Assembly (NCBI GenBank): GCA_034437515.1
Contig: DAOTTX010000245.1
Location: 2,753-66,752, forward strand
DNA from: Anaerolineae bacterium
Lineage (GTDB): Bacteria; Chloroflexota; Anaerolineae; Aggregatilineales; Phototrophicaceae
Length of the DNA stretch: 64,000 nucleotides
Direction of reading: 5' to 3'
Position numbers and translations under genes: made by a program. The first letter of the stretch is position 1, and every line of letters starts with the position of its first letter. This document shows, piece after piece, positions 1 through 64,000 of this stretch. Below the pieces are notes generated by a model. That model saw only the letters and a program-made list of their open reading frames with translations, did no database searches and was not told the DNA's origin.

Positions 1-459
1 GAGCACGTCAACGGCCTGGTCATAAAGTCCGCTGCGGGCGTACTGCTGCGCGACCGCGCCGGTCGTCAATTGTAGGCGGGCGTTTTCCACGCCGCGATGG
101 TCGAAATATAAATCTTTGAGTTGCTGAACAATCTCTTTGTTGTTGGGGTCTTGTTCGTAGGCGCGTTCCATATGCCAGATGGCATCTTCGGGGCGTGAGG
201 TACGGTTGTAGACCTCACTGAGCATGTAGTGGGCGTTGCGATCATTCGGTAGCACACTGAGTGTACGCCGTAGCGCCTCACCCGCTTCGCCCCACATAGA
301 ATCGCCCACGAGGGCTTGCGAAAGACGCTGGTAAGCGTCAATGTTCTTGGGTAATTGGCGCAAAATATGCTGGCAGTGATAGATCACCGCATCATAGGAA
401 GCATCTTCCAACATATCATCCAATTGTGCGAGATACTGTTTCAGGTTGATGTCGCTCAT
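1..459 (-). CDS. TPR-repeat protein, N-terminal part (C-terminus lies beyond window start)
   Basis: Absent from the ORF track because it is open at position 1. My minus-strand translation from ATG 459-457 reads MSDINLKQYLAQLDDMLEDASYDAVIYHCQHILRQLPKNIDAYQRLSQALVGDSMWGEAGEALRRTLSVLPNDRNAHYMLSEVYNRTSRPEDAIWHMERAYEQDPNN..., i.e. tandem TPR-like helix pairs. Confidence 0.6.
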   Translation of the reverse strand, partial: MSDINLKQYLAQLDDMLEDASYDAVIYHCQHILRQLPKNIDAYQRLSQALVGDSMWGEAGEALRRTLSVLPNDRNAHYMLSEVYNRTSRPEDAIWHMERAYEQDPNNKEIVQQLKDLYFDHRGVENARLQLTTGAVAQQYARSGLYDQAVDVL

Positions 460-587
460 TGACCTTCCCTGTGTTGCTTTGCCAGTCACCGGGCACTCTG
501 CAAAAATTATAACACATTCATCAGATCGTGCCTTAAGTCTACGAGACGTTTTCTGATGCGGCAAATGGAAGCGTCTATGAACTTGGT

Positions 588-1136
588 TTAGCCCGCGTTT
601 CCCATCCGGTTGTGAGCGGCATCCAGCGCCAACTGCGACGATTCAATCAATACGGCGATGTTCTGCCGCTTGCGAAGTTCCAGCGCCTTCTCAAAAAGAT
701 TGATCGCCTTGAGACAGTGCCCCTGGTCGAAGGCGTTCTTCCCAGCGTGCTGGTAGAGGAAATCGGCGTAATTCGGATCAGGCGCTTCGAGCAGTTGGTC
801 GAAGATCGCGTTGCTTTCCGCGTACCGCTGCTGCCATTGATAGACGTGCGCCAACCGGATGCGGTTGACGAAGATCGCACGCGGGTTGCCCAGCGTTTCA
901 CTGAGTTGCACGGCGCGTTCCAGCGCGACCTGCGCGGTGTCGAGGTCGCCGGTGATGCGGGCGAAGCTACCCAACTGCCCGTAAATGCGCAGCCGTTGGA
1001 TGGCGCTCAGATCAACGCGGTCGAGTTCGTCACGCAGGTGGGCTACCGCCCGCCGCATGTCGTCGGGGTCATTGGGCACCTCGCGCAGGGTTTCGGGGTC
1101 GATCTCGTAAGAGACATCAAATGGGAGTTGGTTCAC
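588..1136 (-). CDS. TPR-like helical repeat protein
   Basis: 182-aa ORF with TPR-like spacing (LGNPRAIFVNRIRLAHVYQWQQRYAESNAIFDQLL; YQHAGKNAFDQGHCLKAINLFEKALEL). Same strand as the neighbouring TPR gene. Confidence 0.5.
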   Translation of the reverse strand: MNQLPFDVSYEIDPETLREVPNDPDDMRRAVAHLRDELDRVDLSAIQRLRIYGQLGSFARITGDLDTAQVALERAVQLSETLGNPRAIFVNRIRLAHVYQWQQRYAESNAIFDQLLEAPDPNYADFLYQHAGKNAFDQGHCLKAINLFEKALELRKRQNIAVLIESSQLALDAAHNRMGNAG

Positions 1137-1162
1137 GATAAAATTACTTTCCTCGTTGCTTG

Positions 1163-1963
1163 TTATTCATCCAAAGAGAGCGGCAAAATCTCGATGTTCG
1201 TCCCGGCAGGGAAGGCCGCCGCCGGGAGCCAACCGTTACTGATCGGATAGTTAATCTTCACCCACTGGCTCAGGGTATCACGCCCGATAACCTGCACACC
1301 TTCACCAGCACGCACGGTGCCGATATCAGGGTAGTGGATGCCTGGCCCCATCTGCACGATGACGGTGTTCACCACGCGCCAGGGTGCGCCCTGTGACAGC
1401 GCGGCGAGCAGTGCACTTTCCGGCACGGGGAACGGCGCGAGGTCGAAGTCTTCCGGCAGCGCACCGTCGAAGATCCAACCGGTGCGCCTGTTCGGGATTT
1501 GCACCTGCGCCCAGGTGTTATCACCATTGCGCCCGATCACCGTGACCGTTGTGCCGCCCGGTAGCCCGTTGAGGATGTCGAACACCGTCCCCGGCCCGGC
1601 ACGCACGTTGACGTCTTGCGTCACACGGATCGTCTCGCCGCTGATCTGTGCGGGTGCCTCGATTGGCTCGATAGGTGTGCCTTCGGTTGCCTCGGTAGGG
1701 ATAAAATACTCGGCGAACACCCAGCCGGGCTGTTCCGGTGTCAGTTGGATCTGCCGCCAGTCCCCGGTTTCGTTTTCCCCGATAATGGGGAACACATCAC
1801 CAATGACGATGACGGTTAAAATATCACTTTCGGTAGTGGGGGCCGCCCGCACGTTGAGCCGACCGACGACCACTTCGCCGAACGTCGCCTCGTCGTTCAT
1901 CTCTTGTGCGTGCAGTGGTGCTGCAACGATGAAGATCAGGAGTAACGTTATAACGCGCAGCAT
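1163..1963 (-). CDS. secreted protein with three bacterial SH3 (SH3b) domains
   Basis: Signal-peptide-like MLRVITLLLIFIVAAPLHAQE preceded by an AAGGA RBS. Three SH3b-like modules (GRLNVRAAPTTESDIL..GDWRQIQL; VNVRAGPGTVFDIL..NTWAQVQI; IGTVRAGEGVQVIGRDTLSQWVKINY). Start placed at internal ATG 1963, not ORF-track 2002. Confidence 0.7.
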   Translation of the reverse strand: MLRVITLLLIFIVAAPLHAQEMNDEATFGEVVVGRLNVRAAPTTESDILTVIVIGDVFPIIGENETGDWRQIQLTPEQPGWVFAEYFIPTEATEGTPIEPIEAPAQISGETIRVTQDVNVRAGPGTVFDILNGLPGGTTVTVIGRNGDNTWAQVQIPNRRTGWIFDGALPEDFDLAPFPVPESALLAALSQGAPWRVVNTVIVQMGPGIHYPDIGTVRAGEGVQVIGRDTLSQWVKINYPISNGWLPAAAFPAGTNIEILPLSLDE

Positions 1964-2137
1964 TGCGTTTATCCTTCGAGTTAAAATCAGTTCGCCTGTC
2001 ATTATACGTGCGATGCGTTAAACTTTCATGAACCGTTGTGTTGTGCATTGTGCATCTGTCGAATTTGCCGCCACATAGTAGAATAGTGACACGTTAGTTC
2101 TAAAAGGAGACAAGCGGGATAGTTACCGCGATGACTT

Positions 2138-3817
2138 ATGGATTACGAACCGCAAAATCTGGATGACTGGTTCCCACGGGATGTCAACGGACGCCCGGTG
2201 ATGCTCGACGAAGACTCGCGGCTTGGGGTGGTGGTCGGTGGCTCGTTGAGTAAAGGGCTGCTGGTCAAGGTGGATTCGTCGCAGTCCATCGAAGACCTCG
2301 CCGTCGGGCGTTATGTGGTGGTGCATGGGCACAACAAACGCTTCTTCTGCATGGTGACCGACATCGAACTGAACAACACCAGCCCCGGCATCGAGGACGA
2401 CCCGCCGGATATGAGCGACCCGTTTATGCAGGCCGTCTACAGCGGCACGGTCGCCTATGGCACGGTCTACGTCGCGCCGATGTTGAGCATCGAGGCTGAC
2501 GGCACCCCGCGCCCGGTCAAAACCATCCCCAGCCACTTTACGAGGGTGGTCAACGCCTCCGAAGAGGACGTCAACGATGTGTTCGGGCAGGAAGACGGCA
2601 CCCACTTCAACGTCGGTGCGCCGCTGGAACTCGAACACACGCAGATTAATCTTGACCTCAAGCGTTTGGTGGAGCGTAGCGTCGGCGTTTTTGGCAAGTC
2701 CGGCACGGGCAAGAGCTTCCTGACTCGCGTGCTGCTCAGTGGCGTGATCGCTCGTGGGATCGGCGTCAATTTGATCTTCGATATGCACAATGACTACGGC
2801 TGGCAGATCACCAGCGAGAACGGTTATAACGTCAAAGGGTTGGCACAGTTGTTCCCCGGCAAGGTAACCATCATCACGCTTGACCCGGAATCGTCGCGGC
2901 GGCGTGATGCCAAGTTTGACTTTGCCGTCAAGCTGAGTTACAGCGACATCACGCCGGAAGACATCGTCATGTTGCGGGCGACCATGAACCTCTCCGACGC
3001 GATGGTTGATGCGGCCTACACGTTGAGCAAACGCTGGGGCGATAACTGGATCGGGCGACTCATCAAGGGGCGTATCGACGACATCGAAGACATCGTAGAG
3101 AACACCACCACCGCGTCCGGTACGCTGACCGCGCTGCAACGCCGCATGGAACGCTTCGAGCGGTGGGGCTTCCTCACCGAAGAACCCGCCGACGACAGCG
3201 TGACCGCCATCATCGACCTGCTGGTCAATCAAGAACGCAGCGTGGTGTTGGAATTCGGGCGCTACGGTAACTCGCTCGACGCCTATATGCTGGTGGCGAA
3301 TTATCTGACGCGCCGCATCCATGAGCAATACGTCGAGAAGATGGAGCGGTCGCTCGGTGACCAGTCGCTCGAACCACCACAGTTGATGATCGTCATCGAA
3401 GAAGCGCACAAGTTTCTTGATCCTGTGGTGGCCAGTCAGACCATTTTCGGCATCATCGCCCGTGAGCTACGCAAGTATAAAGTCACGCTGCTGGTGGTGG
3501 ATCAGCGTCCGAGCGCCATCGACGAAGAGGTGATGAGCCAGATCGGTACCCGCGTCACCGCGCTACTGGACAACGAGCGCGACATCCAGGCCGTGCTGAA
3601 CGGCGTCAGCGGGGCGGGCGGTCTGCGTGAGGTGCTGGCCCGGCTGGATACCCGCCAACAGGCCATCATCATGGGGCACGCGGTGCCGATGCCGGTCGTC
3701 GTGCGTACCCGCGCCTATGACGAGGACTTCTACACCTCCGTGATGCAATCCGCGACCCCGGTGAGCAAAAACGATGTGCGTAAAAGCCTGGGCAACAGCG
3801 GGCGCAAACGGATCTAA
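2138..3817 (+). CDS. HerA-like (DUF87/COG0433) P-loop ATPase
   Basis: HAS-barrel-like N-terminus (LGVVVGGSLSKGLLVKVD..VGRYVVVHG..FFCMVTDIEL). Walker A GVFGKSGTGKSFL, Walker B LMIVIEEAHKFL, then VVDQRPSAIDEEVMSQIGTRV. An in-frame stop at 2132-2134 fixes the start at 2138. Confidence 0.75.
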   Translation: MDYEPQNLDDWFPRDVNGRPVMLDEDSRLGVVVGGSLSKGLLVKVDSSQSIEDLAVGRYVVVHGHNKRFFCMVTDIELNNTSPGIEDDPPDMSDPFMQAVYSGTVAYGTVYVAPMLSIEADGTPRPVKTIPSHFTRVVNASEEDVNDVFGQEDGTHFNVGAPLELEHTQINLDLKRLVERSVGVFGKSGTGKSFLTRVLLSGVIARGIGVNLIFDMHNDYGWQITSENGYNVKGLAQLFPGKVTIITLDPESSRRRDAKFDFAVKLSYSDITPEDIVMLRATMNLSDAMVDAAYTLSKRWGDNWIGRLIKGRIDDIEDIVENTTTASGTLTALQRRMERFERWGFLTEEPADDSVTAIIDLLVNQERSVVLEFGRYGNSLDAYMLVANYLTRRIHEQYVEKMERSLGDQSLEPPQLMIVIEEAHKFLDPVVASQTIFGIIARELRKYKVTLLVVDQRPSAIDEEVMSQIGTRVTALLDNERDIQAVLNGVSGAGGLREVLARLDTRQQAIIMGHAVPMPVVVRTRAYDEDFYTSVMQSATPVSKNDVRKSLGNSGRKRI

Positions 3818-3933
3818 ATCTGCACTATAGTTACATTCTTGTGCCTATGTTTCAAAATAGTGCGTACTACACAAACCGCCCTTTGATACCGCATACTATA
3901 GATATACTTTTAGTCTACGAAGGAGCATATCTC

Positions 3934-4836
3934 ATGCGTGTATTGGTTTATGGTGGCACAGGCTCACAGGGTGGCGCGGTTGTACACAACTTGCTCAAGC
4001 AAGGTCACACCCCGGTCGTGCTGACTCGCAGCCCGGAGAAAATCGCAGAAATTGACGGGGCGGTCGCCGCTGTCGGTGATCTCGGCGATACTGACAGTCT
4101 GAAGACCGCACATGAAAACATCGACGCGGTATCGTTCATGATCCCGGCGTTTTTAGCAGACCCGATGCAAGCCCCGCAGTACGCCCGTAACGCCATCGAC
4201 GCAGCGAAAGACGCCGAGGTCGATCTGCTGGTTTACAACACCAGCGGTCCGGTCATCGAGGCGCGTATCGGCAACCCCATGTACGACATGCGCCTCGATA
4301 TAATCGACTACCTCAAACAGAGCGGCGTGCCGTATATCATCATCCAGCCGACGGCCTACATGGAAAATCTGCTCGGTCCGTGGACGCGCCCCATTGTAAT
4401 CGAGAAGGATGTGCTGCCCTACCCGGTCGAGGAAAATACGCCGTTGGGGTGGGTCGCCACCGACGACGTTGGTAAGTTGATCGTCGCGGCGCTGGAACGT
4501 CCCGAACTCGCCGGGCAACGCCTCATCGTCAGCGGCATCGAGAACGTGACCGGGCCGAAGCTGGCACAGCAATTCTCGCTCGGCCTCGGACGTGAAATCA
4601 CCTACTACTCCCAACCACTGGAAGAATTCGGCGCGGCGCTGGACGAAGCCTTCGGCCCTGGCGCGGGTGAGGGCGGTATTCAGGGGTATAAGTTCCAGCG
4701 AGAAAATGCCGATAAGATCGTGATGTGGACGGACATGCAGCCCGTGCTCGCCAAGCTACCCGTGCAGATGACCAGCATCGAGGACTGGGTGCGCCAGCAC
4801 GCTCCGGCCTTCAGCAAAGAGGCGCAGCCCTCATGA
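3934..4836 (+). CDS. NmrA-family NAD(P)-binding protein
   Basis: MRVLVYGGTGSQGGAVVHNLLKQGHTPVVLTRSPEK Rossmann GxxGxxG. AGGAG RBS at 3921-3925. The ORF-track 5' extension (3841) looks non-coding. Confidence 0.75.
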   Translation: MRVLVYGGTGSQGGAVVHNLLKQGHTPVVLTRSPEKIAEIDGAVAAVGDLGDTDSLKTAHENIDAVSFMIPAFLADPMQAPQYARNAIDAAKDAEVDLLVYNTSGPVIEARIGNPMYDMRLDIIDYLKQSGVPYIIIQPTAYMENLLGPWTRPIVIEKDVLPYPVEENTPLGWVATDDVGKLIVAALERPELAGQRLIVSGIENVTGPKLAQQFSLGLGREITYYSQPLEEFGAALDEAFGPGAGEGGIQGYKFQRENADKIVMWTDMQPVLAKLPVQMTSIEDWVRQHAPAFSKEAQPS

Positions 4837-5459
4837 GGATCGACATTTTCCACGATACGGCCTGCCCCTGGTGCCGCATCGGTAAGGCGCACCTGAAGCA
4901 AGCCCTCGCGGATTACCCGGAGCCGGTCGAGGTGCATTATCACACGTTCTTCTTGAACGGGAGCATCCCGCCGGAAGGCGCGGAATTCCGTGAGTACATG
5001 CTGGCGAAAGGCGGCGGGCAGGTTCCGCTGGAACAGTTCTTCGACGGGCCGCGCCGTGCCGGTGCGCGTGCCGGGATTACGTTCAACTTTGAGCAGATCG
5101 AGCACGCCCCTAATACGCTGGCCTCACACCGGTTGATCGCCATGACGCCGGAAGATCAACGTGAAGCCATGATCGACGCGGTGTATGCGGCGTACTTCGA
5201 GCATGGGCGCAACATCGGCGACCTCGATGTGCTGGCAGACATCGCCGCTGATGTTGGCCTCGACCGGGACGACATCAGCACCCGGTTGGGCACGGACGAA
5301 GCCGCCGCCGAAGTTATCGCCGAAGCACGTGAGGCTCAGCAAGGCGGCGTCAGCGGTGTGCCGTTCTTTATCTTTAACAATCGACTGGCGCTTTCCGGCG
5401 CACAACCGCCGGAGACCCTGCGCATGGCAATGGAACAAGCAGAGAAGGTGAAGGAATGA
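4833..5459 (+). CDS. DsbA-family (FrnE/HCCA-isomerase-like) thiol oxidoreductase
   Basis: MRIDIFHDTACPWCRIGKAHL carries a CPWC active site. ATGA start/stop overlap with the upstream NmrA gene. Confidence 0.75.
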   Translation: MRIDIFHDTACPWCRIGKAHLKQALADYPEPVEVHYHTFFLNGSIPPEGAEFREYMLAKGGGQVPLEQFFDGPRRAGARAGITFNFEQIEHAPNTLASHRLIAMTPEDQREAMIDAVYAAYFEHGRNIGDLDVLADIAADVGLDRDDISTRLGTDEAAAEVIAEAREAQQGGVSGVPFFIFNNRLALSGAQPPETLRMAMEQAEKVKE

Positions 5460-6085
5460 AAATCACAGTTTTCGGTGCCACCGGCAGAACGGGTATTCCA
5501 CTGGTGCGGCAAGCTCTTGACGCCGGGTATGAGGTGGTAGCGTTCGCCCGCACACCCTCCAAGTTGAACATCACACACGAGAATCTCTCGGTCGTGCAAG
5601 GGGACATCAAAGACCCCTCTGCCGTCGAGCAGGCCATCGTCGGTGCCGATGCGGTGCTGAGTGTGATCGGACATACCAAGAACTCCGCGAAGGATGTGCA
5701 GACGGTCGGTACACGCAACATCGTAAGTGCGATGGAAAAGCACGGTATCAAGCGCCTCATCAGCCTGACCGGGGCGGGTGTGAAAGACCCGAATGACAAG
5801 CCCGGCCTGATCGACCGTTTCATTGTGGTCTTACTCAAGCTGATCTCCGGCGATGTGCTGGAAGACGCCAAGAACCACGCGCAGGTCATCAAACAGAGCG
5901 ACCTCGAATGGACGATTGTCCGTGGCCCAATGCTGACCGAAGGCCCGCACACCGGGGACTATCGCGTCGGGTACGTCGGCGTGAACACCAGTCCGCGTGT
6001 CTCCCGCGCAGATGTGGCAGACTTCATGCTCACGCAGGTCGAAGACCAGACCTACCTCGGCAAAGCACCGATGGTCAGCGACTGA
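5456..6085 (+). CDS. NAD(P)H-binding atypical SDR (BVR-B/flavin-reductase-like)
   Basis: MKITVFGATGRTGIPLVRQALDAGYEVVAFARTPSKL. ATGA overlap with the DsbA-like gene. Confidence 0.7.
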   Translation: MKITVFGATGRTGIPLVRQALDAGYEVVAFARTPSKLNITHENLSVVQGDIKDPSAVEQAIVGADAVLSVIGHTKNSAKDVQTVGTRNIVSAMEKHGIKRLISLTGAGVKDPNDKPGLIDRFIVVLLKLISGDVLEDAKNHAQVIKQSDLEWTIVRGPMLTEGPHTGDYRVGYVGVNTSPRVSRADVADFMLTQVEDQTYLGKAPMVSD

Positions 6086-6120
6086 CTGACGAACGATGCA
6101 AACTCAACTTGTGCCTGCAA

Positions 6121-7188
6121 CTAACGCGGCGCGATGCACAACGTCCGCTGTCCCTCGATAGGTGCGGGGCAGCGGGTGGCGTTCGGGGAGATGCTGCTTT
6201 GTACGATAAATACATCTTCCCACGGGACGGTTTCGTCTTCCAGGGAGGCACGCCCCAATAATTGACACGGCTCCGGCACGGCGGTGCCTACTCCGCTGGC
6301 CTTCGTCACGTAGACGCACTGCCCCGGTGCCAGCACGTTCACCCGTCCGATTGTCGGTCGTGTGTCGTAGACGTCTATACCGGGGATGAGTGGCAGTACG
6401 GTCTCGTTTTCCCCCTCCAGGCGCATTGTCACCAAAGACATCAGGTAATCCTCACCGTTGTTCAAGACCAGCAACGTATCCGGTGTGTAGAGCATGTAGA
6501 CATGGTCGGTGTATTCTGGCGCGTCAGATGTGGACATATAAAACCGGCAGCGCAGCACCTCCCCGCCAGTGGAGGCCGGGTCGCAGCGTGTGCGTTCCAG
6601 CCCGTTCTGGATGATACGAAAAACACTATCGTTGGCGGGCGTCCAGAAGTGATCGCGGGCATCATTGGAGGTGAACCAGCGGGCGTAATCACCAGGGCAG
6701 CCCGATACACGTTTCGGGGCGTTCCGGTTGACCGACCATAACTGGACACATTCGCCAGCGCCCAGCGTTTGCCCCCAACGCAGCGCAAAAAAAACTTGAT
6801 CTGCGCCGGTAAACCATAAACTGTTCAGCGGCAGGGGAACCTCGCCCAGGTTGCGCAGTGTGATGTCGTTGTTATCGTAAACCAGTTCAGCGTTGAAGCG
6901 GCGTGGCACGGTCAGGTTGACCACCGTCGCGGCTTCGACCATTTCCCCGGCGGTGGTGGATTGCACCCGCACCACATCGCGCTCAATGCCGGATTCTGCC
7001 GTCCATTCGAGTTGAATCTCGCGCCCGAAGTTGATTTCAAGCTGATTAAGCCTCTCGATTGCATGGGGCAGCGTCATCCCGGTGACATCTGGCACGACGA
7101 TGCCTGTCGGTTCGGTTTGCTGCGCGATGCTCTCGCCGCCGAAAAACAGCAGACCGATCAAAATGAGTACATAGAATCGTGTTTGCAT
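6121..7188 (-). CDS. secreted PASTA-domain protein with duplicated Cys-containing C-terminal module
   Basis: Signal/TM MQTRFYVLILIGLLFFGGESIAQQ. PASTA-like IVVPDVTGMTLPHAIERLNQLEINFG..VVRVQSTTAGEMVEAATVVNLTVP. Start at internal ATG 7188. Confidence 0.55.
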   Translation of the reverse strand: MQTRFYVLILIGLLFFGGESIAQQTEPTGIVVPDVTGMTLPHAIERLNQLEINFGREIQLEWTAESGIERDVVRVQSTTAGEMVEAATVVNLTVPRRFNAELVYDNNDITLRNLGEVPLPLNSLWFTGADQVFFALRWGQTLGAGECVQLWSVNRNAPKRVSGCPGDYARWFTSNDARDHFWTPANDSVFRIIQNGLERTRCDPASTGGEVLRCRFYMSTSDAPEYTDHVYMLYTPDTLLVLNNGEDYLMSLVTMRLEGENETVLPLIPGIDVYDTRPTIGRVNVLAPGQCVYVTKASGVGTAVPEPCQLLGRASLEDETVPWEDVFIVQSSISPNATRCPAPIEGQRTLCIAPR

Positions 7189-7239
7189 GGTATCCAATAT
7201 GCTATAATCGCCTTTTCCACAACAGTCTATAAGAATATC

Positions 7240-8475
7240 ATGCAACCGATTACCCTGCTGCAAAATAAACGAATCGTTTTAGGCGTCACCGGCAGCATCG
7301 CCTGCTACAAGTCCATCGACCTCGCCAGCAAGCTCACCCAGGCCGGGGCATTGGTCGATGTGGTGATGACAGCGGCGGCGCGGCGCTTCGTCCAGCCGTT
7401 GACCTTCCAGGCGGTTACCGGACGCCCGGTGTACACCGATATGTGGGACGCCGACGATTCTGAGTTGTCTACGCACATCGCACACGTCGGCCTGGGCGAA
7501 GGCGCGGATCTGTTTGCGATCATCCCGGCGACCGCGCATACCATCGCGCGGCTGGCACAGGGTATGGCAGATGACCTCATTACCGTGACTGCGCTTGCCT
7601 CACGCTGCCCGTTGCTGATCGCCCCGGCGATGGATGGCGGCATGTACGAACATCCGGCGGTGCAGGCCAACCTGGGCACGCTAACCGAGCGCGGTGTGCT
7701 GGTGGTTGAGCCGGAAGAAGGCCGCTTCGCCTCCGGGTTGGTCGGTCTCGGTCGCCTACCGGAAACACCGACTCTGCTGGGTGCGATCCGTCGCGTGGTC
7801 GGGTGTGAGGCGGCGCTCTACGGCATGAAGGTCGTGGTCAGCGCCGGTGGGACGCGCGAACCGATTGACCCGGTGCGCTTCATCACCAACCGTTCCAGCG
7901 GCAAACAGGGCTACACCCTCGCACAGGCCGCGCTAGACGCCGGGGCGCGGGAGGTCGTGCTGGTCAGCGCGGCAGTCGGGCTGCCGGTGCCGGTCGGTGT
8001 GCGCTACATCGCTGTTGAAACCACCGCCGATATGCTGGAAGCCATCCAGACGCATAGCGGAGATGCCGACCTACTCATCATGGCGGCGGCGGTCGCAGAT
8101 TTTCGCCCGGTGCAAATCGCCGCGCAGAAGATCAAGAAGGGCGACGGTGGCTTAAATATCAAACTGATGCGCAACCCTGACATCCTGATGACGATTCGCG
8201 ATCAGCGTGAGCAGACCGGTTATCCGCGTATGGTGGTAGGCTTTGCGGCGGAAAGCGAGAACCTGGTGCAGAACGCCGCCGGTAAGCTGGAACGCAAAGG
8301 ACTCGACTTGTTGGTGGCAAACGACATCGCCGCGACCGATGCCGGGTTCGCTGTAGACACTAACCGGGTGATTATCCTCGATGCCGAAGGCGGGCAGCAG
8401 TCCTTTGACCTCGCCAGTAAGACCGTCATCGCAGAAGCAATCGTCGCCCGTGCTGCAACCTTATTCCGTGATTAA
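7240..8475 (+). CDS. coaBC: bifunctional phosphopantothenoylcysteine decarboxylase / phosphopantothenate-cysteine ligase
   Basis: N-terminal flavoprotein motif RIVLGVTGSIACYKS and CoaB motif FITNRSSGKQGY. About 410 aa from ATG 7240; the ORF-track extension to 6961 overlaps the divergent gene. Confidence 0.9.
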   Translation: MQPITLLQNKRIVLGVTGSIACYKSIDLASKLTQAGALVDVVMTAAARRFVQPLTFQAVTGRPVYTDMWDADDSELSTHIAHVGLGEGADLFAIIPATAHTIARLAQGMADDLITVTALASRCPLLIAPAMDGGMYEHPAVQANLGTLTERGVLVVEPEEGRFASGLVGLGRLPETPTLLGAIRRVVGCEAALYGMKVVVSAGGTREPIDPVRFITNRSSGKQGYTLAQAALDAGAREVVLVSAAVGLPVPVGVRYIAVETTADMLEAIQTHSGDADLLIMAAAVADFRPVQIAAQKIKKGDGGLNIKLMRNPDILMTIRDQREQTGYPRMVVGFAAESENLVQNAAGKLERKGLDLLVANDIAATDAGFAVDTNRVIILDAEGGQQSFDLASKTVIAEAIVARAATLFRD

Positions 8476-8494
8476 TTTGGGCAATCGTATATGG

Positions 8495-8857
8495 ATGAGT
8501 TTGGTATCATACTGACTTTGTTGAATGAAGAAAACGGATAGCTGGACCGCTCCCAAGCTCAAGTTTCAGTAGTTCACGAAAGTTGAGCAAATCTTGAAAA
8601 GTGGTCAAAGTTGGACAAAGTTAAGTCATTAAGGATTAATCATCAAACAACTTCGCCATTTGGTTTCACTACCGTACACTTTGGAGAAGTTGGTGGCAGT
8701 AGGATCACCTGGAAGCGTGGATGAGCTGCCAGCCAGTCTTCAACGGCCTGGGAGGTATGGAAGGACGCGCCATCCCAGACCAGGATAATCTCGCCCTACG
8801 GACAGGTGTCAGCGATCTGCTGTAACAATGCTAGCTCTATGTAGTTTCACTTTCTCA
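8495..8857 (-). pseudogene. IS630/Tc1-mariner-type DDE transposase, C-terminal relic
   Basis: Minus-strand translation gives YIELALLQQIADTCP*GEIILVWDGASFHTSQAVEDWLAAHPRFQVILLPPTSPK... This matches the IS630 DDE_3 pattern (ivlVlDNasfHksk.v.ewl..h.ri.l.fLPPYSPeLNP). It has an in-frame TAG, a later frame change, and no N-terminal two thirds. Confidence 0.55.
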
Positions 8858-8938
8858 GATACGACATTGTCGCGTCACCTCCCTCAGTTGGTTGTGCGAC
8901 GTTGTTGCACGCCATGCGGGAGTGGGTTCCATAAATCG

Positions 8939-10408
8939 TCAATTCGTGGGATTGTCCTCGGTTTCCGCTTGTTGCAGGAACACCGTTAACGAGTAGTCCC
9001 CGCTGGTTTGCGCCTCACCGAGACTGGATGCCCTGACGAGATACACACCCGTTCCCGGCAACGTATAATCGTCGATGAGTGCGTTTTGCGTCCCGCCGCT
9101 GTCGTCATCGCTGATCAGAGTCGCCTGTCCGCTGTTGAGCACGCTCACCAATGGGTCGAGGTCGCCGGTGGTGCGGTTCATACTCACACTGACCAGATCC
9201 CCGGCATTACCCCAGAACGCATATAACACGTCCGGCGTCACTGCGTCGATGGTGCCGGTCACGGTCGAAGGTACGATCAAACGACGCACCCCCGGCGGTA
9301 GATCGTCGAAGGCGTTGCCGTCGTCTTGCAGGGTGAGTTCGTAGCGTCCGCTGGTCAAGCCTACCTCACGCTCGAAGCGGGTGGCAATGAGATAATAAGT
9401 ACCATCAGCGGGGATGAGGTAGTCGTCAATGCGTGAGTTCTGTCCGTCGCCGCCGTCGTCGTCGAAGATCAGTTCGTTCAGCGCCGCATCGGTGATGACG
9501 ATGAAGGTGTCCAGGTCGTTGCTCAGCCGCCCCATACGGATGCTGACCACATCGTTCTGCCGCGCCTCAAAGCGATAAAATTGCGCGGGCAGGTCGTCAC
9601 TAAGTTCACCTTCGATGGTCGCGCCGACTCGTAACGGGATCGCCGCCAACGCGGAGTTACCGAGGCCACTATTTGCCGTCTCATCGAGGGTCATCACAAA
9701 GCTGCCGCCGCCGACACCGTAGCGCGTGGCGATGATGTAGTAAATACCATCCGCCGGGATGAGCAGCGACTCGACCTGTGCGTCAAGGTCGGTGCCGGTG
9801 TCATCGGCTTGCTGCAAGATATACCCGCCGGCATCGGTAACGAACAGACGCGGGTCGAGTGTGCCCCCGATGGCACGCATGGTGATGCGCACAATCTGTC
9901 CCTGTTCGCCCTCGAAGCGATACCAGACCTCCGTTTGTTCGGCGTCAATGGTGTTGGTGACAGTATCGCCGTAACGCAACACACAACCGTAATCCGAACC
10001 GTTACCGATGCGGTCGATCACCAGTTCATAGCCGCCGCTGGTCGTGCCTAACCCGTACCCAAAGCGCCCGATGACCAGCGTATACGAACCGCTACCAGGG
10101 ATCGACAGCGGTTCGTAGAAAACACCGGCGGTGCCTTCGGTATCATCGCGGGTGAGGACTGCCGCGCCACCGGCATCTAGCACGGTCAGCATCGGGTCAA
10201 GGTTGCCGCTGGTCGCCTGCAAACGGATCGACACAAAGTCACAGCGCAGCGCCTCAAATGTATAGACACGGCTGGGTGTGGCATCGCTGATTTGCCCGGT
10301 GACCACCTGCCCGTAGACAATCGTGTTAGCAGGGTCAGGGGTGGCTTCCTGCGCGGTGAGCGGCAGCACGAAGAACAGACAGAATAGAAGGCAAAGTAAT
10401 CGTCTCAT
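8939..10408 (-). CDS. secreted protein with four pre-peptidase C-terminal (PPC)-like repeats
   Basis: Signal peptide MRRLLCLLFCLFFVLPLTAQE. Four ~100-aa repeats of the pattern Y.F.......V.I.......LDP.L.V.D..G......DD......i..y.lP..G.Y.l.......G...G.Y.L. Confidence 0.7.
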   Translation of the reverse strand: MRRLLCLLFCLFFVLPLTAQEATPDPANTIVYGQVVTGQISDATPSRVYTFEALRCDFVSIRLQATSGNLDPMLTVLDAGGAAVLTRDDTEGTAGVFYEPLSIPGSGSYTLVIGRFGYGLGTTSGGYELVIDRIGNGSDYGCVLRYGDTVTNTIDAEQTEVWYRFEGEQGQIVRITMRAIGGTLDPRLFVTDAGGYILQQADDTGTDLDAQVESLLIPADGIYYIIATRYGVGGGSFVMTLDETANSGLGNSALAAIPLRVGATIEGELSDDLPAQFYRFEARQNDVVSIRMGRLSNDLDTFIVITDAALNELIFDDDGGDGQNSRIDDYLIPADGTYYLIATRFEREVGLTSGRYELTLQDDGNAFDDLPPGVRRLIVPSTVTGTIDAVTPDVLYAFWGNAGDLVSVSMNRTTGDLDPLVSVLNSGQATLISDDDSGGTQNALIDDYTLPGTGVYLVRASSLGEAQTSGDYSLTVFLQQAETEDNPTN

Positions 10409-10422
10409 AGTGCTGGATTTTA

Positions 10423-12651
10423 TCACAAACTGGGGAAACGCAAGGTAAAGGTGGTGCCCTGGTCGGGCGTGCTTTCGACATCAATACTGCCGTTATGGTT
10501 CTCAGCTACCAGCTTGACCAGCGCCAACCCCAGCCCTGTGCCGGAGATCGCGCCGACGTTATCCGCCCGGTAAAACACATCGAAGATATGCGCGATTGCT
10601 TCCGACGGGATGCCGATGCCCTCATCGCTGATGGCGATGCAGGCCGTCTGCCCTTCAAACCACAACCGGCAGGTTACCGTATCTCCCGCCGACGAATACT
10701 TCACCGCGTTGGAAAGCAAATTCGTAAATGCCTGCCTGAGCTGCTTCTCGTCCGCGATGATGGTGCGACCGCCGATGTCGTCGATCAAGTCAAGTTGATG
10801 ATCCTGCCAGTAGAGCTGAGACGTCTCCTGACAGATGCGGCTGAACAATTCACCGACCGGTACGGCTTCCATCACCATCTCAACGCCGATTGTCTCCGAA
10901 CGACTGATAAGCAAAATATCATCGAGCAGATTGGTCAGGTGTGTGACCTGCTGTTTGATACGACCGGGGATTTCCTTCCGCTGGGTGCTCGTCATGCGTT
11001 CGCCGTAGCGTTCCAGCAATTGCCCGGAAACCTGGATCACGCTCAACGGTGTGCGGAACTCGTGTGAGATCATGCTGCCAAAACGTGATCGGAAAGCGTT
11101 GAGTTCTTTTTCCCGTTCGAGTTGTACATGCAACTGCTCATTGACTTTTTCCAGTTGGGCGGTGCGCTCACGGACGCGCTCTTCGAGCTTGGCATTCAAA
11201 CTACGCAATTCTTGCTCGATCAGCTTTTGCGTGGTGATGTCTCGTATGACCGCCACCGCGTAACTTTCCGCTGAACGGGCGCTGCTAAAGGTCGTGTCGG
11301 AGACGGATGTCAATTGCACCAACAGATAACGTTCCCGTGACACATCACCGATTTGAAACGTGGCTAAGGGCTGTTGCTCGATGGTCGCCCAGGCTGCGGC
11401 GAAAGCCCCGGCAAAGTCATACTGTCCGTATTCCGGTTCCATAATTTCCGTAAGTGTGCGTCCACGCGCAGTACGAATGCTGACCAGCCCCCAATTACCC
11501 AACACACGGTTGGTACGTAAGATGCGCCCCTCACGATCCAACAGGCAGACGCTTGCCGGCAGCGAGTCAACGGTCGCTTCCCATTCTTGCTTGGCACGCT
11601 TGATGAGTTCGTTATTGGCTTGTAACGCGGTTTCAAAGGTCTTGTGGATGCTGATGTCTTGCAGCGTCCCATCGACGTACTCAATCTCGCCCCTCTCGTT
11701 GAGCCGCACACGAGCGATATCACGCACCCAGATCGGCTCACCGTCTTTGCAGCACATCATGACCTCGTTGGTCACGGTGTCCGCCTGTGCCTGTTGATCT
11801 TGCCGTATCATCTGGTAGACGTCAGGCTCCGGGTAAAGATCACGGATGTTCGTGTGCATCAATTCTTCGGCACTCTCGAACTTCAGCATCTCAGCCAATG
11901 CCGGGTTCGCCTGTAAGAACCGCCCGCTGCTATTGACACGGTAAATGCCCACCGGCAACCGCTGGATGAGCGAACTGTAGTGATCCTCGACGGTGCAAAA
12001 CCGGCGATAATTGGTGTAAAACCAGGGCAAGCTCATCATGATGACACCCCAACCGCCCCACGTCCCGACGACCGGCACGAGATAGAGTTTCGTCAGGAAC
12101 AACGCCAACACAGCGTACAACACATGCCAAAGCAGCAGCATACCACCGCTATCACGAATAAATGCACCGAAGAGAAGTTCTGTCGTTTGCCATGCATACG
12201 GTATAAGTTTACAAAGAAGATATACACCGGCGACGGCGAGATTGGTCAGCAGCAATGTGAAATCATCAGCGATAGTAGCACGATTCGCATGGAGCATCGC
12301 ATAAACCACACCGCCGGCGCTGGCGCTCGTCGTGTAGATCAGCAGGTTTGACCATGATGGCGCTCGCTGTGGTACGAATTGGAGGATACCCATCACACCG
12401 AAAACGATCAGTGGCAGCAACCAGAGTGGTAAAATCGCGTATGCTGCGATGATTGCGATATCCGCATGGTTGAAAACCAGACTGCCCAGGCGCGTCTGAA
12501 AATAGGCCGCCACGAAAATGACCAAACACCAGAAAAGCACATCTCCCCATAGGATAGGATGCACCGGCGCGGTCAGGCTTAGCAGGCTAATTACCCCAAG
12601 ATTGCAAGCGAACAATACGCTGGTGCGCATCCCGAAAAGAGAAATAGACAT
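10423..12651 (-). CDS. multi-TM PAS sensor histidine kinase
   Basis: About 220-aa polytopic N-terminus and two PAS-like segments (LPVGIYRVNSSGRFLQANPALAEML; LPASVCLLDREGRILRTN). H-box FGSMISHEFRTPLSVI. HATPase motifs NLLSNAVKYS, DEGIGI, GTGLGLALVK. Confidence 0.85.
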   Translation of the reverse strand: MSISLFGMRTSVLFACNLGVISLLSLTAPVHPILWGDVLFWCLVIFVAAYFQTRLGSLVFNHADIAIIAAYAILPLWLLPLIVFGVMGILQFVPQRAPSWSNLLIYTTSASAGGVVYAMLHANRATIADDFTLLLTNLAVAGVYLLCKLIPYAWQTTELLFGAFIRDSGGMLLLWHVLYAVLALFLTKLYLVPVVGTWGGWGVIMMSLPWFYTNYRRFCTVEDHYSSLIQRLPVGIYRVNSSGRFLQANPALAEMLKFESAEELMHTNIRDLYPEPDVYQMIRQDQQAQADTVTNEVMMCCKDGEPIWVRDIARVRLNERGEIEYVDGTLQDISIHKTFETALQANNELIKRAKQEWEATVDSLPASVCLLDREGRILRTNRVLGNWGLVSIRTARGRTLTEIMEPEYGQYDFAGAFAAAWATIEQQPLATFQIGDVSRERYLLVQLTSVSDTTFSSARSAESYAVAVIRDITTQKLIEQELRSLNAKLEERVRERTAQLEKVNEQLHVQLEREKELNAFRSRFGSMISHEFRTPLSVIQVSGQLLERYGERMTSTQRKEIPGRIKQQVTHLTNLLDDILLISRSETIGVEMVMEAVPVGELFSRICQETSQLYWQDHQLDLIDDIGGRTIIADEKQLRQAFTNLLSNAVKYSSAGDTVTCRLWFEGQTACIAISDEGIGIPSEAIAHIFDVFYRADNVGAISGTGLGLALVKLVAENHNGSIDVESTPDQGTTFTLRFPSL

Positions 12652-13011
12652 TTAAAAACTCAGTGTGCTGATTGCTTTTATCGACGTTATTGAATGACCG
12701 TATTTATCACACTATATCAACAACGTTATACTGGTTTCATTCTATCGCATATTCTTCGTCAGTAGTATTGACATTTAGTTTCCGACAAATATTGGCATGG
12801 TGTGTTTCCGACCCCCCATCCGCCTAAATCTCCCTTGTCCCTATAGACCTATGCATTTATCCACATCATGCCAGATGTGTGCTTGGATCAGCCGCCCGCC
12901 GAGCGTTGAACACACCCCGCTATTCTCATGGATAAGCAAATAACCACTGACGATGCCGTCACGCAATTCAACGGGCTGTTTAATGATCGACAGTCAATTT
13001 GCCGGTGAATC

Positions 13012-13043
13012 AAAACCGCCGGAGAGCAAACGCTCCCCGGCGG
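13012..13043 (-). terminator. intrinsic terminator of the S8 protease gene
   Basis: Hairpin ccgccggagag/ctccccggcgg (10 of 11 bp, 6-nt loop) at 13016-13043. It is followed on the minus strand by TTTT, about 30 nt after the stop codon. Confidence 0.55.
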
Positions 13044-13074
13044 CGGTATTACTGTATGTACCAGCGACTGCGTG

Positions 13075-16000
13075 TTATGGCAGGTACTGGAAGGTGGAAG
13101 GCGCGGATTGGACGATGCCCGAATTGCCCGGCCCCCAGGTCGCAACCGTCCAGGAGTAGACACCGGCAGGCAGGGTCACACCGGTCAGGTCGAGGCCGCA
13201 GTTGTTACCGGAAGTATCACAGCCGAGGTCTTCGGCGGTGTTCCAGATCGTGGCGACCGAGGCACCACCGCTGGTGCTCAGGTAGAACCCGTACCAAGTC
13301 GCGGCGGCATCACGGCTCCAGCGAGCGGTCACGCCATCCAGGGAGGAGACGATCGCGGTATCCACCGGGGTGTAAAGCGTCACAGCACCCGTTTCCGGCA
13401 CATCGATGGTGAAGTTCGCCGCATCGTAAGGATCACCGGCGGTTGCATCCCCGGGGACGGTGTACGGTGCCAGGCCGATGTCCTCAGACCAGGTGCGGGC
13501 ATACCAGGTGTAGCTGCCGCCATCCTGGAAGAAGCTCGGATCGACTTCTACATCACACCAGCCGTTGAACGGCTCACAGAAGGGATCGGTATCGGTGTTG
13601 AACCACTCGTTATAGATCGTACCGACGCCGTCCTGGTCAACACGGATGTTAATCCAGTCCACCGGGAAGTTTGAGAAGTTACTCCATGTAAAGTCAAAAG
13701 CGATGTTTGTCGAGGTGCAGACCTCGTCGATGTTCTCACCCTGGCAGATGCCGCCATTATTGTAGTCATCGAAGACGTAGAACAACTCAAAACCTTCGTT
13801 GGTCGGTGCGGGCACTGCCATCGTGAACTGGGTGTTGCCCGTCCACGGGCCGAAACCGCCATCGATGCTGTAGGTGTTCATCCAGATGGTGTAGTCACCG
13901 CTGGCGAAACGTTCCACCGCAGGCATGGAGCAGGAAGCGCCCACACCGCAGGTGCTGGCGGCTTCGTACCACTCGTCATAGGCCAGGGCACCGGTCGAGT
14001 CGAGCACGACCACGCGGTACCAATCTGGCATCTGGTTACCGGCCATCGGCTGGTTGATCTGGAAGCTCGGCGTTGCGGACGGTGAGTCAAGGTCGGTGGG
14101 GGCGAGGACTTCAGCACCCAGGATGTTGAAGATGAACGGGCCATCTTCGGTACCCAGCGCAGAACCGTTCCAGGAGTTCAGGTACCAGTTGACTTCGCTG
14201 TTCGTGCCAACCACACCGAGCTGTGTCCCCAGTTGGGTCTGGCAGGTGCCGCTTGCACAGATGTTCGTTGCCTGGAACCACTGGCTTGCGACTTGCGTGC
14301 CGCCGACTTCAGCGCGGATGTTGTACCAGACCGGGCCACCCACCGAAGCGACGCTGTCCTGGAAGGTGAAGAGCGGGCGGATGACCAGGCTTGCATCACC
14401 ATCCGGGGAGACCGCGTTGACGGTGAAATCACCGGAGCCTACCGGCCCGTCGCCAGTACCGTTGGTGCCGAATACTTCCCAGAAGTAATCCTCACCGATG
14501 GTGAGCGGGGCGGTCAGCGTGTAGCTCTCGTCAGTCACGCCGGAGGCGGTCTCGACGACGCTCTCGTCAGACGCATACACCGTGATGGTGTAGGTGTCCG
14601 CCAGGATGCCGTCCCAGGTGAAGGTCGGGCTGACCAGCGCGGTGCTGCCGACCGGGCCGAGCAATTGCACAGATGGCAAGACCGCGTTCGCCAGGTCAAG
14701 GCGCGGGTAGGTCTGGCCGTTGCCGGTGTATTCCGTCTCCTCGGATTCACCTACAGGCCAGGTTTGACCGTTATCAGTGATCGGTGTACCGGTCGCCTTG
14801 AGATGGTTGAGGATCTGATCGACGGTTGCCGTCGGGTCGGCCTCACGCATCACGGCGAAGGCACCCGCGACATGCGGTGCAGCCATCGACGTACCGGCGT
14901 AATATTCGTAGTTGGAGCCAAGCCAACCGGCGCGAGTATCATCACCCGTGCCCACGTTCATGGTGGACTGAATGAAGAAGCCAGGGGCCAGGATGTCGAG
15001 GAAATCCGCGCTGTTGGAGAAGAACGCGACTTCGTCGTCCAGGTCGATGCGATCATCGCTGGCGGCGACGGTCGTCGCACCCACGCTGATCATCCCCGGC
15101 AGGCAAGCCGGGCCACCCATCGAGTCTTTGAATGCGGCATTGCCGGATGAAGAGACGACAGCGATGTTTGCGCTGTTCAGCGCACGGAGGACACTCGGGT
15201 ACGGACCCGTCACACCACCGTAAGCTGCCAGACATGCCTGTTCGGAGAAGTACTGATCACCGCCCAGGCTCAGGTTGGCTGCGGCGATGTTTGTCATTAC
15301 GCCACCGCCGAACACACTCTGCTGGTAGAGATATTCCAGCGCCTTAATCTGGTCACTGCTGTAGCTGCGGACGCAACCATCAGCTTCCGCACCCGTAGTG
15401 CTGCAAATACCGATGCCAGGACGGAAGAAGCTAAACACGTTCAAGCCGATGATGTCGGCTTCGTAAGCCACACCCTGGAAGTCAACACCAACTTCGACAT
15501 CAGGTTCATAACCAGCGACCGTGCCGGCAACATGCGTGCCGTGACCACAAAGCTGTGAGTCAGCCGGGGTCGGCGCACAGACCGCAGCCGCGCCCGGGCC
15601 AACCTGAGATTCCTGACCGTTGGGGCACAGGGAGTCAACAAAGCCGGGGAAAATCGTGTTGAAGCAGGCTTCACGGATGTTTTTACCAGCCAATGCAGGA
15701 TGGTTGTAATCAACGCCTGTATCTAGCACGGCGACCGCGTAGCCGTCACCGGTGTAACCGGCGTCCCACGCAACCTGAGAACCGATGATCACGTTGGAGT
15801 CCAACATTTGGGGTTCTGAGAGGTGGTCAGGCGTAATGTTGGTGACCAGCACGTTGTTTTGCAGGGCTGCCGCACCAGCATCATCGACCCATAACGCCAT
15901 ATGCGGGATCGTCTGGTAACGGTGGACGTTGCTGACCGTCGCACCACTGTTGTTGAGTGCGTTCAAGACCGCGCCTTGCGCGTTCTGGATGGCACTACGT

Positions 16001-16245
16001 TGTTGGGTTACTGCGGAAGCGGAACTGAGTTCAGTTTCGACCTGGAAGGGGGTATCCAGCGTCACGATCACGGGGTAGAACTGTTGCCCACTGGTGTTGG
16101 TGAAGCTATAAAAGCCGTCACCCTCATCAGTGAAACCGGTGATGTCATCCTGTGCGGAGACCGCGCCGGTAAACAGCGCCAGGAGGCCGAGCATCAGCAT
16201 AACGCCAAAAACACGCCCCCAGGTGGAGAAAGAAGAGCTTTGCAT
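13075..16245 (-). CDS. secreted subtilisin-family (S8) serine protease with long repeat-containing C-terminal region
   Basis: Signal peptide. Catalytic triad motifs AVLDTGVD (Asp), CGHGTHVAG (His), GTSMAAPHVAGA (Ser). About 530-aa C-terminal extension. Confidence 0.9.
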   Translation of the reverse strand: MQSSSFSTWGRVFGVMLMLGLLALFTGAVSAQDDITGFTDEGDGFYSFTNTSGQQFYPVIVTLDTPFQVETELSSASAVTQQRSAIQNAQGAVLNALNNSGATVSNVHRYQTIPHMALWVDDAGAAALQNNVLVTNITPDHLSEPQMLDSNVIIGSQVAWDAGYTGDGYAVAVLDTGVDYNHPALAGKNIREACFNTIFPGFVDSLCPNGQESQVGPGAAAVCAPTPADSQLCGHGTHVAGTVAGYEPDVEVGVDFQGVAYEADIIGLNVFSFFRPGIGICSTTGAEADGCVRSYSSDQIKALEYLYQQSVFGGGVMTNIAAANLSLGGDQYFSEQACLAAYGGVTGPYPSVLRALNSANIAVVSSSGNAAFKDSMGGPACLPGMISVGATTVAASDDRIDLDDEVAFFSNSADFLDILAPGFFIQSTMNVGTGDDTRAGWLGSNYEYYAGTSMAAPHVAGAFAVMREADPTATVDQILNHLKATGTPITDNGQTWPVGESEETEYTGNGQTYPRLDLANAVLPSVQLLGPVGSTALVSPTFTWDGILADTYTITVYASDESVVETASGVTDESYTLTAPLTIGEDYFWEVFGTNGTGDGPVGSGDFTVNAVSPDGDASLVIRPLFTFQDSVASVGGPVWYNIRAEVGGTQVASQWFQATNICASGTCQTQLGTQLGVVGTNSEVNWYLNSWNGSALGTEDGPFIFNILGAEVLAPTDLDSPSATPSFQINQPMAGNQMPDWYRVVVLDSTGALAYDEWYEAASTCGVGASCSMPAVERFASGDYTIWMNTYSIDGGFGPWTGNTQFTMAVPAPTNEGFELFYVFDDYNNGGICQGENIDEVCTSTNIAFDFTWSNFSNFPVDWINIRVDQDGVGTIYNEWFNTDTDPFCEPFNGWCDVEVDPSFFQDGGSYTWYARTWSEDIGLAPYTVPGDATAGDPYDAANFTIDVPETGAVTLYTPVDTAIVSSLDGVTARWSRDAAATWYGFYLSTSGGASVATIWNTAEDLGCDTSGNNCGLDLTGVTLPAGVYSWTVATWGPGNSGIVQSAPSTFQYLP

Positions 16246-16556
16246 GTTTCAATCCTCTACACACATACAAAAATTAGAATATTTACCGCGCCACCTGTTG
16301 CAAGCCGTTAACGCTTTTGCAACCAGGATATAACACGATGGCACTTATTATAGCCAAATGTCTCTCTCATATACAACGTAAAAGCATGTCTTTTTCGTTT
16401 AGACTTCACAATTTTTTAACAAATTTTACAGTTGTGCTTACACTATCTTATTGTTAATAATAAGAATAATAAAAGAATAAACGCGCTTCCCGTAACGAAA
16501 TCCTCAGGTTTTACGTATACTGAATGATAGCAATAAACGCGACGAGGAAACTGAGA

Positions 16557-17267
16557 ATGTCAAATAACAACCTGTTAGACCAAATCCTCACGGTGATTAT
16601 CGGTTCGATCACCACCGTGACCAAAACCATCACCGAAGGCCGTAGCGTGCTAGAAGACTTCTTTTATGTACGGGTGAACGGTCTATCGTTCGTGGTTTTC
16701 GGCGCACGGCAGGTCGGCAAGACCACATTGATCGAGTGGTTACAGAAGCACATGCGTGACATCACCGACTTTGAGCCGGAGCCGACTGCCGCCGGTGGTG
16801 ACCCGGTCGATGACTTTACCTCCAAGATCGGCGACCAGCACATGAAGCTCAAGCCGGGGCGTGATGTCGGTGGGGAATACGCCATGTGGGAGACGGATTG
16901 GACGGCACTCTTTCGGGAAGCGCAACCACGCGGCATTATCTTCCTGCTAGACCATACCGATGTGCATCTGCAAAAGGACGCGCTCAACTTCGTCATGCAG
17001 ATGATCGACGACCAACCCGCCGCCGCCCAAAACCTGACCGCCCTCTACCTGATCGTCAACAAGTCCGACCTGTGGGGTGCGGAGATGTCGCTCGAAGACA
17101 TCACCGCCAACTATCGCAATGAGTGGAAGCGCCTGCAATCTCAAGCAGAGCGCGTGGGTTACAAGTTTGAGGCGTTTTCTGGCAGTTTGCACACCGGCTA
17201 CGGCATCAAGGCGGTGATGCAAAACTTCTTCAACGTCATCCGTCCCAAACCGCGCCAGGTTTCCTAG
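16557..17267 (+). CDS. small Ras-superfamily GTPase with Arf/Sar-type G motifs
   Basis: G1 VVFGARQVGKTTL, G3 DVGGE(YAMWETDW), G4 VNKSD, G5-like FSGSL. GAGGAAA RBS 6-7 nt before ATG 16557, preferred over ORF-track ATG 16524. Confidence 0.7.
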   Translation: MSNNNLLDQILTVIIGSITTVTKTITEGRSVLEDFFYVRVNGLSFVVFGARQVGKTTLIEWLQKHMRDITDFEPEPTAAGGDPVDDFTSKIGDQHMKLKPGRDVGGEYAMWETDWTALFREAQPRGIIFLLDHTDVHLQKDALNFVMQMIDDQPAAAQNLTALYLIVNKSDLWGAEMSLEDITANYRNEWKRLQSQAERVGYKFEAFSGSLHTGYGIKAVMQNFFNVIRPKPRQVS

Positions 17268-17894
17268 ATGGTGGGGCAACTTACCATCGACTATGTGTTT
17301 GAGGGGCACCGGCGCGGCTACAACTTTACCGGGCCGACCGCCCCCCACGATGATGAGACGGTCAAATCCGTGTGGCGTCACGCCATGCCGCGCGGTCAGG
17401 GATGGGCGGCCTATACCGGCGCACGTTCGATGAAAGGCTTCGCTCTGCCGTTTGACCAGTACGCCGTCGCCGAGGTGACTGTCACCGATAAAGAAGATGA
17501 AAACGGGCGGCGCGGCATCCGGCGGGCAGTAGTGGATGTGATGACGCCGGTGGTCTATGGGCATCATCTGCACTCACGGTTGGCGGGTTACCCGGCGGCG
17601 ACCCTTGCCATAGCACAGGCACACTACGAGACGGTCGCCCGCCGGATGCCCAAACTAAAAAAGGATACGCCGTTTGTGCTGGCCTATCCTTTTACGACCG
17701 TTCAAAATTGGTGGGTGGTCGAGGCGTTGATCTTCAAACTGCTGCTAACACCCGTCAAGCGGATGAAAAAATGGTCTGCGCTTACGTTTACCACGCTGGC
17801 CCTGGACTACCGCGAAGAATCGCAGATTGTCGCGCTACCGGCTGACCGCGCTGAGTCGATCAACGCGGTGCCGGTGCTAGCACTCGACGGTTAA
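17268..17894 (+). CDS. uncharacterised 208-aa protein translationally coupled to the GTPase
   Basis: ATG directly abuts the GTPase stop (TAGATG at 17265-17270). No family recognised. Confidence 0.6.
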   Translation: MVGQLTIDYVFEGHRRGYNFTGPTAPHDDETVKSVWRHAMPRGQGWAAYTGARSMKGFALPFDQYAVAEVTVTDKEDENGRRGIRRAVVDVMTPVVYGHHLHSRLAGYPAATLAIAQAHYETVARRMPKLKKDTPFVLAYPFTTVQNWWVVEALIFKLLLTPVKRMKKWSALTFTTLALDYREESQIVALPADRAESINAVPVLALDG

Positions 17895-18382
17895 ACCTCC
17901 TCTTCGGGGATTTCCTCGAAGCGTAGAATCTTGAAACGGGCGATGCCGTCCGGTGTTTTGACTTCGACCTTATCGCCAACGCGCTTGCCGAGCAATGCCT
18001 TCCCCACCGGGGATTTGATCGACACACCCCGCCGCCCGTGTGCGATTTCCCAACCGCCGAGCAGATCGAGCGGCAGTTCTTCTTTTTCGTCCAGGTCACG
18101 CACCACGACCCGATCACCGGGGGAAGCGACGTCGGGGTCGGGGTCTTCATCGACCACTTCGGCTTGTGCGAGGATGGCCCGCAACCGTAAAATGCGCTCG
18201 TCGAGATGGTTCTTCTCTACCAGAATCTCGTAGAAAGCGCCGTCTTCGTCGAGGTCGCCGTCTTCGCGTGCTGCCGCCATTTTCTGTGCCATCTCGCCTT
18301 CGGCTTTGTCCTGTAGGTTATTCAGTTCGCGTTGTAATTTATTGTAACCGGCACGAGTCATGACATATTCGTCGTTGGTCAT
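17891..18382 (-). CDS. greA: transcription elongation factor GreA
   Basis: 163 aa. N-terminal coiled coil (TRAGYNKLQRELNNLQ..) and C-terminal GreA domain (SIKSPVGKALLGKRVGDKVEVKTPDG). Confidence 0.85.
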   Translation of the reverse strand: MTNDEYVMTRAGYNKLQRELNNLQDKAEGEMAQKMAAAREDGDLDEDGAFYEILVEKNHLDERILRLRAILAQAEVVDEDPDPDVASPGDRVVVRDLDEKEELPLDLLGGWEIAHGRRGVSIKSPVGKALLGKRVGDKVEVKTPDGIARFKILRFEEIPEEEV

Positions 18383-18487
18383 GGCTTCTCCTTCACGTAT
18401 GTAATAGATCCGACAGTATGCCGATAAAGTATCACAAATTCATCAGAAAGATATAAGCACGTGTTATGTATTGATGAAATCTAAGAC

Positions 18488-18526
18488 ATAAAAATAAAAA
18501 GATGCAGCCTGAGTGACTGCATCTTT
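18488..18526 (-). terminator. intrinsic terminator of the LPF-repeat lipoprotein gene
   Basis: 9-bp stem aagatgcag/ctgcatctt (18499-18526), followed on the minus strand by TTTTTATTTT. Confidence 0.7.
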
Positions 18527-18549
18527 GCGATGTCATTTGCTATCGTGGT

Positions 18550-19737
18550 CTAGAAGCCTTCAGGGATCGTCACCGTCGGCTGCGTCGGGATCTGGTTATC
18601 ATCGGTGTACCAGGTCGGCAGACTAAGTTGGCTATTTGCTGGCGGGTTATTCGTGCCGGGTGGGGCATTGTTATCCCCTGGGCCACTGTTGCAATCCGGC
18701 AAGAACGGGGGACAGTTGGTACTGCCGTCGTCGCCGGGCGGGGAGCTGGTGTCAAACGGTGGGCCACCGCCGCCATTGTCCATAGGCGGGCTGTTGCTAT
18801 CGCCAAACGGCGATGCATCCGCGACCCGTTGCCCATCGTTTTCAACCTGTTCAGTGCCGACAAAATCCGCGAAGACGTAAGCCGTGCTGCCCTGGTAGCG
18901 GATGCTAGTCCATTGACCGCTGTTGCCTTCGACTTCGATCTCGGTGCCGGGTTCGATCTGACCGAGAATGTCACAGGTTGTCTCCGCACAGGAGAACACG
19001 CTCACCGGTTGACGACCGCCGATCACACTGACCGTGCTGGTGAAGCTACCGCCACCAAAGGGGGAGCCACCGCCGCTGTTATTTCCGAAAGGCAGGCCGC
19101 CGCCATCATTGCCGGGGGCGCTACCGCCGCTAAAGGGATTGCTGTTGTTGTTTACATCGAACGGCAAATCGCTATTAGGGCCGCTGTCGCTGCCACCGGA
19201 CGAACTGCCATCACCGAACGGTAAGCTGCTATCAGCTTCGGGGCTGCTGTTATTTGTATCAAAAGGAAGATCGCTGTTTGGGCTGCTGGCATCAGGATCT
19301 TCTTCGGCAGGGGCACCGGCGAAACCGGGGGGGGCATCTTCACCGGCGCTGTCGTTCCCTACCGGGTTAAATGGCAGCGAGCCATCAATGTCGGTATTAG
19401 CCTCAGCTTGCTCGAAGTTCGGGGCACTGGGGGCTTCCGCAATCGTGAACGGCATACTGTTTTCTGGCGCGCTGTTTTCTGGCGCGGTATCTGCTACCTC
19501 ACCGGGGTTGTTGTCGTTATTGGGTTGGGATGCTGCGGGTCTCGAACGCGGCGCAAGCGTTGGGATGCTGGCGCTGGTTTGCGGTGCGAGAGCAGCATTG
19601 TTGTTCGCACGCGCACGCAAAGTCGGAACTTCACGCGGTTCTTCGACCTGACTTGCCTCACCACCGCACGCCGCGATCACACAGGCGATCAGCAGCAAAA
19701 TGATTGCGGTGTTTATTCGTGATGATTTGTGTGGCAT
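18550..19737 (-). CDS. lipoprotein with low-complexity (S/D)LPF repeats and a C-terminal SH3b domain
   Basis: Lipobox MPHKSSRINTAIILLLIACVIAAC. Six or more LPF/PF motifs. SH3b-like VSVFSCAETTCDILGQIEPGTEIEVEGNSGQWTSIRYQGSTAYVFADFV. Confidence 0.65.
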   Translation of the reverse strand: MPHKSSRINTAIILLLIACVIAACGGEASQVEEPREVPTLRARANNNAALAPQTSASIPTLAPRSRPAASQPNNDNNPGEVADTAPENSAPENSMPFTIAEAPSAPNFEQAEANTDIDGSLPFNPVGNDSAGEDAPPGFAGAPAEEDPDASSPNSDLPFDTNNSSPEADSSLPFGDGSSSGGSDSGPNSDLPFDVNNNSNPFSGGSAPGNDGGGLPFGNNSGGGSPFGGGSFTSTVSVIGGRQPVSVFSCAETTCDILGQIEPGTEIEVEGNSGQWTSIRYQGSTAYVFADFVGTEQVENDGQRVADASPFGDSNSPPMDNGGGGPPFDTSSPPGDDGSTNCPPFLPDCNSGPGDNNAPPGTNNPPANSQLSLPTWYTDDNQIPTQPTVTIPEGF

Positions 19738-20011
19738 GTATATCCCTAGTCGTCTCGTGAACATCTTGCTTAGAAATATCGTAACATCATTCCGAAGCCG
19801 GAATATAGTACGAATCTCACAATTAACCCTTATTTTACAACTGTATAGATAACTGTGGGGAAAAATTCACAACTTTTTAGAATTCATTACATCAAACCAC
19901 CGCCGTTTCCGTGTATAATTTAAGAAATTGTTAAATACAGTTTAAATAAGTGACGAATTACTTAACATTGTGCCGAATTTCACAGGCATGAGATAGAGAG
20001 GATGACAACCT

Positions 20012-20452
20012 ATGAACGCAAAGAATACCCATCAAATTATGAGGATTGCGACGCATTTGCTGGAAATGACCGCGACATTTCAATCTGCTTATGGCAAGGG
20101 CTACCGCGTCGGCCCTGGCGATGCGAAAGACACCTGGGCGTTATATTACGACATCTGTAAGGCACAGACCGCTATCGCACGGCTGCTGGACCCACAGGTG
20201 TTAGAGGAACCCCATTCCTTGTACGGTGCCTGGTGGGAAAAGTCCGACGTCCCCGCGCTTCACCTGACTCATGCGCTGGTGGGGCAAGCCGGGCATTTGA
20301 TCGCCGCTTGTGCTTATGCTGATGCACAGTCACCCGCCACCGGGAAGCACCCCCACGCGCTACTGGCGACCCAACGGGTGATCGCCGGGATGCTGCAACC
20401 GGCCGCTCTGCTGCTGGCACAGGACGGGTTGGTCGAGCAGAATGCGAGTTAG
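20012..20452 (+). CDS. hypothetical all-helical 146-aa protein
   Basis: ORF with GAGAGG RBS. A perfect TATAAT lies at 19914-19919 upstream and a clean terminator lies downstream. No family recognised. Confidence 0.5.
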   Translation: MNAKNTHQIMRIATHLLEMTATFQSAYGKGYRVGPGDAKDTWALYYDICKAQTAIARLLDPQVLEEPHSLYGAWWEKSDVPALHLTHALVGQAGHLIAACAYADAQSPATGKHPHALLATQRVIAGMLQPAALLLAQDGLVEQNAS

Positions 20453-20473
20453 CCGCTTGCGTGTAACGGCATA

Positions 20474-20503
20474 ACGGGTCATCGTGACGGGTGACCCGTT
20501 TTT
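20474..20503 (+). terminator. intrinsic terminator
   Basis: Stem acgggtca/tgacccgt with a 10-nt loop, followed by TTTTT. Confidence 0.7.
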
Positions 20504-20522
20504 GATTCTGCGACATTGAAGC

Positions 20523-22079
20523 ATGGCTAACGTTATTGCAAATGATGGGCAAGCGTTCTTGTGGAGAGATATGGCAGCAACACAGGCAACAGAAGAAGTG
20601 GCTACGACGTATACCGCGTTCGCGCCGTTAGTGCTGGTCTTTCTGGGCGGCGTCAATCTGGTGTTGACCCAGTGGATACTGGTCAGAGAATTGACCACAA
20701 TGCTGCTGGGCAGCGAGTTGGTCATCCTGTTGGTGACGGTGGTCTATTTCGCCGGGCTTTCCATCGGATATAGCGTCTCCGGGTTTGTGCGGCATGGTTG
20801 GTTGCTGCCGCTGGGCGTGGTCGCGCTACTGCTGAATTTGACGCTCCCGGTGTGGCTGCGGCTGGCGGTCGCCGGGCTTGACGCGCTGGACGCCTACGGA
20901 CTGGCTTTTTTTGTGTTACCGGTGGCGGTGCCTTTTGTCGTCTCCGCGTTTTTCAGCATTTTTTTACCCCTGCTCGCGGATACAGGCGCGGCGCGGCTTT
21001 CCACATTGTATGCCGTCGAAGTCACCGGATCGGTCGTCGGCGTGCTGGTGCTGGTGGTCTTCGGGATGATCGGCTTGACGGCGGTGCTGGCGGTGTTTGC
21101 GGTGGTTCTGCTGGGGCTTTTGTGGACGTTGGGACTGCGGCGGGATGTGTTTGGGGTGTTGGTCGCGGTGGCGGTCGGCTGGTTGGTCGCGTTCCCGGTA
21201 GTGAACGACTGGAGCAACGCGGTATGGTTCCGGCAAATCCAACGGTTGCCCGCCGGGACGACCACCCTCTTCACCGGGTACAGCCCTTACCAGAAGGTCG
21301 ATGTGCTGGAAGCACCGGACGGCAATCGCTATCTTTTTCTGGATGGTCTGGAACACTTCGGCTCTTACGGCGGTCGCTGGCTCAACATTATGATGGGACG
21401 CATCCCTGCCTCGTTGATTCAACCGGAAAACGCGCTGGTGCTGGGTGCCGGCTCCATGCAGATGGAATTGATGATCGCCAATTATGCCGAGCATGTGACC
21501 ACCGTCGAGCTTGACCCGATGGTCGCCGAGGCCAGCCTGGAATACCTCACGGCGTACAATTTTATGGATCGGTTGGAAAACCGCACGATCATCATCGACG
21601 ATGCCAAACATCACATCGCCACGACGGACGCGACCTATGATCTGATCGCCACCGATTTACCGGGTGCGTTTATGATCCAGACCGGGGCGTTGTATACCGT
21701 ACCGGTTTACGAGAACATCACCGAACGGCTGAGGCCGGGTGGGGTTTTCGTGGTCAACCTCACCGGGGATTTTGAACCGGATGCTGTCGTGTCACGACGA
21801 ATCGCCGCCTCGCTGCTGGCTGTTTTCGATGAGGTGATGGTGGTGACGTCGCGCTCGGCGGGTTGGAGCTTCGCTTACGCCGGGGACGACCTGCCTTTCA
21901 CCACAGACGAGGTACGGCGGGCGATTGAGGTCGCCGGAGAAACGCAGTTCGGCATCTTTGAAACGGACGCCGTGCGTGCCATCGTCGGGGATGCGCAGCC
22001 GATCACACCGGATTCGCTCGATCTGGTGTTATATTCAAGTTGGGATCGCGTCTCGGATCGTATTGGAGTAGATGATTAA
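20523..22079 (+). CDS. membrane-fused spermidine/spermine synthase-like aminopropyltransferase
   Basis: About 230-aa polytopic N-terminus followed by a SpeE-like core: YQKVDVLE..RYLFLDG, VLGAGSMQ, VELDPMV, IIIDDAKHHI, YDLIATDLPG. Confidence 0.7.
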   Translation: MANVIANDGQAFLWRDMAATQATEEVATTYTAFAPLVLVFLGGVNLVLTQWILVRELTTMLLGSELVILLVTVVYFAGLSIGYSVSGFVRHGWLLPLGVVALLLNLTLPVWLRLAVAGLDALDAYGLAFFVLPVAVPFVVSAFFSIFLPLLADTGAARLSTLYAVEVTGSVVGVLVLVVFGMIGLTAVLAVFAVVLLGLLWTLGLRRDVFGVLVAVAVGWLVAFPVVNDWSNAVWFRQIQRLPAGTTTLFTGYSPYQKVDVLEAPDGNRYLFLDGLEHFGSYGGRWLNIMMGRIPASLIQPENALVLGAGSMQMELMIANYAEHVTTVELDPMVAEASLEYLTAYNFMDRLENRTIIIDDAKHHIATTDATYDLIATDLPGAFMIQTGALYTVPVYENITERLRPGGVFVVNLTGDFEPDAVVSRRIAASLLAVFDEVMVVTSRSAGWSFAYAGDDLPFTTDEVRRAIEVAGETQFGIFETDAVRAIVGDAQPITPDSLDLVLYSSWDRVSDRIGVDD

Positions 22080-22606
22080 TGTGGGAACGTCGATCATTTC
22101 CGTTCATCGTCGGTTTGCTGCTGGGCTGGATACAAACCGGTCTGTTCTTCCAATTTTCGTTTCTGCTGTCGTCCGGTTTTGGGACGTACCTGCTCATCAC
22201 CATTAGTTGGTTAGTCGGCAGCGCGTTCGGCGCGGCCTTTGCCGACCGGCTGACCTTCCCATTGCAGCGTTTCCTGCTGTTGATGCTTGCCGCTTATGGC
22301 GGTGCCGGATTGCTGGTGGTGCTGCTGCCCTTCCAGATGACGTTCTGGCCGTTGTATATGATCGTCATCGCGCTGATCGGCATTTACCCCGGCATTTTCT
22401 TCGCCCGGATGGGCACGGCGTACCCGGCACGGGCGCTGTTCCTGCTGGAAAACAACGGCTTCATCACAGGTGTGGTGGTGTGTACCCTGCTTTTCATGGT
22501 TACCGGGCGGGTGGTCTTGTGGGCGGTGCCGGTGCTGCTGGTGGCGGTGCTGTGGGTTCAAACCGGGCGCTTACTCTCGGCAAATACCACGCAGACCGAC
22601 TCATGA
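22079..22606 (+). CDS. small polytopic membrane protein (5 predicted TM)
   Basis: TAATG 1-nt stop/start overlap with the upstream gene. Hydrophobic throughout. Confidence 0.55.
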   Translation: MWERRSFPFIVGLLLGWIQTGLFFQFSFLLSSGFGTYLLITISWLVGSAFGAAFADRLTFPLQRFLLLMLAAYGGAGLLVVLLPFQMTFWPLYMIVIALIGIYPGIFFARMGTAYPARALFLLENNGFITGVVVCTLLFMVTGRVVLWAVPVLLVAVLWVQTGRLLSANTTQTDS

Positions 22607-22716
22607 CGCCTGGCCTACGCTTGCCCACTTCCCCCCATTTCTAGGGGGGCGAGATGACCTCCCGGTGCGGTACAATATAAAGTATAAGAGCAACCCTGTT
22701 AGGCAAAGGAGTCCCC

Positions 22717-23565
22717 ATGTTACGTAGAGGTTTATTGTTTATATTGATGCTGCTGTTGAGCCTGTCATTTGCCGGGATCGTCGCGGCACAGGACGAGGAA
22801 GAAGACCCGAACGTCTTCGCCCCGCCGGTACTCACCAGCGGTGAACAGTTTGTCGATTCGGTTGAGAGTATCGCCCAACCGAAATTATATACGTTCCTCG
22901 GTAGCGCAGGGGATACGGTCACGATCACCATGCAGCAAGAAGAAGGCTCCATGTTAGACCCCTACCTCGTGCTGCTGGGCAATGCCGGTGAGGTCTACGC
23001 GAACGACGACGACTCCGGGTCGGTGTCACTTTCCGCGCAGATCAGCGAGTTTGAACTGCCTTTCGACGGTGCGTATTTCGTGCTGGTGACCACCTACAAC
23101 GATCTGATTCAAGGCGGTCTGCCAATCGACGCGCAACAAAACGACGAGCCGTTGCTTTACACGATCAGCCTGGAAGGGGCGACACCTCCCGATGGATTTG
23201 ACACGGAAGAACTGGATTACTTCGCGGTCGAGGTCGGCCTGGATGACGCGGTACTGCTCGAAGTTACACCGGATGAGGCGGTCTACTACGTGAACTTCCT
23301 CGGCAACGCGGATGAAGTCATCAACGTGGTCACCGAAAACAACGGCGATGACTTTGTGACGACACTGCTCTATGTGTTCGACCGATCCGGTGAGCGCATC
23401 GCCGCCGCCAGTGGCGACAACGACGACGATTTCTACGCCGTGATCGAAGGACTCGAACTGCCGGAAGACGGCATTTACTTTATCTTCGCCACCGCCCGTG
23501 ATTTCTTCCAATCCACCAACCAGAGTTGGAGCGGCGACGGCGAGTTCATCTTCGTAATTGAGTAG
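22717..23565 (+). CDS. secreted protein with two PPC-like repeats
   Basis: Signal peptide MLRRGLLFILMLLLSLSFAGIVAAQ and AAGGAG RBS. Repeat example: LYTFLGSAGDTVTITMQ..LDPYLVLLGNAGEVYANDDD..FELPFDGAYFVLVTTY. Confidence 0.7.
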   Translation: MLRRGLLFILMLLLSLSFAGIVAAQDEEEDPNVFAPPVLTSGEQFVDSVESIAQPKLYTFLGSAGDTVTITMQQEEGSMLDPYLVLLGNAGEVYANDDDSGSVSLSAQISEFELPFDGAYFVLVTTYNDLIQGGLPIDAQQNDEPLLYTISLEGATPPDGFDTEELDYFAVEVGLDDAVLLEVTPDEAVYYVNFLGNADEVINVVTENNGDDFVTTLLYVFDRSGERIAAASGDNDDDFYAVIEGLELPEDGIYFIFATARDFFQSTNQSWSGDGEFIFVIE

Positions 23566-23585
23566 TTTTACACCCGCAAATTTCT

Positions 23586-23626
23586 ACCGCCAGGACGCCA
23601 AGAGTTCAGCTTGGCGTCCTGGCGGT
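23586..23626. other. perfect 17-bp GC-rich hairpin without a U-tract
   Basis: accgccaggacgccaag / cttggcgtcctggcggt with a 7-nt loop, lying between the PPC gene and the methyltransferase gene. Confidence 0.5.
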
Positions 23627-23653
23627 TACCCCGGATAGAAAAGTATATGAATT

Positions 23654-24271
23654 ATGATTACCACCAATAAAACCAAACACAGTTCCGCGAACCCGATCAT
23701 GCGTTATGCCATCGGCAACCTGCACCGCACCGTGCGCGATCTGCTGCCGGTGACCGCGACTGAGGTGCTCGAGGTCGGCGTGGGCGAGGGCTTTTCCGCA
23801 CAGGATGTGCTCGGCGACCGCGCCGAACTACGTAGCTACGGCGGTGACCTGCACATACCGTCCGTTGATGAGGCGGCGAGCCGCTACACACCGATGCACT
23901 ACAGCGTGTTCGACGCCAAACATCTGCCGCTTCCGTCGAACAGCGTCGATCTGATTTACTCACTCGAAGTGTTGGAGCACATCCCGCAACCAGCGGAAGC
24001 CGTGCGCGAGTTCATGCGTGTGGCGCGGTCGAACCTGCTCATCAGCGTGCCTAACGAGCCGGTCTTTCGCATCCAACGGATGATGCAAGGCAAAGGGTTA
24101 AGTGCGTGGGGTGATCATCCCGAGCACGTCAATCACTGGTCATTGGGCGGGATGCAGCGGTTTCTACAGTCGCAAGGGTTGCGTGTGATCGCGGCGACGT
24201 CTCCTCCGCCGTTTGCCTGGAGTGTGATTTTATGCGAAGTGCCCCACGCCGAGAGGGCGGCGCGGGGCTGA
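23654..24271 (+). CDS. class I SAM-dependent methyltransferase
   Basis: Motif I VLEVGVGEGF and Methyltransf_11-like DLIYSLEVLEHIP. Confidence 0.75.
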   Translation: MITTNKTKHSSANPIMRYAIGNLHRTVRDLLPVTATEVLEVGVGEGFSAQDVLGDRAELRSYGGDLHIPSVDEAASRYTPMHYSVFDAKHLPLPSNSVDLIYSLEVLEHIPQPAEAVREFMRVARSNLLISVPNEPVFRIQRMMQGKGLSAWGDHPEHVNHWSLGGMQRFLQSQGLRVIAATSPPPFAWSVILCEVPHAERAARG

Positions 24272-24277
24272 TAGGTG

Positions 24278-25426
24278 TTACTCGTCGTCCGCGTCGGTGT
24301 CCATCTCCGGTTCGGCGGTGGCTTCGGTGGCTTCTTCCATGCTCATCTCCGCGCCTTCGACCAGTTCCGGTTCTTCGCAGTCGTCGCAGGCCAGCGTTTC
24401 GACTTCCTCACCCGCTTCGAGATCGGCGACCCATTCAGTGAACGGCACCCCATCAACCGCGTAGACGTAGAACTCCGGCAGCGTCAAAATGGTATGCACG
24501 TCCCCACCAGCGGTGTAGTAGGCGAAGTCCTCAACGGCGGCTTCGATGTCGGCGAAGTTCGCAGAGAGCAGGCCGGGCAGGTCGGCATCCGGTATACCGG
24601 TCAGCGCGAGGAAGTCCAACTGTACCTCGTCGTTGGCGGTGTTGTACTGCGTCATGCTGATGTCGGGGTATTCCTCACCGACCTCGATGTAAAATGCCTC
24701 GAAGTCGAGTGTTTCCAGCGTGTAATCGGCATATAGGTCAGAAGTGATGTCCAGCGTGTTCCAGGCACCGAAGATCACCGGTGCGGCTTCCGGTGTACGG
24801 TAGCCACCCGCGCCATCGCCCAGCACTTCGATGCGGGCTTCGGGGTAGGCTTCCGCGACGTACTCGGCATAGAACGGCGACGGGATGGCCCCCGCGCTGC
24901 TGCCCGCGACAAAGACCGTTTCCGGTGATTCGTAGTTGGCGAACGTCCAATCTAACACGGCGGAGACGTTGTTGAAGCCGTTATGTTGGATGGTCACTTC
25001 ACCCGCGCTGGATTCATACGTCGTGCTACTGTTGCCGATGTGGACATCCGCCGTACAGTAGGGGATAAACACCATGCTATAGTCCATGAAAGGGTTGGCC
25101 TCGTTGGTGAAGTCGAAGATGCCCGATGCGTTGGCGGGGTTGTCACTTTCATCTACAAACGGGTCGTAGGTCGGGTTGACGCTGAGATCACAAATATCCC
25201 CGAACCAGCACGCGCCCCCCCCCTGTAAGTAGACCATCAGGTTTTCTCTCTCGTTGGGATACACGAAGAACGAGAACGGCGTATCGTTAGAGCAGACGGT
25301 GTCCCCACCCGGCGCTAACATGTGCCATTCGCCCGCTTCAAGGTCATCGACAGTAGGCAGTTCTTCCTGTGCGGAAAGCGCAAAGGTGAGCACAAAAACC
25401 AGCAAAATTGGAACTAATCTTTTCAT
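24278..25426 (-). CDS. secreted pectin-acetylesterase/Notum-like esterase
   Basis: Signal peptide. YLQGGGACWFGDIC and FVAGSSAGA motifs are as I recall for the PAE family. Acidic C-terminal tail. Confidence 0.55.
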   Translation of the reverse strand: MKRLVPILLVFVLTFALSAQEELPTVDDLEAGEWHMLAPGGDTVCSNDTPFSFFVYPNERENLMVYLQGGGACWFGDICDLSVNPTYDPFVDESDNPANASGIFDFTNEANPFMDYSMVFIPYCTADVHIGNSSTTYESSAGEVTIQHNGFNNVSAVLDWTFANYESPETVFVAGSSAGAIPSPFYAEYVAEAYPEARIEVLGDGAGGYRTPEAAPVIFGAWNTLDITSDLYADYTLETLDFEAFYIEVGEEYPDISMTQYNTANDEVQLDFLALTGIPDADLPGLLSANFADIEAAVEDFAYYTAGGDVHTILTLPEFYVYAVDGVPFTEWVADLEAGEEVETLACDDCEEPELVEGAEMSMEEATEATAEPEMDTDADDE

Positions 25427-25504
25427 GATCTTTCTCTTTAATTAAGTAACCAAAAATTTTGAACTTGCGACACCTATCATAGCACGTCTCGCTGATGTAT
25501 GCAC

Positions 25505-27025
25505 TTATTCCCGCACCGTCTCGACCTCGGTCGTCGTGTTATAGTCCAGCGGTGAATCGCTCATCTCCTGCCCGGCTTGCAAGGCGGCTTGTAGATCATC
25601 GGCAAGGCGGTTGAGGTTGTTGGACACGGTGCTGACCATGCGTGTGTTGGTTAGACTCTGCTGCGTGATGCGCTCCACCCGGTCGATATGTATGGCGATC
25701 TCCTCTAAGCCGTCGGCCTGCTGGCGGATGACCTGGTAGATCGAGCGTACCGCTTCGTTGGTCGTGCTGACATTTTGCGCGAGTTGCCGCATGATTTGAT
25801 CCGCGCTGCGGGTGACGGTAACGCCGACATCAACGTCATTTTGTCCGGCTTCGGTCGCGGAGATCGTCTCCTTAACCGCACTCTGAATCTCCGCGAGGAT
25901 GCCGCGCACCTGCCCCGCCGCTGTGGTCGATTGTTGCGCCAATGACCGCACCTCATCCGCGACGACGGCGAAGCCCCGCCCATGCACACCGGCGCGTGCC
26001 GCCTCGATGGACGCATTCAACGCCAGCAGGTTGGATTGCGTGGCAATCTCACTGACGGATGTGATGATCTCATCAATGCGGCGGGTGAGCTGCGCCAACT
26101 TGACGATGGTGCCGCCGATGGTCTGCACCTGCTCGCGGATTTGCTCCATACCGGTGATGGCCTGCTCGATGGCCTGTTTGCCCTGCTGCGAGATCTCGTC
26201 ACTCTCCTGTGCGGTCTTGCTGATCTCGCGGGTGTTCTCGGTAATGCGCTCGGTCTGCACGAGGAAGTCATCCATCATGTGATTGGTCATCTGGATGACT
26301 TCGGCCTGTTCTTCCGCGCCGCTTGTCTGCTGCCCGGCGACCTCCTGCACAGCCTGTGCGGAACGCACCAGCCCATCGACCGTCACATGAATACGCATGG
26401 AGAGGTCAAGCAGTTCGGACGACCCCAGAATCGGGATGCGCATGTCCTGTGTTTCGGTGAAGCGCGGTTCCTCCGCTTCGGCGGGTCCCAGTGCTGGGCG
26501 CAGCCGCCCGGCGAGGAACGTCGCCTGCCCGATGCCGAACATGCCCAACCCGAATAGAACCGTCTGGGCGTTTTCCGCCACCATGCCACTGATGACCGCC
26601 CCCGCCGTCGCGCAAATCCCGATGATGGCGGCGTAGGTAAAACGAGCGTCGGCGCTGGTCGGCTGACCGATCAAGCCGGGTGCGGCTGGCACCAGCGAAA
26701 GGCCGATCAGCGTGAGCCACAACGTCCATGCGCCGGCATCCGGCAGCACCAATAAACCGAAGCCCGCTACCATCCCCCCGGCGAGGTGGGCCAACCGGCG
26801 CAGCATCCCACGCGGCAGCGGTACGACCTGTGTCGCGGCGATGCCGACCGCCCCCATCGACAGATACATCCCGGCGACAAACACCACCGCGCCCGGTGAA
26901 TCCTCGGTGATGAGATGGACGATAAGCATCAATAAGCCGGTCAACAGGGTGACGACGGCGGTCAGCGAAAATTGTTGGAAGAACTGCACACTTAGAAGAC
27001 GGAGACGAGTTCGCATGGCATCCAC
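25505..27025 (-). CDS. methyl-accepting chemotaxis-type signalling protein
   Basis: Conserved hairpin tip IATQSNLLALNASIEAARAGVHGRGFAVVADEVRSLAQQS. Polytopic N-terminal region of about 180 aa. Confidence 0.85.
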   Translation of the reverse strand: MDAMRTRLRLLSVQFFQQFSLTAVVTLLTGLLMLIVHLITEDSPGAVVFVAGMYLSMGAVGIAATQVVPLPRGMLRRLAHLAGGMVAGFGLLVLPDAGAWTLWLTLIGLSLVPAAPGLIGQPTSADARFTYAAIIGICATAGAVISGMVAENAQTVLFGLGMFGIGQATFLAGRLRPALGPAEAEEPRFTETQDMRIPILGSSELLDLSMRIHVTVDGLVRSAQAVQEVAGQQTSGAEEQAEVIQMTNHMMDDFLVQTERITENTREISKTAQESDEISQQGKQAIEQAITGMEQIREQVQTIGGTIVKLAQLTRRIDEIITSVSEIATQSNLLALNASIEAARAGVHGRGFAVVADEVRSLAQQSTTAAGQVRGILAEIQSAVKETISATEAGQNDVDVGVTVTRSADQIMRQLAQNVSTTNEAVRSIYQVIRQQADGLEEIAIHIDRVERITQQSLTNTRMVSTVSNNLNRLADDLQAALQAGQEMSDSPLDYNTTTEVETVRE

Positions 27026-27175
27026 TTGATCTATTCGAAAGACTCTCTCAATATTGTACTCGAAGGGGCGGCGGCGGGGCGAGTTGGGGTATTATAACAA
27101 TCTCTAGCAAGGATGTTCAGCAAACCGGGTTAAACTAGGTAGCAGGTCTTTAGATGCCTTCGGAAGGGATAGTTA

Positions 27176-27988
27176 ATGAGACATAACAGGATTGTTTTAA
27201 CAACGGTCATTTTAATGCTGCTGCTGGCGGCCTGTTCCGGCGATGACGACGGCGGCTCGAACAATGGCGGCGGTGGCAACGACTCACAGAATGAAACCGA
27301 GGCCATCGGCTGGGATGACAGTACCGACCACGTGGTTTTTCAAGCGGATGTGGTCGGCGGTGAAAACGCCGATGCGTTCATCAACGCGGGGCGCATCCCG
27401 CAGTGTACGGTCTATGGTGATGGGCGCGTGATCTGGGTGGTGGATGAGGTTGACCCCAACGGACAGGTATTATTCGATGTCATCACACCAGACGAAATCC
27501 GTGATTTTGTCGAGGTGCTGGCGATTGACTACGCCTTCCGGGACTACGAAGCGGGGGCCAATCTGCTGACGGATGCGACCCAGCCAGTGGTGGAAACACT
27601 GACACTGGGCATCAATGATGAAACCTACGTCACCGATATTTACGGCGGTTGGGACATCGAATATTTCGAGGATGTGCGCAACCTGTGCTTTAATGTCGGG
27701 AGTGAACCGGCGGTCTACGAACCGCAGGGTGCGTGGGTGCTGGTTGAAAATGTCGAGTACGACACCAGAGCACCGCTGCAACGCTGGGATGCCAATGTCA
27801 CCGGGTTTGACCTCGCCGAGATCGCCAATGCCGGTGAGCCGCGCTGGGTAGAAGGGCAACTGCTGCGCATACTGTGGGATTTGACCCGTCGCAACGAACG
27901 CGATCTTCAGCTTGACCAGGACGGCGAGACGTACATGCTCGCGCTGCAAATCCCCAACGTGACGGCAGTCTCTCCCCCCGCGCCGTAA
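27176..27988 (+). CDS. lipoprotein, function unknown
   Basis: Lipobox LLLAAC followed by a Gly/Asp-rich linker. No family recognised. Confidence 0.55.
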   Translation: MRHNRIVLTTVILMLLLAACSGDDDGGSNNGGGGNDSQNETEAIGWDDSTDHVVFQADVVGGENADAFINAGRIPQCTVYGDGRVIWVVDEVDPNGQVLFDVITPDEIRDFVEVLAIDYAFRDYEAGANLLTDATQPVVETLTLGINDETYVTDIYGGWDIEYFEDVRNLCFNVGSEPAVYEPQGAWVLVENVEYDTRAPLQRWDANVTGFDLAEIANAGEPRWVEGQLLRILWDLTRRNERDLQLDQDGETYMLALQIPNVTAVSPPAP

Positions 27989-27990
27989 CA

Positions 27991-28020
27991 AAAAACGGTG
28001 CGGCTCTCAGGCCGCACCGT
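27991..28020. terminator. hairpin terminator between convergent lipoprotein and amt genes
   Basis: Stem acggtgcggc/gccgcaccgt (10 bp, 6-nt loop). The A5 tract on the plus side gives a U-tract for minus-strand (amt) transcripts. Confidence 0.55.
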
Positions 28021-28095
28021 TCAAAAGGTGTATCTTACATTAAAGTTGATCCGGTGGGGCGTCTTTAGAAGAACGCCCCTAACGATAAAACTTAG

Positions 28096-29574
28096 TTAGT
28101 CGCCAGTTGCCGGTGCTGCTGCGCCACTCTGCTTACCCGGTAGGGGCAGTACGTCAGGCCACACGGAAGCGTCGTGCTCGTAAGCGTCGATGCCGATTTC
28201 TTCCGCAGTCGCCGGGATGCGCAGCAGGCCAATTGCCTTCAGCGCAGTGAACATGATGGCGCTTGCTACAACCGTCCAGGCCACGATGACGCCGATGCCG
28301 AGAGCCTGTGTGATGAACTGATCCACACCACCGCCGACCAGCAGGCCGCCACCGGTACCGCCGAACGCGACGACCAGTTCTTCGATGCCGAACAGACCGA
28401 CCGCCAGCACACCGAACGCACCGCAGGCACCATGTACCGCGAACGCGCCGACCGCATCGTCAATCTTCGCTGCTTCAACCAGGTCGATGCTGATGACCAC
28501 GACCACACCAGAAGCCAAACCGATCAGCAGGGCGGCCCAGGGGGCGACGAAAGCACATGGTGCGGTGATGCCGACCAGACCCGCCAGCGAACCGTTGAGG
28601 ATCAGGCCCATGTTCCAGGAACCGCTCTTGAGGTAGCCGTAGAACATCGCGCCCAGGCAACCAGTAGCCGCGGCAAGTGTGGTGTTAGCGACGACCAGAC
28701 CGAGCTGGTTGGGGTCTTCCGCTGCCAGCGTGGAGCCGACGTTGAAGCCGTACCAACCGAACCACAGGATGAACGTACCGAGTGTCGCTAGCATCAGATT
28801 TGAGGGCTGCGGCGGTTTCCCGAATTCACGACCCGGACGCGCCCCGACGATTGCTGCGCCGACCAAACCAACGACACCACCGGTCAGATGCACGATGCCG
28901 GAACCGGCGAAGTCGGTATAACCCTGCTCCGCGAGGAAGCCACCGCCCCAGGTCAGATGAACCACGACCGGGTAGATGATCGCACCCAGAAGCACACTGT
29001 AGATCAGCTTGCCTTTGAAATCTGTGCGTTCCGCCATGGCACCGGTGGCGATGGTCGCCGCCGCACCTGCGAACGCGAATTGGAAGAAGAAGTCGATGAA
29101 GGCGATGCCGTCACCTTCGCCGGTGCCGTCAATGCCATCGAGGAAGAACATACTGCTGTCGTAAAGACCAGCGCCCAGCGTGTTACCGTAAGCGATGCCG
29201 AAACCGACGATGAAGAACATGATCCCTGTCACACAGGCATCCATGAAGTTCTCCGCCATTGAGTTCACCACCCCTGTTTGACGGATGAAACCGCCTTCCA
29301 GCATGGCAAAACCGGCCTGCATAAAGAAGACCAGGAAGCCCGCCAGCAGTAACCAGACCTGATTGAGGTTGGTTTGTACGTTTGCGACCGCTTCTTCAGC
29401 GTTAAATGCAATTTCCTCGGTGTTTTCGACGACTTCGGCTGCGGTGTCATCCCCGGCACCTTCGCCTTCATCATCCTGCGCGAACACGCCACCGGTGACG
29501 GCCATCAAAAAGATTGTGGCTAAACCGACGGAAAGCAATGTGCGCAGTACGCGACTCCAATGTTTCGACATCAT
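28096..29574 (-). CDS. amt: ammonium transporter
   Basis: FFMQAGFAMLEGG, the twin-His region AVHGACGAFG, and 11-TM-type hydrophobicity. Confidence 0.9.
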   Translation of the reverse strand: MMSKHWSRVLRTLLSVGLATIFLMAVTGGVFAQDDEGEGAGDDTAAEVVENTEEIAFNAEEAVANVQTNLNQVWLLLAGFLVFFMQAGFAMLEGGFIRQTGVVNSMAENFMDACVTGIMFFIVGFGIAYGNTLGAGLYDSSMFFLDGIDGTGEGDGIAFIDFFFQFAFAGAAATIATGAMAERTDFKGKLIYSVLLGAIIYPVVVHLTWGGGFLAEQGYTDFAGSGIVHLTGGVVGLVGAAIVGARPGREFGKPPQPSNLMLATLGTFILWFGWYGFNVGSTLAAEDPNQLGLVVANTTLAAATGCLGAMFYGYLKSGSWNMGLILNGSLAGLVGITAPCAFVAPWAALLIGLASGVVVVISIDLVEAAKIDDAVGAFAVHGACGAFGVLAVGLFGIEELVVAFGGTGGGLLVGGGVDQFITQALGIGVIVAWTVVASAIMFTALKAIGLLRIPATAEEIGIDAYEHDASVWPDVLPLPGKQSGAAAPATGD

Positions 29575-29973
29575 GCTATCTCCCTACTACTTGATATTCA
29601 TAAATTACATTGGGGAGTTTACTATCCCACGGTAGAGCGTTTTCACCGAAACATATAACAAGATTTAAGGAGATATTTTTGTAAGAATGACACAAGTAAG
29701 TTGTAAGTTTTGACCATAAACCACGCCGGTTAGAGGATTTTACGAGCGAAACGCCCCGTCAGTAGGGGAAAGCGTACGAGGTGATGCGTCAACCATAGAT
29801 CACAGCCTATTTGTGAATTATACACAATAAATTTGGTGATTTTGCTAAAGACTTCGTTGAATTTACTGATTGCGTTAAGCAAAAATTTAGAAAACCTTTA
29901 TGCAAATACCGGTCACTTCGAACATATTATTGCATATAACGACGAGGTTTACATTTATGACGAGAGCGAGATC

Positions 29974-31845
29974 GTGACGCCAAAAGAAACAACTGTATTG
30001 GAGATGCTGCTCAACGAAGGAACGATCACCGCTGCACAGGCCCAACAAGCACTCGACATTCAACAACGGAACAAGACATCGCTGCTGGAAATCCTCGGTG
30101 CGACGAATTTCATCGACGTCAGAGACTACGCTGCCGACCTCGCCGAAGTCACGGAGACGGGCTACGTTAGTGATTTGATCGATTCGGAGAACTTCGCCTA
30201 CGATCTGGCCTTTATCCGTCAATTTGACCCGGCGCTGATGATTCATAGGCTATTCGTCCCCGTACAGCAAACCGGCGACCTGGTGATCGTGCTGGCGGTT
30301 GACCCTGACGAAGACGCGATCACCAATATCGTACAGCGTACCTGCCCCGATGCGGATGTGATCTCGCTGATTGGCACCACTTACGACATCAAAAAGTTGG
30401 TGAACATGGCCTTCGCCGAACAATTCACCGAAGAAGCCGTGCACGGTTTGGAGCGCCGCGCCCCGCAACATTCCGCCTCGACCGTGTTCACCCGGCCTCA
30501 ATTGGCGGTATTGGCACTGTTGCTGGTGGCTTTGCTGGGTGGGTTGGCCTTTGCCTTCTGGCCGACGGTGCGGTTCTTGATTGTGCTGTTCAGCGTGTTG
30601 TACATCATCGGCATCGGCTTCAAGTTTGCGCTCAGCCTCGCAGGGATGCTCAATCGTGAACACCGCGCTCGCCAGCACGACATCGAGCAGATCGACGACG
30701 CCAGCCTGCCGATCTACAGTATTCTGGTGCCGGTTTACAAGGAACCGGAAGTTGTACCGCGTCTGCTCAAGGCGCTCTCTCGCATTGACTACCCGCGTGA
30801 AAAGCTCGATGTGCTGCTTTTAATGGAAGACGACGACAGCGAGACGATCGCCAGTGCGAAAGCTGCCAAACCGCCCAGCCTCTTCCGGTTTATCCGCGTG
30901 CCGGAAAGCCTGCCGCGCACCAAACCGAAAGCGTGCAACTACGGCTTGCCCTTCTGCCGGGGAGAATACGTCACGATCTACGACGCCGAAGACATCCCCG
31001 AACCCGACCAACTGAAGAAGGCCGTCGCTGCGTTTCGCTCCGATGGGGATGACTTGATCTGCATCCAGGCGCGGCTGAACTATTTCAACAGCCACGAGAA
31101 CTATCTGACCGGCATGTTCACGCTGGAATATACCTACTGGTTCGACTATCTGCTGCCGGGGTTGGATCGCTATGACTTGCCGATCCCGCTGGGCGGCACC
31201 AGCAACCACTTCCGGTTGGATAAGCTGCTGGAACTCGGCGCGTGGGACCCGTACAACGTCACCGAGGACGCCGACCTCGGCATCCGAGCATCGGCGCGGG
31301 GCTATCGCGTTGGCGTGATTAACTCCACCACTTATGAAGAAGCCAACAAGAAGCTCGGCAACTGGTTACGCCAGCGTAGTCGCTGGATCAAAGGCTACAT
31401 GCAGACGTGGCTCGTCCACAACCGCAATCCGTTGGGGCTGCTGCGCAAGCTCGGCTTGAAGGACTGGTTGAGTTATCAATTTTTCATCGGCGGGACGGTG
31501 TGGGTGTTCTTGATTAATCCGATCATGTGGAGCCTGTTCTTGATCTGGCTGTTCTTTGACCCGGCATGGCTCAGTCAACTGTTTTATGGCTGGGTATGGG
31601 AAATCGCCATGTTTAGTCTGGTTGTGGGCAATCTATCGGTAATCGTGTTAAACCTGCTGGCCTCCGTCCGACGCTCGCGAGATCGGCTGCTGTTGTACAG
31701 TTTTACCAATCCGCTGTACTGGGTGTTGCACTCCATCGCCGCGTATATCGCGCTCTACCAGTTGATCCGCAAGCCGTTCTACTGGGAAAAGACCACACAC
31801 GGCCTGACGACCGTTGACCCTGAGCATCTTTTCAACGCGGAATAG
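29974..31845 (+). CDS. MshEN (T2SSE_N)-domain glycosyltransferase family 2, processive synthase type
   Basis: N-terminal LEMLLNEGTITAAQAQQALDIQ matches the MshEN pattern. GT2 motifs YSILVPVYKEP, DAED, QRSRWIKG. TM helices before and after the GT domain. Start uncertain: GTG 29974, ATG 30004 or TTG 29833. Confidence 0.8.
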   Translation: MTPKETTVLEMLLNEGTITAAQAQQALDIQQRNKTSLLEILGATNFIDVRDYAADLAEVTETGYVSDLIDSENFAYDLAFIRQFDPALMIHRLFVPVQQTGDLVIVLAVDPDEDAITNIVQRTCPDADVISLIGTTYDIKKLVNMAFAEQFTEEAVHGLERRAPQHSASTVFTRPQLAVLALLLVALLGGLAFAFWPTVRFLIVLFSVLYIIGIGFKFALSLAGMLNREHRARQHDIEQIDDASLPIYSILVPVYKEPEVVPRLLKALSRIDYPREKLDVLLLMEDDDSETIASAKAAKPPSLFRFIRVPESLPRTKPKACNYGLPFCRGEYVTIYDAEDIPEPDQLKKAVAAFRSDGDDLICIQARLNYFNSHENYLTGMFTLEYTYWFDYLLPGLDRYDLPIPLGGTSNHFRLDKLLELGAWDPYNVTEDADLGIRASARGYRVGVINSTTYEEANKKLGNWLRQRSRWIKGYMQTWLVHNRNPLGLLRKLGLKDWLSYQFFIGGTVWVFLINPIMWSLFLIWLFFDPAWLSQLFYGWVWEIAMFSLVVGNLSVIVLNLLASVRRSRDRLLLYSFTNPLYWVLHSIAAYIALYQLIRKPFYWEKTTHGLTTVDPEHLFNAE

Positions 31846-32371
31846 ACCCGCCAACCGAACGCAGGAACGCCCGTACCTGTGTGATAACCGGCTCGATGTA
31901 CTCATGGTCGATGGCGGCATATGCGGTGATGGGCACACGTTCCCCGCTGCGTAATACGAGGAACACGCCGTAAGCACGCGCCTCGGCGTTGCGTTCGATG
32001 TCCAGGCGAGAAACGCCGTAAATCGGGTAGCTCTGCTGGGTGCGGCGCAGCATCGCCGTGCCCTCGATGGTGACGGTTTCGGTATCTTTGTCCAACGTCC
32101 AGGTCACGCCGTAGAGGAAGTGCAGCGTCGCCATCAGCCCCAGCCCGGTCAGCCCGATGCCGATAAGCAAAAACGACCCCACACCCACATAACGCCAGAA
32201 CATCAAGTCTTTGCCGCCATGTACGATGAAGGCCTCGTAAGCCTGCACCGCTGTTAGCAACACCATCCCCGCGCTGACGACCGTAAACAGGGCGGCGGCG
32301 ATCCCGGCGTTACGTCGTTTATCTTCTAGAATCATTTTATCCGGGGTGTGTTGGGTGATCTTTAACATCAA
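31832..32371 (-). CDS. membrane protein, function unknown
   Basis: 179-aa ORF with three hydrophobic helices. Its 3' end overlaps the convergent GT2 gene by 14 nt. Confidence 0.5.
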   Translation of the reverse strand: MMLKITQHTPDKMILEDKRRNAGIAAALFTVVSAGMVLLTAVQAYEAFIVHGGKDLMFWRYVGVGSFLLIGIGLTGLGLMATLHFLYGVTWTLDKDTETVTIEGTAMLRRTQQSYPIYGVSRLDIERNAEARAYGVFLVLRSGERVPITAYAAIDHEYIEPVITQVRAFLRSVGGSIPR

Positions 32372-32419
32372 AACTGATCTTTCGCTTACACTACATTACA
32401 GTTCTATTCTACATCAATA

Positions 32420-33373
32420 TCAATAGCCTGCGTCTACATCTACCGGATGCGGGATGGCCTCACCACGAGCAGCGGCGTTGATGCTCACCGCCAGCGCCCG
32501 CAGCCGTCGCTGTTCTGATTCGGGGACGTTCAACGCGCCGGAGCGATGCGGACTCATCACTACATTTTCCAACTGGTAGAACGGCGCATCGGAGGGTAGT
32601 GTGTTAGCCCGTGCCTCGACCGAACCCGGATAGGTATACCACACATCCAACCCCGCGCCGTGTAGATGCCCGGTGCGCAACGCCTCATAGAGCGCCCACT
32701 GGTCGAACACCGCCGCCCGCCCCACGTTGACCACGACCGCGCCGCGTGGCAGCAGCAGCAGTTCCGTCGCGCCGATCATGCTCTCGGTTGCCGGCGTCCC
32801 TGGCAAACAGCAGATCAGTGCGTTTGTTTCCGGCAGCAGCGTGTGGAGTTCGTCGGGTGTATGCAGATGCGGGTCGGCTGAGGGTGTGCGCCGGATGGCG
32901 TGGACGTCCATGCCCAACGCCCGGCAGACCGCCGCCACCCGCTGACCAATCGCCCCATACCCCAAGACCAGCGCGGACTTGTCATCGAGGATGAGGGCCG
33001 GTGCGCCCTCATGACGCGGTCGCCAGTCTCCGCTACGAAATACCCGATCCACCGGCACCAGATAGCGGGCGGTCGCCATCAACAGCGCGATTGCCATCTC
33101 CGCCGTCATCGGTGCGTTGTGGTGCAGGTTATGCACGGCGATCTGTGGGTAGTTCGCCATGCGCTCGTGCGTGACGCTCGGCAACCCCGCAAACGGGATC
33201 AGCAGCACCCGCAGGCCGGGCGCGGCCTCAAGCTGTGCTTTCGTCGGGCGTCCGGCGACCAGCACGACCGTTTCTGCTGGCACCTCGTCGCCGGTGGAAA
33301 GTGTGACACCTTCATTCAAGTGGGTGCGGAGGAAATCGAGCTGGTCAGGCGTATAGGTGAGATGAACGTGCAT
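32420..33373 (-). CDS. D-isomer-specific 2-hydroxyacid dehydrogenase family protein
   Basis: NAD motif LVLGYGAIGQRVAAVCRALGMDVHAIRR and the catalytic-region motif SPHRSG. Confidence 0.8.
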   Translation of the reverse strand: MHVHLTYTPDQLDFLRTHLNEGVTLSTGDEVPAETVVLVAGRPTKAQLEAAPGLRVLLIPFAGLPSVTHERMANYPQIAVHNLHHNAPMTAEMAIALLMATARYLVPVDRVFRSGDWRPRHEGAPALILDDKSALVLGYGAIGQRVAAVCRALGMDVHAIRRTPSADPHLHTPDELHTLLPETNALICCLPGTPATESMIGATELLLLPRGAVVVNVGRAAVFDQWALYEALRTGHLHGAGLDVWYTYPGSVEARANTLPSDAPFYQLENVVMSPHRSGALNVPESEQRRLRALAVSINAAARGEAIPHPVDVDAGY

Positions 33374-33515
33374 AATGGCTCCGGTAAATGACGAATGACG
33401 CCTCTATTATGCGGCGACTCATCTGCTGTATGGGCACGGTTCAGTCGATTTTATACAAAGTCTCACTTTATAACGGTAGGGTGAGAAAAAATGTATCATG
33501 AGCTAAGGAGGGGTG

Positions 33516-36251
33516 ATGCCTGACGAGAAAAACGATAATAAACAATGGATCGATAAATCCGTTGATGATGTTTTGCAGGGATTTGATGTAGACGCGCAGC
33601 AAGGCCTGAGCGACCAGGAAGTCCAACAGCGGTTAGATAAGCACGGTCGCAACCGCCTACGTGAATCCGAGACGCGCAGCGCGTGGGAAATTCTAATTGA
33701 ACAATTCAAGAGCATCGTCGTGTTGCTGCTGCTCATCGCCAGTGTGACGTCGTTCGCCTTCGGTGACCTCATCGAAGGGGTCGCGATTTTGCTGGCGATT
33801 GCCGTCAACGCGGTGATCGGCTTTACCACAGAGATGCGGGCGGTGCGTTCCATGCAAGCCCTGCGAGAGATGAGCAAGGTCAACGCGCAGGTACGGCGAG
33901 ACGGCAGTGTGCAGGAGATCGAAGCGGAGGAGATCGTCCCCGGTGATGTGCTGCTTGTCGATGAGGGCGCGGTCATTTCCGCTGACGTGCGCTTGATTAA
34001 AGCATCCAAGCTCCAGGTCGATGAATCTCCGTTGACGGGCGAATCGGTGCCGGTCACCAAACAGACGGAAGCCATCGACGCCGACACTGAACTCGCGGAA
34101 CAGGACAACATGCTGTTTAAAGGGACGACCGTCACACGCGGCGCAGGCGAAGGCGTGGTGGTCGCTACCGGCATGGGCACCGAACTCGGTCACATTTCCG
34201 AGTTGGTCGAAGAAGCCGACGCCGGGGAAACGCCCCTCAAAGAACGGCTGGACGCTCTCGGCAAGCGGTTAGGGGGCTTCACGATTGTAGTCGCTATTCT
34301 CGTGGCGGTGGCGGGGTTGCTTTCCGGCAAAGAGGTCTCGCTGATGATCGAGACCGCGATTGCGCTTGCCGTTGCCGCTATCCCCGAAGGCTTGCCCATC
34401 GTGGCGACCGTCGCGCTAGCCAACGGGATGCGCCGCATGGCGGATCGTAACGCGCTGGTCGAAAAGTTGGAAACGGTCGAGACGTTGGGGGCGACCAACG
34501 TGCTGTTCACCGACAAGACCGGCACGCTCACCGAAAACGAGATGAGTGTCGCCCGTTACGCCTTCGCCGGTGGTGCCGAAGTCGAAGTCAAAGATGATGA
34601 CGCGCAAGCGTTCCAATGGCGTGAGCAAGAACAAGCCGCCGACCCTGACGAGTCGCCCGTATTGAAAGAAGCCCTGCGCATCGGGATGTTGTGCAGTCAG
34701 GTCAACGTGAATGGGTCGAAAGGTGACGAAGAACAAAAAGAGGACGATGACGGCGGCGATACGGTCGGCGGTGATCCGCTGGAAGTTGCGTTGATAAACG
34801 CCGGACGCAAACACGGCTTCAGTCGTCCGCAACTGCTCGAAGCGATGCCGGAAGAACGCGAGGTGCCTTTCGACCGCGAAACCAAGATGATGGCGACCTA
34901 CCACAAACAGGACGGCGATTATTACGTCGCGGTCAAGGGTGCGCCGGAAGCGGTCTTTGACGCCTGCACACAGATCAAAACGACAGAAGGTGATGAAACA
35001 CAGTCATTCAACGACGACGACTGCGACCACTGGCGAGAGCGTAACAAAGAACTCGCCGCCGATGGTTTGCGGATGCTGGCATTAGCGTATAAGACGGTCA
35101 GCAGTACCGACGCTGAGCCTTACGAAGACCTGACGCTCGTCGGCCTGGTTGGTCTGGTTGACCCGCCGCGCGAAGCCGTGCCGGATGCCATCGCCGAGTT
35201 CCAGAGCGCAGGGATCAAAGTCATCATGCTCACCGGTGACCAGGCCGAAACCGCTCGGAACATCGGTGTACAGGTCGGCCTTGCCGATGAAGACGCCGAT
35301 GTCGTCCCCGGTCATAAGCTGGATGTGAGCGACGGCCTACAAGAAGACGAACTCAAGGCCATGCGCAACTCGACCATCTTCGCCCGCATCACGCCGGAAG
35401 AAAAGCTCTCGCTGATCGAACTGTATCAGGAGGACGGTAAGCGTGTCGCCATGACCGGCGACGGAGTCAATGATGCCCCGGCGCTGCAAAAGGCCGACAT
35501 TGGTATTGCGATGGGCAAACGTGGCACGCAGGCCGCCAAAGAAGCCGCCGACATGGTACTGCAAGACGACGCGCTCGGCTCGATTGCGCTGGCGGTCGAA
35601 CAGGGGCGGATTATCTTCGGCAACATCCGCAAGTTCATCATCTTCTTGCTTTCCGGCAACTTGAGCGAGATTCTCATCGTCGGGGTGGCTTCGTTGTTTG
35701 CGGTGCCGCTGCCACTGCTGCCGCTGCAAATCTTATACTTGAATGCCATTATTGACGTGTTCCCGGCGCTGGCATTGGGTGTGGGGCCGGGCAGTGGTGA
35801 TGTGATGAAAAATGCCCCGCGTGACCCGAACGAGCCGGTGCTCACCCGTGATCGCTGGATGGGCATCTTCGGCTACAGCGTCGTGATCGCAGCGGCGGCG
35901 CTGGCGGTCTTCGCCTACGCCCAAACCGCGCTCGACGTCAGCGAGACGCAGGTCATCACCAGCGCCTACCTGACGTTAGCCCTCGGTAGGCTGTGGCATG
36001 TGTTCAACATGCGCGACAACGACGCCTCACCGTTCAATAACGACATCACCCGCAACCGCTGGGTGTGGGGCGCGATTGTGCTTTCCGGCGTCTTGATCTT
36101 CGCGTCTGTGTTGGTGCCCGGCTTTAATAATCTGCTCGGTACGGCAGTCCCGACCGCGCAGCTCTGGCCGTTTATCATCGCGGGCAGCATCATCCCGACG
36201 ATCATCATCCAGATCGCCAAGTCCATCATCGGGCAGCGTGAATCGGATTAG
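33516..36251 (+). CDS. P-type cation-transporting ATPase (type II, Ca2+/Mg2+-like)
   Basis: LTGESVPV, DKTGTLTENEM, MTGDGVNDAPAL. AAGGAGG RBS before ATG 33516. Confidence 0.9.
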   Translation: MPDEKNDNKQWIDKSVDDVLQGFDVDAQQGLSDQEVQQRLDKHGRNRLRESETRSAWEILIEQFKSIVVLLLLIASVTSFAFGDLIEGVAILLAIAVNAVIGFTTEMRAVRSMQALREMSKVNAQVRRDGSVQEIEAEEIVPGDVLLVDEGAVISADVRLIKASKLQVDESPLTGESVPVTKQTEAIDADTELAEQDNMLFKGTTVTRGAGEGVVVATGMGTELGHISELVEEADAGETPLKERLDALGKRLGGFTIVVAILVAVAGLLSGKEVSLMIETAIALAVAAIPEGLPIVATVALANGMRRMADRNALVEKLETVETLGATNVLFTDKTGTLTENEMSVARYAFAGGAEVEVKDDDAQAFQWREQEQAADPDESPVLKEALRIGMLCSQVNVNGSKGDEEQKEDDDGGDTVGGDPLEVALINAGRKHGFSRPQLLEAMPEEREVPFDRETKMMATYHKQDGDYYVAVKGAPEAVFDACTQIKTTEGDETQSFNDDDCDHWRERNKELAADGLRMLALAYKTVSSTDAEPYEDLTLVGLVGLVDPPREAVPDAIAEFQSAGIKVIMLTGDQAETARNIGVQVGLADEDADVVPGHKLDVSDGLQEDELKAMRNSTIFARITPEEKLSLIELYQEDGKRVAMTGDGVNDAPALQKADIGIAMGKRGTQAAKEAADMVLQDDALGSIALAVEQGRIIFGNIRKFIIFLLSGNLSEILIVGVASLFAVPLPLLPLQILYLNAIIDVFPALALGVGPGSGDVMKNAPRDPNEPVLTRDRWMGIFGYSVVIAAAALAVFAYAQTALDVSETQVITSAYLTLALGRLWHVFNMRDNDASPFNNDITRNRWVWGAIVLSGVLIFASVLVPGFNNLLGTAVPTAQLWPFIIAGSIIPTIIIQIAKSIIGQRESD

Positions 36252-36263
36252 ACGTTACACGAT

Positions 36264-36298
36264 CAGGGACATAGCCGACCGGCTGTGTCCCTGTTTTT
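36264..36298 (+). terminator. intrinsic terminator of the P-type ATPase gene
   Basis: Stem cagggaca/tgtccctg plus an inner agcc/ggct pairing, followed by TTTTT. Confidence 0.7.
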
Positions 36299-36308
36299 CG
36301 TCCGGTGT

Positions 36309-36617
36309 CTATGGGTTGCTGGTGACTTCAGTCTTGGTGGGGGTGTCGTCCTCGTCTGCTGTGACGGTGGGCGTATCCGTCGCAGTGTCCACCGGGTCGG
36401 AGTCGTCCATGTCTTCCCAACTGACGATCCAGATACATAACCCGGCGACCAGCACCGTCATCACGATCAGCGCGATCCAGTTCCCGGCGGCCAGGCCGAC
36501 ATCCCGCGCTTCGATCACTAGCAAGATGACCATCCCGGCAGAAAGCACAATCCAACCGGCAAGGCGGGGGTGAGTCATCGCCCACTTGACGGGCGGGAAG
36601 TTTTCAAGGCTATTCAT
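36309..36617 (-). CDS. small membrane protein with acidic Thr/Asp-rich tail
   Basis: 102-aa ORF with two hydrophobic helices. Confidence 0.45.
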   Translation of the reverse strand: MNSLENFPPVKWAMTHPRLAGWIVLSAGMVILLVIEARDVGLAAGNWIALIVMTVLVAGLCIWIVSWEDMDDSDPVDTATDTPTVTADEDDTPTKTEVTSNP

Positions 36618-36853
36618 CGCATATTCCTTCGTTAGTATTTGCGATTATCGAGCGTATTCTAGCGGATGAAACCGCCAGGGTACAGACAACTTCATGATAA
36701 ACGAACAAGCTTTCCATTTTTGATTAAGATCGGGAACCATAAAAATGAGTTATAGATGAGACAATCACCGATTCTTATTGAAGCGTTTAACCGCATGTGA
36801 TAGGTTGCTTACGTCTATATACAAGAAACTTCAGGAGCAATACCCAACACATT

Positions 36854-38362
36854 ATGTGTGGCATTATTGGTGTTCATGGTCAAACCGAAGACCTGAAAGA
36901 CTACCTAAGCCGAATCACTCATCGCGGCCCGGATGGGCAGCATACGACTATTCAACATAACGCCGTGCTAGGCCATACCCGCCTCGCCATTGTCGATCTC
37001 GAAACCGGTGACCAGCCGCTGCAAACTGCCGATGGCAGTGCATGGCTTGTCGCCAACGGCGAGGTTTACAACCACGAGGCACTCCGCGCCGAGTACGACG
37101 ATTACAACTATCTGACCGACTCCGACAGTGAGGTCATCCTCGCGTTGTATGAAAAGCACGGCGCGGAAGCGGTACGCTACCTCGACGGCATGTTCGCCTT
37201 TGCGCTGGTTACTAAAGACGACCTGCTGCTGGCGCGTGATCCGCTGGGGATTAAGCCGCTGTACTATGGCTGGGACGGCGATACACTCTACTTCGGCTCC
37301 GAGATCAAGGCGTTGCAACATCTGGTTACGGAGATCGAAGAATTCCCGCCCGGTCACTGGTACACCCTCAAAGACGGCTTCACCCGTTACTACAATCTCG
37401 GTGAAAGCACACAAAACGCTGATGAACCCACCACCGAGATCGAACAAATCTACGAGTCACTGCGTGAGGCTGTGGGCAAACGCCTGATGGCAGATGTGCC
37501 GGTCGGTGTGTTCCTCAGCGGCGGGCTGGATAGCTCCATCATCGCCGGGCTGGTCAGCCAGGCGCTGCCGCATGTGCATTCGTTCGCGGTCGGCTTTGAG
37601 GAAAGCGAAGACTTACAATACGCCCGTAAGGTCGCTGAGCATCTCGGCACAGAGCATCACGAGTACATCTACACTGTCGAGGAGATGATCGAGGCGCTGC
37701 CGGATGTGATCTATCATCTGGAATCGTTTGATCCCTCGCTGGTGCGTAGTGCCATCCCGAACTATTTCCTCTCACGACTGGCGCGGCAGCATGTGACCGT
37801 CGTGCTTTCCGGCGAGGGCGCGGACGAACTCTATGCCGGGTACGAGTACTACAAAACCATCGACACTGATGACCTTCACCGCGAGTTGGTCATGGCGACG
37901 GACGCACTGCACACCTCCAACCTGATCCGCTGCGACCGTATGTCAATGGCGCACAGCCTGGAAGCGCGAGTGCCGTTCCTTGATACGGCCTTCATCGACC
38001 TATCGTTCAAGGTGCCCATTGAGCAGAAAATCTACGGTGATGAACCCGTCGAGAAGTGGGCGCTGCGCAAGGCGTTCGAGCATCTCATCCCCGAAGAGGT
38101 GGTCTGGCGCGTCAAGAGCCAGTTCAGCAAAGGCGCGGGGTCATCACACGTCTTCGATGAAATCGCCGAGCGCGACATCAGCGATGCGGACTTCGCCATG
38201 ATGCAGCAGCACGTCCTCAAGGAAGCCGGGATCAAGATCGGCACGAAAGAGGAAATGTACTACTACCAGGTGTTCCGGCGCTTCTTCGATGTGCCTTCGG
38301 TCGGGCTGGTACAGCGTTGGCGCGGCGATGACGGCACTGCCGAAGCCCTGCAACTGAACTAA
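36854..38362 (+). CDS. asnB: asparagine synthase (glutamine-hydrolysing)
   Basis: N-terminal nucleophile MCGIIGV and PP-loop FLSGGLDSS. Start at ATG 36854. Confidence 0.9.
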   Translation: MCGIIGVHGQTEDLKDYLSRITHRGPDGQHTTIQHNAVLGHTRLAIVDLETGDQPLQTADGSAWLVANGEVYNHEALRAEYDDYNYLTDSDSEVILALYEKHGAEAVRYLDGMFAFALVTKDDLLLARDPLGIKPLYYGWDGDTLYFGSEIKALQHLVTEIEEFPPGHWYTLKDGFTRYYNLGESTQNADEPTTEIEQIYESLREAVGKRLMADVPVGVFLSGGLDSSIIAGLVSQALPHVHSFAVGFEESEDLQYARKVAEHLGTEHHEYIYTVEEMIEALPDVIYHLESFDPSLVRSAIPNYFLSRLARQHVTVVLSGEGADELYAGYEYYKTIDTDDLHRELVMATDALHTSNLIRCDRMSMAHSLEARVPFLDTAFIDLSFKVPIEQKIYGDEPVEKWALRKAFEHLIPEEVVWRVKSQFSKGAGSSHVFDEIAERDISDADFAMMQQHVLKEAGIKIGTKEEMYYYQVFRRFFDVPSVGLVQRWRGDDGTAEALQLN

Positions 38363-38578
38363 CAGCGTATTTTCTGCGGCGGCGGGGCTTCTCGCCGCCG
38401 GAGCGTTGGTCTGCTCACGCATATCAGATCACCATATATCGCCTCATGCGCCACACTTCCCAATAGATCAATCATTGAGGTCTCATCAGAAACGCTCTGT
38501 GCGATTAAACCGCGCTAAAGGCAAAATGCTGCGCTATAATAAGCTCTACGCAACTAAAAACGAGGGTGTAAACGACCG

Positions 38579-39211
38579 ATGGTTGAATTTATCGAAAGCA
38601 TTGTACTCAGCCAGCTTCTAGTTTTCCTGCTGTTGATGGGCATTTTGCTGTCGCTGACGCAATGGGCATGGCGCGAAAAAGAATACGCCGGGTACGCGCT
38701 CGGCTGGTTGGTCGGCATTCTGTTAATTCTGATGTATGGGTCGTTGACGGGCGGCATTTCCACACCCGCAGAAAACACGGACGACTTCGATCTTTCATTT
38801 TTCACCGTCGTGATTCCGTCGTTCTTCGGGATCATCACCGGTTACGGTGTGCTTTACTTTTTGGAGGCATTTCGCGGTAGTGGGCAGAACCGGCGGCGGT
38901 CGCTGACCATCGCCATCCTCACCACGTTGGATGTCTTTTTGCTGTACATAGTCTTTGACCTTTCCGGGCAGGCCAGCCGCATCATCGGCATCTTCGCGCT
39001 GGGATTTGCCATCGGCGCATTGTTCAACCGCGTGCTTGACAGTACAGCCGTCCCTACACGCGGTCAGTTTGAAACCCGCGACGAGCAAGGCCCGCGTATG
39101 CAGCCCTTCGAGGAGGGGCCGCCCTCCGGCAACCGGCAACCGCCGAGTATTGACCCCAACCGTGACCGCTTCGATAACCTGCGCCGCCCTCCGCCGGATC
39201 GCCGGCGTTAA
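38579..39211 (+). CDS. membrane protein with Pro/Arg-rich tail, function unknown
   Basis: 210-aa ORF with about five TM helices and a GAGGGTG RBS. Confidence 0.5.
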   Translation: MVEFIESIVLSQLLVFLLLMGILLSLTQWAWREKEYAGYALGWLVGILLILMYGSLTGGISTPAENTDDFDLSFFTVVIPSFFGIITGYGVLYFLEAFRGSGQNRRRSLTIAILTTLDVFLLYIVFDLSGQASRIIGIFALGFAIGALFNRVLDSTAVPTRGQFETRDEQGPRMQPFEEGPPSGNRQPPSIDPNRDRFDNLRRPPPDRRR

Positions 39212-41088
39212 GCCATCACCGGCACGGCATCGACGACTTCAGCCGCGAGGTGATACTTCCCGAACGCCGGGATGACATACGCGCCAGCGACCATCCCCGC
39301 CACGTCTCGCAGCAATTCCTGGGCGATGCGTACCCCTTCCTGCGGGGCGTCGTCGCCGGCGTCCTCGATACGCTTCATAATATGCGGCGGGATGTTGATC
39401 CCCGGCACCTCATTATGTAAGAACTGCGCATGTCGCAGACTGTACAACGGCAGAATACCCATCAGCACCGGCAGACGGAAGGTTTCGCCGGTGATTTCCT
39501 CGTAGCGTCGCAAGAATTGCTCGACTTTACGCGGATCAAACACAGATTGACCGAGCGCAAAATCCGCCCCGGCGTCCTGCTTTTTGACCGTCAGCTTGAT
39601 CTCACGTTCGAGGTCGTCTGCGAACATATTCAACGCACACCCGACGGTGAAGGCGGTCGGCTGTCCGATACTGCTACCGGCCATGTCCTCGCCGTTGTTC
39701 ATCTTCTGTTTGATGAGGCCAATTAGCTTGGACGGCACAATGTCGTATTGATCCATCGCTTCGGGATAGTCGCCGATTTTGGTGGGGTCACCCATTGTGA
39801 CGAAAAGATTACGCAGGTCAAGCGCGTGTGCCGCCAGCAGATCACCCTGTACGCGCAGCAGGTTGCGCCCGCGTGTGGGGAAGTGCAGCACGGTTTCCAT
39901 GCCGACCTGCGTGTTGAGCAGGTGCGCCACCGCCCAGGGACTCATACGCATCCGGGCGGCGGGGGTGTCTGCCACGTCGAGCAGATCGGCCCCGGCATCC
40001 CGTAGCAACCGGGCGCTTTCCAGCAGATTATCGACCGCGTAGCTGCGCGGCGGTGCCATCTCTACGGTGACGGTGAACTTCCCGGCGGTGAGGCGCTGCG
40101 CCAATGTGGTCGGCAGTGCCGGGAGCTTGTCACTCGCTTCTTGTTTGTTGTCGATAATCTCAATAAAGGCGGCGATGCGCTGCGGGTCGTCCAACGCTTC
40201 GCGCATGGCGGCGATGTGGTCGGGTGTGGTGCCACAGCACCCGCCGATGATCGATGCGCCAATCGCTTTAAACGTCAGCGCGTAGTCGCCGAAGTAATCC
40301 GCCGTCGCCGGGTACATAATGCGCCCGGCGCTGGCTTCGGGGAAACCGGCGTTGGGCATCGCGGAAAAACGCGCTTCCGGTACGGCATCGCGCATCTTTT
40401 GCAGTATCCCGGCGATCTGGTTAGGGCCGGTGCTGCAATTGACGCCGATCACGTCCGCACCAGCGCGATGTAGCTCACTGGCGACCCGCGCCGGGGTAAA
40501 GCCGAGCATGGTGCGGTCGTCCGGCGCAAACGTCATCTGGCAGATGACCGGCAGTGCGACCTCGTCGTTCAGCCGTACCGACTTGACGACTTCCAGCGCG
40601 GTCAAAATCTCGTCGTGGTCGGTGAACGTCTCCAGCAGCAGCACATCGACACCGGCTTTGACCAGTGCGCGGATCTGCTGCACAAACGCGGTACGCATTT
40701 CCACCTCGTTGATGCGTCCGTAAGGCCGCATCCGTATCCCCAACGGGCCGACCGACCCGGCGATGTACACATCATCGCGTCCACTGGCGGCGATGGCACG
40801 CTTGGCGATCTCCACAGCGGTGGTGTTAACCGCTTCGACCTTGTCACCCAGGCCGTACTCATTGAGCTTATAACGGTTCGCGCCGAAGGTGTTGGTTTCA
40901 ATTAAACGGGCACCGGCGTCGATGTAATCACGATGAACCTGCTCGATCATCGCCGGTTCGGACATATTCAAAACGTCGAAGCAAGCGTCAATCGCCGCGC
41001 CGCGCTGGTGAAGCAGAGTCCCCATCGCACCATCGGCGATGAGCGGAATTTCTTGTTGAAGGGCCGTCAGGAAGGGGGGCTTTGGCAT
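39208..41088 (-). CDS. bifunctional homocysteine S-methyltransferase / 5,10-methylenetetrahydrofolate reductase (YitJ-like)
   Basis: N-terminal Hcy-binding domain with Zn-site GGCCGTTPDHI, and a C-terminal MTHFR domain. AAGAGGA RBS. Confidence 0.85.
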   Translation of the reverse strand: MPKPPFLTALQQEIPLIADGAMGTLLHQRGAAIDACFDVLNMSEPAMIEQVHRDYIDAGARLIETNTFGANRYKLNEYGLGDKVEAVNTTAVEIAKRAIAASGRDDVYIAGSVGPLGIRMRPYGRINEVEMRTAFVQQIRALVKAGVDVLLLETFTDHDEILTALEVVKSVRLNDEVALPVICQMTFAPDDRTMLGFTPARVASELHRAGADVIGVNCSTGPNQIAGILQKMRDAVPEARFSAMPNAGFPEASAGRIMYPATADYFGDYALTFKAIGASIIGGCCGTTPDHIAAMREALDDPQRIAAFIEIIDNKQEASDKLPALPTTLAQRLTAGKFTVTVEMAPPRSYAVDNLLESARLLRDAGADLLDVADTPAARMRMSPWAVAHLLNTQVGMETVLHFPTRGRNLLRVQGDLLAAHALDLRNLFVTMGDPTKIGDYPEAMDQYDIVPSKLIGLIKQKMNNGEDMAGSSIGQPTAFTVGCALNMFADDLEREIKLTVKKQDAGADFALGQSVFDPRKVEQFLRRYEEITGETFRLPVLMGILPLYSLRHAQFLHNEVPGINIPPHIMKRIEDAGDDAPQEGVRIAQELLRDVAGMVAGAYVIPAFGKYHLAAEVVDAVPVMA

Positions 41089-41154
41089 ACGTTAATCCTC
41101 TTTCTTAGTCGCTGTTAGAAGAATACCGGATACTCCGGCATCTGACCAGACCGC

Positions 41155-41409
41155 TTAGAAGTTCGCCAGATCAGGCGCACATTCCATCGTGTGGATGATA
41201 AACGTGCCTTCGGGGTCGGATGCTGGCATCAAGCGCCACGTCGGTAACCCCACACCGGAGCGACGGCGGCGGTCTTCGTCTTCCAGTTCGCTTTCGTTCT
41301 CTAAATACCAGTTGCGGATGTCAATCTGTGTGTCTGGCGAATAATAGACCAGTGTCGTATCACCGATGCCGAAGCGTTGAAACAGCGTATCCACATCGGA
41401 ATCAATCAA
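41155..41409 (-). CDS. hypothetical 84-aa protein
   Basis: ORF only; no family recognised. Confidence 0.4.
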   Translation of the reverse strand: MIDSDVDTLFQRFGIGDTTLVYYSPDTQIDIRNWYLENESELEDEDRRRRSGVGLPTWRLMPASDPEGTFIIHTMECAPDLANF

Positions 41410-41421
41410 TTCGGAATTAGG

Positions 41422-41577
41422 CTACTGCGGCAACCACAAGTCCGCATCTCGTATGCAGCGATATTCTACCGCGCCGTAAATCATACCGCTGCACGCGATG
41501 ACACCGAGCACGATCAACACCATGACAATCGCACAACCACGCGACGAGTAGCGACTTTCTGAACGGTCAACGTACAT
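41422..41577 (-). CDS. possible 51-aa single-TM peptide
   Basis: Below the ORF-track cutoff. My translation is MYVDRSESRYSSRGCAIVMVLIVLGVIACSGMIYGAVEYRCIRDADLWLPQ*, ending 12 nt upstream of the 84-aa ORF. Confidence 0.25.
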   Translation of the reverse strand: MYVDRSESRYSSRGCAIVMVLIVLGVIACSGMIYGAVEYRCIRDADLWLPQ

Positions 41578-41690
41578 AATTATCCTAACGTCATCAGTTA
41601 CAAGATGTTCTATCCTACAAGAAAATCCCCGGATGGCAATTTAGAAACGTGCCAACCTGGGCGCACACTACGACCGGTAAAAGGGCAAGT

Positions 41691-42326
41691 TTAACGCGGT
41701 TCTAGCGCGAGGTGCAAGCCGAGGCCAATCAGCACTAACCCGCTGACCGCTTCCAACGCTTGCCGTGTGCGGGGACGGGTCAGCGCCTCGCGCACGGTGT
41801 TGATCGCCAGGGTGACGCCTGAGAGCCAGATCACCCCAAAGACGAAGTGAATGCACGCCAGCAGCACAGATTTCACCAGCACCGGATCACCGGGGTTGAG
41901 GAACTGCGGCAGAAACGCGAGATAGAACACCGCCACCTTCGGGTTCAACACGTTGGTGATAACCCCCTCACGATAGGCTTGCGTCAGCGTGCGTGTTTCC
42001 ATATGCGTGGTGTTGAGGTCGTGCGCGTCCGTGTCGCTGCGCCAGAATCCCCAGACCGACCGCACGCCGAGGTAAATCAAGTAGACTGCGCCTAACGTCT
42101 TCACCAGCATAAACGCCTGCGCGGATTGCAGCAGGATGACCGAAAGACCGAGGCCGGAAAGCGCCGCGTGGATCAGCAAGCCAGAGCAGACGCCGAACAC
42201 GGTCAGGAAACCGGCACCGCGTCCATAAGCCAGCACATTTTTAATCACCATCATCGTATCCGCACCGGGCGTAATGGTTAACAGCGCGACCGCCCCGGCG
42301 AACGCCAGCACCTGTGGGTCAATCAT
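41691..42326 (-). CDS. LysE/RhtB-family amino-acid exporter
   Basis: 211 aa, six TM. N-terminal LTITPGADTMMVIKN resembles the LysE signature. Confidence 0.8.
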   Translation of the reverse strand: MIDPQVLAFAGAVALLTITPGADTMMVIKNVLAYGRGAGFLTVFGVCSGLLIHAALSGLGLSVILLQSAQAFMLVKTLGAVYLIYLGVRSVWGFWRSDTDAHDLNTTHMETRTLTQAYREGVITNVLNPKVAVFYLAFLPQFLNPGDPVLVKSVLLACIHFVFGVIWLSGVTLAINTVREALTRPRTRQALEAVSGLVLIGLGLHLALEPR

Positions 42327-42366
42327 CGCCGGTTAAAATCCGCGTTGTAAACGTGCGTCCGTTCCA

Positions 42367-43209
42367 TCAGGTCAGCACCGTTGCGATGATCAGCAGCAGC
42401 AACAGGCCGGAGAAGTAAGCGATTGCAGCCTGATAATTTTGCTCCAATGGGTTGACGTCCACGGCCTCGAAGTTTGTTTCGGTGTTGGCTTTGCGCTGCA
42501 ACATAAACAACGGCCCAAGATACCACGTTATCAGCATCCCACCGAGCAGACCGCCCAGATGCCCCCAGTTATCAATCGAGACACCCGTGTCACTGAAACT
42601 GGTGAGGATGCCGTAAGCGAAGTTGATCCCGCCGATGATAATCAACTGGCGTAACTGGCGCTGTGCCATCTCCCCAAACAGCTTACGATGCTTGTAGAGA
42701 AACACAATCTGCGCCCCGAAGATGGCAAACACCGCGCCTGATGCCCCTACCGAAACCACACTCGCCGGGTTGAAGATCACACTCAACACCGAACCGCCCA
42801 ACCCGCCGAGGAAATAGATCAGCACGTAGCGCGGTGTGCCGAAGAACGCCTCGACCGTCTGCCCGATGGCCCACAGCGCATACATATTGAAGAAGATATG
42901 CGCGATGTTGGCGTGTAGGAACATCGCGGTAAACAAGCGGTGGAACTCCCCTTCTTCCAAGACGGCGATTTTGTTGGTCGCACCCCACGCATACGCATCG
43001 GCGCGTTGCAACTCGGTGACGAGGAAGAACATCACCACGAACACCAGCGCGTTGATGCCGATCAAGACATTGGTCGCAATCGGACGACCCAGCGGGATGT
43101 GCAGTGTGCCGCGCTGGCTGCTGCCTTCGCCCCCGGCGGGACGTGGTGGCGGTGCAGGGCGCTCTAGCGGGTGTGATTTGCGCGGTTTTTCTTCGTTTGG
43201 AGAGGACAT
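42367..43209 (-). CDS. rhomboid-family intramembrane serine protease
   Basis: GASGAVFAIFG (GxSG) and the downstream WGHLGGLLGG His. Confidence 0.8.
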   Translation of the reverse strand: MSSPNEEKPRKSHPLERPAPPPRPAGGEGSSQRGTLHIPLGRPIATNVLIGINALVFVVMFFLVTELQRADAYAWGATNKIAVLEEGEFHRLFTAMFLHANIAHIFFNMYALWAIGQTVEAFFGTPRYVLIYFLGGLGGSVLSVIFNPASVVSVGASGAVFAIFGAQIVFLYKHRKLFGEMAQRQLRQLIIIGGINFAYGILTSFSDTGVSIDNWGHLGGLLGGMLITWYLGPLFMLQRKANTETNFEAVDVNPLEQNYQAAIAYFSGLLLLLIIATVLT

Positions 43210-43279
43210 ATTTCAATTCGATTCTAACGTTCATACGATATAGTATCTCAACGATAGCACACATTGCGAGGAAAGCAGA

Positions 43280-43672
43280 ATGCCCGCTTATGATTATCGC
43301 TGCAAGGATTGCGGCAATCGTTTCTCACTATTTTACAAAACCTACACCGCTTATGACGATGCAACACCCACCTGCCCGGAATGCGATAGTGCGGCGCTCT
43401 CTCGTTTGATCGGGCAGATCAACATGCAAGCCCCGTCGCAGGATTTCAGCAAGATGTCATCTAATGAGATGCTTTCTGTGATGGAGTCGGGCGATTCACG
43501 GCAGGTCGGGGAGATGTTCCAGCAGGTCGGCGGTGCCGATCCGCGCCTGGGCAAAGACTACCACGACGCGACGCAAAAACTGCTCAAGGGCGAGAGCATG
43601 GATAAAGTCGAGCATGATCTAAGCGACAAGCAGCAATCGAAAAAATCGTCGCCGGGTTCTGCCGGGGAATAG
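43280..43672 (+). CDS. FmdB-family zinc-ribbon protein
   Basis: MPAYDYRCKDCG...CPECDS has the CxxC-N-CxxC arrangement. Confidence 0.7.
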   Translation: MPAYDYRCKDCGNRFSLFYKTYTAYDDATPTCPECDSAALSRLIGQINMQAPSQDFSKMSSNEMLSVMESGDSRQVGEMFQQVGGADPRLGKDYHDATQKLLKGESMDKVEHDLSDKQQSKKSSPGSAGE

Positions 43673-43745
43673 TTGCCACCACCACCACGACAGCTTAAAA
43701 TGGAACATAGATCGAAGAATATGCACCCAACGAGGAGCCTTTACC

Positions 43746-44150
43746 GTGTCAACCTGGATGGTCATCGAAGACGAACCGGATCTCTACGAGATGGTGCTGG
43801 CAATGTACGACATGATGGGCGTGAATGGCCTCTCTTTTGTGGATGGTGAGGAGGTCATCGCATGGTTGGAAGAAGTCGAGAGCGGCAATTACACCGAGGA
43901 ACTGCCCGAACTGGCGCTGCTTGACATTCGCCTGCCGGGGAAGATGGACGGTTTGCAGGTCGGTCAGCGCATCCGCCAGAGCCAGCACCTGAAAGCCATG
44001 CCCATCATCCTGATGACGGCTTATAAGATGTCCCCCATGCAAGAGCAAGAGGCCATCGAAACCGTCGATGCGGCGGTGCTGCTCTATAAGCCGTTGCCGG
44101 GTTACGAGCAGCTCCACGACTTATTTCACAAGGTCATTGAGGGCGGTTAG
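43746..44150 (+). CDS. single-domain response regulator (receiver only)
   Basis: Acidic IEDEPD, phospho-acceptor LALLDIRLPG, ILMTAY (Thr), LYKPL (Lys). GTG 43746 or ATG 43758 start. Confidence 0.75.
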   Translation: MSTWMVIEDEPDLYEMVLAMYDMMGVNGLSFVDGEEVIAWLEEVESGNYTEELPELALLDIRLPGKMDGLQVGQRIRQSQHLKAMPIILMTAYKMSPMQEQEAIETVDAAVLLYKPLPGYEQLHDLFHKVIEGG

Positions 44151-44809
44151 TTGTGTCGTCCGTCGGCGTAGCGCAGGCGGGGCAGGTCGAGATACTCTGA
44201 GAGTGTCTTGCGAATCTCCCCCTGGATGGCTTCCGGCGTGCCAGCGGCGCTGATCTCCGTGAAACGGGCTGGCTCCGCGAGTCGTAGTTCGCGGTAGCCC
44301 TTATACACACGCTCGTGAAATTCCAGGTTCATATCATCGAGCCGGTTCCAATCCTCACCGAAGAGCGTGCCCTTCGCCCGGCGGCGCAGCGCCGCCGCCG
44401 GCGTGAGTTCCAGCAGCAGCGTGACATCCGGCAAAAGGCCGCCGGTGGCGAAGCTAATCACATTTTTGAGCGCCTTCAGGCTGAGGCCGTGCCCGTAGCC
44501 CTGGTAGGCCAACGTCGAATCGATGTAGCGATCACAGATCACAACGCCGCCGCCTTCGAGGTGTGGGTTAATCACCTCCGCGACAAGCTGCGCCCGTGAC
44601 GCACAGAACAGCAACAGTTCGGTGCGGGCGTGCATATCGACATTTTCCATGTTATCCAGCAAAATCTCGCGCACCTGATTCCCGATAGATGTACCGCCGG
44701 GTTCGCGGGTATAAAGCACGTCATAGCCGCATTGTTCGAGGTAATCAACGGTCAGGCGGGCCTGCGTGGTCTTGCCACTACCATCGACGCCTTCAAAGGT
44801 AATAAACAT
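44147..44809 (-). CDS. tmk: thymidylate kinase
   Basis: MFITFEGVDGSGKTTQ P-loop and CDRYIDS. Start at ATG 44809, 2 nt after the upstream stop. Confidence 0.9.
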   Translation of the reverse strand: MFITFEGVDGSGKTTQARLTVDYLEQCGYDVLYTREPGGTSIGNQVREILLDNMENVDMHARTELLLFCASRAQLVAEVINPHLEGGGVVICDRYIDSTLAYQGYGHGLSLKALKNVISFATGGLLPDVTLLLELTPAAALRRRAKGTLFGEDWNRLDDMNLEFHERVYKGYRELRLAEPARFTEISAAGTPEAIQGEIRKTLSEYLDLPRLRYADGRHN

Positions 44810-44811
44810 GA

Positions 44812-46476
44812 TTACTCGTCCTCGTCCTCTTCCTCGTCCTCGACGGCGATCTGTGCATCCAGCGCGGCGAGTGCCGTTTCCAGATCCGGCGCGGAGCTGA
44901 CCGCAACTTCGCTGTTCTCGCTTACGTCGGCATAACTGGCAGTGTCGATCTGCAAGCAAAGCACATCGTCCTCGCCCTGCCAGCAAGCCGCACGGTTCGG
45001 TTGGGTTTCGGCGTCACTGCCCTGTCGTGCCTCGGCGAATGTCTGATAAGCCTCGATGAACTCGTCGGCGTCTTCGGGTGTGTCCCAGGCGAACCGCGCC
45101 ACCCAGATATACTCATCGCGTGTCGGGTGATAGTAGAGAATATAGCTGTCCCCGCCCCAGCCGGTTGCAGCGGCATCGACGGTCGCTTCATCGAGCTGCG
45201 TACTGAGGTACTGCCGCAAATAGAACTCGCCGAGCGTGTCATCACGGATTTCTACCCAGGCGTCAACCGTAAATTCCTCTTCTTCGACGGCATTTTCCAG
45301 CGTGATGATTTCTTCGGTGGCTTCAGCATCCACTACTTCATCGTCGATTTCTTCGTCGGCAGCGGCTTCGCCTGAAGCACCCCCTGCCAGGCCACCCCCG
45401 CCAGCAAGTCCGCCTGCTGGCGCGGCGGGTGCCGGGGCATTAATGTCAAAGACGTCGATGAGTTCGTCCAGCGTGATGACTTCGACATCAACCGGGGCAT
45501 CCCCGGCAAAGTAGCGATCCGGGTGAATGATATGCTCGGTCGATTGGGGGCGCTCGGAAGGTTCCAGGTAGGCACAGTTGACGAACACCCACGCATTGAC
45601 GAACTCTAGCGGGTCTGCATCCGGGTCAAATTCGGTGGCCGGGTCGCTGCTGGCTTCCAGCACTTCGGCTTCCAGGCAGGCGGGTGTGTCTTCGAGTGAC
45701 ACTTCACCGTCGAGCATGGCCTGCCCGCGCTCATAGAGTGCCTGTACGAATGCCTCACCCTCTACCAACGGGAACAGGAGTTCCGCCTGGATGATCTGCG
45801 GGGTGCCATCGGTAAAACGATCCTGGGTCATATCCGCATAGGTGATTTCAGCGATGGTTTCGGCGTCGTCGCGGGTTTGTAGGTAAAGGCTGTTCGTCCA
45901 TGAGGCATCCCCTTCGTAGAGGGACTTCGCCGTCAGCCGTGTATCTAATGTGCTGCGCAGCGACGTGATGACCGAACGTAAATTCAAATTGTCGGAGTTA
46001 TTCTGAAGCGAATTGACGTACTCATGCCCGTAGACGACGAGTTCTTCTTCGGTGTAACTTTCGATCTCTGAACGGGCACAATCATCACTGGTGGTGAAAA
46101 GCACCCGAACATCTTCATCGTAATATGCATACGCAGGCGGGAGTTGCAAATCCCTGAAGGCATTCAAGACTTCCGTGTCATCCGATGCGAGGTCAAAGGC
46201 ATGCCAGAAACGCTCGTGCTCGGTGACGGTCCCCGCGCCACTGTATAAGCGAGCTGGCCCACGACCAAAGACGTTCAAGATGCGGTTACAATTGATGAAA
46301 TCGTTCGGGGGTAAAGATGAATTCGCCTGAGACAGTTCACGGGCCTCATGGATACCCTGGCGTACTTCGGTCATTTGATTGCGCGCTTCCTCGCGGAAGA
46401 TCCCTGGCCCATCTGGGGAGCAAGCGACCAGAATCAGGGCAAGCATCAGCAGCAGGAAAGAAATATGTTTTCTCAT
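44812..46476 (-). CDS. lipoprotein with degenerate gluzincin-like motif and acidic tail
   Basis: Lipobox LILVAC. Motifs GHEYVNSLQ, YEGDA, VEGEAF and GWGGDSY. Terminal EDEEEDEDE. Confidence 0.6.
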   Translation of the reverse strand: MRKHISFLLLMLALILVACSPDGPGIFREEARNQMTEVRQGIHEARELSQANSSLPPNDFINCNRILNVFGRGPARLYSGAGTVTEHERFWHAFDLASDDTEVLNAFRDLQLPPAYAYYDEDVRVLFTTSDDCARSEIESYTEEELVVYGHEYVNSLQNNSDNLNLRSVITSLRSTLDTRLTAKSLYEGDASWTNSLYLQTRDDAETIAEITYADMTQDRFTDGTPQIIQAELLFPLVEGEAFVQALYERGQAMLDGEVSLEDTPACLEAEVLEASSDPATEFDPDADPLEFVNAWVFVNCAYLEPSERPQSTEHIIHPDRYFAGDAPVDVEVITLDELIDVFDINAPAPAAPAGGLAGGGGLAGGASGEAAADEEIDDEVVDAEATEEIITLENAVEEEEFTVDAWVEIRDDTLGEFYLRQYLSTQLDEATVDAAATGWGGDSYILYYHPTRDEYIWVARFAWDTPEDADEFIEAYQTFAEARQGSDAETQPNRAACWQGEDDVLCLQIDTASYADVSENSEVAVSSAPDLETALAALDAQIAVEDEEEDEDE

Positions 46477-46690
46477 TATCGGCTCTACTTCTCAGGTATT
46501 TGTCGGCGTAAACGCTGCTTATCTTTCCACAAGAATGGAATTTTTGAAATAAGCAACTCACGGTTTTCATGGAAAGTAGCCCGTTCTACAATGGAAACAT
46601 GAGCGTAAACCCCTTCTTCACCCCATACAGCATGTAACACCAAAATGCAGAACTTCAAAAGTTCTTGTGTAGATCAAATGGAGGCAACTC

Positions 46691-47050
46691 ATGGCAAAGA
46701 AATTCTCCCCACCGACCCTGGCAGAAATCGCCTATAAGTATCTTGGGATGCACCAGCAGCCTGTCCGTACTGCGGATTACGAAAAGCTGCAAGACCTATT
46801 CACACGCACGCTGATGCGCACCCGCGATGGCGAAGAAATCCGGGCGGCGCTGGCGCTGGATACGCAACGTAAACTGCCAGTGCAGATGAAAAGCCCCGCT
46901 TACGAGCGTCTTTTGATACTGGAGGGGCGTAACATCCGGTTGTTGCGCGAATATGCGCAGGAGATGTACGAATTCGGCCCGGAGTTTGCCGATTACGCTG
47001 ACCGGCTGTGGGTCGAGGCCAAGCAGCTCGAAGACCAGGCCGGAGACTAA
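46691..47050 (+). CDS. hypothetical helical 119-aa protein
   Basis: ORF with GGAGG RBS; no family recognised. Confidence 0.45.
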   Translation: MAKKFSPPTLAEIAYKYLGMHQQPVRTADYEKLQDLFTRTLMRTRDGEEIRAALALDTQRKLPVQMKSPAYERLLILEGRNIRLLREYAQEMYEFGPEFADYADRLWVEAKQLEDQAGD

Positions 47051-47162
47051 ACGCACACCTGACGCCTGTACCACGTTGTAGCGTCACCGGTTTACATCCG
47101 CTGGCGTTAGCATACAATAGAGGTAATGACTGAGATGATAAGAGACGATCGCGGTGATCCCT

Positions 47163-48578
47163 ATGACACGTTCCACTCGTAAAGTGTTTTTCGTGCTAGT
47201 CTGGTTGAGCTTCGTAACTATCGCTTGCAACTTGAGTTCAACGACGGAGACACCACCTACGCTCGTCCCACGCGGCAGCCTCAACAATGGCCCGGCACCG
47301 ACCGCCCAGGCCACGCTTGGTCTGCAAGACCCGGTTGGTGGTGGTGGTGGCAACAGCGACCAGAGCGTGCAGAGTGGGTCGCCCGTGCTACAGGTCGAAG
47401 ATCGTCTGTACCAGATGATGCAGGAAGTTAACGCGGATAACCTGTACCGGCACGTTGAGGCGCTGGTAGGCTTCCGCACACGGCATGTCAACTCATCGCA
47501 GACTTCCGCGACTGAGGGCATCGGTGCGGCCCGGCGTTACATCTACGACCAGATGACGCTGATCCAGAACCAGTCCCCGGCGGATGTCAACTTTACCATC
47601 ATGGAACATCCCTTCCAGGCAACGACGGGGGACGGCAAAACCACCCAACAATACAACGTCGTCGGGTATCTACAAGGGACGGAAACCGGCGCAGGTACCA
47701 TCGTGATCGGCGCACATTATGACAGCCGCGCCGATGACCTGCTCGACGCGAGCGGCAACGCCCCCGGCGCGGCAGATAATGGCTCCGGTGTGGCGGTAGT
47801 GCTGGAACTGGCCCGCATCCTGAGCCAGAAACCGCCGCGTGCCACTGTGATGTTCGTGTTATTTTCCGCAGAAGAGCACAACCGGCAGGGCAGCCGCACC
47901 TTCGTGCGTGACTACATCAAACAATACGATGTTGATCTGATTGCGATGATTAACATCGACACCGTCGGCAGCGTCAACAACACGCAAGGGGAAATTAATA
48001 ACACGGAGATCCGGGCGTACTCGTCGGATCAACCGGCCTCGCGGCAGTTGGCACGCATGGCAGATTTTATGCAATTCGGTTATGGGCTGACCGACGAAAC
48101 CCTCAAGGTCAACGTGATGAACGACCTCGACCGTGAAGGGCGCTTCGGTGACCACTTCTCATTTGACGAAGAAGGATACCCGGCGGTGCGCTTTATCGAG
48201 GCGTTTGAAGACCACTATAACCGTGAAACCCGCGATACGCTGGATAAGATCGAGCCGGAATACATGGTCAGCGCCACACAGACCATCCTCAGCTACATGA
48301 TGGCGCTTTCCGACGGCCCGCGCCCGCCGGAAAATATCAGCCTGCGCGACGACGGCAACGGGATGCGCTCCCTGGTGTGGGACCCGGTATCGGGCGCAGA
48401 CCAATATTACGTGGTGCTGCGCCGTCCGGGGTCACTGGCCTATGACAACTGGTTCCCCTGGAACGACAATATCACCAACCCGACCGACATCTGGGGGGAC
48501 TATGCCGCCCTCGCCATCGCCGCTGTTGATGAAAGTGGCGTCATTGGCCCGCTGTCCGCAGAGTACGTCATTCAGTAG
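47163..48578 (+). CDS. M28-family aminopeptidase
   Basis: IGAHYDS, ADNGSGVAVVLELAR, FSAEEHNRQGS. Signal anchor at the N-terminus. Start ATG 47163 or GTG 47154. Confidence 0.8.
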   Translation: MTRSTRKVFFVLVWLSFVTIACNLSSTTETPPTLVPRGSLNNGPAPTAQATLGLQDPVGGGGGNSDQSVQSGSPVLQVEDRLYQMMQEVNADNLYRHVEALVGFRTRHVNSSQTSATEGIGAARRYIYDQMTLIQNQSPADVNFTIMEHPFQATTGDGKTTQQYNVVGYLQGTETGAGTIVIGAHYDSRADDLLDASGNAPGAADNGSGVAVVLELARILSQKPPRATVMFVLFSAEEHNRQGSRTFVRDYIKQYDVDLIAMINIDTVGSVNNTQGEINNTEIRAYSSDQPASRQLARMADFMQFGYGLTDETLKVNVMNDLDREGRFGDHFSFDEEGYPAVRFIEAFEDHYNRETRDTLDKIEPEYMVSATQTILSYMMALSDGPRPPENISLRDDGNGMRSLVWDPVSGADQYYVVLRRPGSLAYDNWFPWNDNITNPTDIWGDYAALAIAAVDESGVIGPLSAEYVIQ

Positions 48579-48611
48579 TATTTATATTTTTCTCGTAGAA
48601 AGAAGACTTGT

Positions 48612-49019
48612 ATGTCGAACGTGATCCCTGACAACCTGAAGAATTTACTCGAAGAACCTATCGTCGTCGGTTTGGTGACGACCATGCCGGATGGACACCC
48701 ACAGGCGACACCGGTCTGGTGCAGTTATGACGGTGAGCATATCCTCGTCAACTCCACTAATTCACGGCAGAAGGACGAAAACATGCGCGAGCGTCCGCGG
48801 GTGACGGTGCTGGCGATCAACCCGGAAAATCCGTATAACTACCTGGAAGTGCGCGGCGAAGTGGTGGAAATCACGGAGGAAGGGGCGCTCGAGCACATCC
48901 ACCAATTGTCGAAATTGTATTTCAATCGTGATGATTTCTACGCCAATACCCCGGAACTACGCGGCAAAGAGACACGGGTGATCTACAAGATCAAACCCTT
49001 GCACGTCACCGGGCAATAA
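48612..49019 (+). CDS. PPOX-class (pyridoxamine-5'-phosphate-oxidase fold, probable F420/FMN-dependent) protein
   Basis: LVTTMPDGHPQATPVWCSYDGEHILVNS...RVTVLAINPENPYNYLEVRGEV. Confidence 0.7.
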   Translation: MSNVIPDNLKNLLEEPIVVGLVTTMPDGHPQATPVWCSYDGEHILVNSTNSRQKDENMRERPRVTVLAINPENPYNYLEVRGEVVEITEEGALEHIHQLSKLYFNRDDFYANTPELRGKETRVIYKIKPLHVTGQ

Positions 49020-49024
49020 AACAA

Positions 49025-49055
49025 ACGGGCGGGGCAACGATCCCCACCCGCCCGT
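49025..49055. terminator. hairpin terminator between convergent genes
   Basis: acgggcggg/cccgcccgt stem (9 bp plus). A T-rich run follows on the minus strand (ttgtttta). Confidence 0.6.
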
Positions 49056-49067
49056 CGCTATTTCGCC

Positions 49068-50099
49068 TTAGTCTACAACCGGGATGGAAAGATCACCGGA
49101 ATTACGGAGTGCGCCGTTATCGGCGAAGATCCAGCCGACAGCCGCTGACCCATTGCGACATTCTGTACTCAGCAAGAACCAGGTGCCAGTCGCGTTCTGC
49201 CCGGCGATGATGTGCTCACGTCCGCCGGCAATCTCGCAGATCGGCGCAGCGTTCACCGAAGGCGCGGTGCGGACGGCAAACGGGATCGAAATGTAGAGGC
49301 GCGGCGGGAAGATTTCGCCGTCTACTGGCACCACCGGCACATTCGTCAGGTTGCCGCGAATAATGACCAGTGTCCCGTTGATCCAGCCGCGCAGACCACC
49401 AGCTTCAACCAGCCACCAAGAGCGATCATCGTTACGCCCACGTACTAGCAGACGATCCCCGCCGACGACCTGCCCGACGACCGTGTACTGCGGGCCATCA
49501 CCGCTGCGCAGGTTGATCGGCCCTGGTGAGGCCGCGACCAGATAACCGGCTTCGTTCTCCCCGGCGTTCGGTGGATTTACCGAGCGGGTTGGGGCGCTGT
49601 TCAACGGAATGGACGGACTGGTGATGTCGTCCGCATCGTCTTCGAGTCCTTCAAAGAGCACGACATCGCTTTCAAAGGCTGACTCAAGTTCGGTGCAAGT
49701 GCCAAGTGTGGCGTAGACGGTCTGTGCGCGGAAGCCGTTCCCGGCGAGGCTGGTCACACGTAGCAAAATGGGATTGACGGTCGGCGGGCTTGTCCATGCA
49801 AATGACGCCCCCGGCTTGACCGAGATGCTCGACCCGACGAACGAAGAATCCTGTACCGGGCCAAAGATCACCTGACCGGCACCATCGACGGCGGCGATCT
49901 CAAAGACTTCGCGCCCGTTGCCGGTGTTATCCCGGTCGAGTTCGATGCTGCCGCCCTGGCTGGTGAAGCCATCGCAACCCGGCACCCAGTTGAGCGTGTT
50001 GGTGGTGGCGGCCTGGGTCACGCTGACCTGGGCCAGAATTAACAGCGCGAAGACGAGCATCACGCCGAATTTACGCGAGAATAAGTGCTGTTTAACCAT
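49068..50099 (-). CDS. secreted protein with two C-terminal SH3b domains
   Basis: Signal peptide MVKQHLFSRKFGVMLVFALLILAQVSVTQA. SH3b-like INLRSGDGPQYTVVGQVVGGDRLLVRGRNDDRSWWLVE and a second copy. Start at ATG 50099. Confidence 0.6.
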   Translation of the reverse strand: MVKQHLFSRKFGVMLVFALLILAQVSVTQAATTNTLNWVPGCDGFTSQGGSIELDRDNTGNGREVFEIAAVDGAGQVIFGPVQDSSFVGSSISVKPGASFAWTSPPTVNPILLRVTSLAGNGFRAQTVYATLGTCTELESAFESDVVLFEGLEDDADDITSPSIPLNSAPTRSVNPPNAGENEAGYLVAASPGPINLRSGDGPQYTVVGQVVGGDRLLVRGRNDDRSWWLVEAGGLRGWINGTLVIIRGNLTNVPVVPVDGEIFPPRLYISIPFAVRTAPSVNAAPICEIAGGREHIIAGQNATGTWFLLSTECRNGSAAVGWIFADNGALRNSGDLSIPVVD

Positions 50100-50296
50100 T
50101 CGCTTTTCCCTTATATTTTGTGTAGAACGCATACAGGCCACAATTAACGTGCAACCCATTTCCCTATTCTGATGGATATTGACGTTTTTGACAATTAATT
50201 TGCCGTATGGCTGTGGCTAGAGTTTATCTACACCGTCGATTAGTCGTCAGGCAATGCACCAAAAGCATTGTGTACAATAGAAGGCATATCTGACAG

Positions 50297-51238
50297 ATGA
50301 TGAGAGTGAATGCTATGCTGTTACGATCAATCACACGACTGTTTCTTCTGCTCATCTTCGCGCTGAGTGTCGGCCTGGTTCCGGCACAGTCACAGGAAGC
50401 ACCGCCCACATGGGACGGCGAGTCGCGCTTTACTGTGCTGGTCATGGGGATGGATCGCCGACCGACCGACCGCGACCCCTTCCAGACACGCACGGATGCC
50501 ATCATCCTGTTGAGCATTGACCCCGCCAACGAACGCATCGGAATGCTGCATATCCCTCGTGACTTGCATCTGACACCACCAGATTCGCCCTATTTCGTGC
50601 GGGTCAATACGCTGCTGCAACAGGGCGAGGACTTGCAAGAAGGCTACGGCCCTTATTACGTGATGGACACGTTGCAATACAACCTGGGTATCTACATCGA
50701 CCGCTACATGCTGTTTGACTTCACCGCGTTCGAGGCGATTGTGGATGCTATGGGTGGTGTAGAAATTGAACTCAGCTACATCATCAACGACCCCACCTAC
50801 CCGGATCGCGGGCGGGGCTACGATCCGTTTTATCTCTCCGCAGGCACACACACCCTTGACGGCTACGACGCGCTACGCTTTGCGCGCACCCGGCACGGTG
50901 ATAACGACTATGTGCGCGGGATGCGCCAGATGCAGGTGGCACGCGCCATCTACCAACGTGCCAGTAACCCGGACGTGTTCGAGCAACTGGTCGATAACGC
51001 GCCACAACTGCTTGAAGACCTTGAAGATAACGTCTATACTGATCTTTCGTTACGACAGATAATCGCGCTGGCACGGGCGGCGCGCCAACTCGACGCCGAG
51101 GACATCGTGACCGGGTCTATCAACGAAGCCAATATCAGATCTCACCGGCAGGTGGGCGACGGTCTGATCAAAATACCGGATCGCCGCACCCTTACTGATC
51201 GCATGATCGAGGTATTTGGTGAAAATTACGGCGGATAG
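50297..51238 (+). CDS. LCP (LytR-CpsA-Psr) family protein
   Basis: FTVLVMGMDRR..RTDAIILLSIDP..LHIPRDL, preceded by an N-terminal TM anchor. Confidence 0.8.
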   Translation: MMRVNAMLLRSITRLFLLLIFALSVGLVPAQSQEAPPTWDGESRFTVLVMGMDRRPTDRDPFQTRTDAIILLSIDPANERIGMLHIPRDLHLTPPDSPYFVRVNTLLQQGEDLQEGYGPYYVMDTLQYNLGIYIDRYMLFDFTAFEAIVDAMGGVEIELSYIINDPTYPDRGRGYDPFYLSAGTHTLDGYDALRFARTRHGDNDYVRGMRQMQVARAIYQRASNPDVFEQLVDNAPQLLEDLEDNVYTDLSLRQIIALARAARQLDAEDIVTGSINEANIRSHRQVGDGLIKIPDRRTLTDRMIEVFGENYGG

Positions 51239-51282
51239 CATTATCCTGCTGTTAAAACGAGATTAATGCTATAATGATGTTC

Positions 51283-51301
51283 TCCCCCAATAATTGGGGG
51301 A
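51283..51301 (+). terminator. hairpin after the LCP gene
   Basis: tcccccaa/ttggggga 8-bp stem with a 3-nt loop, followed by a T-rich tract. Confidence 0.45.
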
Positions 51302-51431
51302 ATGCTATTTTATTCTATATTTTTAATATAGATGAGATTTCCCTGATCCAGGTAATTTTTTTATCCATACCAATAAATCCTCTTTAGACTAAATTTATTG
51401 CGGTGTTCGAAATAAAGCGACGGAGGTCTGC

Positions 51432-54353
51432 ATGGAGTTTATATTGTTTTTGGCGGTGCCATTTTTGCTGGCACTGTTTACACCGCTGCTATATGACGCA
51501 GTTGGTCGGCGAGGACTCATCGCCATTGTACCGGGCAGTTTGCTGGCACTGTTTGTCGTCACGCTGTTGCAACTCCCACGGGTTACGGATGGTGAGATCT
51601 TGCAACGCAGCATCGAATGGGTGCCGGATCTCGGCCTGATGCTCTCGTTCTATATGGATGGATTGGCGCTGTTGTTTATGGCGCTGGTGACAGGTGTTGG
51701 CACGGCGATTTTCTTCTATGCCGGGCACTACTTCGACGAAGACGCCGATATGATCCGCTTTTACCGCTGGTTGCTGACCTTTACCGGCGCGATGTTGTGG
51801 CTGGTTATGGCGGGGAACTTACTGGCGCTGTTCATCGCCTGGGAGCTGACGAGCATCACCTCATTTATGCTGATCGGCTTCAAAGGTGCAAAGTACGAAG
51901 ACGCCCGCAGCGGGGCGCTACAAGCCCTGATGATTACCGGCGCGGGTGGTCTGGCGCTAGTCGTCGGCCTGTTGTTGATCGGCACGGCAGCGGGGTCGAT
52001 GGAATATACTGAAATCCTCAATACCTCACTGGCGGATCATCCCTATTACAACGGCATCGTGGGCTTGATCGCCCTGGCGGCCTTTACCAAAAGTGCGCAA
52101 TTCCCTTTCCACTTCTGGCTACCGGGGGCGATGAGTGCGCCTTCCCCGGCGAGCGCGTTCTTGCATAGCGCGACGATGGTCAAGGCCGGTATCTATCTGC
52201 TGGCGCGGTTCTACCCGACGCTGGGTGACACCGCCTTGTGGGAAAATCTACTGGTCGGCGTGGGCTTGTTCACGCTATTGATGGGGTCGGTATTGGCATT
52301 GCGCCATGTCGATCTTAAAGGCATCCTGGCCTATACGACGATTGCCAAGTTGGGGGCGCTGGTCGCGTTGATCGGCCTGCCGGAAGCAGCGGGCTTCAAA
52401 GCGTTGATGGTCGGCATTCTGGCGCACGCGCTGTATAAAGCGCCGTTGTTCCTCTCCGCTGGCATCGTAGATCACGCCACCGGTACCCGCTTGATCGACA
52501 AACTCGGCGGCTTGTGGGAGAAGATGCGCGGCCTCGGCATCGTGGTCGGGCTGGCATGCATCTCGATGGCGGGGGTGATCCCGTTCCTCGGCTTCGTCGG
52601 CAAAGAGACACTAATCGAAGCCTTCATTGACGATCCGCTGGCGTTGACCGTCGTGGTCGTCAGCGCGGTGCTGACCGTCGCCGTCGCTATTGTTATCTGG
52701 TGGCAGGTGTTCATGGGGCCGCTGCCGAAGAAATTGCACTTCCACGCGCCTGTGCCGGCCATGCTCTATGGCCCGGCGGCGCTGGCAGGTATCGGCGCGG
52801 TGACGGGTGTGCTGCTGCCGCTGACCATCATTCCATTGATTACACCTGCGGTACCAAAGGACTTCTCACTTTACCTGTTCCCTGGTTTCAACACTGCGTT
52901 TATCTTGAGCACGCTGGCGATCATCGGCGGTGTGCTGCTGTACGTGGTCCGTAGCCTCTGGCTGCGCCCGGTCAGTGATGTGCCGCTGCCCACCGGTGTG
53001 ACCATCTATGGGCAGATCGTCGGCGCGGTCGAATGGAGCGCGGATCAACTGTTGCGCACGCAGAACGGCAAGCTGCGCTACTATCTGATTGTCATTCTGG
53101 GCAGTGTCGCCGCGTTGATGGTGTTTTCCGGCATATTGGTGGATATTGCACGCGGACAGTCGATCAAAGTTGAATTCGATGGTGCATCGGACATCCTCGA
53201 AGTGGTGCTGGTGGTGCTGGCGCTGGGCGCGACCCTGGGCAGCATCGTCTACCGCAACCATCTCACCGCCGCGCTTTCGCTCGGCGTGATGGGTTACTCG
53301 GTCGGCGCAATCTTCTTGCTAGAACCGGCCCCCGATGTGGCGTTGGTACAGTTCCTCGTGGAAACCCTCGGTACGGTGTTGGTTATCATCATGATCGGGC
53401 GCATCAGCCGCCGCCACCGCGCCGAAGCGATGGATCGCCTGTGGGAATCATCGCAGGAAGGCCGCTGGCGTGACATCGCCATCTCGGTTGCCGTTGGTTT
53501 GATGGTCGGCCTGTTCGCGCTGACCGCCATCACCAACCGACCGGAGCGCGTCTCGATTTCCGAATGGCACATCGAGAACGCCTACCCGTTGACTGGCGTG
53601 GTCGATGTGGTCGCGGCGATCATCACCGACTTCCGCGCAACCGATACGCTGATCGAGATCATGGTGTTCGGTATGGCGGCGTTGGGTGTGCTGACGTTGT
53701 TCTCACTCACCCGCAACCAGGACGAGGAGCTTGATCTGGAAGTCCTGGAACGCCTCGAAGCGCCCTCCCCACTGAACCGTCCGCTGCCGCGTCTGGTGGC
53801 GCTGGTGATGCTGCCGTTCGCGTTATTGATCTCCGTGAGCCACATCTTGTATGCGGGGGAAAACCCCGGCGACGGCTTCACGGCGGGGGTGATTAGCGGC
53901 CTCGCGGTCGGTCTGTGGTATATCGTGTTCGGCTACACGGAAGCCAAGCAGCGGTTAATCTGGCTTAAACCCTGGTGGATGATCTCAGGGGGGATGGCGG
54001 TGGCGCTGGTCAACGCGGTGCTGCCACTGATTTTTGGACGTGAATTCTTCGCCATCACTAAGATCACCGGGGTTGAGGCTCCGGCAGGGCTGCATCTGGC
54101 CTCGACGATGATCTTTGAGATCGGCGTTTTCCTGACCGTCTTCGGCGGGGCCAGCCTCATCATGGAGGCGCTGGCACACCCCGAAGGCTTAGAAAAAATC
54201 GAAGAGATAGGCACAACCGAGGAGGTTTCAACAAATGGACGTGGTACTGGCGATAGCGACGGGCGTGATGTTCGGGATGGGGGTGTTTCAGATCCTACGC
54301 CGCGATCTAATCAAGGCGGCGATGGGGTTCTTCATCCTGTCCACGGCGATTAA
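51432..54353 (+). CDS. mrpA: Na+/H+ antiporter subunit A fused to subunit B (MrpA/MrpB)
   Basis: 973 aa with a GGAGG RBS. NuoL-like core (WLPGAMSAPSPASAFLHSATMVKAG) plus a MnhB-like C-terminal part. Confidence 0.85.
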   Translation: MEFILFLAVPFLLALFTPLLYDAVGRRGLIAIVPGSLLALFVVTLLQLPRVTDGEILQRSIEWVPDLGLMLSFYMDGLALLFMALVTGVGTAIFFYAGHYFDEDADMIRFYRWLLTFTGAMLWLVMAGNLLALFIAWELTSITSFMLIGFKGAKYEDARSGALQALMITGAGGLALVVGLLLIGTAAGSMEYTEILNTSLADHPYYNGIVGLIALAAFTKSAQFPFHFWLPGAMSAPSPASAFLHSATMVKAGIYLLARFYPTLGDTALWENLLVGVGLFTLLMGSVLALRHVDLKGILAYTTIAKLGALVALIGLPEAAGFKALMVGILAHALYKAPLFLSAGIVDHATGTRLIDKLGGLWEKMRGLGIVVGLACISMAGVIPFLGFVGKETLIEAFIDDPLALTVVVVSAVLTVAVAIVIWWQVFMGPLPKKLHFHAPVPAMLYGPAALAGIGAVTGVLLPLTIIPLITPAVPKDFSLYLFPGFNTAFILSTLAIIGGVLLYVVRSLWLRPVSDVPLPTGVTIYGQIVGAVEWSADQLLRTQNGKLRYYLIVILGSVAALMVFSGILVDIARGQSIKVEFDGASDILEVVLVVLALGATLGSIVYRNHLTAALSLGVMGYSVGAIFLLEPAPDVALVQFLVETLGTVLVIIMIGRISRRHRAEAMDRLWESSQEGRWRDIAISVAVGLMVGLFALTAITNRPERVSISEWHIENAYPLTGVVDVVAAIITDFRATDTLIEIMVFGMAALGVLTLFSLTRNQDEELDLEVLERLEAPSPLNRPLPRLVALVMLPFALLISVSHILYAGENPGDGFTAGVISGLAVGLWYIVFGYTEAKQRLIWLKPWWMISGGMAVALVNAVLPLIFGREFFAITKITGVEAPAGLHLASTMIFEIGVFLTVFGGASLIMEALAHPEGLEKIEEIGTTEEVSTNGRGTGDSDGRDVRDGGVSDPTPRSNQGGDGVLHPVHGD

Positions 54354-54585
54354 CTTGTTTTTCTTCGCGGCAGGGGCTTACCAGGGCGATGTGCCGGCGT
54401 ATGTCGATTCTTCGACCAACACCGTCACCGAAGGCCAGCCGAGTGACCCACTGGTGCAGGCGCTGGTACTAACCGCGATTGTCATCAGCTTCGGGACGTA
54501 TGCGGTGCTGCTGGGGTTGATTAACCTGGCCTCCAAGCGGTTCAAGACCGCCGACATCGACTCTATAGATAAGCTGGTAGGCTAA
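54235..54585 (+). CDS. mrpC: Na+/H+ antiporter subunit C
   Basis: 116 aa, NuoK-like (MGVFQILRRDLIKAAMGFFILSTAINLFF). GAGGAGG RBS 10 nt upstream. Confidence 0.85.
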   Translation: MDVVLAIATGVMFGMGVFQILRRDLIKAAMGFFILSTAINLFFFAAGAYQGDVPAYVDSSTNTVTEGQPSDPLVQALVLTAIVISFGTYAVLLGLINLASKRFKTADIDSIDKLVG

Positions 54586-54588
54586 ACG

Positions 54589-56085
54589 ATGGTCAATAAC
54601 GCACTTGTACTTGGCCCGGTGTTCTTCCCGCTGGCCGGCGCGGTCATCGCACTGCTGCTCGCCCGGAACAACACCTTACAGCGTGGTGTCGCGGTGGCAG
54701 CCGGGACGCTGGCCTGGCTTTCCAGCGTCGCGGTACTGCTGCAAACCATCGACGACGGCGTGCAGATCTATGTGATGGGGGGTTGGCAACCGCCGTTCGG
54801 CATCGTGCTGGTCGCGGATATGCTGGCGGCGTTGTTCTCCGCGATGGCGATGACGGTCGTCGCCGGGGGGATGCTCTACGCCTATCACTGTCGGGATAAA
54901 TCCATTACCTACCCGACATTTCTTCCGCTGTTTCTGGCGATGGGCGCGGGGCTGGCGGGTTGCTTTTATACCGGCGACCTGTTCACGCTGTTCGTGTTCC
55001 TCGAACTGATGGTGATCGCCTCGGTGCTGCTGGTCGCCATCAGCGATAACCCGCTGGGGCTGGAAGCGGCGATCAAGTATCTGTTCATCAGCGGCATGGG
55101 CACCATATTCTTGCTGCTGGGTGTGGCGGCGATGTACGCCACCTTCGGCACGCTCAACCTCGCGGATATGGCAAATTTGCTGGCAACGGGCGAACGGCCT
55201 TTCCTCGCTACCGAAGCGGCGGTGATGCTGCTGGCAGCCTTCCTGCTCAAGAGCGCGGTGTTCCCGTTCCACTTCTGGCAGCCAGATTTCCACACGACCG
55301 CGCCGACGCCCGTCCATGCGGTGCTGTCGTCGGTGGTGGTCAAGGTCGGCGTTTACGGTATCATCCGTATGCTGACGCTGCTGTTTACTGAGGAAGCCGG
55401 GTTAATCGAGGATATTCTGATCGTGCTGGGCGTGATCGGTATCTTCTTTGGTAGCCTGGGGGCGCTGCGTACCTACGACGCCAAACGGATGCTGGCTTAC
55501 TCGACCTTCGGGCAGATCGGCTTTATTCTGGTGGCGATTGGCTGGGGCAACCCGGTCGCGCTGACCGGGGCGCTGGTCTACGCGGTGAACCATGCGTTTA
55601 TCAAGTCCTCGCTGCTGATGCTGACTGGTGTGGTTTCCAGCCGGACGAAGACCAAAACCGCCCGCCTGACCGATATCGGCGGTGTGGGCAAGACAATGGC
55701 GCTGACCAACGCGCTCTATCTGCTGGGGGGGCTGGCGCTGGCGGGCATCCCGCCGTTGAACGGCTTCATCAGCAAGGTGGCGCTGGTACAGGGTGGCATC
55801 GCCGACGAAGGATGGATCGTGCTGGCGCTGGCGGTCGGCGCGGGGATGATTACACTGCTCTACATGATGCGGACGTGGCAGTTGATGTTCCAGCGTAACC
55901 CGGACGAAAACACAGTCGGCCTCAAAGACTACGGCGATAAGCCCTACGCGCCACTGCTGCTGATCAGCCTGTGTGTGTTGTTGGGCATCTACGCCGCGCC
56001 GCTGGTCGAGGTCGCCAATATGACCGTCGAACAACTTGGTGACCCGCAACTTTACATCACCGCTGTACTTGGAGGAGGAAGTTAA
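54589..56085 (+). CDS. mrpD: Na+/H+ antiporter subunit D
   Basis: 498 aa, NuoN/M-like (FPFHFWQPDFHTTAPTPVHAVLS). Confidence 0.85.
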   Translation: MVNNALVLGPVFFPLAGAVIALLLARNNTLQRGVAVAAGTLAWLSSVAVLLQTIDDGVQIYVMGGWQPPFGIVLVADMLAALFSAMAMTVVAGGMLYAYHCRDKSITYPTFLPLFLAMGAGLAGCFYTGDLFTLFVFLELMVIASVLLVAISDNPLGLEAAIKYLFISGMGTIFLLLGVAAMYATFGTLNLADMANLLATGERPFLATEAAVMLLAAFLLKSAVFPFHFWQPDFHTTAPTPVHAVLSSVVVKVGVYGIIRMLTLLFTEEAGLIEDILIVLGVIGIFFGSLGALRTYDAKRMLAYSTFGQIGFILVAIGWGNPVALTGALVYAVNHAFIKSSLLMLTGVVSSRTKTKTARLTDIGGVGKTMALTNALYLLGGLALAGIPPLNGFISKVALVQGGIADEGWIVLALAVGAGMITLLYMMRTWQLMFQRNPDENTVGLKDYGDKPYAPLLLISLCVLLGIYAAPLVEVANMTVEQLGDPQLYITAVLGGGS

Positions 56086-56088
56086 ACG

Positions 56089-56571
56089 ATGATTCGTCTT
56101 GTGATTTTATCGGTCATTGTCGCGTTGGTCTGGGTGATGCTGACCGGGCATACCAGCATTGAGAGCGCGTTGATCGGCTTTGTGCTGGGGTTGACCATCG
56201 TCACCCTGCTGGAACGTTCCCGCGAGCTGGGTACCAGGCGCACCCGCGTGACGGGCATCCCCGCGCTGCTGCTGTATCTGGTCAAACTGCTGCGGGAAAT
56301 CCTCAGCTCCGATGTGATGGTCGCCCGGCGCATCATCACCAACCAACCCACCGAGGCCGCCGGAATGTTCGAGCTGCCGGTCGGCGGGAAAAGCGAAACC
56401 ATCGCCGCGTTGAGCGCCCATGCGATTACCTCCGCACCGGGCACCTTCGTGGTGGATTTTGGGGAAGAGACGATGCTCGTCCACCTGATTGACCTGGAAC
56501 TGCGCCCGGAGATCGAGGCGCAGCAAAAACGCCGTTATGAACTCTGTGAAAGGATGCTCGCCGATGAGTGA
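56089..56571 (+). CDS. mrpE: Na+/H+ antiporter subunit E
   Basis: 160 aa; assigned by position and size in the mrp operon. Confidence 0.75.
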   Translation: MIRLVILSVIVALVWVMLTGHTSIESALIGFVLGLTIVTLLERSRELGTRRTRVTGIPALLLYLVKLLREILSSDVMVARRIITNQPTEAAGMFELPVGGKSETIAALSAHAITSAPGTFVVDFGEETMLVHLIDLELRPEIEAQQKRRYELCERMLADE

Positions 56572-56839
56572 TGAGATTACGTTAGGGTTAGAGATCGCGC
56601 TGACGGTGATGGTGCTGCTGCTGTTGCCGGTGGTTTACCGGGCCGTCACCGGGCCAGCCCAGGCCGAACGGCTGCAATCTATTGATACGATGAGCGGCTT
56701 GCTGGTCGGGATCATAGTACTGCTGGCGCTGGTGCAACGCTCCGGCTTGTTGATGGATGTGGCGCTGGCGTTGGCGGCATTTAGCTTCATCGCCACGCTG
56801 GGCATCTCGCGCTATCTCTCACAGGGGAGGGTGTTCTGA
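56564..56839 (+). CDS. mrpF: Na+/H+ antiporter subunit F
   Basis: About 91 aa from ATG 56564, overlapping the mrpE end by 8 nt. Three TM helices. Confidence 0.75.
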   Translation: MSDEITLGLEIALTVMVLLLLPVVYRAVTGPAQAERLQSIDTMSGLLVGIIVLLALVQRSGLLMDVALALAAFSFIATLGISRYLSQGRVF

Positions 56840-57162
56840 TGGACGTCATCGGCTTGATCTTCGTCTGGATCGGTGTGATCTTCTGTACGTTAGGCGTGCT
56901 GGGGGTGTGGCGCTTCCCTGATGTGTTTAACCGTCTGCACGCCTCCGGGTTGGTTACGACCGTCGGCATCGGCGGCTTGCTAATCGGTGGGGCGTTGCTG
57001 ATGAACAGCATCGCGCTCAAGGCGATCATCCTACTGTTGTTCTTGCTGGTCACCGCGCCCACCTCGACCCATGCGATTGCGCAGGTCGCAAACAACCAGC
57101 AGAAGAAGCGCATCGCCCCACCACCGGCGGAAGACCCTGCCGAGGAGACAGCGGCAGGTTAG
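56839..57162 (+). CDS. mrpG: Na+/H+ antiporter subunit G
   Basis: 107 aa with RFPDVFNRLHASG, as I recall for MnhG. 1-nt overlap with mrpF. Confidence 0.8.
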   Translation: MDVIGLIFVWIGVIFCTLGVLGVWRFPDVFNRLHASGLVTTVGIGGLLIGGALLMNSIALKAIILLLFLLVTAPTSTHAIAQVANNQQKKRIAPPPAEDPAEETAAG

Positions 57163-57215
57163 CGGCGGTGTCTCGCATCATCACTGATATGGAGTGTACG
57201 CAAAACTCCAACCCG

Positions 57216-57357
57216 ACCCTCCCCGATTCGCTGTGCAACTGTGTCGCACCGCTACGGGGAGGGTGCTGTTCAAGCACACCGCGTTGTTACCTCCCCCGCA
57301 GCATCCCGATGCAATCGGAAGCGCATCGGGGGAGGTGGCACGATCCGCAGGATCGTG
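57216..57357. other. cluster of three GC-rich hairpins in the mrpG/GT4 convergent spacer
   Basis: Hairpin A 57216-57264 (accctccccg/cggggagggt). Hairpin B 57289-57336 (acctcccccg/cgggggaggt). Hairpin C 57339-57357 (cacgatcc/ggatcgtg). Confidence 0.6.
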
Positions 57358-57367
57358 ACGGAGGGGG

Positions 57368-58486
57368 TCAAAGGCTGAACGAGTTATCGTCAAGGTCGAG
57401 CATCGTTCGGTAGACGCGCACGGTCTCGGCTGCGACCCGCTGATGGGTGAAGTGGTCGAGAACGCGCTGCCGGCCCTGCCGTGCCAATCGCTGCCGCAGT
57501 TGATGGTCGTCTAGCAGGCGTTTGAGTGTCGCCGCCAGTGCATCGACGTCGTTTTCCGGCACGATTATGCCCCCATCGCCGACCACATCGGGGATCGCGC
57601 CGCTATCCGACCCGACGACCGGCACACCACTCGCCATCGCTTCTACCAGCACACGCCCGAATTGTTCTTTCCAGTTGGGGCGCGTCAGCGAGGGCAACAC
57701 CATCACATCCAGTTGATGATAATACGGCGGCATCTCAACCGAGTTGACCCACGCGGTAAACGTGACCCGTTCGTGGACGTTGTGGTGCTGCGCCAATCTT
57801 TCGAGATCGTCACGCAACGGGCCACTGCCGAGAAAGTGCAGGTGCGGCTCCCCTGGCAGACGGGCGAACGCTTCCACCAACAGCTTGACACCTTTTTCTT
57901 CCACCAGCCGACCAATATACCCGAACGTGAACGGGCGCTGTGGTTCGGTTTCCGCCGGATAGAACAGGTCGGGATCGGTGCCGAACTGCGGAATCGTGGT
58001 CATCGGGCCGTCGTAGCCCTTCTCCCGCCAGATGTCCCCGGCGCTCTCCGTGCCGACCAGCGCGTAATCAACATTATCAAGCATCCAGCCTTCGCCCCAT
58101 CCAAACGGCGGCGGATAACGCCGGTTGAGATTTTGCCAGCTAAAGAACAGCGTGCTGGCCTCGGCTTTGCGGGCGTGGTACATGGCCTGCCAGGCGGCGA
58201 GGTTGTAGGGTTCTTCGTCGATGTGGACGATATGGGGTTGGAACTCACGCAGCACGCGCCCCAGCCCGGCGTAAAAATGCAGATGAAAGTTCCCGTTGAA
58301 GCGTATCGGCAGTGTTTCCAGCCGGTAACCTTCGGTGTAAGCACGTTCCAGAGGTGTTTCGCCGCGCTCGTCCTTCCACGAAGGCGGGACGACGCACAAC
58401 AGATCGACGTTCTGCTGTGCGATGTATTCCAGTTTGCGCTGGTAAATGCCCACAATGCAGGCCTTCGAGATCATCAGCACACGCAT
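57368..58486 (-). CDS. glycosyltransferase family 4 (GT-B)
   Basis: MRVLMISKA start. E-x7-E region FGRVLVEAMASGVPVVGSDSGAIPDVV. Confidence 0.8.
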   Translation of the reverse strand: MRVLMISKACIVGIYQRKLEYIAQQNVDLLCVVPPSWKDERGETPLERAYTEGYRLETLPIRFNGNFHLHFYAGLGRVLREFQPHIVHIDEEPYNLAAWQAMYHARKAEASTLFFSWQNLNRRYPPPFGWGEGWMLDNVDYALVGTESAGDIWREKGYDGPMTTIPQFGTDPDLFYPAETEPQRPFTFGYIGRLVEEKGVKLLVEAFARLPGEPHLHFLGSGPLRDDLERLAQHHNVHERVTFTAWVNSVEMPPYYHQLDVMVLPSLTRPNWKEQFGRVLVEAMASGVPVVGSDSGAIPDVVGDGGIIVPENDVDALAATLKRLLDDHQLRQRLARQGRQRVLDHFTHQRVAAETVRVYRTMLDLDDNSFSL

Positions 58487-58496
58487 AAGGCGCTGC

Positions 58497-59885
58497 TTAT
58501 TCCTTCTCGTAAGGCTGACCGATTGCCCTCGGTGCGATGGCACGCCCGACCAACCCGGCGAGGATGACCATCGTAACGATGTAAGGCGTCATCTGGACGA
58601 ACTGCACCGGCACATCGACTTCGAGGATCTGGAAGCGTGTATCCAGTGCCCGCGAGAAGCCGAACAGCAACCCACCGACCGCCGCTGGTAGCGGTCGCCA
58701 CTTGCCGAAGATCACCGCCGCCAGCGCGATAAAGCCGAGGCCGTTGGTCATGTTGTCGTCGAACGTGCCGGATGTTTCCAACGAGAACCAGGCCCCGGCC
58801 AGCCCGGCGATCAACCCGCCGACAATCACGTTGATGTAACGATTGCGGATCACGCTGATGCCGAGCGTATCGGCGGCGTGCGGATTTTCACCGACCGCAC
58901 GAGTGCGCAACCCCCAACGGGTGAAGAACAACATCACATGCGTGATGATAATCAGCACGAACATACTGAAGAAAACCGGCTTACCGGTGAACAGTACCTC
59001 ACCCAAAATCGGAATTTCCGACAGCAGCGGGAGGCTGAAGGCTTGCAACGTCTCGCGGGAGGCGTCGGCTTCTAGCAGCACCTCACGCCGTGTAAAACTG
59101 GTCAATCCCAACGCGAGGATGTTAATCACCGTGCCGCTGATGATCTGGTCAGTCTTGAAAGTGATCGACAACCACGCATGAAGCAGCGCCATCAACCCGC
59201 CGGAGAGCGTGGCGATCAGGATGCCGAGGTAGAGGCCACTCTGACCGGGAACGGACTCCGCGACGAAGGTATACATCACGAAGCCGAAGCACGCCCCGGT
59301 CAACATCATGCCCTCGATGGCGATGTTCACCACACCGGAACGCTCACACCAGATGCCCGCCATCGCCCCGATCACAATCGGTGTGGCGAGGCGAAAACTC
59401 GACGCTAACAGCGTGACCATGTTGGTCGATTTCCCCGCTGCCGCTAGTACCATCACGGTCGGGATAATCAAGATGCCGTTGATAACCAGCAGCACAGTCT
59501 TGACCCGGTCGAACCGCTCCGGCAGGGGCAGCACACCGATGACGCCGGTGATGATATAGATGATCGCTACACCGACAGCGTAAGGGATGGTCAGGATCTC
59601 CAGCGAGAAGGAGAAATCGTCGCTTTCATCGGGGAAGTCGAGCATGGTTGTTACCTGGTCGCGCAGTGGTTCCGGCGCAAACAGTAGATCACGTACCGTG
59701 TCATCCGAACTCGGCACGGTAAAGATTGTCGCCGGGTCGATCTCGATCTGATTGGGGGAAAGCAGCAGCACACCCACCCCGGCGATGAGAAAAAACAACG
59801 AGACGATAAACGTCTGGTCGATGCTGAACAGGTCACGCCAGCTTTGTGTTTCGCCTGCTGGCGCGTCGGCGGTGATGCTTGCCAT
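58497..59885 (-). CDS. ABC transporter permease (BMP/nucleoside-sugar type, YufQ-like)
   Basis: 462 aa, polytopic. GAMAGIWCERSGVVNIAIEGMML motif. Confidence 0.8.
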   Translation of the reverse strand: MASITADAPAGETQSWRDLFSIDQTFIVSLFFLIAGVGVLLLSPNQIEIDPATIFTVPSSDDTVRDLLFAPEPLRDQVTTMLDFPDESDDFSFSLEILTIPYAVGVAIIYIITGVIGVLPLPERFDRVKTVLLVINGILIIPTVMVLAAAGKSTNMVTLLASSFRLATPIVIGAMAGIWCERSGVVNIAIEGMMLTGACFGFVMYTFVAESVPGQSGLYLGILIATLSGGLMALLHAWLSITFKTDQIISGTVINILALGLTSFTRREVLLEADASRETLQAFSLPLLSEIPILGEVLFTGKPVFFSMFVLIIITHVMLFFTRWGLRTRAVGENPHAADTLGISVIRNRYINVIVGGLIAGLAGAWFSLETSGTFDDNMTNGLGFIALAAVIFGKWRPLPAAVGGLLFGFSRALDTRFQILEVDVPVQFVQMTPYIVTMVILAGLVGRAIAPRAIGQPYEKE

Positions 59886-59888
59886 GCG

Positions 59889-62582
59889 TTACGCCCCCCA
59901 ACCTTTCGAGAATTGTGCGGCGGCTTTTTCTTCCGCCGATGCTTCGGGAATTTGCCACAGGCGACGGATGATCGCGTCTGCGGCGATGAACATGATAATC
60001 AGCGCCTGGATGATGCGCACGAGGTCAATCGAGATGTTGGCGTTGATCTGCATCAAGCCTGCGCCTGCTAGCAGGCCACCCCACAGCAACCCCGCCGGGA
60101 TCATGTAGCGCGGGTTGTTACGCGCTAGCAGCGCGACGGCGATGCTGTCAAAACCGAGGCCAGCGAAGAACTCCGGCTGCATATTATGCTGCACGCCGGA
60201 AATCTGCACGGTGCCCGCCAACCCCGCCAGCGCGCCGCTGAGTGTCATCGCAAGCACGATGTTCCACTTGACGTTCATCCCGGCGTATTTCGCCGCATCC
60301 GGGTTCGCGCCGACTGTGCGTAATTCGAAGCCAGAGGTCGTGCGATCAAGATACCAACCGACAAACCACACCGCCGCCAGCATCACCACGATACCGAGGT
60401 GTAAGTCCCCGCCAACCGTGACCCACACGAAAAAATAGGCCAACACCCCCGCCAGCAGGGCGTTCAACAGCGGCCTAAACGTAAAGGGCTTGCCTTGCTG
60501 CACTCGGCGCACGGTCAAACCAATGGCGATCAATACGGTGATGACCCCGGCGACGAACACCGTGCCGGGGAAGATCGTATCCAGCGTGGCGAAGCGGGCC
60601 GACAGATCAAGAAACGGTGTGCGCGGTGTGCTGGCGGTGGTGTCCAACAGCAGCACCGGGTCGGTCGATTTAATCAACCAATCCACCAACCGGATAGCGA
60701 TGAAGTTCAACATGATCGTGTTGATGACCTCGTGAGCGCCGGTATACGCCTTCAGCGCACCGGGGATCATACCCCAGAAGCCACCGCCGATGATCCCGGC
60801 GACCAACACCAACAACAGATGCACGACCGGGTTATAGTCCGATTCTGCGGGGAGCAGTTCCGCGACCAGTGCCCGCCCGCCGACCACCACCAGCGCCGCC
60901 AGCACAATCGCACCCAGCGCCAGCACCAGCTTTAACGGTCGCTCGGTGTTTTGCCTGCCCAGCGCCACCCCGACTAAGATCAAACCCAGGCCGATGCCGA
61001 AAAATGTCACGACTACCGGCGCGATCACGGTTGGGTCGCTGAAGCCGACCCAGGTTGCGAGGATCGACCCGGCGTAAAGCTGTCCTTCCGCGCCGATGTT
61101 AAACAGACCGGCCTTGAAACCCAACGCGACCGCTAACCCGGCGATCACATACGGGATAGCGCGGGTGAGCGTGTTTTCCAGGCTGGAAGGGAAGAACATC
61201 AATGCCTGATCGCCGAGCAGGGTATACGCTAGCTCCGGTTCGGTGACCAGCCGGTTCTGCGCGTTCTCGACCTCGATACCCTCCGGCGGGGTGACGAGCC
61301 GCTGCTGGGTGACGATGTCCGTATTGGGCGTGGTGTAATTTACCGCGACCGCCCCCGCGCCGATCAGCCCGCTTTCTACAAACAGATTTGCCAGCAGCAG
61401 CCGCTCACCACTACGATAGAACAACACCCGGTTGTTCGGTCGCCGGACGATCAACCCCGTTTCCAGCGCACGCGGATATTCTTCATCGAGCGCGGTCACG
61501 ATGTCCTGACTGGCGAGGGCGTCTTCGCCGTAGAGGTTGAGCACGAAACGCAACTGCCCCGCCAGCCGTTCGAGGTCGGTGATGCCGGCCTGCTGCAAGC
61601 TCTGCTCTACGGCGATGAGTTCACGCAGCCGCACGATGCCCGGTGAGCGCCCGGTGCCGATCTGAGCGATGGCGTCGAACGCCTGCGCATCGTCGCCGTT
61701 GGGGTCAAGTTCCAACTGGTCGATCAGCGCGAGTTGTTCGAGCGCGATAGTCAAGCGTGTGATCCCTTCGACCACATTACGATCTTCGACCAGCCGCACA
61801 TCACGGATCTTCGAGAGCAGGTAAAGCAGGTCGTCGTCGTTGTAGTCTTCTGCGAGCGGTGCGAATTCGATGATCCGCGCCCGTTGCTCGTCTTCCAACG
61901 GCGCGACCGCCCCGCCGAACCCTTCCGCGAGGCGGCGCACATCCACTGGGGATTGCTCGTTCAAAGCCAGGATCAACGGTTCGAGTTCGCGCAGACGATT
62001 TTCACCGACCTCGTTAATCACGCCGACGTATTCACCAAGCTGGTCGATGGATTCTTCATCCGGCAGCGCGGGGACGGTTTCGCCATCCGCATTGGTGATA
62101 TTCACGTCCGTATACTGGGCGATGAGCGCATCATAGAGGTTGATTTCCTCGCGTCCCAACGTGACGATGGCGTCTGTATCGCGGGAAAGACCGAGTAAAT
62201 CGCGCTGTGTCAGAGGGTCGGCGTCCGGCTGATCGTCGAAATAAGTCGCCAACGATTGCAACACATCAACGTCTTCCGCTGCGGCGACCTCGTTCACCGC
62301 CAACCCGACCGAGCCTTCCAGCAACGCGGCATAAGCCGTCCGTGCCACGTTTAGCCCTTCACCGATGTTGCCATCAGTGCGCGTGAGGATCATCAACGGG
62401 ATGGTGAGCAACAGCGCGGTGACGATTGCCAGTAAAGGCACCAGCGAGGGTGAGATGCTGCGCCACGCATTCGCAACCGGCGTTAACATAGCGGTCGGAC
62501 CACCGCCACCGTCGCCGCTGCCACGACCACCGCCTTCACCGCCACTGTCGTTTTGCTCGCGGTTTAGCGTTGCCTCAGCCAT
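59889..62582 (-). CDS. ABC transporter permease (YufP-like) carrying a ~370-aa inserted domain
   Basis: Core motif GLAVALGFKAGLFNIGAEGQLY and C-terminal TM bundle. Start at ATG 62582 (MAEATLNREQ), overlapping the ATPase stop by 8 nt. Confidence 0.75.
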   Translation of the reverse strand: MAEATLNREQNDSGGEGGGRGSGDGGGGPTAMLTPVANAWRSISPSLVPLLAIVTALLLTIPLMILTRTDGNIGEGLNVARTAYAALLEGSVGLAVNEVAAAEDVDVLQSLATYFDDQPDADPLTQRDLLGLSRDTDAIVTLGREEINLYDALIAQYTDVNITNADGETVPALPDEESIDQLGEYVGVINEVGENRLRELEPLILALNEQSPVDVRRLAEGFGGAVAPLEDEQRARIIEFAPLAEDYNDDDLLYLLSKIRDVRLVEDRNVVEGITRLTIALEQLALIDQLELDPNGDDAQAFDAIAQIGTGRSPGIVRLRELIAVEQSLQQAGITDLERLAGQLRFVLNLYGEDALASQDIVTALDEEYPRALETGLIVRRPNNRVLFYRSGERLLLANLFVESGLIGAGAVAVNYTTPNTDIVTQQRLVTPPEGIEVENAQNRLVTEPELAYTLLGDQALMFFPSSLENTLTRAIPYVIAGLAVALGFKAGLFNIGAEGQLYAGSILATWVGFSDPTVIAPVVVTFFGIGLGLILVGVALGRQNTERPLKLVLALGAIVLAALVVVGGRALVAELLPAESDYNPVVHLLLVLVAGIIGGGFWGMIPGALKAYTGAHEVINTIMLNFIAIRLVDWLIKSTDPVLLLDTTASTPRTPFLDLSARFATLDTIFPGTVFVAGVITVLIAIGLTVRRVQQGKPFTFRPLLNALLAGVLAYFFVWVTVGGDLHLGIVVMLAAVWFVGWYLDRTTSGFELRTVGANPDAAKYAGMNVKWNIVLAMTLSGALAGLAGTVQISGVQHNMQPEFFAGLGFDSIAVALLARNNPRYMIPAGLLWGGLLAGAGLMQINANISIDLVRIIQALIIMFIAADAIIRRLWQIPEASAEEKAAAQFSKGWGA

Positions 62583-64000
62583 TCTCGGACTGCTCCTGTT
62601 GTTCTTCGGATGTTTCCACACCGGGTATCTGGGCGTCATCGGTCGAGTCCGGCCCGGCGATTTCGGCGTTCATCAGCGGTTCGGGTGTGGCTTGTGGTGT
62701 GGCGTTCGCACCCGGTTGAATGCCCGCCATAAGCAGACCGATGATCTCACGGTTGGCTTCCTCGGCAGGCATCACCGCGATCACCTCCCCCGCGTACATC
62801 ACCGCGATGCGATCCGACAACGAGAGAATCTCGTCAAGTTCCGTGCTGACCAGCATCACGCCGGTGCCTTCGTCGCGCATCTGGACGATCTGCTTATGGA
62901 TGAACTCAATCGAGCCGACATCGAGGCCGCGTGTGGGCTGCGCGGCGATCAACAAGCGGCTTTGTCGGGAAAATTCACGGGCGACGACCGTCTTTTGCTG
63001 GTTGCCGCCGGAAAGCGAGTTGATGCTGGTAAAGATGCTCGGCGTCCGCACATCGTACTTATCAACCAACTCGCGAGAAGCCTCGTCAACCGCCCTGTCA
63101 TTGGTCATAATGCCGACCGCGAACGGACGGGTGTAATACGTCTGCAAACGGATGTTGTCCGTCAGCGGGAAGTTGCCGACCATGCCGTGACGATGCCGAT
63201 CTTCGGGGACGTGAGACACACCCGTCTGCGTGACCTGCCGGGGCGTCAAATCGGTAATCTCAGCGCCTTCTACGTAGATATGCCCGCGCTCGACATCGCG
63301 CAGGCTGGTAATGGCTTCGACCAATTCGGTCTGCCCGTTGCCCTGCACACCGGCGATGCCGAGGATCTCCCCGACATGCACTTCGAGTGATAAGGCACGC
63401 ACCGCCAGCAATTCGCGGTCGTCGCGGACGTGTAAATTCGTGATGCGCAGCACCGGCTGCCCAGGCTGTGCCGGCGATTTGTCCACGTTGAGCAGCACAT
63501 CGCGCCCGACCATCAACGAGGCGAGTGATTGCTGCGTCGAGGTGACCGGGTCGGCCTCCCCGACGACCTTGCCGCCGCGCAGCACCTTGATCCAATCACA
63601 GATGCGCAGCACTTCCTTGAGCTTGTGTGAGATAAAGATGATGCTCACATCCCGGTCGAGCAGGGTTTGCATCACCTCGAACAAGCCCTCGGTTTCCTGC
63701 GGGGTGAGCACGGCGGTCGGCTCATCGAGAATAAGGATTTCCGCGTTGCGATACAAGGCCTTGACGATCTCCACCCGCTGTTGGATGCCGACGGACAAAT
63801 CCTGCACCAGCGCGTCCGGGTTAACCTCTAACCCGTATTGCTTTGAGATGTCGATGATGCGCTCTCGCGCTCTGCGCCGGTCGAGAAAGGGGCCGCGTGT
63901 GTATTCCGTGCCGAGCATGATATTTTCCGTCACGGTGAGCACGGGCACCAGTTGAAAATGCTGGTGTACCATGCCGATTCCGAGTTCAATCGCGTCGTTG
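62575..64000 (-). CDS. ABC transporter ATP-binding protein, tandem-ATPase type (partial; N-terminus beyond window end)
   Basis: The frame stays open to position 64000 (..NDAIELGIGMVHQHFQLV). First-domain signature and Walker B are FISHKLKE / ILILDEPT. The second NBD has LSGGNQQK and LLIAAQPTRGLDV. Confidence 0.85.
   Translation of the reverse strand, partial: NDAIELGIGMVHQHFQLVPVLTVTENIMLGTEYTRGPFLDRRRARERIIDISKQYGLEVNPDALVQDLSVGIQQRVEIVKALYRNAEILILDEPTAVLTPQETEGLFEVMQTLLDRDVSIIFISHKLKEVLRICDWIKVLRGGKVVGEADPVTSTQQSLASLMVGRDVLLNVDKSPAQPGQPVLRITNLHVRDDRELLAVRALSLEVHVGEILGIAGVQGNGQTELVEAITSLRDVERGHIYVEGAEITDLTPRQVTQTGVSHVPEDRHRHGMVGNFPLTDNIRLQTYYTRPFAVGIMTNDRAVDEASRELVDKYDVRTPSIFTSINSLSGGNQQKTVVAREFSRQSRLLIAAQPTRGLDVGSIEFIHKQIVQMRDEGTGVMLVSTELDEILSLSDRIAVMYAGEVIAVMPAEEANREIIGLLMAGIQPGANATPQATPEPLMNAEIAGPDSTDDAQIPGVETSEEQQEQSENG

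Follow-up and report, generated by a model that had tools for sequence, protein, structure and literature searches.

A two-gene unit, coding for a small GTPase and for a protein of 208 residues referred to here as the partner, was analysed in the genome of a microbial-mat member of the Chloroflexota, within a window of 64,000 nucleotides (the whole stretch of DNA that was analysed). The features of the locus are the following:

Positions 16246–16556, no strand: AT-rich intergenic spacer between a divergent S8-peptidase gene and the GTPase gene
Positions 16405–16454: three overlapping sigma-70-like hexamer pairs, not above the shuffled expectation
Positions 16446–16465: 20-nt near-palindrome TCTTATTGTT/AATAATAAGA in the AT-rich spacer
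Positions 16544–16548, plus strand: Shine-Dalgarno-like GAGGA, 8 nt 5' of the GTPase ATG
Positions 16557–17267, plus strand: GTPase gene, 236 aa (ATG at 16557, TAG at 17265–17267)
Positions 17265–17270, plus strand: gene junction TAG/ATG, 0 nt between the genes, same reading frame
Positions 17268–17894, plus strand: partner gene, 208 aa (ATG at 17268, TAA at 17892–17894)
Positions 17891–18382, minus strand: convergent greA (Pfam GreA_GreB_N and GreA_GreB)

The layout given in the original prediction was reproduced in detail: the partner ATG follows the GTPase stop directly (TAGATG, 0 nt spacer), the partner lacks a Shine-Dalgarno sequence of its own (none of GGAG, GAGG and AGGA occurs in the preceding 20 nt), the pair is preceded by an AT-rich region, and the stop codon of the convergent greA (17891–17893) overlaps that of the partner by 2 nt. 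The GC content of the spacer was 0.33–0.41, compared with about 0.58 in the adjoining coding sequence, and this region is presumed to be the promoter region of both the S8-peptidase and the GTPase genes. The sigma-70-like sites in the spacer were not above the level of shuffled sequence (4 found, 2.3 ± 1.3 expected), and an Rfam search with the AT-rich leader and the whole two-gene unit returned no family. An alternative GTPase start at an ATG at 16524, giving a longer open reading frame, was rejected in favor of 16557 because the homologues start with M-S/T-N-I/L and the GAGGA fits this position; independent gene callers also gave 236 aa. Both open reading frames are more than chance occurrences, since hundreds of full-length homologues were found for each and their adjacency recurs.

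Homologues numbered 371 for the GTPase and 320 for the partner, and the pair was found to be strongly conserved and strictly co-located. Of 79 informative loci, 78 have the GTPase gene directly 5' of the partner gene; 82 loci were fetched, 78 of them with the adjacency, and three of the four exceptions were contig ends, so that the co-location anticipated by the original prediction was borne out. The same gene order was observed in loci L001 and L002, and it was kept in remote pairs with partners 24–28% and GTPases 29–31% identical to the window proteins; this persistence of GTPase–partner order at 24–31% identity was counted for a cognate pair. No third conserved gene was found in the 80 genome neighborhoods compared, where only the pair itself recurs, and the description of an isolated two-gene unit, with only these two genes conserved around each other, was thus upheld across these loci. 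An apparent third-gene cluster in 23 loci was discarded as an antisense shadow open reading frame over the GTPase gene. One genome (L012) carries a partner gene without an adjoining GTPase gene. No description of this gene pair was found in the literature.

The named homologues belong to the Chloroflexota (Anaerolineae, Aggregatilineales, Phototrophicales), except for a few differently labelled metagenome bins. This distribution also bears on the idea that the pair is a mobile module for defense or conflict, for example an anti-phage system built on a GTPase, which is suggested by the compact two-gene cassette with its variable neighborhoods, by TIR-domain genes adjoining the pair in L002 and L012, by the presence, close to a distant homologue in L086, of a transposase and a phage-type gene, and by weak matches of the GTPase to PADLOC PDC-S01 (E values of 4e-4 to 1e-2). 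The latter, however, are limited to 20–30 residues at the P-loop, and the partner has none; no relatives were found on viral contigs in a scan or on plasmids by tblastn. In addition, the GTPase is 60–76% identical among the best 120 of its 371 homologues and has about 70 invariant positions across 31 aligned relatives, which is atypical of fast-evolving defense genes, and the restriction of named homologues to one bacterial class points to vertical inheritance. A defense role was therefore regarded as very improbable.

The stop-to-start spacing was compared in 67 loci and was 0 nt or less in 15, 1–25 nt in 33, 26–100 nt in 7 and more than 100 nt in 12. A tight junction (≤25 nt) was thus present in 48 of the 67, and 36 of these 48 had no Shine-Dalgarno-like tetramer; the spacers exceeded 25 nt in the other 19 and reached up to 1.3 kb in some. 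The exact 0-nt junction is not a family-wide trait. Translational coupling with fixed stoichiometry, as originally proposed, is accordingly plausible for the window, but it is no rule for the family. The shared frame of the two genes in the window is incidental, because both spacing and relative frame differ across the 67 loci, and for the same reason programmed readthrough of the in-frame TAG, which would give a Rag-like fusion, was rejected.

The nucleotide-binding motifs of the upstream product were located as follows:

Positions 16701–16724, plus strand: P-loop (G1), G49-A-R51-Q-V-G-K-T56, with an arginine at the equivalent of Ras Gly12
Positions 16863–16877, plus strand: G3/switch II, D103-V-G-G-E107, with a glutamate replacing the catalytic glutamine of Arf (DVGGQ)
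Positions 17058–17069, plus strand: G4, N168-K-S-D171, guanine-specifying

Judged from its sequence, this protein is a very divergent Arf-like small GTPase. The window protein scored 20.5 bits against Pfam Arf (PF00025), under the gathering score of 22.3 bits, and the same model was matched by 30 of 31 relatives (E ≤ 0.01, best E value of 1.3e-8), in agreement with the Arf-like assignment made beforehand. A profile search of PDB sequences retrieved Arf1 and Sar1 with E values of 0.5–1 only. Pfam SRPRB was weakly matched by some relatives and JGI labels some of them SRβ, and Gtr1_RagA was weakly matched by 3 of the 31. Motifs G1, G3 and G4 (GARQVGKT, DVGG and NKSD) are intact and aligned with those of Arf1. 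Residues G49, R51, Q52, G54 and K55, as well as the whole segment R102-D-V-G-G-E-Y-A-M-W-E112, are invariant in the 31 relatives, and N168, K169 and D171, aligned with NKQD of Arf1, are invariant across the family. R51 is kept in homologues of 28–30% identity (GYRATGKT, GYRGTGKT), and the glutamate of G3 is kept in distant homologues (DVPGE, DVSGE), at a position occupied by glutamine in Arf1; the GTPase thus differs from Arf, with its catalytic glutamine in DVGGQ, by an invariant DVGGE. The hydrophobic N-terminal extension comprises about 40 residues, about 25 more than that of Arf1, and the maximum Kyte-Doolittle value over 19 residues in positions 1–40 was 1.2–1.57, below the 1.6 usual for a transmembrane helix. 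Whereas Arf, which is also characterized by an interswitch toggle, carries Gly2 for myristoylation on a short amphipathic helix, the GTPase has no Gly2 and a longer N-terminus.

The partner is distinguished by the following regions:

Positions 17268–17645, plus strand: longin-order domain β1-β2-α1-β3-β4-β5-α2-α3, partner residues 1–126, in the AlphaFold2 model
Partner residues 127–208: small C-terminal α/β lobe in the AlphaFold2 model
Positions 17496–17516, plus strand: signature loop D77-E-N-G80-R81-R-G83 between β4 and β5
Positions 17787–17804, plus strand: invariant motif F174-T-T-L-A-L179 in the C-terminal α/β lobe

Partner homologues are 203–230 aa long (120 of the 320 listed), their product names, where descriptive, are all 'hypothetical protein', and only 77 clusters at the 50% level were found among 1.84 billion representatives. 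No match came from Pfam (searched with the single sequence and 40 members), from NCBIfam or PADLOC, or from the sequences of the PDB, which agrees with the original prediction, where the partner could be assigned to no family; the Pfam models for longin, roadblock (Robl_LC7), SRX, folliculin and TagF matched none of the 40 members, with nothing for Robl_LC7 at E ≤ 10. A protein of 1682 aa (P0275) was dismissed as a spurious homologue, being a vWA/EGF repeat protein with only a 'FTNLALDYVRE'-like string in common. In the signature loop, D77, G80 and R81 do not vary, and G83 hardly does, even in homologues with 22–30% identity, and R81 is the sole arginine invariant across the whole family. The mean top-residue frequency of the F174–L179 motif was 0.98, with L179 invariant in the deep alignment. 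Within the longin-order domain, conservation was high in β2 (0.94) and in two loops (α1-β3, 0.85; β4-β5, 0.80) and low in α2 (0.45) and α3 (0.36). The site before β2 reads E-G-H-x-R-G-Y-N, in which G17 is invariant and is followed by Y and not by P.

The AlphaFold2 model of the partner had a pLDDT of 95.7 and a pTM of 0.90, and DSSP assigned strands at residues 3–10, 17–20, 53–60, 64–72 and 85–92 and helices at 29–38, 94–106 and 110–126 (pLDDT > 90); the secondary-structure elements proposed from the sequence were accurate one by one. The longin domain is ββαβββαα, with a five-stranded sheet flanked by a single helix on one side and by two helices on the opposite side (PMC3747258). In the model, the elements of the N-terminal domain, judged by their succession along the chain, follow the longin order. 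Of the longin/roadblock-type order claimed at first, the longin part (ββαβββαα) therefore stood and the roadblock part (αββαβββα) did not, and structural likeness was weak. The top Foldseek match was TagF (9t0n; E value of 2.3e-3, probability 0.99, 97 aligned columns, TM 0.25, 15% identity), and the longin-type matches were weak: the Lst4 longin (E value of 0.05, TM 0.29–0.37), FLCN/FNIP2 (E value of 0.03) and GATOR1 (E value of 0.05). DENND10 and PAS/LOV domains were also among the weak matches, with PAS scores similar to those of longins, and nothing meaningful was retrieved from viral structures. The predicted likeness to longin, roadblock or DENN proteins of solved structure is thus weak and generic. 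All structural matches of the partner, including that of TagF, were weak.

These matches raise the question of whether the two proteins only serve the same pathway without forming a complex, the partner being a PAS- or profilin-like module that binds small molecules or proteins, or else an assembly checkpoint resembling TagF, and no more than co-expressed with the GTPase. TagF supplied the best match through its N-terminal α+β domain, PAS and LOV domains are scattered through the Foldseek list, and the longin fold is itself PAS-like (PMC3521125). The TagF of Acinetobacter baylyi (9t0n) resembles the partner in having an N-terminal α+β domain followed by an α/β domain, but, according to a preprint, it binds Hcp and Fha and not a GTPase (10.64898/2025.12.08.692957). 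TagF is a type VI secretion accessory, whereas the partner has no TagF Pfam match and no type VI secretion genes were found in the 80 neighborhoods. Additionally, the partner has no cofactor-binding motif typical of PAS, and a kept order with a tight junction down to 24–31% identity is the usual mark of a physical pair. A link without a complex was consequently considered quite unlikely.

Direct modeling of the two proteins together was less informative. A fused single-chain AlphaFold2 model of the concatenated proteins, built on an alignment with only 4 GTPase homologues, had a pTM of 0.56 and says nothing on the interface, because the GTPase half was of low confidence (pLDDT 35–70). Foldseek with this model gave IF2 as the best match, followed by Rag and Gtr GTPases (E values of 8e-5 to 1e-3, probability 0.85–0.99, TM 0.2–0.3). 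No natural GTPase–partner fusion was found among 8000 candidates retrieved with the concatenated query, the maximum coverage being 54%. The distance matrices of the two proteins were correlated in a mirror-tree comparison (r = 0.48, reached by 0 of 999 permutations), which was not counted as evidence of interaction, because shared phylogeny explains it.

Among known systems, MglA/MglB is similar in that the gene of a small GTPase adjoins one for a small α/β-sandwich protein from the longin/roadblock class. MglA relies on an arginine and a glutamine of its own, which MglB does no more than position (PMC4316618, PMC3747258), an arrangement that fits a GTPase carrying R51 and E107; in both cases an intrinsic arginine is present, but here it lies in the P-loop. 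The GTPase is Arf-like by Pfam and not MglA-like, and MglA has no G3 aspartate (TxxGQ; PMC4316618), whereas D103 in DVGG is invariant here. MglB, in turn, is a roadblock protein, and the partner differs from it in its ββαβββαα order, in its lack of a Robl_LC7 match and in its extra C-terminal lobe. Rag and Gtr proteins also present a GTPase followed by an α/β sandwich, as in the gene order here, but in one chain, while here two genes and no fusion were found; the Rag roadblock domain serves dimerization and not regulation of its own G domain (PMC3747258).

The resemblance to SRβ/SRX is of another kind. SRβ has a hydrophobic N-terminal anchor. SRβ/SRX likewise combines an Arf-clade GTPase with a hydrophobic N-terminus and a single longin domain bound through its α1 face (PMC3747258), but it is confined to eukaryotes, where it belongs to the SRP receptor, SRX forms one domain within a larger protein, and no SRP-related neighbors were found in the 80 neighborhoods of the pair. 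By analogy, the partner could be an effector or anchor that binds the GTP form, as SRX of SRα does with SRβ, with no effect on hydrolysis or exchange. Besides the weak SRPRB matches and the JGI SRβ labels among the GTPase relatives, this is suggested by the hydrophobic GTPase N-terminus, reminiscent of the SRβ anchor, by the example of SRX, a monomeric longin domain whose top face holds the GTPase (PMC3747258), and by the candidate catalytic residues R51 and E107, with which the GTPase may need no GAP. Nevertheless, the partner did not match Pfam SRX, no conserved third gene is found nearby as a downstream target, and the invariant D77/G80/R81 loop looks less like a passive docking site than like an element that takes part in catalysis or contacts the switches. 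An effector or anchor of this sort was judged unlikely.

A further group for comparison comprises FLCN–FNIP, GATOR1 NPRL2–NPRL3, C9orf72–SMCR8 and their Asgard relatives, which, like the partner as modeled, place a longin domain ahead of an α/β lobe, and in which, again as in the partner, β2 opens with a conserved motif and a conserved arginine comes 60–80 residues later (PMC12290439). The clients of these longin-domain GAPs are Arf or Rag GTPases (PMC12290439). They differ in acting as heterodimers of two large longin-DENN proteins, where here a single protein of 208 aa is present, and the group is not known from bacteria. In FLCN/SMCR8-type longins, the β1-β2 loop ends in a GP motif (PMC12290439), whereas the partner has R-G-Y; the catalytic arginine finger of that type resides in the longin domain, and the invariant R81 would be the candidate for it in the partner. 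A bulky arginine in the P-loop is expected, from Ras Gly12 mutants, to hinder an arginine finger supplied in trans, and R51 accordingly weakens a classical arginine-finger GAP role for R81.

The reading preferred here, with a probability of roughly 0.55, is that the locus encodes a two-component switch of a cognate GTPase and its regulator, of the MglA/MglB or longin-platform kind. So far, the proposed switch is known almost only from the Chloroflexota class Anaerolineae. Its first gene would provide an Arf-like GTPase with intact nucleotide-binding motifs and an unusual catalytic set (a P-loop arginine, and glutamate for glutamine), which may be held at the membrane by its hydrophobic N-terminal extension, and the partner would usually share the mRNA of the GTPase, being translated from a few nucleotides farther on. 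The α1 face is where the GTPase lies in the complexes already known (PMC3747258). The conservation of the partner on β2 and on the α1-flanking and β4-β5 loops, with variable α2 and α3, was counted for such α1-face binding, and the invariant R81 for a regulatory role. Also counted in favor were the absence of other conserved genes nearby, the mostly tight junctions, the confident model with its longin order, the weak matches of the partner to the longin-DENN GTPase regulators FLCN/FNIP2, Lst4, GATOR1 and DENND10, the Rag and Gtr matches of the concatenated model, and the G1, G3 and G4 motifs of the GTPase together with the Pfam Arf matches of its relatives. The partner would bind the switch face of the GTPase via its conserved side, made up of β2, α1, the α1-β3 loop and the β4-β5 loop with its D77, G80 and R81, and would set its nucleotide state as MglB and other longin/roadblock platforms do. 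Most likely, it would position or complement the catalytic residues of the GTPase itself, as a GAP or co-GAP, the alternative being a GEF. Physical binding, the binding face, the choice between GAP and GEF, membrane association and the cellular process are what we infer.

Several observations were counted against a regulator: the longin matches of the modeled partner fall below significance (E values of 0.03 or higher, TM about 0.3), with TagF and PAS, neither of them GTPase regulators, equal or better; none of the 40 members matches a Pfam longin, roadblock, SRX or folliculin model; no fusion was found, spacers exceed 100 nt in 12 of 67 loci and the partner stands alone in L012; and the GP motif of GAP-type longins is missing (R-G-Y). 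A bolder proposal, possible yet doubtful, is that the partner is a genuine longin of Anaerolineae bacteria (ββαβββαα with a mini DENN-like lobe) that specifically serves an Arf-clade GTPase, in which a hitherto undescribed catalytic arrangement of P-loop arginine and switch II glutamate would be completed or released by the D77/R81 loop. If so, the pair would be a bacterial counterpart of SRX–SRβ and of the FLCN/SMCR8-type modules, reported to date from eukaryotes and Asgard archaea.

Pairs of a small GTPase and a longin/roadblock platform have a central place in the membrane traffic of eukaryotes and in explanations of its origin. A 2013 review assigned roadblock domains, but not longins, to prokaryotes (PMC3747258), and longin GAP-like proteins and Arf relatives were later placed in Asgard archaea (PMC12290439; 10.1101/2024.02.28.582541). 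To this debate, an Arf-like GTPase and a longin-order protein conserved as a pair in bacteria would add a bacterial data point, whether of ancient diversity, convergence or gene transfer, and would offer a minimal two-protein system for longin–GTPase mechanics. The arginine at the Ras Gly12 position, together with the glutamate at that of Gln61, could reveal another way of catalyzing GTP hydrolysis. For annotation, names and a mutual link could be given to two families of 'hypothetical proteins', each of which exceeds 300 members.

The 236-aa divergent Arf-like GTPase and its 208-aa partner of unannotated family are encoded by adjoining genes, whose open reading frames (ORFs) share one reading frame with a TAG as the sole separator (17265-17270), in the following setting:

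13075-16245, minus strand: S8 subtilase, 1056 aa, divergent from the GTPase gene
16246-16556: AT-rich spacer, GC 0.33-0.41 against ~0.58 in coding sequence
16557-17267, plus strand: GTPase gene, 236 aa (ATG 16557, TAG 17265-17267), with GAGGA 8 nt 5' of the start
17268-17894, plus strand: partner gene, 208 aa (ATG 17268, TAA 17892-17894), starting at the codon right after the GTPase TAG
Convergent with the pair: greA (Pfam GreA_GreB_N and GreA_GreB), its stop codon overlapping the partner stop by 2 nt (17891-17894)
18550-19764, minus strand: low-complexity protein, 404 aa, Ser/Pro/Gly/Asn-rich with a hydrophobic N-terminus
20523-22079, plus strand: 518-aa protein, its hydrophobic N-terminal half joined to a spermidine/spermine synthase-like domain

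The layout described in the original prediction was borne out: a second ORF opens directly after the GTPase stop (TAG, then ATG at 17268), it lacks a Shine-Dalgarno (SD) sequence of its own (no SD-like tetramer within 20 nt 5' of its start), and its stop overlaps that of greA. As for the AT-rich promoter region claimed at 16246-16556, the AT-richness stood, but promoter-like hexamers did not exceed the shuffled-sequence expectation; an Rfam search of this spacer returned no family match. A 20-nt near-palindrome at 16446-16465 (TCTTATTGTT/AATAATAAGA), overlapping these hexamers, could be an operator or chance within AT-rich DNA, and AATAAACGCG recurs at 16476 and 16532. No terminator-like hairpin was found between the convergent partner and greA (17891-17894), the sole match (17937-17952) lying inside greA, and, judging from the sequence, the two transcripts would collide. 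Farther on, 'SDLPF/SLPF' motifs recur in the 404-aa protein, which also has a single bacterial SH3_3 domain and whose gene is followed by a terminator-like hairpin (18526-18498); the N-terminal half of the 518-aa protein is long and apparently multi-pass. Identical GTPase and partner proteins, both named "hypothetical protein", are present in microbial-mat metagenome assemblies, on which gene callers used independently gave 236 aa and 208 aa. Readthrough of the TAG into a 445-residue Rag-like GTPase-sandwich fusion was rejected, since relative frame and spacing differ among 68 loci; for the same reason, the common reading frame looks incidental.

At 78 of the 82 fetched loci, a GTPase gene in the same orientation immediately precedes the partner gene, so the conserved co-location that had been named as a check on the original prediction holds; the exceptions are three contig ends and one locus (L012) with a TIR-WD40 gene in the GTPase place. 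Even distant partner homologues, with 24-28% identity to the window protein, follow GTPase homologues of 29-31% identity. Clustering of all ORFs from 80 neighbourhoods gave no third conserved gene, in agreement with the proposed isolated two-gene unit. The tight junction is common, not obligatory, because stop-to-start spacing over 67 loci ranges from <=0 nt (15 loci) through 1-25 nt (33) and 26-100 nt (7) to >100 nt (12), with an SD-like tetramer before the partner start in only 12 loci of this analysis. The S8 peptidase gene belongs to the local synteny rather than to the module, since the divergent arrangement is confined to the nearest relatives (L001/L004 and L003), and greA adjoins the pair at no other locus compared.

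Several loci have further neighbours. At L012 (3645-8642), the sole locus with upstream room but without a GTPase gene, the partner ORF, listed at 246 aa, lies behind a 1378-aa TIR-WD40 protein, and at L002 a response-regulator-TIR gene (4357-5142) immediately precedes the GTPase gene; TIR genes thus adjoin the module twice. At L052, a 635-aa ORF clustering with WD40-repeat proteins separates the GTPase (match 5362-6057) from the partner (from 8001), so the pair tolerates a split of ~1.9 kb. In ~11 Aggregatilineales/Anaerolineae genomes (loci L016, L018, L019, L022, L024, L026, L028, L029, L036, L049 and L052), a divergent cluster on the opposite strand, ~1-6 kb upstream of the pair, encodes a protein that looks ParA-like by sequence motifs (263 aa), a ~410-aa protein and a ~830-aa protein. 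The latter two were guessed, from position and sequence, to be ParB-like and primase/Rep-like, respectively, and the cluster may be a replicon origin/partition region or an integrated element. Viral contigs and plasmids were both searched, and no relatives were found on them.

The partner family is small, as an exhaustive HMMER search of 1.84 billion representatives recovered only 77 clusters. There are 320 partner homologues at E<=1e-3, and the 120 listed measure 203-230 aa and bear no functional name, the named ones coming from metagenome-assembled Anaerolineae, Aggregatilineales or Chloroflexi genomes. GTPase homologues number 371; the best 120 share 59-76% identity with the window protein, bar one identical sequence, under the source names "GTPase SAR1 family", "ADP-ribosylation factor-like", "SRP receptor subunit beta" and "hypothetical". 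Two remote partner homologues have C-terminal extensions, P0312 (348 aa, ~130 extra residues) and P0315 (273 aa), the hydrophobic C-terminal stretch of which could be a membrane anchor. The match to P0275 (E 5e-16), a 1682-aa eukaryote-type vWA/EGF repeat protein, was read as chance and not homology, because its score rests on seven 'FTNLALDYVRE' copies resembling the partner FTTLALDYREE.

The assignment of the GTPase as Arf-like was upheld by Pfam Arf, which matches 30 of 31 relatives (best E 1.3e-8), the window protein falling just under the gathering threshold (20.5 against 22.3 bits). No Ras match was found among the 31, and Gtr1_RagA or SRPRB matched a few weakly. Against PDB sequences, the family profile reached Arf1 and Sar1 only at E 0.5-1, and the family is therefore very divergent. 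The G1 (G-A-R-Q-V-G-K-T), G3 (D-V-G-G) and G4 (N-K-S-D) motifs are invariant. Two distinctive residues are kept at 28-30% identity: an arginine (R51) that is the third residue of the P-loop and equivalent to Ras Gly12, and a glutamate (E107) right after DVGG, at the site of Arf's catalytic glutamine. Substitutions at Ras position 12 block the GAP arginine finger, GTP hydrolysis by Ras Q61E is reported to outpace that of the wild type, and the P-loop arginines of GBP1 and atlastin work in cis; on these precedents, the family may have catalytic residues of its own. The N-terminal extension (residues 1-40) is conserved, moderately hydrophobic and enriched in β-branched residues. Its Kyte-Doolittle 19-residue maximum of 1.2-1.57 falls below the usual transmembrane threshold of 1.6; membrane association is possible.

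As originally stated, the partner could be assigned to no family: Pfam, searched with the single sequence and with all 40 members, gave no match, and neither did NCBIfam, PADLOC or PDB sequences. The AlphaFold2 model of the partner (40-sequence alignment; pLDDT 95.7, pTM 0.90) comprises β1 3-10, β2 17-20, α1 29-38, β3 53-60, β4 64-72, β5 85-92, α2 94-106 and α3 110-126, agreeing one-for-one with the strands and helices first read from the sequence, followed by a small α/β lobe (127-208) that holds the invariant FTTLAL motif. Residues 1-126 thus follow ββαβββαα, the order defining longin domains, roadblock domains being permuted (αββαβββα) (PMC3747258). Foldseek against the PDB gave no match at E<1e-3; TagF came top (E 2.3e-3, probability 0.99, 97 columns, TM 0.25), and FLCN/FNIP2, the Lst4 longin domain, GATOR1 and DENND10 appeared among PAS and LOV domains (TM ~0.2-0.4). 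The longin/roadblock-type regulator fold of the original prediction was supported in its longin element order; the Foldseek matches to longin proteins were weak (all E>1e-3), and the element order is not that of roadblock domains. A PAS/profilin/longin-like sandwich is therefore supported as the fold class, but this does not prove that the partner belongs to the longin superfamily.

Conservation peaks in β2 (0.94), the α1-β3 loop (0.85), the β4-β5 loop (0.80) and FTTLAL (0.98), and lowest in α2 (0.45) and α3 (0.36), with G17, W46, D77, G80, R81, L179 and P191 invariant in homologues down to 22% identity. Known longin/roadblock complexes carry the GTPase on the face with the single helix, α1 (PMC3747258). 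In GAP-type longins, a GP motif just before β2 is combined with an arginine finger (PMC12290439); in the partner, G-Y is invariant at that site and a single invariant arginine follows 64 residues on, a similar but not identical layout.

For a joint model, the two proteins were concatenated into one chain, with very few GTPase homologues in the alignment since MAFFT otherwise misaligned the halves. The result (GTPase half pLDDT 35-70, pTM 0.56) was uninformative on any interface. Foldseek with this model placed Rag/Gtr GTPases, which combine a GTPase and a roadblock domain in one chain, next after IF2 (E 8e-5 to 1e-3) and ahead of Arf1 (8e-3), Rac and Cdc42, a ranking that fits a protein made of a GTPase and a sandwich, although the underlying model is poor. 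Among the matches listed for the concatenated sequence, none was a natural fusion of the two.

Several lines of evidence, namely a linkage that is strict and ancient, a junction that is tight at most loci, the lack of any further conserved neighbour, the longin element order of the fold and the distribution of conserved residues, together argue, with a probability of about 0.55, for a cognate, physically interacting pair in which the partner would bind the GTPase and set its nucleotide state in the manner of MglB and other longin/roadblock platforms. A GAP or co-GAP role is favoured over a GEF role; the partner would organise R51 and E107 of the GTPase itself, possibly together with R81 and D77 of the partner. 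The main rival reading, in which the partner is an SRX-like effector or anchor, is considered unlikely; a PAS-like or TagF-like module, functionally linked to the GTPase without binding it, is less likely still, and a defence cassette is very unlikely. By analogy, the module would work like MglA/MglB, SRβ/SRX or longin GAPs, although it falls short on defining features of each. The prokaryotic small-GTPase classes treated in two sources are MglA, Rup1, Rup2, RasL, ArfL, ArfR and Rag/Gtr (PMC4316618; 10.1101/2024.02.28.582541); a Chloroflexota Arf-like family with such a partner is described in neither source, and a full-text literature search for the pairing of an Arf-like GTPase with a longin-order partner found no description. 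With its functional claims put forward as proposals, the pair is solidly real, has not been characterised and bears on how longin-GTPase systems arose and diversified.
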